DNA of 64,000 bases from Paragordius varius (Eukaryota; Animalia; Nematomorpha): the NCBI GenBank assembly GCA_964247055.1, contig OZ176055.1, forward strand, positions 2,046,001-2,110,000. Direction: 5' to 3'. Below the pieces are notes generated by a model. That model saw only the letters and a list, made by a program, of their open reading frames with translations. It ran no database searches and was not told the origin of the DNA. Position numbers and translations under genes: made by a program. Below are positions 1-64,000 of this stretch, piece by piece; position 1 is the first letter of the stretch, and each line of letters opens with the position of its first letter.

Positions 1-48
1 TTAATTTTTTTTTAAATTTTTTGTACATTTCTTCAAATATTTATTAAG

Positions 49-2409
49 GTCAATACTTTAAAAAAATGGGTTTCGATCAAACGGTCAATTGGGTTTATTG
101 TTCCCCCTCACTCAGATGTATTCAAACCATCCATTACGTTTTAAAAGGTTTTTTTTCTTGTTTTTATAAGTTTTATGTTGCAAAAATATTTATATTTATA
201 GTAAGAAATAATATAAGGCCTACGAAATTTTATTTAATATACTTCAATTTTTCTATATATAAATTTTGGTTGATAAATTTTAACACTTAATACGTAAAAT
301 TTATCTCATTCTAAAACATCCATTATATTGTATACAGGTTTGGGATTAGATGAAGCCCTTAAAATTAAAATTGAACCGGCTTTGTTTGAATGGTTTGGTT
401 GGTATCGAGATTACTGTCCAACTTTTATGTCACCACAAAGGCTAAAAAATTGTGGGTTTAACATTGACACTGATTATGCTTCTTTGGTCAATTTTATTAT
501 TTTTCAATTTTTTTCATAAAAACTACTTAGTAAAAATTGAAATTATATGGACAATATTAGAGTAAAAATTTAAAGAATCATTTTAAAATAAGACAAATTA
601 GTTTTTCATTTAATAAATTATTTAATTTTTGTTAAATAAGATTAAATTTAGTATTGTTATTGTTTAGAAAAACAATTGTCTCTAATCTGTTGTCTGTACA
701 ACTATATTTTTTACTGTATATATACCATTTACAGTTAAAAATCACCCTTGATTAAATTAAATAACCTTCAAACAATTAGATTTCACCCTTGAACAATTTA
801 AATTCACCCTAAAAATAAATTATGTGTCGGGCTGATATAACTCATTATTAAATGAAATTAGTTATAATTTTGCAGTATTATTAAATTTTTTGACGAAATT
901 TAATTTTATAACAATATTAAAAAAACAGGTTATTTTAAATCTTAAAAACACATAATTTATTTAGGGTGAATTTGAATTGATAGAGGGTAATTGAACTTTA
1001 AATTATATTTATGTATATGTTAACATTTCTTAGTTTTTTCAACATTATAAATATGAATATTTGCTTGACTTAGGTTTTAATCATATAAACATACATATTT
1101 TATTCAAATGATATAGCTCATTGATGTTAAATATGATCCACATGAATCTTTGGAAACATACTATAATAGGGGAGAAAAATTCATGAGAATCCTGGCCAAA
1201 AAACATGATAAACAAGGTATTATTTAAATGTTCTAAATGTTTATAATAAATGTCCATCTTTTGATTTTATTGAATATATTTCCGTTAAATAAAATATATA
1301 TATCTAAAATTGGAAAAACATGGTTTATATCAAAGCAATAATCAAAGTTTGATATTGATTAGTTTTGAATTGTGTACTAAACTCTTGTCTTTCCATATGT
1401 GAAATTTTGATGGTTGAAAATTACATGGCTTCTATCCGCGACCCTTTTTTATTTGTATTAATATTAATTTTAGTAATATTAAATAAAAAATTAATATTCG
1501 AATATTATTTTAAAATCAGAAAAATGGATTTGGTTTTAATGATTGTTTTTAGCTCATTATGAAGTAGGCATTTAAGTACTATTGGGAAGTTGATTATAGC
1601 TAAAAGACTAGGACTTTGTTAATAGATGTTAACATTACATTATAGGGGGTGTTTATAATTACAGTAAAAACAGATATTCACGAACAAAACGTAAAAATAT
1701 ATGGACAAATGTTTTTTAAACCAACCATACTTTTAATTTTAAAATTACAATTTTAAATATATATATATATATATATATATTTGATTGTGTCACCAATATA
1801 CATCAATTCTATAATTTACAATTTGAAACAATGAGTTATATTTTAAAAATTATTTTTTAAAAACGTATAGTTGTCTAAAAAGTTGTCTTTATATTTTTAC
1901 GTTTTGTCCGTATAATTTCAATTTTTACTGTAAAAGACAATGAGGACAGGGTTCACTGTTAATGTTTTTTGATTAAATAAATAAATAATTTACCACCAAT
2001 CTTTTATCTTCCATCCTCTATTCCCTAAAATTTTACCTCATATTATTTTTAATCTTCATTTTTTCTTCGTAAACTACACATAGATGGAGATGTTATGATA
2101 GGAGGTCATGGAGCCACGCTTGATGTTAACACTCGAACACTGTTGAATAAACCAATGCTGAGTTATGCCGATTTTCATGCCCTGCTCTTAAAAACGCCCT
2201 ACCTTTCTTGCACACGGATAGATGAACTTAGAGATAATTCGTGGGCTTGGCCCGAACCTAGAATCCCTCCATCCCTCCCTATGACTTATTTGGGAAATAT
2301 TTCGTACGATTACAGAGTCCTCATGGGTTATAACGGAGATGAGTTGAATCAAAATGCTACACCTTTAAATGCCTCAACGAATATATCTCCAAAATCTGAA
2401 AGAAAATGA
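49..2409 (+). CDS. UBASH3: UBASH3/Sts-like (ecdysteroid-phosphate-phosphatase-like) histidine phosphatase, 3' part; the 5' exons lie outside the window
   Basis: Exons 49-147, 338-486, 1117-1216 and 2084-2409 are joined by GT-AG introns in consistent phase. They give VYCSPSLRCIQT..LKIKIEPALFEW..IDTDYASL..ESLETYYNRG..VMIGGHGATLD..KTPYL..IPPSLPMTY, which matches the Sts phosphatase domain as I recall it (CSPSLRCVQT, IRVEPGLFEW, AHASSLE, KIPYL). Confidence 0.85.
528..716. mobile_element. MITE family B (TA|CAGTAAAAA terminal inverted repeats), degenerate copy
   Basis: Left arm tagtaaaaattgaaattatatggacaa and right arm ttgtctgtac..ttttttactg|ta; same arms as the copies at 1662 and 35720. Confidence 0.55.
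723..1005. mobile_element. MITE family A (TACCATTTACA ends, arrays of about 21-bp AACAATTCAAATTCACCCT subrepeats)
   Basis: Inverted arms ttcacccttgaacaatttaaattcaccctaaaaataaattatgtg / cacataatttatttagggtgaatttgaatt; abuts the family B copy. Confidence 0.7.
1662..1930. mobile_element. MITE family B, Tc1/mariner-like ends
   Basis: ta|cagtaaaaa..gaacaaaacgtaaaaatat ... atatttttacgttttgtccgtataatttcaatttttactg|ta; TA on both flanks. Confidence 0.7.
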
Positions 2410-2952
2410 AAAATTATTTGTTAATCACATTGAACGCGAAAATTATATACCTTGATAGAATCTTAATATTTAGATATTTGATATCTCCTCTCCCCTCTAA
2501 CTTACAATTAAACAATGCAAAGTTTCACACTAATTAATATTTTTACCATTTTTATGTGGCCCTAAATTTTAAATTGTAAAATGTCGCTTCTTATTATAGT
2601 TCGACGGTGATTTACCAATCATCCTGTTGTTTTATTTCCACAAAAAGTACCCTAGTCTCTTCTCTTGTGATAATTTTAAAGCCATGCTTATTCTCAACAC
2701 AATTATTTAAACGACATTTTTATTATAGGCTCCATATATTATTTAAAGTATACATATATGTAGAATTATCGATGTAAATTAATTATATGATCATAGAATT
2801 GCCCAAAATAATATTTTTGAATAAATTCATATTATTTAGCTAATTTAAAATGTAACCGGAAAAGGCTTTAGTAATAATATAAATCATATATCTTTGTTGG
2901 GGTCTCTTTTCTATCGTATATATAGAACTGAGGTGGAAAATATGATTTTATT

Positions 2953-3109
2953 TACCATTAACAGTTCCAATTGACCCTTAAATAATTCAAATTCACCCTA
3001 AATTATGTGTTTTCGGCCTAATATAACTTATTATTAACAAGAAATATAATATTATGGCATAGTTTATTATTTTTTTAGTATTATTTAATTTTGAACATAC
3101 TTTTTTCAA

Positions 3110-3140
<31 letters not shown>

Positions 3141-3210
3141 CCTATTTTTGTATCTCAAAGAACACATAATTTATTTTAGGGTAAATTTAAATTTCGGTGA
3201 ATTTTTGATA
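2953..3210. mobile_element. MITE family A copy
   Basis: taccattaacagttccaattgacccttaaataattcaaattcaccctaaattatgtg ... cacataatttattttagggtaaattt. Confidence 0.65.
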
Positions 3211-5204
3211 TATTAAACAATTTATAAACGAATTCAAATATGTATTTTTTAGTTTGCTAATACAAGATTTGAAAAGATGTAATGTATAACAACCCGATAA
3301 TTGAACAATTTGAAATAGAGATAGCTCGAAAACATTGATATTAAAAAAACCAAAATTTATTTTTAGCTATTAAGGCATAATATAACTATTTAGAGTTATA
3401 AGCATATCCTCAATTAAGATGCTAGGCTAAAGTAAGAAACTACTCGTTTATTATTTGTCGTGAATGAGTTAAACATTAGTTCTAAAATATACTCAATTTT
3501 TAAAAACCAAGCTTCGAAAATCAAATATTTCTTTTTTAAGTGGCTTTGAGATAATATTACTTTACAATAAATTATAAAAAAATGGTTTTGATTTTGTCAA
3601 TGAGTTTATTTTGAACTTGGTTGTAAATGGCGAAAAATCCTTTTCCCTGCATCTAAATTTTTATTAAAATAGCCATTTTGGATAAAAAAATTATACTAAG
3701 TAATCCTCAAAATCAATTTATATTATAACTTTTCCAATCATTATTTATTTATTATCAATAATATACGTAATCTTTCATACCTTATTTATAATAATAATAA
3801 TATGTTTAAGTGTTTTAACATATCATAAATATTAAATAAATAAGTAAGTATTATATTGTCGTTTTTTGTCAATTCAAGGCGAAATTTACGACAAAAAATG
3901 TGAATGCGTTTTTATTTTTATTATAAATATTTTTTGAGTTTGTGTGTGACATAATAGGCTCATTTATATAATGTAATAATGATATGAAGTTTGTTTTAAA
4001 CGCAATTTTATTTGAAAAAAAATTAAATTTTTAAATAATTTGAATAAATTCAAAATTTTGGGTGTATATTTAAAATAATTTTTGAAAAAAATTGAAAAAA
4101 AGATTCAAAACCAATATTTAACAAACTTATATTATCTAAATTTGTTATAAATAAATAATATACTTAAAAGCAGGTAAAAGGTTAATAGTTTTTTATTAAC
4201 AAGGAATATAATAAAAAGTAATATCATATTAACATTATAAATGTCTCTCTCCTATTTTGGCTTAAAGATATAATATTAAAATATTAATATAAATATATTT
4301 ATGTATGATATACCTTAATTTTTATTTGTTTTTACATATAATATATATTTAATAGGCAAAATTTTTGTTTTACAAATATGTTTTTTAATATATATCTAAG
4401 TTTATGTTTCATATATATATATTTTTTGGGGTTTAACCGAAATGTAAAATTATTGACCGTCCCTTATTTTTAATGCTCCCTATTTTTTTGAAAAATATCC
4501 AAATTTACAAAAAATTTAAAAAACTAACCCCCGTATGAAAAAAATTATCGTTAATTTTGAAATCTCCAGTTTATTTTATTCTAAAACACAAATCAATTAC
4601 TTTTTGAAATCAGAAAAAAACTTTATTAAAAAGTTTTGATAATCGCGCCCAATCTCTTTCTTTCCAATCCATTGAATCCATCCGCTTTTTCCTTACGCTT
4701 TTTTTACAAAAGAAAAAAAAATTATTATTATAATATTTTTGAAAGAAAAATATTCATTATTATTTTTTCTCACCTTTGTTTTATGTTTTTTCTAGTATAT
4801 ACAATACATACATAAAATAAATATTTTTTATTTTATATATATGTGATTTGATCAAAACGCATATATCCAACACACTATTTGGGATATTTTAAACAATTGT
4901 TATAATTAATTAAAACTTTATTATCGAACTTAAAATCCAACTAAAGTTATTATAAAATTAAAATCGAATTGGGAATATCTCAAAACATTATTTTTTAAAA
5001 ATGATATAGCAATCTCCAACATTCAATACAATGCCATAATTCAAATATTCTGCATTTAAATTATTTTATACCATGCTACATTTATGAATCTAAGAACAAG
5101 CATTTTCAATTACCAATTTTGATTTTGACAGCACTAGTTGATCGCATATCTAAAAATTATCTACTCTGTTGTGTGTGCTATTTAGGAGCAAAATTCAAAC
5201 AAAA

Positions 5205-8200
5205 ATGAAACCTTTTAAAATTCAATTATTTCAAATACTAACTGCCCTTATTGCGGTGTTCTGCAATGGGGTTTTGGGCATGGGTTCAAATTCAAGGCGA
5301 AACACTAAGACAGGTAAATTTATTTAATGTTTAAAATGTTTTAAAATCGAAAATATGCTCGTTTTTTCGGAAACATGTTTTCAAATTTTTTAAATAACTT
5401 TTTAAGATTATGCTCTTATATTGATTTTGAATTAAGCTTATTTTATACCCAAATATTTTTGTCCGATTATAGACCTTCAAAAATAAAATAGTAGCTTATA
5501 AATTTGCAAAAAGTTCAACCACCCAATTTCAAATTTTAATATAATTTTATATTAATTTTTTAAATTAAAATTAGTATATAAGATTTTTATCTACAATAAA
5601 TGCAAAATAAACGTTTTTCAATGACAGATAAGACAAACTGACAAAAATTATAACACAAATCTAAAAGCAATTTTTATTTTTAATTTAATACATTTTCACA
5701 AAATTAATTTAAAGAAACTAAAATCTTATACATTAATATCTTTTTGCGTTATATTGTATAGATAGCTAATCTTTTTACAATAAAATTTAAATTTTTTTTA
5801 TAATAAAATTCATTGTCGTATGACATAGGTTAACGAAACTTTTTGACACGCAGTTAAATTTTTCGTTTTCAAAGGTCAGAACATGATTTTTTGATACCTT
5901 TAGTGGTAATTTTTATTTTTAACTACATAAAATGACAAATGTAATAAAAAATGATCATTTCAAATTTAAATCTAAAAATAATATGGAACCAGTAAAATTT
6001 ATTTTGTTCACAAAGAGATTAAAAAAACACCTAAAATTAATTTTTGAACTCTACAAATTATTAAAATATTTGACCCCATCAGTGATTCATTTTTTATGTT
6101 TGGGTCTGGTATAATCATAAAAAAATTAAAAAGATACAGATAATTATATTTTTTCATTTTACATTTTAAGATTTTCAATTAATATAGGAGAATATATTAC
6201 ACATAAGATTCCTTAAAACAAGTTGCTAAAACTGACAATTAAAATATATATAACCGCTTCAAAATTTTTAGAAAATTTAAAACTTTTAAGAGGTAATTTT
6301 TACAGGTAAAAAAGACAACAAAAGGTTAAATTAAACAGTTTTTTTCCTATCATTTATCATTTAATTTTATTGGTTAATTATGGATGCCATACTTTACTGT
6401 AAAATATTCTTCAAGAAAATTTAATATTTTCTCTCCTAACAAATTGCGCAGTATCTTTTAAAATTTTGTTTATGACTTAACTTACGCGGACAAAATTTTT
6501 ACCTGTGCAATATTAAGGACACATAATTGCGCGTCAATTATTATTATTGATTATGTTTTATTATTTATAAGGTTGTTTTTTTATGACGAATACCTTAGCT
6601 AAGCTAAGTTAGTCATAAAAGTTGTAATTAAATGACACTGAATTAATATATCGATATAATAATACTGCATATTGACTTTAACATTGAAAATACGGCGATG
6701 GATTTTTTAAATTTTTTTGTGAGCATATATATATATATATGTTAACGAATAGTTTGTAATGAAATAAAATATTAAATATTGATGAGAGATGTAAAAAAAT
6801 CTTTTTTTTATCATACTACTATAATCAATATCATTAATTTCTAATGGCATTTTTATAAGGTTATATATGCATGTAAACGATCGATTTTTTGAATAAATTA
6901 ATTCTATGAAAGACCTTTAAAATATATTTATATGTATATTATTTTGACTAACTCATTTGATTAAAGCTGACAATTTATACACATACCGAAAATTATCAAT
7001 AAAAAATATGAAATTACCAGAAATTCATTTCAATAAACTTTTTAAAATCTAAAAACTTGAATTAATTCGCATTGAAACTAATGATCTAAAGATTTATCGA
7101 TCAATAATAATGGTTATGTTAGGCAAAATAATTGGTAGTATGGTTGGGACTCGACCATAACTGTGATCGCTTTTAAAATTAATCATATTTATGTTTCCCA
7201 TGAAATTGATAAAAAAGGTAAAATTAATTTGTTTTTGCATATATAACAAACAATAATTGTCTGTTTTTCCGATTATTTATTATTATATTTAATACCCCAT
7301 GACTTTTGGGGGTAGTTTTGTTTCCAAGAACTATATGAAATTAAATATTTTAAATTTAAGGTCAGCTTAATATGAAAATATACTTCTTTTAGGCACATTA
7401 TACAAAATTTTTTTCCAACAAAGTGCAAAATTGTAAATTTGCATCTCAAACTTTTTACGCCATTTTTTCTATAATTTTTTTTAAATCGCTAATGTAACAG
7501 GCAATCAAATGTATATTATGGTTGAGAAATGTAAATAATTAACTTTGAAAAGCTTCGCTACATTTTATGAGCAAAAACTTGATATTTGATTTAATACAGC
7601 TGTTCATTTCAATCGTCTTTTGCTCCCAATTTTAGGCTCTAGAAATCACATAACTGTAAAATATTAGGCTTTTTATCAACGTGAATACCATATATATTAT
7701 AATTACAGTTTAAGTAAAATAACTTAAACTGTAGTTTATTTACAAAATTGAGTTCTGGGATATCAAAATGTAAACTAGGACAAAAAAGTGAGGAGGTAAT
7801 AAAAGTTTAACCATCTGATGTTTGATTACTTGAAATATTTACATATATCGTTTATATTTCGTTTATATCTCATTTTTTACTAGGGTTGATTATATTAATT
7901 TAATACCATTGTAACCCCTAATTGACCGTTTATAAATATAAAAATTTGGCAATGTACAGAGAAACTTTTTATTAACATAATTTATTATTATTACCTAATG
8001 AGTTAAATATCCCCATTTCTTTTATTTTACACACATTAATTAATTTGTCTATGCTGTTAATTTGATATTCCAATTTAAAAGTAGAATTATAAAAATGTAT
8101 ATTTCTATGATGCTATTAACACTTCGATTTATTGGGGTATCTAAATACCCCAGACTAAATTTAAGTTAGGATTTTTAAAGAAATACTGAAGGAAACGGTC

Positions 8201-11200
8201 CCAATTTAAATTTATGCTTCTATCCTGATAAAAAGTGCAAAATTTTGCCATGGTTTCGATTCCTTTCCATACTCTCTAAAGTATTTGATTTTAAACAGGT
8301 CTAGGGTATCCAACAACCCCAATTTGAATCGATGGACTAAAATGAGTGTGTTGTATCCAAGTGTTAATAATGCTAATCTTCTTCACATGTTTCAAATGTT
8401 TTTTACATATATGTAAAATTTTGGATTAAAAATCTATTTAAAAATGTGATTAATCGTATATGAATAATTCTGCATATAGAGCACTAATAAATCAGCTGTT
8501 TTACAAGATTTATAATTGTTTAAAACCAAATAGCTCATATATGCTTTGTAATGTAAAAAAATTTAGATACAGATTTCATTACAAAAAGTTCCTTCCTATG
8601 ATGGATTATATGATCTTTTGAAATAAGTTTTTTGCATTTTGAAAGGTAAATAATTTGATAAAAACCCGGTTATACATTTTAATAGCAATATCATTGTTGA
8701 ATAGGTTTTACAATTTTTTTGATGAAAACCTCAATAAATATTATCATATGATTTCTTAAAAACGAATTCTTTATGCAATTTATACAAAGTTATCAATCAC
8801 TATTCTTTAAATTTTATTACCCACAGAAAACACCTAACAATTATAATTTTACAGTAAGCACATTTATGTTAACCAATTCATATTATTTTTTGCCTATTGC
8901 CACAACAGTATATGGGCATGGTTAAAATTAAACAATCTTTTTCGTATCTGCAACATTAATTTGCTTTATTATTGACAAGATTTGTTTTATATCATACGCT
9001 ACTGTATTACCAATAAGCCTAATGTTAGTTGTATATAAAACTAAACTTGTTTATATTAATTTTAAATTAAAACCATCATTATAAAATGCGGCATCACTAT
9101 AATAATGTTAATAAAATTTACAAAATGGTTTATCATTTTTGAAATAAGTTCTTGGAATTTTCAATGAATAAGATAAATGAAAAAAACTAAATAATTTGGA
9201 TATATTTTCAAAATATTTAGGGAAATTTATTAATATTACATGATGTTTTACAATTAAAATTTAATTTTTCCAGATAATTTTTCAGCATTTCAAGTCAAAC
9301 TCCTGGTTTTACGTGAAAGTAATTTGCCACTTTTTTATGATTCCGAACTTAAGAACTCAAATTCTGCCAAATTTCAACGCATAGCCGATAAAGCAGAAAA
9401 TGGGGTAAGCTTATATAACCCATTTTTATATTAGAATAATAGATTTTATTTAATTATCATTAATTTTATTAATTTCTTTTTCTATGATTATGGAACTAAA
9501 ATTTTTGAAAATAAAAAATGAAAATTTCCGAAAAATATAAAAGTGTCCAATACCATTGAAATAAATAAAATGTTTATATTTTCCCAATACAAAAAAATTG
9601 GGATAAGGGGCAGTAAGCAATAGGAGGTTTTTGTTTTAAATAATACTAATTTTCTAGGATTCATATTTTCTTACATGGTTACTTAAATAAAATTCATGGT
9701 AATAATTTATGCTATATGGCCACCATTTTTAGCGATTTAATAAATACCCATTATCAGGTTTATGGAAATTTTATCGTTTCATTTCGATTCTTTTCCCAAA
9801 TACGTTTTTGTATATATAAAAAATTCTTATACACCAGATAAATTCAATATTTTGCCCAAATCCACGTAACTGTGATCCCTTATATGTCGGTAGTCAGTTA
9901 CTAAGGTTCGAACCAAGTTTTTCGAGTGACCGAAACGTTCAAATAGTCATTTCTCTGTATTGGAGACAACAGTATAAGGGAGGTGTACAGGGAATGCAAA
10001 AAGTCCTTTACGAATCTCTGGCAGCCAATAATGGATTTTTGGGTTCTACCGATTTATTTGTCGGCCCGATCGAAAGCAGTATGTGTTAGCTATTATTTAC
10101 ATTAGCTTAATTAAAATTATAAGACAAAACAAAGTAAAAAGTAAACGAAAAATATGCGTTTTATTAAAACAAATAATGTTTTATTTCTTTTCCCATTTCA
10201 CAACTCAAACCGATAAATTACATTAAACATAATTTAAGTTTAATTATTTGATTGTCCTAATGTGTAAATATTCGTCTGCTATTTTTTACCTTACAGATGA
10301 TTTTAAGTTCACTCTACTTTAAAACTGAAATTATTATTATTATTGTTAATTTTATTTTATAGTCACGAAATCTTACACTTATGCCATGCCCATCATGAAA
10401 ATAAATGGACAACCAGTTAGTTATTCGAGTGCGCTTGAAGACCCTAATCATCGTCAATACATATTTATTGTGGAAGTTTTTACTACTTCGGTAAATATTT
10501 TCTGTTCTAAATATTTTTAATTTGATAGAGTTTTTATCTTCCAAAGGTTTTTTTATAGGATGAAATTGACGATTACAAATTAATATAAGAGTTTGAGAAT
10601 TAAATAGGTGTGCTTAAGGCAAAAACATTTGAGTTAATTATCGAATCGCACTTATTAAAATATCATTAGTTTTGTAACTTAAGTCCAATGATTAAACATT
10701 AAATCTAATCTCTACCCTTCAACCAAAATCAACCAAACTCTTATCAATATTTATTTTAAGGACACCATTGCTTCTTGCAGTACCTTCCTTGCGAATGTTA
10801 TGTATAATCAATACATTTTTACGAACCTATTTTTTATTGAGTAACTTTTTTGTTTGACAATTTTTTTCTGTTAGATGGATCAACTTTTCCGAAGTTCTCC
10901 CGATTTCGCAAACACATATTTTGGATGCACAGTCAAAGATTTAGATCCTTTACCGCCTCCCCTCAGGCATGGCATATCAGTGACCTATACGATATTTGTT
11001 CTACAAAATTATACGCTTGGTCCCACACTCATCTCAAACTTTATTAAACAACAATTTACATCTCAACCTACTGGCTGTTTATCACGCAATACTCTTTGTA
11101 GCGCTCCAGCCAATAATGGTATGTTAAAAGATTTTTTTCAAAATAAGTTTTTATGAGATTTATAAAACATCCTTAATATTTAGTAGAATAAAATTTGGAA

Positions 11201-14200
11201 TGATTTTATATATTATCTTTTTTATTCGATCGTAAATTTTGTTTAAAGTGTGAAAAAGATATAGTGTCGCGCTAGAAGAATATTTTATGGTTGTAATAAG
11301 ACATTGTTTTATCTTTGTGTCTCCATATAATATTGTAATAATTAGGTGAGAAAAATAGATATTAGGATTCGCTATTTTAAATTTTTTCATCTTTGTTTAA
11401 GGTTAAAGTTACACGGTTACATTAAGTTACCGCACTATCTGAGTCATCAGATTTAAAGGATTTTACAATTTGGTAGATATGTGTTAAAGAAATCATAAAA
11501 AGTAGTGTGGTATTGTTTTTAACCTTTGAATGTTTCCATTTTTTAGAATATGACTTGACAATAAACATTGTGCGTAAAGGATTTAAACCGATGTCATGTC
11601 CCAACAATCAACAAACCCAAGATTATGCCAGGCTAAAATCTCTGTTTGAACAAGGGGTAATAGGCTTATAACGATAATATATTATCCCTTTATTTAATAA
11701 ATTGACAATGTTGTATATCAATTTTTCAAAAAACACTGATTTTTTAAGGTAATATAATTGAAAAAAGGTAAATTCTAACGTACAATATTAAAGCTATTAT
11801 CTTGATTAAAAAGCAAATACATTATTTATTCTCAAGTAAAATGAACAAAAAGTGGTTGCCTTAAAGCAAGGCACTCTTAAAATTATATTTATGGCGCAAA
11901 CTTCTGTAAACGTTAATTATATTTTATGCATTTGGTTCGCAGATGAAACAAGTCATAAACGCAAGCCCAAACATACGCTCATATATAATAAATGTAAGGC
12001 TAAAGGGAGTACGCGATTCCGTAGGTGGTTGTTTATTCAGATATATCGTTACATTACAACCAGCTTACAAGGGTAATGATCAAATCCTTGATTCCGAACT
12101 CTCTAAAACTATCAATAAATGGGGTCGCAATTGCCTCGGTTCTTCCAATCTCTGTGTCGATAAAATACCGGGCGAATGTTCGGTAAAATATTAATTAAAT
12201 TATATCAATGGACAATACGAAAATACTTAGATATAATTTTTTTGAAAAATGCCCTTTGAAATAAAACTCATCATTTTGTGGTGTAACATAAGGAATAGGT
12301 ATTTAAATTGCTAATACACTCACACTTTTATCAAATTGTTATAAATGCAGGAAATACCAAGGTTTAAAAAGTATGGTAGGTTTTAACTAATTTTGTATCT
12401 AATTATTGCATTTTGTCCGTATATTTTTATTTTTTACTGTATATCCAAAACATGTGATTTAGATTTAACCTTAAAATTAAAATAACCGTAAAATAGAACA
12501 ATTATTATTCAAAATAGATTGATTTTTATATACCTATTTTATAGGTCGGAGATCCAACCAGCTGTGGCGATCTTAGCGCAAATCAAGCTTGCGTTCTTGA
12601 AGCCGGACCCAATGGGGTTAAACGAACTGTGTGTCGATGTAAACCAGGGTATGTTAAGACTTCACCACTAGGTCCTTGCTTCCCATCCACTTGTGATATT
12701 AATGGTATGCGGAAATTTTTATTGTTATAAGAACTTTTAGAGCCTTCTTTATATTACAAAACGAGTGGTTTGACTATCATATTAAAACCAAATATATCGC
12801 CTTAAAAACAATGTAGGATTTGAAATTTATTATATATATGTATCCATATAAAATAGATGACAAAAATTCCCATTTTCTTGTTTCAAAACAAGACGGGCAC
12901 AACTCCGGCGTTTGTGGGGGCCGATCCCAAGAGGTTTGTACATTCAACCCTAAAACTGTACAAATGGAGTGTGGTTGTAGCAGAGGTTGGAATTTAAACT
13001 AAAATTAACCATTGTCGTGAGCAAAATATTATGTGAAACTTTTCCAAAAATCAAAACGTTCTATTTACTTCCTTTCTAGGATGGAAACGACTGTCCTCAG
13101 GTGGTCCATGTATCCCAGCTCAATGTGAACTAGGCACCAATGCTGGTTGTTATGCTAATCAAGAATGCTTCCTAAATAATGTTGACCCTCAAAACCCGAG
13201 ACTAGAGTGCCGATGCAAGCCAGGTTTCATTCAACTAAATGAGGGTGGGGCTTGTTTTACCCGCGTATGTGATCCAGGTTTTTTAATTTATCTTTAAGGT
13301 TTAATTTAAATGATTCATATATGTGGCATATATCGTAGGTTAGAGGTATCTAAGACTCAGGGTTTTATCACCTATTTTATAACAAAATTTAGTTTTAACA
13401 TTATTAGCTATGTATCGTATATTTTAATTACCACACTCTAAAAAGTTTTTTAAATGGGTAGGTTATATTATGATTATAGCATGTGGGAATTTAGATGTAG
13501 CATAGGACAGTATGGGTTGAAATATAAACTTCTTTTGTTTTATTGAATAAGGGTTGTCATTATAATCTCGTCTTTGATATAATACAATTTTGGTAAAAAT
13601 ATACATTTCAAAATGTCATGTTTGTAATGTTTTAACCGATAATCATACTATCATATCTAATCCGATTTGCGTAATTTCCATATTTATGCTCATTATATAG
13701 GCACAAACAATGGTTGTGGTCCGAACGAAATTTGTCGTTATGATCCTAAACAGCACAGACAACCAGTTTGTGAATGCTCGCCCGGTTTTTATCGCATAAC
13801 ATCAAACCATCTCCCAAGCAGTAGTGGAGGTTTAACATCAGCTAGTGGTAGATGGGATGTAGGACGCGGTCGTAAAGACACCACTAAAGGCATAAGCGTT
13901 TGTGTTCAAGGCCTATGTGACCCAATACAAAATACAGGATGCCGTGGACCTAATGAAGTCTGCACCTTCAGTAATTCGCTCAGCAGTAGCTTTTCCGATG
14001 ATTCTGGCCACCATGGAAAGAAAACTTCTTCCCGCAATACCGCAACAACTAAGTTACAAATTTATTGTGCATGTGAATTTGGATTTATACGAACGCATGT
14101 CGATGCGCCCTGCCTACGAAATCTATGCGATCCCAGGACTCATGCAGGTTGCCAGAAAAATCAGGTTTGTGTCCTTAACACAGCTAGTAATCAATATGAA

Positions 14201-16658
14201 TGTCAATGTACGCCAGGACATACCTACAACATACATAGCAATGAATGTCAAAAAGAGGTTTGTAACATTGGGAGCGGAGCCGGGTGTGATGGACCAAATG
14301 AAATTTGCATAGCTGATAAAATTCAGGGGACCCGTTGTGAATGCAGACCGGGATTCATTCGATACCCACAAAGTATGCCATCATTCTTAATCTTGGGAAT
14401 TTTGTCAAATCAAACTCTAAACTCGATATACAGTAAATAATTGTATTGTTAATAAGCATAATTTATCAAATAATCAATAAATTGCAACTATGCGGAGACA
14501 GCAGACTTTAAAGCCACCTTGACAGATAAGGGTTTTATATACCCATTTTTTGCAAAACTTATTTATTCACAACAACCAAGTTTAAACATTACTCAACATG
14601 TGTCAAAATAAAAATAATTTTGTATATCTATTTTTTATGTTCTTTAGATAATAATTTCTGCACGCCCAATGAATGCGGACCAGACGGGCAATCCTGTGGT
14701 CGCAATGAAGAGTGCGTATTTTTAAACGAATCTAATAATCGTCGTTTACAGTGTCAATGTCAATCGGGTTTCATTAAGCATCCACAAACGCGACAATGTG
14801 TCCGAGTTGATTGTGACATAAATACTAATCAAGGTAAAGCTGGTTCAATAAAAAATACAGTAAAAATTAAAGTAATAAAAGCGAAACGTAAAAACTCAAA
14901 GACTGGAAACAATATTTTTGGTTCTTGTTTATGACCCCTTATTAATATCGATTGTGAAATATAGAGTTGAGTGTCTTAAATGATCAAAATATGATGGTTG
15001 TCCTTATAAAATATATTAATTTTTTACTTTTTAGGTATGCATTGTCTTTATAAATTTAATGTTTACTGAATCTTACTATTTATTTTAATAAAAAATCGAA
15101 TACTTTTTAATCAAATTTTTGGATAAAATATTTTTTTCTTTGCCAAAATTTTTTATAAAACCAATAATTAAAATTAAAACTCATTTAGGATGTCGTCAAA
15201 ATGAGGTTTGCATCGTTCTTTCTGGCCAAAATAATGGATTACCCTTTTGTGAATGTAAATCACCCCAATTTTATCGGATTGGAGATGTGTGTGTTCCAGG
15301 AAACTGTAACCCCTTGGACAACTCAGGTTGCGGCCCAGGTCAAATCTGTAAGATTGATAACTCTTTACAAAAATTGGGGGATGGGCCAAAAGCTTACTGT
15401 GTTTGTGCTAAAGGGTATCATTTTGCCTATATATAAGTATTTACGCAATTTTTGTTTTTTTATCGATAAAATTTTTTATCTTATGATGACAGAATATATA
15501 TCAAAAATAGCTTTAAACAATATAAAATGCATTCGATTTAACCTTTTTGTTGACAATTAAGCGATATCGTTACTAGAAATTTTTAAAATTTCCATAACAC
15601 ACACACCCCAAAGATAATTTGGAAATTTTAAAAATAATCCACAATAAAATCTAAAATTTTATTTCAATAAATTCATTCAGCCCATATACTTTAATATCAT
15701 GTAATTGTAGATATTTAAAAGTCAATCCACAAAATCTACCCGCAAACGGAGGCATTAAAAGTTCAGAGTTGGGGAATCAGGCTGAAATTTGTGTCCCTGC
15801 TGAATGTTCTCCATACGCTCCGGCCCATACTTCTGAGAGCTCCTCGGCATTTGGAAGTGGGAAAAATGCTCTTGTATCAGAAAACCAAAATTTTAAGGTA
15901 TAAAAATTGTATATAAATGGACTAAAAGTTAGATTTTGTTTGAAATTTATGCGGTAAAATTTTTCTAAAATTAAATATAACTTTAGGTTGTTTTTACCGA
16001 TTGGATATAAAAATATTGGATTCGTGTATACGGCGTAAATAAGGTAGAAAACAAAAATAGATATATTGTCAATATTTTGCATTATCAGGATAAATTTGAG
16101 ATTTTAGTGAATTTTTTATATTTTCCTCCGTTTTTCACGACGACGGATGTATGCATCTTATTTAATGAACCTTCGTCCCACACAATAATTATTAAAAAAT
16201 TATATAAACTCATATTTTTAAACAAAATAACATGATGTAAACTAATTAAAGCATTAAAGTTAAACATTTTTTAATATAAATAATTTTTTTTAGGTCACTA
16301 CAACACTATTTGGTCAATGCCCATTCAATGAACGATGTGCATTTGTGCTCAACAAAATAGGCAAAGCCGGACAATACAAATGCGTTTGTAATGAAAATTA
16401 CATTCGAATTCCCGCCGAAACTGGTATTTGTTATAGGGCTGAATGCGAACCAGCTACTAATCGAGGATGCAATAAACCCGAAATATGTTCCTTGATTGGT
16501 ATGAAAAATAACTTAGCTTTGTGAATGTTTCGATTTAACTCTTGCTTTTTAGATTCATACAATAGTTAGGATAGGACAAAAATTATAGAGTAATTTTTAT
16601 ATCAAATGAAGTTACTGTATTTTGTTGAAAATTTCGTAATAGCATTAATTATCCCCAA

Positions 16659-16698
<40 letters not shown>

Positions 16699-19600
16699 GC
16701 ATTTATATCAATTATAAGACTATTTAACAGAGTTTTTTATCCAAATTATTATATCGTCTATCTGAATTAATTATCAAAATGAATTTAATATAAATTAAGC
16801 ATTATTGTTAAACTTTTATGATAAATTTTATGCGCTCAATTATTTACTATTTCAAGGTAACATTGTCAAATGCATTTGTCCATACAATTACCGAAAATTG
16901 TCAGATCACCCGGGTGCTCCTTGTGTTTATGCCACGTGTGACCCAATCAGTAATGAAGGATGTGGACTGAATGAGGTTTGTCGCGCTTTCCCCGCCAAAA
17001 ATGAAATCAAATGTGTTTGCATTGCCGGTTATGTTCGGAGCAATGATGAGGAATGTGTAGGTATGAGATGGAAATATTTTCCCAAGAAATATAATTTAGC
17101 TTTTTGAATCAATTAAATATCAAAATGGTGGTTTAACCCAGTGGTACTTGAACCGCGGTCCTTAAAGTGCTATTTTATTGCCCTAAATGCTTAATTAAAT
17201 TTTTTTATGTACTCATTAGTACAATATATGCAAATGTGTCAAACAGCTGTGAAAAATTTATATTATATGGTGCACGGCCCTTGAGACTAGATAAATATAT
17301 TTTGTGGTCCTTCAAATTTTTACTGAGTACCACTGGTTTAGCCCATTTATTTTTTTCAACTTTCTTTAATACGTTTTCTATTCATTGTCAACTACAGAAA
17401 TCGAAAAACCAAAACCGCCAGCGGAAGTCATTGAATATTGTAAGTTTGAGGATGAACAACTCATTAAATGTCCACCTTACAGTGAATGCATAATTATCAA
17501 CGGGGTTCCATTGTGCCGTTGTCTCCCAGGCTACATCAAAGATAATGCCGGGAATTGCATAGGTTATATTCCTACTTTGTTTTAAATTTAAAGACATGTG
17601 ATAAAAATGGTTTACCATTTTTAATTCTGTAAATTAATATTTTAGATAGGCTAATGCTATTTTAATAAGAAAGCAAAATTGAATCAATTAAAAGTTTAAG
17701 CTTATGTCTGTAAAAAAAAATATTATTTTATAAACTTTTGAAAAATATTTGTTATGATAGGTAAATGGGACACTACTATAGTTACTCCGACTTATACCTG
17801 GCCAACACTACCTCCTGTCATTTTAAATACAACTTTGAGTGTCATTGAAACTACAGAAATTATAACTAAAACATCAATAATTATTATACCAACGTGTGAT
17901 ACTTATACTTGCGGACCTAATCAGCTCTGTAAAATTGGACCAGATGGACTCCCTTTTTGTGAATGTATCGCTGGTTTTACGCAAGGAAATAATGGGACTT
18001 GCATTTTAAGTGAGTACCAAAAAAATGATGTTTTAACTAACCTCTATAAGCGTATTGAAATCTAAAAATAAAGCTTTTTTGAATTGATACTACTGTATAA
18101 AATTTATTTATATATTTTGTATTTCCTATGAAAATTAGTAGTACCTGTAACAACTGGTGTGACGGATGCCATAATCCTACGTAAGATTTTAGCTAGTTTA
18201 CTATGATTTTATATAACATATATATAATTTAACGCTTAATTTTATCTGGATTTTAGGGTAGGATTAGGGATGATCATATTTTAATAAATGGTTTCTCGGG
18301 CCGCATTTAAAAAAGTGAAAAAAAATTTGCGTTAATGAAATTCAGTTAGAGGATAAAATATGTTTTATAAAATATTTAACCGCTTAAAAATTACAAACCC
18401 TTAAGTGTACAATCAATGGTGTTTCATTTTAGTATAAATTTTTTATGTAAATTAATTTTAAGGCTACAAATGATATTCATTTTAGTATAATTTTAAATAA
18501 GATTTTATTGAATAGTTTTACATATTAAGGAATTTCGATTTCATTTGAAATTTTTTCATCTCCGAGAGCCCGACAAAAAATTGGGAAAGCCGCGCGTCAG
18601 ATCCTGTTATAAAGAGTAATTGTGAATAAAGTTCATATCTAGGCCATTTTAATTATTTTTTACTCCATAATACCGTTAAATCAAATAATTTTATGATAAA
18701 CTAACTAACTATTTTTTTGCCATGTGTTAGCTTGCGACGATGAATACTGTACGTATCACGGGGTGTGTCGCTTAAACGCGGACGGGACCCGATACTGTGA
18801 ATGTGAACGGTGGTGGATTGGGAGACAATGTCAACACAATGGACGACTCATAGCTATTTTAGCGCCTCTCTTGCTCGGTCTTTTATTGCTTTTATGCTGT
18901 TGCCTTTTACCGCTTTGTTGGTGGTTTAGTAGAAGGAGAAAGCGTAGGTTAGCGGAAAATATGCAGTTTGCTAATGAGGTATAATTTTGCTTTCACAGGG
19001 CATTTTAACATTCTAAAAGGGTTTGTAAAGGACAAAAATATAGTTATTTCATTATTTTTGAGAAAAAATATTAAACATAAACTTTTTTGGCTAAATCATA
19101 TTGTATTGTCTTAAATATGAATAAATATAAGCATATCTTTTGTTATTCTTAAAACGAATTCATAGAAATTTTAATAAATTGTTATGTAAAAATATTTTAT
19201 AGGGTTTGGGAGATTATGGTAAAATGGTACCCTATACAATACCTAGGCCAATGGTAGCTCCAGTATGTTGTTAAATTTCTATAATTATGTCGTTATAAAT
19301 ACTTAAAATTTATTTTAAAATGTTTTAGGAAACACTATCAGTCCTGGAACAAGAAAGGGAAATAGCTCCAAGTAATTTTTATAAAAATATTTTGTCATTA
19401 TATTAAATAAATATTTAATAAAAATAACTTAAATTTATAATTTTAGGAGGCTACGTAAAACCCGAAGAGACGACAGAAATTACTGAAGAAACTACAACGG
19501 AGGAATGGAAACGGACCTATAAACGACCTAAAAAACGTAACTTATACAGTTATAACTAGAGAAAAAAACGAAAAAACATTTTCTTTATTTTACCCATTAA

Positions 19601-21085
19601 TTGTTTAATTTATAACTGTGGAAGTTTTGAAAACAAAAACTTAGCAAATATTAAAAAGTATAAGCTATTTTTGTTCTTTTTTGTGACAAAAATATTAGGA
19701 CCCTTGGTTAAACGAACGCTTACGGAGGATATCATTGAAGAAGAGACGGCTGAAATGGAGACGGGTGGTGTTGAAACAGATAATGAAAATGACGTTTATA
19801 TCAGCGGTGGAGGTTTAATGATAAAAACTTTTTCAATACATTTTATTGAATGATTTACGCCCCTACACCTCAAATTCTCTTTTGAACATTTTGAATTCAC
19901 CCACCTTAAACAAAATAGGTGTTTTTGAGCTAATTTAATATATTATTGTGATATGAAATATATTGTAATGGCATAGTTGTTTATCATTTTTTTGTATAAT
20001 TATATATAAATTTAAAAAAAAATTTATTTTTTTTATACATCAAAAAATTTAGGTAAGGTTGTTTTTCCAAAACATAATAATTTATTTTTAGGGTGAATTT
20101 AAAATGTTCAAGGGTGAATTTGTGGTAATAGAATATATTAAAATCAAGTGCAATTTTTTGTAAAATATCTTAAAAACATGCTGAGATAAAATTGTTTGCC
20201 TAGGTCAACGTTGGATAAAAGGGAACGGAGGTGCCCAAAATAATGTTCAAACTACTTCTAAACCCACAAACAGTAGTTCACGATATTACAAAGAATATTC
20301 TTCATCATCCTCTACGAATCCAGTACATATATCATTTATTTAATAATACCACATATTTATAATTTTTAATATAATAATCGTATTTTATTTAATATGTGTA
20401 TGTATAGAGTAAATATTAAAATTATGCAGACGAACAAATATTTTTATTTTATAACACTATACTTATATAAACTTTATTTTTATTTATATCTAACACATTG
20501 TTTTAAACTGCAAAGTATGAAATAGAGATGTTAATTGGTAACACAATTATATATACAGTCATGTATCCTTTGTTTTATCAAAAATTATTTTTTCGTTAAA
20601 TGGGTATAAATATTTGGTAAAGAATGGAAAAAACAAGAGATTAACAATACAAAAAAGTATAGGTATTACCATAGAGATCTTGTTTTTTCCATTCTTTACC
20701 AGATATTTATAACCATTTAACGAAAAAAAAAATTTTCGATAAAATAAAGAATACATGATTGTAATTACAATTTTAATTAAATCGTTTCGATAAAATTAAA
20801 AGAAGGCTCGCACTTGAAGAAAAAATTACCTTATAATTTTTAAGTTTCAATTTATTATGGTTGTTTTTATTCAAATTTTAGAATCAAAGTAGCGAAAATA
20901 CAACAGCATCCACAAATAATTACAATGTGGATAGCAGGTACAACAATAAACTTTATGGGCCCCAACCTGTCATTGTAAATCGATTGGAACGGAATGAATA
21001 TCCTGACAGTTCTTATGAATATCGGGAAGAGCTGCCAACACATTACCGCCCAGGTTTCGATAACTATGGGTACGAAAGATCATAA
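5205..21085 (+). CDS. Type I membrane protein: signal peptide, 3 SEA domains, about 16 EGF-like modules, Thr-rich stalk, TM helix, long cytoplasmic tail
   Basis: Phase-consistent GT-AG exons: 5205-5313 (MKPFKIQLFQILTALIAVFCNGVLG), 9274-9404, 9838-10078, 10363-10490, 10875-11118, 11547-11656, 11943-12182 (SEA x3, e.g. LFYDSELKNSNSAKFQ..LAANNGFLGSTDLFV), 12545-12704, 12893-12985, 13080-13277, 13701-14372, 14648-14833, 15189-15414, 15711-15897, 16294-16498, 16857-17060, 17398-17562, 17761-18009, 18139-18180, 18731-18978 (EGF + TM LIAILAPLLLGLLLLLCCCLLPLCWWF + RRRKRR), 19203-19262, 19329-19371, 19447-19536, 19699-19812, 20204-20322, 20882-21085 (stop TAA). Confidence 0.9.
7290..7690. mobile_element. 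Dispersed repeat homologous to the TTAA-flanked element at 57200-57711
   Basis: Colinear similarity over about 400 bp (catgacttttgggggtagttttg..., ctcaaactttttacgccattttttctataattttttttaaatcgct..., ttttaggctctagaaatcacataactgtaaaatatt). Confidence 0.55.
8120..8363. mobile_element. piggyBac-like MITE (TTAA-flanked)
   Basis: TTAA|CACTTCG..ttggggtatctaaataccccagac ... gtctagggtatccaacaaccccaa..CCAAGTG|TTAA. Confidence 0.6.
12190..12439. mobile_element. MITE family B, degenerate copy
   Basis: Right arm ttttgtccgtatatttttattttttactg|ta is clear; the left arm is degenerate. Confidence 0.5.
17139..17335. mobile_element. hAT (Charlie-like) MITE
   Basis: Terminal repeats CAGTGGTACTTGA / CTGAGTACCACTG; 8-bp flanks gtttaacc / gtttagcc (7 of 8 identical); internal gcggtcc/cggccc motifs. 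Related fragments lie near 18290-18605, 45584-45720, 51825-51860, 61148-61196 and 61497-61522. Confidence 0.7.
19864..20127. mobile_element. MITE family A copy
   Basis: caaattctcttttgaacattttgaattcacc ... tttttagggtgaatttaaaatgttcaagggtgaatttgtggta. Confidence 0.6.
20556..20761. mobile_element. Fold-back MITE (arms of about 85 bp, TA-flanked)
   Basis: ta|cagtcatgtatcctttgttttatc...ggtaaagaatggaaaaaacaaga [loop] tcttgttttttccattctttacc...gataaaataaagaatacatgattg|ta. Confidence 0.75.
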
Positions 21086-24000
21086 CTATTTTCCACAAAC
21101 AAACAAAAACGCTGTAGAAAAATTTATGTCCGAAATTCAAACTATAGTAGTTATGATTGCAAGATTTGACAAATACACGAGATAATATATACCCTTTTTG
21201 ACTACATTAATGAAAAAAGCATTTGCATAAATCTCACACTTTGCCATTTATTGAAAGCATTATTCACACTAAGCATCTTATTTTGAAATTATTACATGGG
21301 TACGTTCTTGCATTTCGAAACCAACTACCTACCATTTTATGGAAAAAAATAAACTCAATTTTTAATAAAGTTTTTCTATATATTAAATATTTTATGGATC
21401 TTGAATCACATTTCACATCTTTATTTAACGCGATTTCTGTATATATTCAATTATTATAAATGTGCTCAATTGATATTCTCACACATCCCAGAACTTAGAT
21501 ATACATATTATTGTTTTTTAAATTATATTTTACATTTTTATTATTATACAAGTATGATGAATAAAATATTTTTTTTCTGAATATAGTAAGGTCTTATAGA
21601 TAAAATTATCTATCTACCTTACTTTAATACGTAAGGGTATATACCAGGGTTCACCGTTACCATTTGGATTCTGCTACGCGTTTTCGCTAAAATAATAAGG
21701 TCATGGTTTAAATTTCTGTCTCGCTTATATTTAGGGAAGCTTTACATCAAAGATGTCCACAAATGGCTTCCTCTGCCGCATTTTTCATTAAAAAAAACGA
21801 CGGGCCGTATTTGCGAAATATATGGGCATATATTAATATTTTATAACATAAGATTGTAAAAAAAATACTGTGTTTTTTGCTGAAATTCTTGAAGACATAT
21901 TTAAAACATTGTTTGGTAAAAGCAATTTTAATAAAATTTTGTATTTTTTTTTGAAATTTCTGGGGGTATGCCTAAATATTTTGGAGAGGCGCGATGATAC
22001 CCCGAATTTAGATGCATAGTATCATAAAAAAAGAATGGGTATCTTGTATCAAATAATTTTATTATAATAAAAATATTTTTTAGGAATGCTTTTTGAATCG
22101 TTTCTAGAGTTAACGGTTAGTTTTGGTAAAAATAAAAAATATTAATTATTTTTAAATATGAAAAAAATTTGGGCAAAAATTATTATAAATTTAGCAAACT
22201 TTGAAATCTATTATTTAATAAAATTAAAAAGTCTAAAGTTTTATATATAAATTTCCACATTTTTACCATATAATACGGTTCAATAAAACTCTACCAAGAG
22301 ATTAAAGTATATTTTTCCATTGAATGTATAATTCAAAATATATTAAATATTTTAATCGCCCATCACGGCATTTTTGCATTTTTGAATAAAACTATCAATG
22401 AAGGCCGAATTTGAGATTTTTAGAGCAATTTAATACGCAAACAATTATATAAATTATGGAAGAATGGCAAAGTTTGCGTTTCAATATGGAGAAATACTGC
22501 AAAAGTGGCTTTAATTTTTTAAAATCATTTAAGGCCCAAAATAAACACATAAGAATCCTGATGCTTTTTTAGCAGAAAGTAAATATTCTATTAACATATT
22601 TATCTTCTTGATTTGGACTATATCAAAACAACATTTGAATTGATGGATGACCCTAGCCCAGGAATTTATATGATATATGTGTTGAAATTATTTTAAAGTA
22701 TGTGCCTATATAAAACATCGATTCACAATTTAAACATAATCAAAATTAATGGATACTCCATATTTTTATTTGTAGCATTGCATAAGTTACATCAATCATA
22801 GTTATATTTCTAATTCTTCAAGTATTTATGTTAGCAATATAATTTAAAAAACTTCGTAAATGTTAAAAGGTAAATTTAAATCCTAAATATTTGTATCTTT
22901 TTCCCAAAAAACAATGTAAATGTTTAATCAAAAATTTTTTAAGATAGAAGCAAAAATTTTACTTTAAATTTTGCCATTATTTGAATAATATCATTTAAAG
23001 TTGGCTGGCGAAAATTAATTACTCCCGTTTGGGCATCCTATCAAAAAGCGATATTGGAGTCTTAAATTTTAATTTAGCATCTTAAAAAAACATAAGGCCT
23101 GATATTAATAATTGAGCAATATTTTAGTTTGATCTAATTAAACAAATTATTTACGTCTTATAATTATGTTTTACATATGGCTTTTCATTCATATGTAAAT
23201 TAAGCTGTGAATTTTACCGTGTATAAATTCGTCTGCTACAGGTATGTCATTTTTTAAATTATACCTTTTATGATAAAATAAACTGTTGTTTATATATTTT
23301 TTTGGATATATATTTAATTGATATTTATATTCGAATTTGGCTTCTAGATTTATGAATAAATTAAAAAAATTGACTAATTTTTATTTGTTTTGTCCTTTTC
23401 TATTATATAACGTTATGAAAGCTTTAGGACATTTAAGCATATTTTAGATTTTTTAAAAAAAATATTTTTTTGCGCATTTATTTTTATTAATATATATTAT
23501 GTAATGAATGGATACTTTGTATACTTTCATATGTGATAATATAATTTATATACTTACCATCTATACCACCCATCTTAATTAAAACCATTTTAAATACATG
23601 TAATTTATTCCTCTCTATATAATTACCGTATATTATATGAATATTCTTAATTTGACCAGCTATTCTACAATTCCTTATAAAAAGTAAAATATTACTTAAA
23701 TGCCATATTTGATGAATATTTTTAAAAAATTTGAAAATTCAAAATTTTAACATGCTGTGCACATTTATAATAATCAAAGTAAACTCTAAAATTTTTAAAG
23801 ATAAAATCAAATTTTTTTATAAAAATAATATTTGCTAATTCTCTTAATTAGTGTTTATTAATAGCGTAATTTGAGAAAATATTCGCTATTACATTTTATT
23901 ATTGTAAGATAATCTTATGAATATGGTATGGTATTTTTAGGTATATTATATTAATTATTCTATACAATTTTCAGCAACAAAACAGTTACTTTGTACTTGT

Positions 24001-24484
24001 TTTTCTTTGTTAACTCATAAAAGAACCGAAATTAATATGTAAAGAAAGAAGTATTAAAGTAATAAGCTTAATAAATACATATTAGTTTAAAAAAAATTAA
24101 ACTTTTTTAGGTTTTTAGTCAATTTAGCGCACAGTTTTTTATTTTAAATAATGCAAATGATGCAAAATTAGTAGCTTATCAAAGGAATTAAAATTTTACC
24201 AAAATGTTAGTTATCAATTTAAACTTTATAATTAGTTTACTAGATCATAGAAAAATATCATTTTAATGACATAAAAATATTTTTGCAGTTAATATAAATG
24301 ACTTAATAAAAATCATCATTAGTTTTTTCATAAAAACTTACTAAAATTATATCTTTTGATTTATTTTTTCAATTCAATTTTGTGATCAGGATTGGAAAAA
24401 ATTTCCGTTTATAATTTTTATTCTTACGTTTTGGTTTAGAGCTTTTGAGGTAACAACTGCAACCTTTTTTTTCAAGTATATACA

Positions 24485-24588
24485 CAGTAGCGTATGGTAA
24501 AGAAAAAGGTTATTCCAAAATTAAATATAAATTTATCTTAAAAGTTGTTTGATTTCAACCATTAGTTGTTTTTAACCATACGCTACTG
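24485..24588. mobile_element. Short MITE with CAGTAGCGTATGG terminal repeats
   Basis: cagtagcgtatggtaa ... ttaaccatacgctactg|ta; same termini as the element at 57944-58120. Confidence 0.6.
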
Positions 24589-25731
24589 TATAAATAATAA
24601 GCAATTATTTTCTATAAAATCGTTTTGAAAATAGAAATTTTTATGCAATGATATTATGTATTTGAAGTGAAAGTTGTAATTTTATTCTTTTTCTATCATT
24701 ACCTTTTGTTGTTTTTATTAGCATGATTGATACTTGTGTGGAATTTTGGAGGATAAATATTTTAGAAAAATTGCTTAAAAAATTAATTCGATTTAATTTT
24801 AATTTTGGGTACATTTTCTACCATGTGGTCAAAAAACATTTTAATATACATTATTTCACTTACATTATATCTTTAGAATTAATTTATTTTGCTTTAAATT
24901 TTTGGCAAAAAACCCGATTTGAAAAGATTACTTAACTATTATATTAATTTTTTATTTTTTTTACCAAATTTAAAAATAATATAATTTATTTATTCAAAAT
25001 AATTATTGAAAAAATTACATTATATAAAGATCCTTTTACAAGAATTGTATTTAATAGAGATCATACAGGAAATTTATTTATACAATAAATGTCTTTTCAA
25101 TTGTATCCATGACAATACCACGTATAATTAATTATATATACTGTTATTGACTATTTTTTTGATATTTAAATTGACTTTTTTTTGCATGTTGCCTATATTT
25201 TATTGTATACTATTTTTACCTGGAAATTATATATACAGTAAAATAAATTTATAGCAATTAAATAATTATTTATTTATTTTTTAAAACATTTTTTTATTTG
25301 TTTTCTCATAAAATTTATATATTGTTGAAATAGCAACCAACAACCTAAAACACATTTTATATGATGTAATTAAATTAAGGAATTACTTACTACCTTTTTT
25401 TACAAGCACAGTTAAATATAAAATCATAATTTGTTCATAAAATATAAATTTTCACCTTTGCTAAAATATCTGGCAATATTTATTAGTTTTTTTTGAAGTT
25501 CATAATAAAATAAAATCATATATGATATTTTTTTTGATTTCATATATCTCTTCTGTTTCCTATAACATTTATATATTAACCTGTAGTTTTATTAAAAAGA
25601 AATTCAAAATTTTGATTTATTGTTATATATAAGATACATATATAATTTTTTTCAATTGTTTTTATATCTTTTTCTAATGTGCATGTAAAAGGCCATTTGC
25701 TGCGTATAAATTGCTATATTTCAAACTACAG

Positions 25732-25778
25732 GTGTAAATATATATTGATAATAACTAACTAAGGATAATAATAATAAG
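25732..25778 (+). other. Candidate 5'-UTR exon of the PHLDB-like gene
   Basis: actacag|GTG...AAG|gtaatt, followed by an acceptor ttttttag at 25977 ahead of ATG 26050; another candidate donor cag|gtatgt at 23242. Confidence 0.35.
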
Positions 25779-26049
25779 GTAATTATTGATTTTCTTTTTA
25801 AATATATATCCATATATATTTTATCTATTTTTTCGAACTCTTGCCTTTTTTTTCAATGGTCAATTACTTAATAACTTAAAAATTGTAACTTAAATGTATG
25901 CATTCGATAATTTATAGTATACTTTTGAACTTTTTTGCAAAATATAATTATATTTCTGGAATCAACCTATTTTTTAGCCAGCCAGTTCACAATGAATCGA
26001 TAAAAATTAATTTCCTGTTCTTGTAATACTATCATAAGACTCAACAACA

Positions 26050-29000
26050 ATGGTTGTTTTAAACGTAGAAAATGGTCAAAATAAAAATACCAACAATCCG
26101 GTTAACATTGCTAATAATACAAAAGATAAATTAATCACTACTGATAATAAGAGCAAAACTGAATTTGAGCCAAATTATTTTGCCGCGAGGCAAAAAACTC
26201 GAAGTTTTACCAATTTTTCCATCCAAGCCGCTTTTAAATCGTTACGAGGTAACAAAAAACAAGCTACGCCTCCCGCCATAAAACTCTTGACTAATCGACA
26301 AATAGGTGAGGATGTGGAAAATGGTGTTCTTCCAAATGGCATCAAGAATACAACGAATACTCTCTTAATTTCCAAGAAAGCTTATAATAATAATTCTACC
26401 AATACGACGACCTCGACAGTTTTTGACAAAATTTTTAATAATCAGACTACTACTGCTTATCAAACTAATACCGCCATCCATAATTCAGCGAAATGTAGAT
26501 CGAAGTCCAACAAACAAAACCGTAAACTAGAATCATCAATCTTTAAGGAACCAAAAACACTAGCTACTAATGTTTCAAACCAGAATTCGAATGTCAATTC
26601 AAATGATAAAAGCAATAGAGTTGTTCGAAATTCGGCAGAACCAAAGTTAAATTTTTGGGTTAATCGGAATGATTCAACTTTAAGGACTAAAGATTCCATT
26701 AAAATTGCTGAAGTTGATAATTCAAATACGAATAGTGATGCACGCAAAATTAAAAATCATTTCATGTCCCCGGCTAACATAATAATAAAACGGAAAGAAA
26801 GTCTTACGAATCACGATAAAAACGGAGTAAGCAAGAATGAAATACCCATAGTCAATAATTTTGCAGATATTCAAAATGGCTTAAATACCATTGACACTCC
26901 TGAACATTGCGACAAAGATATGTTAATGAAGTTACGACAGGTTTTATGATATTATATTTATTAGTGGATGTTTGATGAATATATATTATATTAAACATCT
27001 AAAAATTTATAAAACTTGCAAGACATTATTTTTAAAACGGGTCAGGAGGTTTTAACGGTTCCAAAAATATGATTAATTTTATTTTTTTAAATTTTAATAC
27101 ATTGTGTTAACCTTATTCATAACATTTTTTAGTTTTAGCTTTTTCGTCACATTGTTTCAAAACAATTAGGCTCTTAAAAATTGAACCGAAAATAGAATTG
27201 TTTATTCCGGAACCGTTTTTTGAAAATTTGAAGCCAGACCAAACAAATTTATTTAAAACTTAAAAAAAGACTTACGTGTAGAATTTGGATATAAAATTTT
27301 GAAAACATGTATATATATACATATTTATTTAATTTCAACATCTTTATTATTTTACAGACAAATATTTTAAAATATTTGGAGACTAAGATATAATTATCGC
27401 ATTATAACCTAAAATAAATTGGATTAAAAATAAAGTAAAAATTTAATTGTCGCCAATATTAAATATATTTGATTACTGTTCTATTTTACCGGAGCATATG
27501 TTTTTTATGGCAGGAAAAACTGAAAGCTGAAAAACGACAATTGGAAGACCTATTACATGCCCTGGGAGTTACCTTGACTAGCAATGAAAGTTCCATGGAG
27601 CTCTTACACCCAGCTATGATTACGGATGCGTTTCACGAAAACCACGGTTTGAAACGAAACATTACCTATTTAGCGTTATCTTAGTACATTTTTAAAAATA
27701 GTTTATACCTTATTCATTATATTAGATGATATTGAAACTAAAAACGAACTTGATGGTGAAAAAGATAAATCTGAATCTAAATCATGTCCCAACACCCCAG
27801 AATCTGGTCGAGCGGATTTTTCTAACCGTCGGCATCAAAGTGCCAAAAACCCTGCCTTCTTCCAATCTATGCGAGAAAGAGTTGATAGAAAACAAGCTTA
27901 CAATAAGCTTGGACATAATTCGCCCATATATTCAACGTTAAAAGAATTAAGACCATCGCTGGGTGTTGATGGATTTTCCCTTAACAATACAGAAACAATT
28001 ACCTCCAATAATAATAATAATACGAATCCCCCTGTTCAGATAACATTTAACGTGTATAAGAATGAGTATGGTACAACACCACCATACCAAACACCTCAAA
28101 ACATAGTAGAAAAGAAAAATGATAAAATTTATGACTTAAATCATTACTTAGGCAATGTAACTGAAAATGACATATATAGCGAATGTATTAAACATCAGGC
28201 CCCAATTCTAGGTTCCCACAATATGATAAAAACTAATGGCTCTCTCCCTAGGCAAAGGAAATTTGGATGCGTTATGCACCACCCTAATAACAATAATAAT
28301 AAAATATTATTAACCGAAAACAAGGTTGACAATTCGTTTGAGCGCGATTACTATCTCGAAAACTCAAATGGCGTTGATGACAACGGTAAATTTTTGCCAC
28401 AAAATACACATATTTAAATATTACAGTGGCTACAAAAAATGAATAGTAAAAATTAAAATATGAGTGCTTAAAAATAAATATAACAAAATATGTAATAAGG
28501 GAGGAAAGAAAAGTGTACTAACCATAGCTATCAATAGGGTTGTGCATTTGACTGCTTTTTCAAAAAAGTCCGGTCAGACCCAGTCAGACCATGATCATGA
28601 CCGTGGTCATGACCACTTTTACTTATTATCATGCATTGGTAAAAGAATTTTCAAATTACACTTGCGTTTAACTAGTAATGTCCTGTTTTTCTTAAAAGTT
28701 TGTATTATACAATTTTTTGATATTTATTATTTACAAATATTTTAATTGTATTTAATCAAGAAATAAATGCTACGTGTTTATGATTTTTTGAATCTTGAAA
28801 TAGATAACTTTCAATATTCGATATTTCAAATAAAATTTTACCAAGTTTGTTTCACACTTTCTTTGTCATTAAAATATTATAGGATTTTCATTTTCTTGGT
28901 TCACATATATGAAATAATTACATATGCAAAAGTGCTTGGTTGTTTTGTTTTTCGAAATAACTGGATATGCTTTAATGCTAATGATATATGGATGCATGTT

Positions 29001-32000
29001 TAACAATTTTTTATTGTTCAAAGAGTTAATTTAAATATTTAATTTTTGTCTTTTAAAAAATATATTAAAAACAATAAATTTACTATTTTTCTTCCATAAA
29101 AAACTAGCAATTTTTCAAAGAACAGCTGTTTGAATGACCATGGTCAAAAAATAAATAGTCACTGACCAGTCATGACCCGGTCAGACCGGGTCATGACTGG
29201 TCAGCACAACCCTAGCTATCAATCATTTATTTTTTGAACACTACGGTATGCCCATTTAATATTACCATTGTTTGCTTTGTTTTTTTTTCGAATTAAAATT
29301 TTTTTTACTTTATTGTTTTGTATTTACTGTAAATTTAATTTTTTATTCTTAGAAATTCTTAGGGTACTTTTATAAAATATATTTATTTATTTACGAATAT
29401 ATTTTTAGGGTTATCAAGGCCGTCAAATACTAAAACTAGTTTTGTTGAATCTCACATATCTAATGATACTTTAATGTCATCAAATTTAAAAAATTCTCCA
29501 GATAAAAACAATAATAATAATTATTTTACCTTTAAGGATTATTATGGAAAGAATAATCAATTAACTGCTAGTCAACTCAATTCAATAGATCCAGGAAAAT
29601 ATATGAATAATTCTAATTCCAATACAAATACAAATAAAAACAATGAAGCATATGATATGGATACTAAGGTAAATATATATATATATGTATTGTCTGTACA
29701 AAAAATTTATATTCTAAAATTGGCTTGAAAATTATTAATAAAATGATTAAAAAATGTCAAATTTTAAGGGCAAATCACACCAAACAAACCCAAAAATTGA
29801 TATTGAGTCCCCACCTTCTCCTAAAAATAACAATAGCAATGGAAATAATCAACAAATTAAAATAGTTTTATCCCTTAAACATAAATCGCTTCAACTCCAA
29901 GCGCTGGAAGAACGAACATTACACCAAGTATGTTATAGTCAAATTTTAGCAAAAATATATACATTGATAAATATTTAACTAATTTTAAAATCGAATAATA
30001 GATTATGTTGGAAAAAACGGCATATGAAAAGGAACAAAATGTTGAAATGCAAGCCCTATTAACAAAACAACGGGAAATTGAAGAGTATAAAAAGGTTGGT
30101 CAAGCCTACCTTGAAAGCCTTGAGAGACAACGAGATGAAGTATTCACTCTATATAAAGTTTATGTGGCAAATTAGTTGAAAGTTTTTTAATAATTCAGTA
30201 AAAATTCAAATTATAAAGGAATAACATACAAATTTATTCACCACTATATTTTTTTGTAAGAAAGGTTGCTTTTCTCCTTAATTGTAGCTTTATAACCTAT
30301 CTATATGATTGATTATTAAATTTGTGTATGTTACCAATTTACAATCTACTAATTATTTCGCAAAAACAATATGGTTATAATATATGGGTTAACTGTTTTT
30401 ATCATTTAAAATTTTATTGTAATTGCAATTCCTTAAACACTACTATTTGATATTTTCTAGAAAATTCAACATTTAACCCGTTTAAAGGGTAACATCTCCA
30501 AGGTTAAAAAGCGTCTATCACTTGTGGATGAAACAGGTACCGATGATTCAAATACCGCCGAATGTCAAAAATCGCAATCCTCAAAAGCTTCCATGGATAT
30601 TGAGGAAGTATATAATAAAATATTTTTTGCAACTTTGAGTTAATTACCTTAAATATCAAAATATTATGCCTAAATATCGGTATATAATTGTTTAATTTAT
30701 TTAGAAAAGAGGTAATATATATATTATTTGAATTCTGTATTCCTCAATCAGTTAAATTAGTCGTAACAAATTGTCCGTTGTAGATATTTTAATTAAATAT
30801 TAATATATTTAATCGTTTTCATATTCTTTCAAAAATTTTATAATTTCAGTTTAATATATTTGTTTTTTTATTTCAATCAACTTATTTTTTCCCCTGATAA
30901 ATTTTATCTTAGATGCAAAATTCCTCAATCGATCAACAGTATGAGGAATTAGAATTTTTAATCGTTGAAATGGACAGCAAAATCGAGGAGGAAAAAGACC
31001 GAATTAAACGCAAAATTACGGCACAGGCTGCAAGATATTCGGAAAAATGTCAATATGTTAAGGTTTTCACAAAAAAACTTATTATTTTTCCAATTTTTAA
31101 TAGTTATTAAAAGTTTTGGAATATTTTTGGATTTATATTTTCATTCGATTTCGAGCATTATTTTCGAAACCATGTAAATATATTATATGAATACATAAAT
31201 TGTAGGAAAAATTGTGTAACCCTAAAACATCGTACATTGAAACGATAAATCGATTAGAACAACACGTACAATTCTTAAGGGATGAACATAAGCGGATTGA
31301 TATGCTTTTGGAAGTGGTAAATAATTTGTTTAGTATGATATATTTTTGGAATTAATATTTAGTAAATTAAATGGCATAAAGTATGGAAAATTGAATATTT
31401 AGCAGAATTTTTTTTCGTTAAAATATGCAAACTTATGTACTTTTCTAATTAAACAACAACTAGTTTTTAAATGAATGAATTTTATAGTATGAAAGTTATT
31501 TTCAACCAACCATATTAAAGAGTAAAAATTTTAATTATCCAAACTTTAATTCGAATGTTACCATGAGTTTTTAAAACTTTAAATTCTTATATCAATTTCT
31601 CTTTAAACACTACTTAAAAGGAAAGTCAAAAACTTATTAACGGTCACAACACCATTGTTAACACTGATAAAATGTTGGAAGAACAAAGCTTTTTTTCTGC
31701 CACTACTGATTCAGCTTTGGGTGTTTCAAATAAAGAATTGCAAACATCATCACCTCAAGTATGGATAGTTAATAATAATTTACAGAAATTTTGATAAGAT
31801 GTTTAAACCTATCTAAAAAATGTTTTATTGTCCTTTAAATTTAGGGAATAGATAAATCTGAAGGGGTGAACAGTAATGGCGAAAGTAGGTCTAACACCGA
31901 AAGTTTGGATAGCGCACTAAAAGATTCAAGTAATACTCAATATTCATTTTAATTAAAACTTTTTTATTTTTAAGTCAATAAAAAGGTTACTGTGGTTATC

Positions 32001-35000
32001 AATCATTTTTATTTTTTATAGTAATATACAATTTATGGCGAGTATTTTATAATTGAAACATACATAAATTTGGCTACGATGCAATTTACTAACATAAGAA
32101 AAATTTTGATTTGATATTGTTATTATTGATATAGCATTTAAAAATTTAAATTATCCAAATTTTGAAAATTATTCTTTTAAAAACCTCGGCCATAAAAACT
32201 TTGATACAATTACCCTCATATATCTTATGATAATTCACTAAGTATTTCCAAAAATGTTTTTGAAATAAACATATTTGCGTAACATAGGTGAATCGCTTAG
32301 AAAACGCGCTTCCCAAGAAATTCAAACGTTTTGGAAAAACTTAGCTTTAGCTTCTTCATCCCATATTCACACCGTAAATGGTATTGATAATCCAAAATTA
32401 GTGACAAAAACTTTAGATAATATGTCACCAGAAAGTGACGTTGAGACTCATGCCCAAAATGTTTCCGAGAAAACGTCAAATTTTACTGATACAAAAATCA
32501 ATGATTTTAATGAGGATAAAAATAAAGCCAACAAAGTTATGTATGAGGAAGTCATCTATTCACAAATCCATAAAAGTTTCACAAACAGCCCAAAGGGAAA
32601 TGATCAACCTTTTCCAAAAGAAACCAAAGAAAAATCTTGCCATGCAAAAACGGACCCTAAAACTAAAAGGCAATCATCGGAGCTGAGAGATAAAAAACTT
32701 ATGACTAATAATTATGCTTCAATCGATGTTATTACAAACTCTTCATCGCCTGAAAACACTGCAGAAATGAATCGTAAAAAATTGGCGCAATATGAACAAA
32801 CTTTAAAGTTAATCATTTAATTATGTGGAATATTGAAATTGAATTTGATAAATTATATATAAAATCGAATGAATATATTTATTATTTACTTAATATATTA
32901 TTTAGGATTCTTGAATCAAATGAAAATGGTGCACAGGTATATATTTTAAGTAGTTTTTACTTTTGTGTAGACAAAAATTACTATCAAAATGAGTCACTAT
33001 AATCTCTTAAAGTAATGAGAGATATACCTTAATTTCATAAAGATTTTAACGTTATTACCAAATATCGTGTGGCGCATTTTATTCTTTTACTATACTTAAA
33101 TGTATTGTATAGGTAAATTTAATATTAATATTGACCAAAGGAAATTTTTATAAGTATAATAAATTTTGTCAATAGCAGTGATTTACTTGATTTTTCGAGA
33201 AATTTTCAAACTTTTCATAATTTAGTTTAATGGCACTATTTGTAGACTTGATTTTGTTCGATAAATATCTATCAAATCATAAATATAAATCATCTGTATA
33301 TGAGTAATTGGAATATTTTTACGTTTTTACTTTAATTTAATTAATTTTTTTTACACCAAATAGCTAACTGATCGGGAATTTAGTTCATTTTCATCCTTTC
33401 CTAGTAGTTTAAACCTTTCATCTTCCAATAAGCACTCTTCATCACCACCCCTCAATCCACACCATGAGACAAAGTTTGCAGAAAAAAGCGATAGTATTAA
33501 AAATAATGTTTTACAAAAGTCTAATAATTGTGAACATAACCTTATCAGTAATTCTAGCAACTCCTCTAAGCTAATGTCAATCCCTTGCGGTCATATTCAA
33601 TATTGCCCGGCTTCTATGGAAATCCCTCTTTTATCAGAAAATTATCAAAATAATTACAATTACAATGATATATTGAGACAAATGTCAAGAAATAAAGAAT
33701 ATACCTTGCCCAATCAGATCGGTATGCCAAATATCATGGGTCAAAGTTTCATTTCACATCAATCTAAATTGTCACAAACTAACTCTACATTGCCTGACAC
33801 TCAAGGAAAACAGAATGGTGGTGTTTTAAATTTTATCGAGAATAATCACAAAAATATTAGTAAATCTGAATACCCTTATTATTACTTAAATAAAACTAAT
33901 GTTTCAATGGCGGGTACACCCTGCTTTGATCGCTATAGTTATGCAAAACATAAAACTGACCTAAACAGTGTAAATTCAACCCTAAAAAATGATATTGTCA
34001 ATAGGTCCATTTATAATGAAAATAATAAAATTAATTATTATTATGCCCGGCGACCAAATTTAAACAATTGCAATCACACTAATAGAACAATGATATCAAA
34101 TCTAAATGCTGAAGGACAATACCATCGTTACGAAGGCTATTATGATCAAATAGTTTATGATGTGCTTAGAAATTCTGCTGGCAATAACTTAAATGGGAAT
34201 AACACAGCTACAGCCCTCAACAATTATCAAACGCCAGTTAATCAAACTCAAACATTTGCTAATAATAATAATATGGTAAATAATTTACGAGAATATGTAT
34301 ATGGTAGGGTATGTATTTCACCTCTTTCAACAACCACAGTAAACGGCGGAAAAATCTCTCAAAGGTCCATGAATGGCAATAAAAGTAAAAAAGGGAAAAA
34401 TGCCTCCAGTTTTAGACTTAAAAAAACTGAAACTATCCTTCAAAGTTTAGAGGCATTGGGGATCGGAAATACAGAACGATATGTTTGTCTAAGCAAAACA
34501 TGTGCCCGTGGATTTTTACACGTAACATCTATTGCATTCAAATTTGATCATTATTTTTTTTTCAATATTTTTTATATGTTAAATAATTTGCTTAAAAATA
34601 AAATATATTTAAATCAAGAATATGCTATTGTTAAATTACATTATGCTTCATATTTATTGTTTTTTTTAGAAATTGAATACGTCCTTCAAGAGCTGGCAAA
34701 AGCGCTGGTTTGTATTCGATATGTTGAAACAACGAGTCACCTATTACCTGGATAAAACTGAAACTAAAGCCAAAGAAATCATTTACTTCCAATCTATTCA
34801 CGAGGTTTGATAACAAATTTTGTTTGTTGGATTGATTATAAAATTTGGATTATATATTGCAATACCTTAATATAATTGTAAGACAAAATAAATTGCTTTT
34901 TTGTAATATTCTTTAGATAATAAAATAATAGTTTTTATTGCATAATTAATTCAAATCCTAGTATTTTTTGTCATAAATTTTACCAAAACATTTTAATTTT

Positions 35001-35212
35001 TCTAATATATATATTCTTTTGTGGCGCAGGCTTATCGAGATTACTGTTCTGGGCCAAGCTTTAAACCACCTGTTTTAGCGGGCTTTTTTGCCCTAAAGAC
35101 ACAAGAACGGCTGTTTTATTTATGCGCCCCGACCAAAGAATGTGCCGACCTTTGGATAGAAGTTTTCAATTCTGCACTCAATTTGTTAGCGTCGGAATAT
35201 CATTTAAAATAA
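26050..35212 (+). CDS. PHLDB: PHLDB/LL5-like protein: Asn-rich disordered N-terminus, coiled coils, C-terminal PH domain
   Basis: Exons 26050-26940, 27514-27646, 27726-28385, 29409-29668, 29769-29927, 30002-30139, 30461-30607, 30913-31062, 31206-31316, 31621-31758, 31845-31929, 32289-32807, 32906-32936, 33364-34521, 34670-34804 and 35030-35212 join in phase. The C-terminus SKTCARGFLH|KLNTSFKSWQKRWFVFDMLKQRVTYYLDKTETKAKEIIYFQSIHE|AY..FALKTQERLFYLCAPTKECADLWI matches the LL5 PH domain as I recall it ([53 protein letters not shown]). Confidence 0.82.
28535..29214. mobile_element. Non-autonomous hAT element with a perfect 8-bp target-site duplication
   Basis: GCTATCAA|TAGGGTTGTGC ... GCACAACCCTA|GCTATCAA; 680 bp; subterminal GACC/GGTC and TCATGA motifs at both ends; lies in an intron of the PHLDB-like gene. 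Confidence 0.9.
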
Positions 35213-35719
35213 AATTGAAAGATATTATCAGATTTTTTTTTGGTTCAATTTTAGCAAAAATACCTCAATTAACTTTTATATGATACCAATATGTACTACT
35301 TAATCCATTTTTATGGTTTTAATCACCAACAATTACAATTTACTAAGGTTGTATTTATGATATATGGTGCTTATCTTTTTTAAATTTTTGAATTAATTTC
35401 TAAATATGATCTATTTTTATTATATAAATTGCATTTTTCATCAATAATATTGATAACCGTCCCTTTATGTTTTTTTGTACCTGGAGTTTGCTGTGTAATT
35501 TTTTATTATGCATATGCCCATTTTTACAATTTTTTTTGATACACATAATATAATTTTAATTTTTTGCATATAATTTAAATTTCAAAACTAATTTTTATTT
35601 AATGTTTCTTTTTATTGAAACAAAAAGCTATACATTAGTCAAAAAATTTATATTACTTTATTTATGTGACTCACAATTATTTATACGATATAATAAATGA
35701 CTTTGGACATACATTTGTA

Positions 35720-35971
35720 CAGTAAAAATTAAAATTATACGGACAAAGCTAAAAATACAATAACAAATATTTTTTTATAACACAACCATACTTTTTTAAA
35801 ACTTAATTTTTCCAATATAAATTATTTAATTATAATTGTGTGTAATTGATTGTTTTACCTATATCTCTATTTTTATATTTTAAAATTTTAAACACTGATT
35901 TATATTTAAAAAATTAAGATTAAAAGAATATTTGTCTTTACGTTTTGTTCGTTTAATTTCAATTTTTACTG
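35720..35971. mobile_element. MITE family B copy
   Basis: ta|cagtaaaaattaaaattatacggacaaag ... cgttttgttcgtttaatttcaatttttactg. Confidence 0.7.
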
Positions 35972-36448
35972 TTATATTTAAAAAATAAGTTTGAATACTT
36001 TGAAATATCATATTTATGAGCGGATTTTTAAAATAAATATTTCGAATTTATTATTCAATAATTTATTTTTCAAAAAAACAATAATATATAAATTAATGGA
36101 TGGGTTCAAAATTTGGTATGGTTGCTTCAATATCAACAGGACCAATGGAATGTTTCCTACGATGTTATCAAAATATATATTTTTAATTATAGAGTAAGAA
36201 TTACTTTTGAACAATAAGATGAGTTACCTATTTTATTTTTTAATTTTTGCGCAATGTATGTATATCAGGGATATGCTATAAAAATGACTTTCATATGACT
36301 TAAACTACTCTGCGGGTTCCATCATTGGTGAAATTTAGTGAAATCGCGTATATATAGAAATGGTTGTGTTTAATAACAAAATTTTAAGTATATAAACCAA
36401 ATATATTACAACAAATTGTTATTAGAGAAAAGTAAAAATATAAATAGT

Positions 36449-39400
36449 TTAAAGATACCCAAATCTACGCATTCGTCCGACATTAGGTTCAATATCTGAA
36501 ACCACAGGGGGCCACTTTGTTAATTTTTTTAACTCGAGTTCAACCCTTTGCCATCGGACATATTTGGGATTCATACAATTTTTTTGAATGTTTACGTATA
36601 AAACTTTAACCAGAAATTCCTAAGAGATAAATCAAATTTATATATGGTAAATTTGATAATTTTTATCAAGATCTTATTTAGCGTCAGAGTTATTAAATTA
36701 TACTTTGGCGACAAGCATGAGAAATCCGTTAACTATTGCAACACCCAAAATGGTTTGTCGAAATTCCATTGATGGAAAAACGTAATACTAAATAAAAATG
36801 ATTAATTTAAGTATCTTATATAAAATAATTTATGACAGAAATTATTACAGTTGATTATTTATAATTAAAAAAATTAATATAATTAACCATATTTGCCATT
36901 ATCTTATTTAACTGGATATTAGCTGCAAAAAAATTGATCAGTATGACCGCTTTTTTACAATCACAGCTAATGAATGCATACATGCTAAAGTTTACATATG
37001 ATTACACTTGTAAAAAGAGTTTTTGAAAAAGTTTGATAAATCATATGTTGCTAATTATCATTGTCATATAAAGGAAATTATCAGTATAACTGAAAAGTCA
37101 GGTACAAAAATTATTGTAATACCTTAATAAGCGTATGAAACCTATCTGATTCCGACACCGTGATATAGACGTTAACAACAAACACTCCAATCATGTAGGT
37201 TATGAGCCAATCTTTCATGTAAAAAAATAAGTCAAATGAAATAAAAAAGTAATGAATAACTCACAATTTTTATAAATCGGTTTTCGATGAGGCTTTCCCT
37301 CAAAGTATGCAATAGCTAGATACAAGTATTGAAAAGTTGTAAGGGAAAATATGGCTGATTCTTCATAACTGCTATAATCTCGTTTATGTTGGGGATTGTG
37401 TTGGACCCACCTGTATAAATATATAAATTGGTGCATCAAAAAGAAGTACTTCTTGAGCATTATGGAGGAACTGGGATTATAGAACCAGTATTAATTCTCG
37501 AAAAACCGTTTTGGAACCGATAATAAAAAAACGGGTTAAAATTCTTAAGGGTATATTTAAAATTTTATCTCGTGTTTCCACCCTTAGATCTAAATTAGTT
37601 AACATTTCAAAGCATTTTGAAAAATTTATATTTATGACGAGTCCTGATATATCTTTAGTAACTATTTTTATAACCATATTTGCCAAGTAGTGAGTTTGAA
37701 GACGGTTAATTGTATAGTCATATTGATGCCAATGTATGTTAGTAAGGAGAGAAATGGTATAAAACCAAATAAACTGATGTCCGGATACCGCGCTGATAAT
37801 TCCTTATTCGATTTTCCTAATGAAGCTAAATCACATATTGTAATAAATTAACATTCAAAATGTTTTAAATATTTAACTTTTTCTATAATGGTACTTACAA
37901 AGATCTATAAGAAGTGTTAAAAGGATAAGATCCAAGTACAGGTATTGCCCATCAGGCAAATCGGATCTTATCTACATAATTGAAAAAATCATTAGGGACA
38001 TAACAGTTTTGAGACAAAAATTATTCAAAAGATTTTATGACCCTGGAACTCATACGGTTCCTAGCGGCTCCAGAATGATTTTTGTTCTTTTTTATATATT
38101 TAATTGGTTATAAATATCGTTTGAAGTATATTTGAATCCAGAAAAAAAGACATACAAACATATATCACTATATATATGTTTATGATTCTGAGGTTATGAT
38201 ATAGCTATAAGTTGAAACTGAAATTGATATCATTTGAACAAAAAATAAGCAAATTATTCTGATTGAAGCATTTTTCCGGATGTGTTTTTCCAAAAAGATT
38301 TTGTGGATGAACTGGAACCACATGGCTTCTACCAAAATTAAAAACGGTTCCGATTCTCCCTTATAATAATTATTTTTTCGATATATTGCATAAAATTACC
38401 CAGCTTAGCAGAAGGATAGATATAACTTGTAAACAACTGTATATTGCAATGTATTGAAAAACCCCAAAAGATGTAGATAGAGCGGCTCGTCCTTCTCTAT
38501 ATGAAATACAAAAAATTTGGTGAAAATCACTTTTGACTTAACATAATTAAATAAAAAGTTTTTTTAAATAAGGTGAACCTTAAAACATTTTTAACGCATG
38601 TAATATTTTGAACGTTAGATATAAAATTGGCGGCAATCGATGTCTCAGCCTGGGAAAGGGAAATTCCAGCATGAGCCTCCTTTAAAGCTCGACAATCATT
38701 TGAACCATCTCCACACATTGCCACGTAATATTCCATTTCTTTCAATGATTCGACTAATTGGGCTTTTTGTTCGGGGAGCATACGGGCAAATATGCACCCT
38801 TTAACCATTAACTAAAACATTTAAACGGAAATCAATATGTGAACGCATTTTTTAGGCAAATTAAAGGGGTTCTTGGGGTTTCAAAAACAGAGACGGTACT
38901 CAAAATATTTAATTGAACCTATAAATTTTGTGGTTAAATATTCATGAGAAATTGTGGTATTAATTGAAATTAAATTCAGCAATAATTCATTCAAAACATG
39001 TGTCTTTCATTCTAGTATTCTTATATATAAAATAAAACTAAAATATAATAATTTGTATTTTAAACGATTTCGTTCAGCATTTCCACCCTTGAACACAATA
39101 AATGTCAAAAAAGGTTGTTTCTTAACGTAATTTGCACTATGTAAAAAATAGCTATTTAAAAATTTATATAATTTGGTTTCCTGAATTTCTATCCTAGATA
39201 CCAATTTGGATATTAATATTGCAATTGTATTAAATTATGTAAGAATCGAACAAAGTTATCTATTGTAAGTTGTTGTTGTGTATTAAGTAAATTTTGGTCA
39301 AAAAGATTGGTTTTTTGGATAATTGTTAAGAATTTTCCCAAAAATATATGATTGTAGAGAAAACTTTTGGAAAGGTTGTAATTTTATAGTTTTTATTCAG

Positions 39401-41374
39401 TATTATTAACCTCCAACTGTTTTGGTATAATATTTACATAAATATACATACACAGTTTTTTAATTACAAGATTAATATAAATAAACCTAAAGACATTACA
39501 AACAAAGCTGTCGTAAAAATAAATATTATAATTTGCACACATATGAACCTACTTTTATGCTGTATTTGTAAATATTTTAAAAAATTATGTTAAACACCCT
39601 GATGTAAATTATTAACTGATCACTTGAATCAGAATTCAATTTTTTATATGATAGTTAAGCTTGAATAAATTATTGAAAACATCAGCCTTGATGAGTTAGA
39701 ACCACCAATTTTACGCTTCTTTTTATCGTTTACCTTAGGTATGATGTCAGGAAAATACTTTCGAACCATCTCAAACGATTCCCCTGATATGGCCAAAATG
39801 TATGGAATGTTGTTAGTATTTTCCATATCATCAAAAAAATAATCAGTTGTGAAATGCTGTGATTAAAAATATAATTATTAAGGGTTTGCAAAAAAATATT
39901 TGTAATAATAATTTGGTATAATTTAATATTAAAAGTCAGCAATTATTATCGAAACTAAAATATTGATTTTCAGTAATCATTGTTATATGCTAAATTTTTT
40001 GAAACTAAATCTTATTTTTTGATTAATATTATCGTTCTCAAAGTTTTAAAGCTGCTTAAAAAATCATAAGCGCGACTTTTGTCTTCACTATAAAATAAAA
40101 TCATAATTTTTATAACTAAAATCCATGATTTACATTTTACATTAAAATTTATGTTAATTGTTATTTGCCATTAATAAAACCCTCCTGCATCAGACTACAA
40201 AAAGCCAATATTTATTACAGTTTTCTTACATCTAGAGTCAGGTATCTCGATCCAATTTGAATCAATATATTGCTGTAATTTGAAAGCTTAATTCTAAGTA
40301 TTTATATTTTTCAGCAAATTTTAGAGTTAGCACTTGATCTATTTTCATTTTTTTGTACGCGAAGACGTGGGGCATTTTTCTAGCACACAATTCAAAATGG
40401 TAAATTTAATAATTTTTAGAAAGTTGTTTTGGAAATTTAAAGGCTTATATTTTACAATTTTCTAACATCTGCCAATAGCTTCCGAATACGACTCTAACCG
40501 GGATAGAAATAAATATCAAATTTTTGCAAATCAATGAAACCTGAAAACCTTTTAAATTTCAATATTTACAATTTTTAACCATAATATTATTGCCTTGTTG
40601 CATTTATTAAAAAATCTATGAAAAAAGGAGGCGAAAAGTTTGAGATCAGAGTATTTTCACCGCCTCAATTTTCATGAAATTTTTTGTATCCTGCACCAAA
40701 AAGACTAAATTATGAAATTTTGATTAAGGCTAAAAATGACATATATTAATTGGGATAATAAATTACCCACATAAAATGTTAAAAAATTTCATATCAAAAA
40801 AGGGGAAAATTTTGATTTGAGGATATTACAAATTTACATTTTATAAGATTTTTGGTTAAAGAACGTATATTTTGAAACAACCTCAAAACCATGAATCAAA
40901 TTAAAAGGGAATGGAGGTTAGTTAAATATGTGTGTCTTAAACGTTTTAAATCGCATCCAGCTATATAATTAGTTTTACCATTCTAACCTAAAAAAGTGTA
41001 TTTTAAAATACAGGAAAAATCAATAAAGTTTATTATATTAATATATCTAAATTATCCAGTATAAATTTTATATTATTATGTGTTTCTCTCTATATTAGTG
41101 AAAATAAATTAGATTATTTTATTTATGCACAACTATCAATTTGTTTGTAAAGTTTTTTATTTACCTAGTGTACTATTAAAACCAACTCACGCTTCTTACC
41201 GTGTGCTCAAAGATATCATTTTTTGCATCTTGTTCTGTGTTATTCAGGTAAATATATCTTATTTCTTGTGCTTTTCCAGGTCCACCCTCAGCAATTATAT
41301 TTATTATTTTTTCAGATTTTTTAATTAGGCCACATTGTTTTGCGATTGACAAAGTTGTATGCATACCATCCCCT

Positions 41375-41417
<43 letters not shown>

Positions 41418-53408: not shown

Positions 53409-56348
53409 ATGGATTTAAAATTTAAATTTACGCCTAAACTTAGGTAGCGAAACGAAAATTGTATCCTTTTTTATCTTTGTTATTATATATATATATTGTT
53501 AAAGTGAGTTTAACCTTAACTAAAATTTGTGCAGTCATAGAAAATATAGAAAATTTATCAAGAAGCTAAAGCGTAAACTTAAGCGTAAACAAGATGCGTT
53601 AGCAAAGATAAAAGTTAACAATAGACCAATAGCTCCGAGGATAAACATAAAACAATATTATGATAAATCCAAAGTATACGATTGCCTTTCACTCATACCA
53701 ACCATTCAAAATCTTTGTTCCTCTCAAAAAATAAAGTATTAACATTTAATTATTCAGGGGTTCGATCTTAAAATACAAGGATCCAAAAGTTGTCAGCCAA
53801 TTAAAATCGATAAATTATGTGCCAAAGGCGACTCCCATAAAACGGCCTACGCAGAATCCTGAACCCCCAGTCATTTATCATTTCGATATCAATCGTAATA
53901 TAAATGAAGACAAACCTCCTTGTTTATTCTTTCAAAAACTTGGCACTTGCAAATTTGGGATGAAGTTCGTTATTTTACCTAAAATTTATTTTCAAACTAT
54001 TTTATTAAACCCCTAATTACCTAACATAGCAAATAACGAATTATATCCTGGGTTTTTATATAACTAACCAAAAAATTATAAATGGCCGATTTTTTGTCTT
54101 AAATGCCGTGCATCATCCTTTACTGACAAATATTCCAAAACTTGACACATTGTCAGCTTTTTTAAATAGATATGCATAAAAAACTGACTAATTTAGGGGA
54201 AAAGCATTTTCAGAGCCGCAGTTTTACCATTGATATAAATTAAATTTGATTATATTTGAGAATTATAAAATTAACTGTGCTAAATAACATCTATGTTTCG
54301 CAACTCAAAACGATAGGCTTATATACCATTTTAAATTCAAATTCACCCTTGAACTTTTCAAATTTACCCTTAAACAATTCTAATTTACTCTAAAAATAAA
54401 TTATGTGATTTTGGCTAATATGAAATATATCTTTATGGCTTAATTTTTAATTTTTTCAGTATAATTTATTTTTAACCAAAATCTCAGTTTTTTAAATAGA
54501 AAAAAATATTGGTAATTTTTAACCTTAATTTATTTTTAGGGTGAATTTGAATCGTTCGAGGGTTAATTTGAGTTGTTCAAGGGTGAATTTGAATTTTTTT
54601 AGGGTAAATTTAAAGTGTATTTAATATATTTAAAAGTAGGTAATCAAGATTTAAGAACATGTAACTTTAATAAAAAAATATTTTTCCTTTATTTAGATGT
54701 ACCAAACGGCATACAGAAGCTACCAAAAGTGACATTGTTCTTTTTTCTAATTTATACAATGAACCTTGTGATTTAAACAGTATTCAATTTGATGGAACCA
54801 AACCTACCTTACATTATCAAGTATTCCACCAATAATCAATTATAATATGAATTAAAACTAATATTATTGTTCTTATTTGGTTTAAAAATTCTTATATTTT
54901 TTATGTATAATATACCATTTACAATTCAAATTCACCCTTAAACACTTCAAATTCACCCTCGAACAATTCAAAATTACCCTAAAAATGGATTATGTGTTTT
55001 TGAGCTAATATAATCATCATTTATATGAAATATATTTTTACGACATAGTTTTTTATTTATATTTTAAAAATATTAAAAAATAAAGGTAATTTTTAATCGT
55101 AGAAAAACACATAATTTTTTTAGGGTGAATTTAAATTTTCAAGGGTGAATTTTAAATGTAAATGGTATAATAATATTAATAGGAATTTTATTATGATGTT
55201 GTGAGTGAATTAAAGAAATTCGGACGCATTCGACGATTTGTAACCTGCAAAAATGTCGATCTTCACCTCAACGGAAATGTTTATGTCCAATTCGAAAAGT
55301 TATTATTATATCGAAAATATTTTTTTATAAATTGATCAATCAAAATAATCTTTTATAATAAAATTTAATGTATTGTTAGATAAATTTTAATAAAGGTAAC
55401 GATTATATTTATAAGTATTCATAATACAACAAATTATTTAACTTGAGATTATTAAATATAACTAGCAATTTTATTATTCATTTTTTGGAATAGTATTAAA
55501 ATCTTTTAATTTTATTTTACTCTGTAAAAAAGCTTTGTTTTCTAACCTTTTTTAGGGATGAAAATGCTTACGAAGTTTATGATACCTTTAATCTGAAACG
55601 TTGGTATGCCGGTAAACTCATACATTGTAAACTCATCTCAATCCTTTCATGGCCTTCTGCTATATGTGGTAGGCATTAAAAATTAATTTAAAGGACAAAG
55701 TCAATATGAGATGAGTAAATTTTGGTTTTGATTTTTAAAATTAGGAAACCAGAAATAATTACGAAAAAGAGTGAGTTTAAATGTCTAATGGTTAGAATAT
55801 GTATTAAACAAATTTAAATTTCATCTTTTTTAGAAGTTTAATAATGGTTTAAATTATTCTTTAAATGTGTTTTTTTATGAAAATATTGTGATGACTACAG
55901 TATTAATTTATTTTTAACATTATCTTCTTTATTTGTATTTTTTTTAAATTTTGACATAGTAAATTTGTTGAGTATTAGTGGTCGTATACATTTTAATCTG
56001 TACTTAATAAACTGTTTCCAGATCGATTTTTAAATTGATTTTAGTTTTTTTCTTTAATCCTTAGGGTTGTATATGAAAGGAGCTTGTGATAAAGGACGTC
56101 TATGCAATTATATTCACCCCTATCCTGAAATAATCCATGAACAACACAAAAATGAATCACCTCAACATCTTAAACGACCTACTAAACATAAAAGACATCG
56201 GCATTCGAAATCTCCAAATTATGATTTAATACCTAAAAGTCAGAAAAAACGTAATCTGTCACCAAAAGATGGCTCACATGATCCACATTTATTTAAACGG
56301 AGAAGGGATATTGATAGATATGTCCGAACGAAAAAATCAAAAAAATAA
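53409..56348 (+). CDS. ZRSR2: ZRSR2/Urp (U2AF35-related CCCH-UHM-CCCH minor-spliceosome factor)
   Basis: Exons 53409-53443, 53535-53673 (or to 53735), 53780 (or 53758)-53964, 54697-54820, 55183-55298, 55556-55668 and 56065-56348. Protein: MDLKFKFTPKLS|HRKYRKFIKKLKRK..QNPEPP..CLFFQKLGTCKFGMK|CTKRH..EFYYDVVSELKKFG..HLNGNVYVQF..RWYAGK..AICG|LYMKGACDKGRLCNYIH. The SHRKYR and QNPEPP blocks are ZRSR2-type and not found in U2AF1, as I recall. Confidence 0.88.
53461..53534 (+). other. U12-type (minor spliceosome) GT-AG intron signals
   Basis: 5' site GTATCCTTTT at 53461; branch CCTTAAC at 53514-53520; CAG 3' site at 53532-53534, 14 nt after the branch motif. Confidence 0.85.
54324..54619. mobile_element. 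MITE family A copy
   Basis: ta|taccattttaaattcaaattcacccttg ... agggtgaatttgaatcgttcgaggg... Confidence 0.72.
54913..55167. mobile_element. MITE family A copy (cleanest ends)
   Basis: ta|taccatttacaattcaaattcaccct ... agggtgaattttaaatgtaaatggta|ta; ends 15 nt before a ZRSR2 acceptor. Confidence 0.8.
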
Positions 56349-57199
56349 AATATATTTATAATAAATTTGAACACACGTAAAAATGAATCTCAGCATCAAG
56401 AACTATCTAATTCTAAATAAATATAAATGATATTAGCGCTCAACTAGTGTTCACCTTCGAAATTATGATTTAATACCTAATGACAGTAAGAAAAGACATC
56501 AAATGTCAAAAAACCGCTCGCCTGACCCACATTTATTTAAAAGGAGTCGAAATGGGACGCGAAAAAATTAAGGAAATAAATTGTTTAGTTTTAATTCATT
56601 GTATGATCGGTATATAATTCAGCAATACGATTTCATTTACTACTACGATTGCAATAAAAATTAATATTCATATTAAATACTAGGTTCCACATGTGCTTCT
56701 CATTATAGTATACCATTTGTTTGAACTGTGCCTCTTTGAATTAGGGCGGTGGCGAAAATTAAATTTTGAAAAAGTGCCTAATTATCAATCAAGACAGAAT
56801 TATAACACTCTAGGATTTGCCACTTAAATTGTATAATTTATTCATTTTTAAAAATCACACCCACTGTTGTAAGCCTTACGGTTCTAGATTCAACGTATAA
56901 ATAAGGAAAAAAATGGCATATGAATATACAATTAACATGATTTCATGATAAGCGAACAATCGTGTTTGCTTGGTAGAAGTCATTTTAACATTAAAATGTG
57001 TTTTCCACCTCACCAATCACATTTGTTAATTATTCCCAAAATTTTATTGGCGCTTTCTTTGGTCGGTTGAGAAAAGTTAAGAAATTATGCTATATATATA
57101 TATATATATATCAATGATAAGCCAGCATAAATGTACACACTGTAATAAGTTATTAAGCTGTGTTAGTTCAATTCTTCATCCCATATTTTTGACAATTAA

Positions 57200-57711
57200 C
57201 ACTTCATGACCTTTTGGCGTAGGTTTTATTTTCCAGAAACGATTAAAAATTCGAAATATTAAAAAGTATAAGTGGTTTTAGGCCGACTTTGAAAATATGC
57301 TTTCTTTTGCCTTGTAGGCGCACAATGCATTTTTTTATAAATGTAAAATTGTAAGAAATCATTCTCAAACTATTTGTCCACCATTTTTTGTTATAATTTT
57401 TTAAATCGCTGGTACAATAGGCAAATACATGTATATTATTGTTAGAATATGCAAATAATTAATTTTTCTAAGCTTTCAGGTTGCATTTAACCATTTATTT
57501 AATTTTAAAATAGTTCGTTGCAATCGTGTTTTGGAACTCTCCCTTTTAGACTCTAAAAGTCACAAAACTGTTAAAATATTTTTTATCTATAAAAGAAAAC
57601 AATGTTTAATAATAAAATTTTAACAAAAAAACTTTTAGAACATTAGTATACAAGATTGAGCTCTACGAAACTACCAATATGTCACGGACAAAAAAGATAA
57701 ATGGTGAAGTG
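57200..57711. mobile_element. piggyBac-like non-autonomous element
   Basis: TTAA|CACTTC ... GAAGTG|TTTA; interior homologous to 7290-7690. Confidence 0.55.
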
Positions 57712-57720
57712 TTTAAATAC

Positions 57721-57752
<32 letters not shown>

Positions 57753-57943
57753 CAAAATATTTTATTTGATTCTTTAATAAATTTGATCAATAACATTTTT
57801 TTATATTTCATTAACGGATTTAATTTGTATCAAAAGAATAAATGTATATGATTTAAGCATTTAATCTATAAAGAGGCCACCCGCTATTTTCCAAGCGGTA
57901 CAATTTTCCCTTAAAACATGAGTTTTTGATTCATTTATACATA

Positions 57944-58120
57944 CAGTATCGTATGACATAAAACTTTATTAGTCCATAAAAAAATAAAAAAATGTTTTTT
58001 TTTTTGAAAAAACAAGCTTAGTTCCAAAAAAACATACCCATAATATCCCCTTGTTTTGTTTTAAAAAACATTTTTTTATTCTTTTGGTGGACTAATAATG
58101 TTTTTTGTTATACGCTACTG
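57944..58120. mobile_element. Fold-back MITE, TA-flanked
   Basis: ta|cagtatcgtatgacataaaactttattagtcca..aaaaaaatgtttttt..aaacaag / cttgtttt..aaaaaacatttttttatt..tggactaataatg..ttatacgctactg|ta. Confidence 0.72.
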
Positions 58121-60728
58121 TATATGGTTAGTTGTATGTATACATTAATCAATACAATACTTTGCAATGGTTAGTTCAAACTTTGTGTCATTTGTGAACT
58201 CAACTCACTCACTCACTACTTTGTGTGCATTTTTCACAATGAGATGTGGAATTTCACTTTTTTTCCTCTCTGTATTTGACTTTCTCATCCTGCCTGCTGC
58301 CTTTTTGCCATAAAAACTAATAGAAGTATAAAAAAAGTTCAGAGTTATAGTTTTTTAAAAAAACTATTTTTTGCCTAAATTATTGTATATGTATATACAA
58401 CTAAACAAAGTAGTTTAATAATGTGATTTATTTTATTATCCATGCTAAGCAGAGCGAATTCCCCTTGTGCCATAATATAGTTTTGTGATCCATTTTTTTT
58501 CATTTTTATTCCTTTGTGGTGATTAGCAATGACAAAGCTCCTTTCTATATGTGAAATATACAATATCTATTTCTTTTGCAATTTATAATTGCTTGTTAAA
58601 TGATAACTTACCTTATAATACTTATACAACTGAGATATATAAATATCTCGATGGCAATGAATTTTTTATTGGTATTTTTAAGTAAATACACCTGAATTAG
58701 ATATTTGTGATATAAAAAATTTTCTAGTTAATTAATATATATATATACAATAATTTTTTACACCTCATATACACTTTCTGCTAACAAATATGTTGATTTA
58801 ATAAACTCTTTTAATTACATTTATTATAATATACCTATAGTTTGTCGGAAGTTTAAAATTTTATATATGTTGAATATAAAATTAAAAATTTGAAGCAATA
58901 CACTTTAATTTTTTTATAAAATTGATTGATTGAGAAATTACAAAAATTTGTTGTTACAAGGGTGATTAATTCTTAAAAAACCTTGTAATATGTTAATTTT
59001 CTAATGACAATTGACAACCCCAATTTTTTTGCACATATAAAAATTTATTTAGAACAATGACCGTTCTTTATATATTGGGAAAAATATAATATTTTTATAA
59101 TTTTTTCCCTTATAGATTATATATTTATTGGTTATTGAACCTCTATTTCAGAGTTGGCTATAAGATTATGTATTTCCTTTTTATTTGAATGGGAGCTAGA
59201 AAGCTATAAAATTATGCAAATTATTAACATATATTTTTTCTAATTTAATTTTATTTTATTTTTAGATTATACAGATTAGAGTATTTTTGAAAAATTATCT
59301 CTGCATTTTCCAATATCGTATATAAATTTTCTTAAATGGCTAAAATTTACCTTAAACTAAATGAATAAAAATCGTTTGTAAGAGGGATTAAAATCCAATA
59401 GTTATATAATGTCAATTTTTTTTCATTAAATACTAAAAATAATATTTTATTTGCAAGAAACGACAAATATTTTACCTTTATTTTCTTTTTTTAACGAAAT
59501 TATTTGAAAAAAATTATAAATTGTGTGTACATGGCCATGCATTTATATATTTACCTTATTCCTATTTCTCCTAACATTTCTTTTTTCAAATAAAATAAAT
59601 AAATATCAAAACTATTAGATTACATTGTTTAGATTTTATACTACAATTTCGAAAACTTAAATAATATTATATAACTGTTTTTCATAAATATATTTAAAAT
59701 AAAATATTTAACAGAAATTTTAGCAGAAACTCATATTTTTTACACCTTTAATTGTAAATAATATTTATATATATGTATTTTATATATTTAAGTATGCATG
59801 TGCAGTGCAATGATCTTTGAAAAAAGTATACATAAATAATTGAATTATACTATATATAGTTTCATGTATTGTGAGATTCTAATTAAATTGAATGCTTATT
59901 GATTGTCATCATAAATATTTTCTATTTAATTCTATTTTTCGATCAATTTATGGCATTTAAAAAGCAATAAACAAAATTTTAAATTTATATTTTGGTCAAA
60001 ATTTTAAATTAATATTTTGGAAAACAACAATCTTCTATAATATTATATAATTTGAAAGTCAAATTAAAAAATAAGTAATAAATAAAAAATGAAAAAAAGT
60101 GAAATGTAAAAAACTGAAAGTTTATTCTACTGAGAACTTTTTATGTATACACAGAGGCATTCAAAAAAAAATAAAAAGTTAGTTATGTCATTCACCATCC
60201 ATATATCATCCATTATACATTATTGTAAAGAGAGAGAGAGATCAATTTAATTCAAATTAAATTATGAATAAATGTATAGACGTAGGATGTTCTTGATGTT
60301 AAAAAATTTTTTTTTTCGTGATTTTTAGTACCTTTCCATTCATTATTTTGTTTATAATCAAAAAAATGTTAAATAAATAAATAAAATATTATTATTATTA
60401 CATTTAAGAAATTTCATGTAATTTCTTAGATCTTTTATCATAATCAACGGATAATATGGATCACATGCTTCAAAAAAAAGAAATTTTTTTTATATATCAA
60501 AAAAATCTACAGTTGATATTTCTTATCCCATTCCTAAATTTTTTTTGATTATTCGAAATAAATGTTAGCAAAATAAGTTTATAAAGAATCCAAAATATCT
60601 CCACTTTAAATTATAATCTTCCTTGGATTCAAATATATTAACATCCAACTAGTTATTATGGATCTTCGACTTACTGTTTAGATTAATTTATTCCAAACGA
60701 ATTATAATTTTTTTCAAATATCAATTTA

Positions 60729-61379
60729 TCAAATCAATTCATCTTTAAAACCATCAATATTCTCGGAGGATCCGTAAGATTTTTTTCTATCATACCCCAA
60801 CCTACCATATTCATTTACACCTGTAATTAAATAAACAAAAAGAATATATTAAAAAACATATAGTAAATAATTTTAAATTTAAAAATTATTTATATAGGCA
60901 TAAAAAACAGATGAATTTCACCTTCGATTGCCGCATTTCTCAAAAACCGTCGGATCAAGATATAAAATGGGCATTCATTAATAATTTATTAGATTTCAAA
61001 CACAAGACTGTAAAATGCAAACACAAATATAGTATTTTATTGAATTTTTGCCAAATGGATGACTTATTTAGAACAATTGTTTGAGAAATATCAATATTAT
61101 TAAGATTTCATCAGCATATTTATATAATTCAAGATTTTTTAATTTTTTTGCGGGCCGCACATAAAATCTCGGAGGGCCGCATTCGAACACTCCTGGCCTG
61201 GTAGGGTTCTTTATTTCCTGTATTTATAAACACTTTAACACTTCATTACCTTGATATTGGTATGATTACATTCAGGGATAATTTTATAACTTAGGCAGGG
61301 GGGCGGAGTCCAATACGCGAATAGTGTGAGGTAGGCGAAAATTGGTAATCCATAATTTGCCAGGAATATGCCCAAAAAT
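60729..61379 (-). other. Candidate exons of an unidentified minus-strand gene
   Basis: 61379-61250 (FLGIFLANYGLPIFAYLTLFAYWTPPPCLSYKIIPECNHTNIK|gtaatg) and 60820-60729 (ttacag|GVNEYGRLGYDRKKSYGSSENIDGFKDELI*). The two phases do not join directly. Confidence 0.3.
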
Positions 61380-63440
61380 CTTAGTAAAAATGAATTTCTT
61401 TACAAAAATTTTGAATAAGTCTATCGAATTGACAAAAAACTAAAAAATTGTTATAATCTGTTGGCATTTCACAGTCCTATGATTATCCATGTATATTTAA
61501 AATGCGGCCCGGTAAGCCATTATCTTAGTGTATAAACTTTTTAATTAACAACTTTTGTTTTCTGTAAGAGATAGATAACAAGGCTTATATTTTTAACAGC
61601 TTTCAAACTTCTTAAGTCCAGAATTGGGCTTCAAACCTGATTGAAATACAAATCTATCTTTAAAATAAATAAATATCAAAAATGTGCGGCTAAAATGTTC
61701 TGAAAGTTTTCAAAGGTGATTTTATAACCATAATATACATTTATTTGCCCGTTGTATTGCGATTTAAAAAAAGAAATAAAAAAGTTTAAGATGATTTTAC
61801 CATTAAAAAACAAAGAGGAAATGGATACAGGATGCATATTTTCGAATTTAGCCCAATATTTTGAATGCTTTTTTGAATATTGGAATTCGAAACTACTCCA
61901 AAACGTATTGATTGCACCATTTTTTTGTCTTATCTGATACATGTTTAAAAAACAAAAAAAGTTAAAATATTAATCTTTATATTTTGGTGTAAATTATTTT
62001 TTTTAACAAAAATAAATGTACTCCCTACCCCTCGCAGAAAAATTATAAACTACAACAGTAGTAATTGGTTGGGTATTTTAATTGATGTACGTGTACACAA
62101 TTAAGTACATTTTTTTTCTATTCACCCTTTGACTCTAAAGGTAAAAAAAATATTTTTAGGAATTTACAACAGTATTTTGATTTGACATTAATAGACTGTC
62201 ATTTTGTATACATTAAACGATTCCGTTTGTTTCGTATTTATTATCTGTCCATATTTTTTAAAGGGAACGGGGGGTGAGCTCTAAAAAAGTACAAATTATT
62301 ACGAATAAATGTATATATATTTTTGTAATATATATAAACCATATTAAAACTCTTTTTAGAGATTTTGGGGGTAGTTTTCTACCACAGATTATTTTTATTG
62401 TAAATCTTAAAAATATTTTTATGATATTGAACCAAATTTAAAAATATTCTATATTTTTAGATAAACATTGTCCAAAATCATCATCTCAAACTTTTAAACG
62501 GCAGATATTAATTAATTTTTATCGGCTTGTTATTAGATGGCTTTCTAAACTTTTGTTAATCAGCTGTTTGATTCAAATGCTCTAAACTGCTATTTTAGGG
62601 CTATAAAGTTACTTTACTGTGTAAAAATTTACCTAATATATAAGTAAATGTTTATAATTATCATATTTTAGCAAAAAACCTTTCCTGATGATTGATTTTT
62701 GCAAGTTGAAAACTAAGGGGCAAAAATTACCCGAAAACGTATTCATACATAAATTTCAAAAATAATGAGGTGTCAACGTTTCAAATTAGACTTAATCTAT
62801 CCGAGCATTTAGATATTTTTCCACAAAATATAATCGTTTTAACATATAATAAATTTTCCATATAACATTTTCCCATATCCTCCATTTTTTATTCAAAAAA
62901 AAATTATGTCATATGACTCAGATAACTTTTACCTTAATACATGTTTTTTTATTTTTTGAAATTTTTGATTTTTTAGGAAAAAAAAAGATAAATTTAAATG
63001 AGAAAAAAATAGACCACAAAACAGAATTTTTTTTATATATATATTTTTTTTTTCAAAATAACGCTATAATGCTAAGGAAAATTTACATTTTTTGTAATAT
63101 AAATACATACATACCATTTTTTAATTATTATTATTATTCTTACAAATAAGTAAAAATAATAATATCCTTTATTAGCCTTCTTACCTGTATGAGTGTAGCT
63201 CTCTTTTCACATTGACGTAATTTTATATTTAAATTTTTGTGGAAAACAATTTTTGAACACTAAAAAACTATAAATTTAAATTTATTCCTCCAAAACACTT
63301 CCTACATATTGTCGTGGTAGAAATCTTAATTTTTTATTCGATGATATTATATAAATAAAAAAAAATATTTTTAATTAGATTCGTATCTTATGGATTTCGA
63401 CCCAATATTCGATAAAAATGAAGTTATTCTGAAATAACCA

Positions 63441-63555
63441 ATGATTTCCTCAATATTTCTTTTACTTTTGATGATAATTCCTGGACACTGTAAGATTAAA
63501 GGATAAGCTCGTGAAATGCGCTTAAATACGATCCAGCTATTCATTTTGCTTTATG
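63441..63555 (+). other. Candidate first exon(s) of a secreted-protein gene running off the window
   Basis: MISSIFLLLLMIIPGH|gtaaga (63441-63489) and MRLNTIQLFILLY|gtatgt (63516-63555), both ending in phase 1. Confidence 0.3.
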
Positions 63556-64000
63556 GTATGTTATGTTACTTATTATTTCACTTTAATTAATTTTAAAATT
63601 TATATGTAAATATTTATTTTTTATTACTTTAATTTTATGAAACTTTTTTTATATTTTTTAAATTTTTTTATTTGCCTTTAATTTTTTTCTGTCCATAATC
63701 CATGCAATAATTGTCATTTATTTTATTTTGATACTTTACTCATGCATTTAATCTCAAACTATGTTTAATATCCTTAGGGCCTTTTTTCTAGAAATACTGC
63801 TCTCCCTTTTTTATTATGGTTGTTTTAGATTTTTTTACAAAAAATTACTTTAATAAAATAAAGAAAAAAAAATCAAATTTCGTATAGTCACTTTACATTC
63901 TTACTAAGATATTAATTAGACTTTAGAGAACATAAAAAATGTAAGATCAACCAGGGCGCTTATACTTTTTTAATGGTTTGCTTTAAAGTTTAAATAAACA

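Follow-up and report, generated by a model that had tools for sequence, protein, structure and literature searches.

A candidate U12-type intron nested within the first U2-type intron of a ZRSR2-type gene in Paragordius varius, a possible negative feedback switch

The first intron of a ZRSR2-type gene, found in the 64,000-nucleotide stretch of Paragordius varius DNA analyzed here (the window), appears to contain a complete second intron of the U12 type. Three 5′ splice sites, as read from the sequence, use one branch site and one acceptor (the CAG ending at 53534). The arrangement is best explained as a negative feedback switch in which U2-type splicing is productive and the inner donors are poison, the host being an AT-rich animal genome with micro-introns and the gene its ZRSR2/Urp orthologue; we give this explanation as a whole a probability of about 0.45. 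Autoregulation of ZRSR2 through minor splicing is plausible. The motif coordinates of the original prediction, which was made from the DNA letters of the window, all hold when read directly and recomputed. The elements of intron 1 are as follows.

53409–53443, plus strand: coding part of exon 1 in the favored model; the ATG opens MDLKFKFTPKL, followed by AG, the first two bases of a Ser codon
53444–53534, plus strand: outer U2-type intron of 91 nt, phase 2, GTAGCG...tgcag, by frame reading
53445–53447, plus strand: in-frame TAG, which stays in the mRNA with either inner donor
53461–53470, plus strand: candidate U12-type 5′ splice site GTATCCTTTT with TT before it, the start of an inner 74-nt U12-type intron, 53461–53534
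53504–53509, plus strand: third donor, GTGAGT, of a 31-nt micro-intron to the common acceptor, predicted to be an unproductive route as well
53514–53520, plus strand: branch motif CCTTAAC, common to all three candidate introns
53533–53534, plus strand: shared 3′ splice site AG (tgcag/T), with no polypyrimidine tract ahead of it

The U2-type donor AG/GTAGCG lies at 53443/53444. From ATG 53409 the 91-nt intron 53444–53534 is the sole route to the full ZRSR2 frame and gives a product of 359 aa. As originally predicted, joining 53443 to 53535 forms a Ser codon (AG/T) and leaves an open frame, once a 22-nt micro-intron that the prediction did not mention (53736–53757) is removed too. The donor had been called weak. 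This is correct in a relative sense only, as GTATTA, GTTCGT, GTATTC, GTTATT and GTAGGC in the same gene are no nearer to consensus. ATG 53409 has G at −3 and G at +4, and an in-frame TAG lies 12 nt upstream (53397–53399). A 4-codon upstream open reading frame, absent from the original prediction, starts at ATG 53404 (A at −3) and overlaps ATG 53409; it is awkward for ATG 53409 as the main start unless the 5′ UTR is very short.

The 5′ site at 53461–53469 matches the U12 consensus /GTATCCTTT at 9/9 positions and is the sole such site in the gene; positions −2 and −1 are TT, not AG. At 53513–53520, ACCTTAAC matches the U12 branch consensus TCCTTAAC at 7/8 positions, with the CC present, and is followed by taaaatttgtgcag. 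From the end of CCTTAAC to the end of the intron at 53534 is 14 nt, which places the branch A 15–16 nt from the 3′ end. Both the TT at −2/−1 and the CC in the branch motif favor the minor spliceosome (PMC11347168). The 5′ site, the branch site with its spacing and the lack of a polypyrimidine tract all agree with a U12-type GT-AG intron, and the nested intron, both of whose motifs are perfect, is predicted to be real. The TTAAC core of the branch motif resembles an AAC motif near the 5′ end of the 22-nt micro-introns in the window. Splicing from the U12 donor, starting at ATG 53409, keeps TAG 53445–53447 and limits the frame to 12 codons, and the first ATG beyond it in that frame falls inside zinc finger 1 (MKCTKRH), both as had been predicted. 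The third donor, AAA/GTGAGT at 53503/53504, had been missed; it keeps the same TAG, and GTRAGT is expected 0.025 times per 91 nt. Use of the 31-nt micro-intron as the sole intron, with coding sequence through 53448–53503, was rejected on account of the in-frame TAG, the lack of a later ATG and an indel between haplotypes.

Downstream of intron 1 the gene reads as follows.

53535–53735, plus strand: exon 2, coding for (S)HRKYRKFIKKLKRKLKRKQDALAKIK..., by frame reading
53736–53757, plus strand: 22-nt micro-intron GTATTAACATTTAATTATTCAG, whose removal is needed for the frame
53758–56348, plus strand: remaining gene, with exons 53758–53964, 54697–54820, 55183–55298, 55556–55668 and 56065–56348

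The exons from 53758 to 56348 encode zinc finger 1, a UHM, zinc finger 2, a basic tail and the stop. The exon 5 peptide (36 residues) matches S. pombe U2AF23 (4YH8, E-value = 1.9e-6) and human U2AF35 (1JMT, E-value = 5.7e-4), and RWYAG is read in exon 6. Two CCCH fingers, CLFFQKLGTCKFGMKCTKRH (C-x8-C-x5-C-x3-H) and CGLYMKGACDKGRLCNYIH, are seen by direct reading to flank the UHM. Pfam zf-CCCH scores on the exon pieces are weak (E-value = 0.0015 and 0.06) because both fingers are split by introns. Ahead of zinc finger 1 is an N-terminal extension of ~135 residues with SHRKYRK and QNPEPPV. A long N-terminal extension with basic SHKKYR... and QNPEPPV motifs sets ZRSR2 apart from U2AF35. Removal of the outer intron would give a product whose N-terminus, FTPKLSHRKYRK, resembles FPEKPSHKKYR, which we take to be the human ZRSR2 sequence. 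A C-terminal RS domain is not found in the tail, which is basic (KHKRHRHSKSP...KRRRD...KKSKK) with almost no RS dipeptides; this domain is variable among invertebrate ZRSR2 orthologues.

Sequence searches with the separate exon peptides give little. There is no matching ZRSR2 chain in PDB for the exon peptides searched, and PDB and Pfam searches with exons 2, 3, 4, 6 and 7 yield nothing specific, since introns interrupt the fingers. A homologous-protein search with the exon 2 and exon 7 peptides gives no candidates, a representative-protein search with the exon 3 peptide (a poor query) gives multi-CCCH proteins alone and no ZRSR2, and a protein search with the exon 5 peptide gives generic RRM-like leads only. 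An exact protein look-up of six open reading frames of the window, not of the spliced product, is blank. However split, the gene displays the UHM match (E-value = 2e-6), both fingers and the ~135-residue extension, and these support membership in the U2AF35/ZRSR2 family, in agreement with the ZRSR2-type gene originally proposed.

Removal of the outer intron would give the productive mRNA from ATG 53409. The putative U12-type intron lies complete inside it and would share its branch motif and 3′ AG, and the consensus U2 micro-intron donor at 53504 would compete for that acceptor too. Use of either inner donor would retain TAG 53445–53447 at 12 codons after the start, with six further introns downstream; ZRSR2 would not be made from such a transcript, which should be subject to NMD. 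With the stop so near the AUG (12 codons), reinitiation may let the transcript evade NMD, but even then it would yield no ZRSR2 protein. ZRSR2 recognizes U12-type 3′ splice sites (Shen et al. 2010, as cited in PMC8329584). Because of this, and because the U2 and U12 5′ sites, the candidate sites for U1 and U11, are 17 nt apart, more ZRSR2 or more U11/U12 activity would divert pre-mRNA to the dead isoform, a negative feedback. We infer that both sites are used, that minor-spliceosome activity sets the outcome and that NMD follows.

The insect Urp precedent mentioned in the original prediction is real, and closer than was thought there. Dipteran Urp (CG3294) carries a U2/U12 twintron in intron 3; the U2 isoform is productive, whereas 29 additional nt with a premature stop remain in the U12 isoform, which is targeted by NMD and stabilized in NMD mutants, and ESTs support the case as well (PMC2831892; PMC3584512). 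The logic of a shared acceptor with poison on the U12 route, put forward originally as the prediction's own inference, is not new and varies what Lin et al. (2010, PMC2831892) had already described. The two systems share the ZRSR2/Urp gene family, a U2 5′ site slightly upstream of the U12 5′ site (by 29 nt in flies and by 17 nt in the worm), a premature stop within the U12-specific extra exonic nucleotides, and a U2 isoform that is the productive one, in the worm by frame reading. In Diptera the U12 site is inferred to have been born inside an existing U2 intron, its easiest birthplace (PMC2831892), and here too it would have arisen within an older U2 intron.

The two also differ. The worm intron is intron 1, before zinc finger 1, whereas that of flies is intron 3 of 4; the position is not orthologous, and the two may work alike but are not the same intron. 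Branch motif and 3′ site are shared here, whereas the fly 3′ sites are 30 nt apart. The stop lies 12 codons from the AUG in the worm, with no truncated protein, whereas flies have 314 aa instead of 456 aa. The third, U2-type micro-intron donor belongs to the worm, and the fly case has EST and NMD-mutant support whereas the worm case is known from DNA sequence alone. An independent origin is suggested here because the intron differs and because the dipteran pair of U12 sites is stated to be absent outside Diptera (Lin et al. 2010, PMC2831892). Thus the worm nested intron would be an independent second case of the Urp-type arrangement.

Two sequencing runs cover the locus at even depth and show two haplotypes, which marks them as DNA. 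The second haplotype has an additional T after 53475 and other length differences within 53444–53534, and because the haplotypes differ in length there, the interior of the intron appears to be non-coding. The U12 5′ site 53461–53470 is the same in both haplotypes and the third donor reads GTAAGT in the second one. The three earliest differences within exon 2 (53535, 53544 and 53598) are synonymous in the favored frame; 53535 T>C is so whichever of the three donors is used, and the haplotype comparison does not discriminate between donors. Motif conservation between the two haplotypes is non-significant (p ~0.37). Nothing of the gene was found in two RNA-labelled runs of the species.

Taken alone, RTATCCTT is at chance level in the 64-kb window (6 found, 7.0 expected), and TTAAC may be the usual branch motif of the micro-introns of this genome. 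The intron could then be an ordinary 91-nt or 31-nt U2 intron with accidental U12-like strings. However, at window frequencies GTATCCTT has p ~2e-3 of falling within a given 91-nt intron and CCTTAAC p ~2e-4 of ending 10–16 nt from the 3′ end. The joint p is ~5e-7 per intron, or ~4e-5 when TTAAC is conceded as a local U2 branch motif. A complete 5′ site and a rightly spaced CCTTAAC together are far beyond chance, and they sit in one of very few genes that give a U12 site functional meaning; an accident is very improbable. A second pairing of a U12 5′ site with the branch motif was not found elsewhere in the 64 kb. One other site, ATATCCTT at 51677 with the same branch site, was judged to be chance, having an AT start and AG end over 1.8 kb with high-copy repeats, and an Rfam search gave no match to an snRNA or other RNA family in the window. 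The U12 signals may also be real with no regulatory role, as an intron-type intermediate (a U2 intron either gaining a U12 site or replacing one) or as low, unregulated use amounting to splicing noise, the standard alternative for nested introns in the review PMC8329584. In keeping with this, tandem U12 5′ sites (a USSE-type element) were not found in 52900–57000, which holds one exact RTATCCTT and two one-mismatch sites (54043 and 54427), both >500 nt off; RNA structure around the donors shows nothing significant (z = +0.9), and the haplotype result above points the same way. But both motifs are perfect, and drift would be expected in a site under decay; the same gene has a similar arrangement with a similar consequence in Diptera, which argues for selection; and a third consensus decoy donor that keeps the stop is unlikely by chance (0.025). 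Signals with no role are considered rather unlikely.

The remaining alternative is that the U12-type intron is an ordinary, constitutive and productive intron, with the start codon upstream, ATG 53409 intronic and no poison switch. The original prediction had named an upstream exon spliced to the acceptor ttag/G at 53443 as the case that would make the U12 product productive, and such a path with an open U12 product is found on paper.

53339–53395, plus strand: alternative first exon, from ATG 53339 to the donor AAT/GTAGCAGG at 53395/53396, by frame reading

From this exon the path would run through a 48-nt U2 intron (53396–53443), a 17-nt exon (53444–53460, VAKRKF) and then the U12 intron, an open frame of 372 aa; an unseen upstream exon or a trans-spliced leader at the ttag/G acceptor would act alike. 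The acceptor, cctaaacttag/G, resembles others of the gene, the upstream open reading frame at 53404 counts against a start at ATG 53409, and a perfect U12 intron is normally expected in constitutive use. On the other hand, ATG 53339 falls within a 26-nt tandem duplication, in the second copy, and the first copy has GTG in its place; the region looks like promoter or UTR and not like conserved coding sequence. With the N-terminus of this path, ...VAKRKF-HRKYRK, the F-x-x-K-x-S-H-K/R-K-Y-R match to what is presumably the human ZRSR2 sequence is lost, and a 17-nt exon must be flanked by introns of the two types, U2 and U12. To our knowledge human ZRSR2 is not listed among minor-intron genes, so an ancestral U12 intron is not expected here. 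A constitutive U12 intron is on balance unlikely, and the nested intron as a feedback switch is the preferred reading.

The proposed switch can be set beside other systems. U11-dependent feedback acts on U11-48K (SNRNP48) and U11/U12-65K (RNPC3) via the USSE element (PMC5473595). There, as proposed for the worm, the pre-mRNA of a minor-spliceosome component goes unproductive when minor-spliceosome activity is high. However, the USSE consists of tandem U12 5′ sites that enhance an upstream U2 3′ site and are themselves unspliced, whereas the U12 5′ site of the worm stands singly and has a branch site of its own, making a complete putative intron. In NCBP2, PRMT1, CTNNBL1, CUL4A and SPAG16 a U12-type intron is nested inside a U2-type one, and nested pairs may share one splice site (review PMC8329584). 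These cases belong to the same topology class but give alternative proteins or have no known role, whereas the U12 choice in the worm would abolish the protein of a U12 factor. As in the AS-NMD of SR and hnRNP genes, the level of a splicing factor would be kept down by splicing its transcript to a form that contains a stop. Those genes use poison cassette exons or 3′ UTR introns and the major spliceosome only, whereas the worm gene would pit two spliceosomes against each other for one acceptor.

U12 introns are considered almost never to arise de novo. The dipteran Urp twintron is named as the sole instance (Turunen et al. 2013, PMC3584512), and if the preferred reading is true the worm intron would be the second documented. 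It would also provide a third feedback loop beside those of U11-48K and U11/U12-65K, and the compactness of the 91-nt intron, with its single shared branch site and acceptor, would suit a simple minigene for U1/U11 competition. If instead the U12 intron is constitutive, the locus is one more U12 intron in a minor-spliceosome gene. It is possible, although doubtful, that Diptera and this AT-rich worm lineage each independently gained, in ZRSR2, a U12-type intron within one of the gene's own U2 introns, by which minor splicing kills the ZRSR2 mRNA, and that the worm has the most compact form yet, in which a productive U2 intron, a poison U12 intron and a poison U2 micro-intron share branch point and acceptor. 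Recurrence within one gene, across two phyla and at different introns, would then argue that selection and not accident couples ZRSR2 expression to minor-spliceosome output, and ZRSR2 dosage would be a convergently evolved homeostat of the minor spliceosome.

The ZRSR2/Urp candidate gene encodes a predicted product with an uninterrupted frame once a 22-nt micro-intron is removed; with the micro-intron retained, the gene model is out of frame. The first intron displays three donors and a single acceptor.

Gene model and intron 1 elements of the ZRSR2 candidate
53409-53443, 53535-53735, 53758-53964, 54697-54820, 55183-55298, 55556-55668 and 56065-56348, + strand: exons, giving an uninterrupted 359 aa product
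53736-53757, + strand: 22-nt micro-intron GTATTAACATTTAATTATTCAG, removal needed for the open frame
ATG 53409, + strand: start codon and MDLKFKFTPKL, with an in-frame TAG 12 nt upstream
53443/53444, + strand: outer donor AG/GTAGCG, read directly and recomputed
53445-47, + strand: in-frame stop (AGG TAG), which ends the frame when the outer donor is unused
from 53461, + strand: U12-type 5′ splice site GTATCCTTTT, 17 nt 3′ of the first donor
53503/53504, + strand: third donor AAA/GTGAGT, for a 31-nt intron that shares the branch motif and acceptor
53514-20, + strand: branch motif CCTTAAC, read directly
53534, + strand: intron end at the shared acceptor tgcag, read directly

The N-terminal extension of the product is basic, SHRKYRKFIKKLKRKLKRKQ..., and contains QNPEPPV. 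The first zinc finger is C-x8-C-x5-C-x3-H, and the part of the UHM encoded by exon 5 matches the PDB entries of S. pombe U2AF23 (E-value = 1.9e-6) and human U2AF35 (E-value = 5.7e-4). A second CCCH finger and then a basic tail are found 3′ of the UHM. Judged from sequence, the predicted architecture is that of ZRSR2/Urp; it is tentatively assigned to ZRSR2 rather than U2AF35 by its long N-terminus and by motifs known from human ZRSR2. The human ZRSR2 sequence FPEKPSHKKYR resembles FTPKLSHRKYR of the product formed by outer intron removal.

Intron classes are mixed in this gene (22 nt, ~260-730 nt and U12-type). The micro-intron carries an AAC branch-like motif immediately 3′ of its donor, and similar 22-nt candidates are situated at 43031 (GTATAAC...) and 41147; the former is an example of the micro-introns that apparently split a gene encoding La and RRM domains (41562-43860, + strand; Pfam La, E-value = 1.5e-15). 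Introns 3 and 4 each hold a copy of a MITE-like element (54321-54614 and 54910-55156) whose ends are inverted, ATTCAAATTCACCCTT ... AGGGTGAATTTGAA, and whose interior contains 21-nt repeats. Its summed contig word depth is 1e5-1e6, compared with a few hundred for unique sequence, thus the family is extremely abundant in the genome. Just 3′ of the stop codon, positions 56379-56580 show a degenerate tandem copy of the tail-coding part of the last exon (56148-56349), at an offset of 231-244 nt and with blocks 80-96% identical, which could represent an alternative 3′ end or the decayed remains of a duplication.

All element positions in the original prediction were correct on reading and recomputation. 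When all upstream combinations of ATG and donor were enumerated, only the outer donor gave the full frame from ATG 53409. Use of the third donor leaves 60 extra nt in frame with the TAG first and is unproductive. This donor reads GTAAGT in the second haplotype, with the consensus kept; by chance, GTRAGT would occur only 0.025 times per 91 nt.

Could the U12-like signals have arisen by chance? The window has a G+C content of 20-35%, which agrees with the 26.9% of the published Gordionus genome but is no proof of affinity. RTATCCTT by itself is at chance level (6 found, 7.0 expected). By window frequencies, p is ~2e-3 for GTATCCTT within one given 91-nt intron and ~2e-4 for CCTTAAC ending 10-16 nt from the 3′ end, with a joint p of ~5e-7 for 5′ site and branch motif. 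Because 22-nt micro-introns of the window contain GTATAAC or GTATTAAC, the TTAAC that stands ~15 nt before the 3′ end may be an ordinary local U2 branch motif; if this is conceded, the joint p becomes ~4e-5, still small for seven introns in a gene that is among the few where a U12 intron carries special meaning. The gene has one U12 5′ site and one branch motif, and no second pairing of the two was found elsewhere in the 64 kb. TT takes the place of AG immediately before the 5′ site, and the branch motif contains a CC pair; both features are reported to favor the minor over the major spliceosome (PMC11347168). The low joint p, the unique motif pair and the TT and CC features thus point to 53461-53534 as a genuine 74-nt intron of the U12-type GT-AG class, and chance origin is very improbable. 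That real U12 signals are present with no regulatory role is doubtful.

Two sequencing runs that include the locus show even depth over exons, introns and flanks as well as two haplotypes, and are therefore taken to be DNA; no ZRSR2 gene sequence was found in the RNA-labelled runs of the same species. Within intron 1 the haplotypes differ in length, through an inserted T after 53475 and at other points, which shows that 53448-53503 is non-coding. The four listed intron differences all leave the U12 motifs (~1/5 of the intron) untouched, which is not significant (p ~0.37). Read in the ZRSR2 frame, the first three differences of exon 2 (53535, 53544, 53598) are all synonymous and five of the next are nonsynonymous, so the protein is constrained in its basic head and loose over the remaining N-terminus. 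The T>C change at 53535 is silent under all three donors and does not discriminate between them. The haplotypes are strongly divergent at 53457-53884 (430 nt with ~17 substitutions as well as indels), with five amino acid changes within ~20 codons (53626-53680) of the N-terminal region and only synonymous changes in the basic head SHRKYRK...AKIK.

The region upstream of the start codon offers a rival start.

Upstream elements
53309-34 and 53335-60: 26-nt tandem duplication, GGTGGTGAAAAAACCATATTATACTC / GGTAATGAAAAAACCATATTATGCTC, 88% identical
53404-53418, + strand: uORF of 4 codons (ATG ATA TGG ATT TAA), A at -3, good context, overlapping ATG 53409

These two elements, like the third donor, are absent from the original prediction. 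A start at ATG 53409 sits awkwardly with the uORF, except with a very short 5′ UTR. The duplication, ~50-100 nt 5′ of the start codon, may be a doubled promoter element, and its second copy generates ATG 53339. Two high-copy repeats (summed depth 2e4-8e4) lie 5′ of the gene, one at 52108-52461, whose first part is G+C-rich and tRNA-like or SINE-like, and one at 52816-52992; they leave roughly 52993-53408 as the unique promoter region. From ATG 53339, donor AAT/GTAGCAGG (53395/53396) and a 48-nt intron to ttag/G (53443/53444) would lead to a 17-nt exon (VAKRKF) followed by the U12 intron, an open frame of 372 aa on paper. The claim that the U12 route is unproductive thus holds from ATG 53409, where TAG 53445-47 is kept, but not from ATG 53339. 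A constitutive and productive U12 intron of this kind is unlikely and is ranked below the outer-intron reading, since its ATG was born of the duplication (the first copy has GTG there), it requires a 17-nt exon flanked by introns of different classes, and it loses the likeness of FTPKLSHRKYR to human FPEKPSHKKYR.

The switch inferred in the original prediction has a precise precedent in intron 3 of Drosophila Urp/CG3294, where the U2 5′ site is 29 nt upstream of the U12 5′ site (Lin et al., 2010; PMC2831892). In the U12 isoform the 29 extra nt add a premature stop that shortens the protein from 456 to 314 aa, and NMD mutants stabilise this transcript 1.4- to 1.8-fold; U12 sites occur here in Diptera only, with the U2 isoform as the ancestral one (PMC2831892). 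This is the only novel U12 intron observed according to Turunen et al. (2013; PMC3584512). A review places dZRSR2/Urp among nested introns, outer U2 and inner U12, pairs of which may have one splice site in common (PMC8329584). The P. varius intron, in contrast, is intron 1, in another phylum, with branch site and acceptor shared and the stop proximal to the AUG. It would work like the dipteran case, yet the two introns cannot share a common origin. A USSE-type element, as in U11-48K and U11/U12-65K feedback, is ruled out; it needs tandem U12 5′ sites and the gene has one.

The proposed switch is thus partly supported by the sequence: it is plausible and has published precedent, but its poison-on-U12 logic is not new (dipteran Urp, PMC2831892). 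We tentatively favor feedback, with a productive outer U2 and a dead inner U12 intron, at a probability of roughly 0.45. Beyond the anatomy, we infer that U1 at 53444 and U11 at 53461 would be too near for simultaneous binding, and that both routes would depend on one shared branch site and AG. ZRSR2 would be made when U1/U2 act on the outer donor, whereas U11/U12, together with ZRSR2 at the 3′ splice site, would yield a dead mRNA; the GTGAGT micro-intron would be a second dead end, via the major spliceosome. The stop-containing forms may plausibly be degraded; even without decay they would encode only 12 residues. Since the U12 route would be dead and the outer-donor route productive, high ZRSR2 or minor-spliceosome activity would result in less ZRSR2 synthesis.
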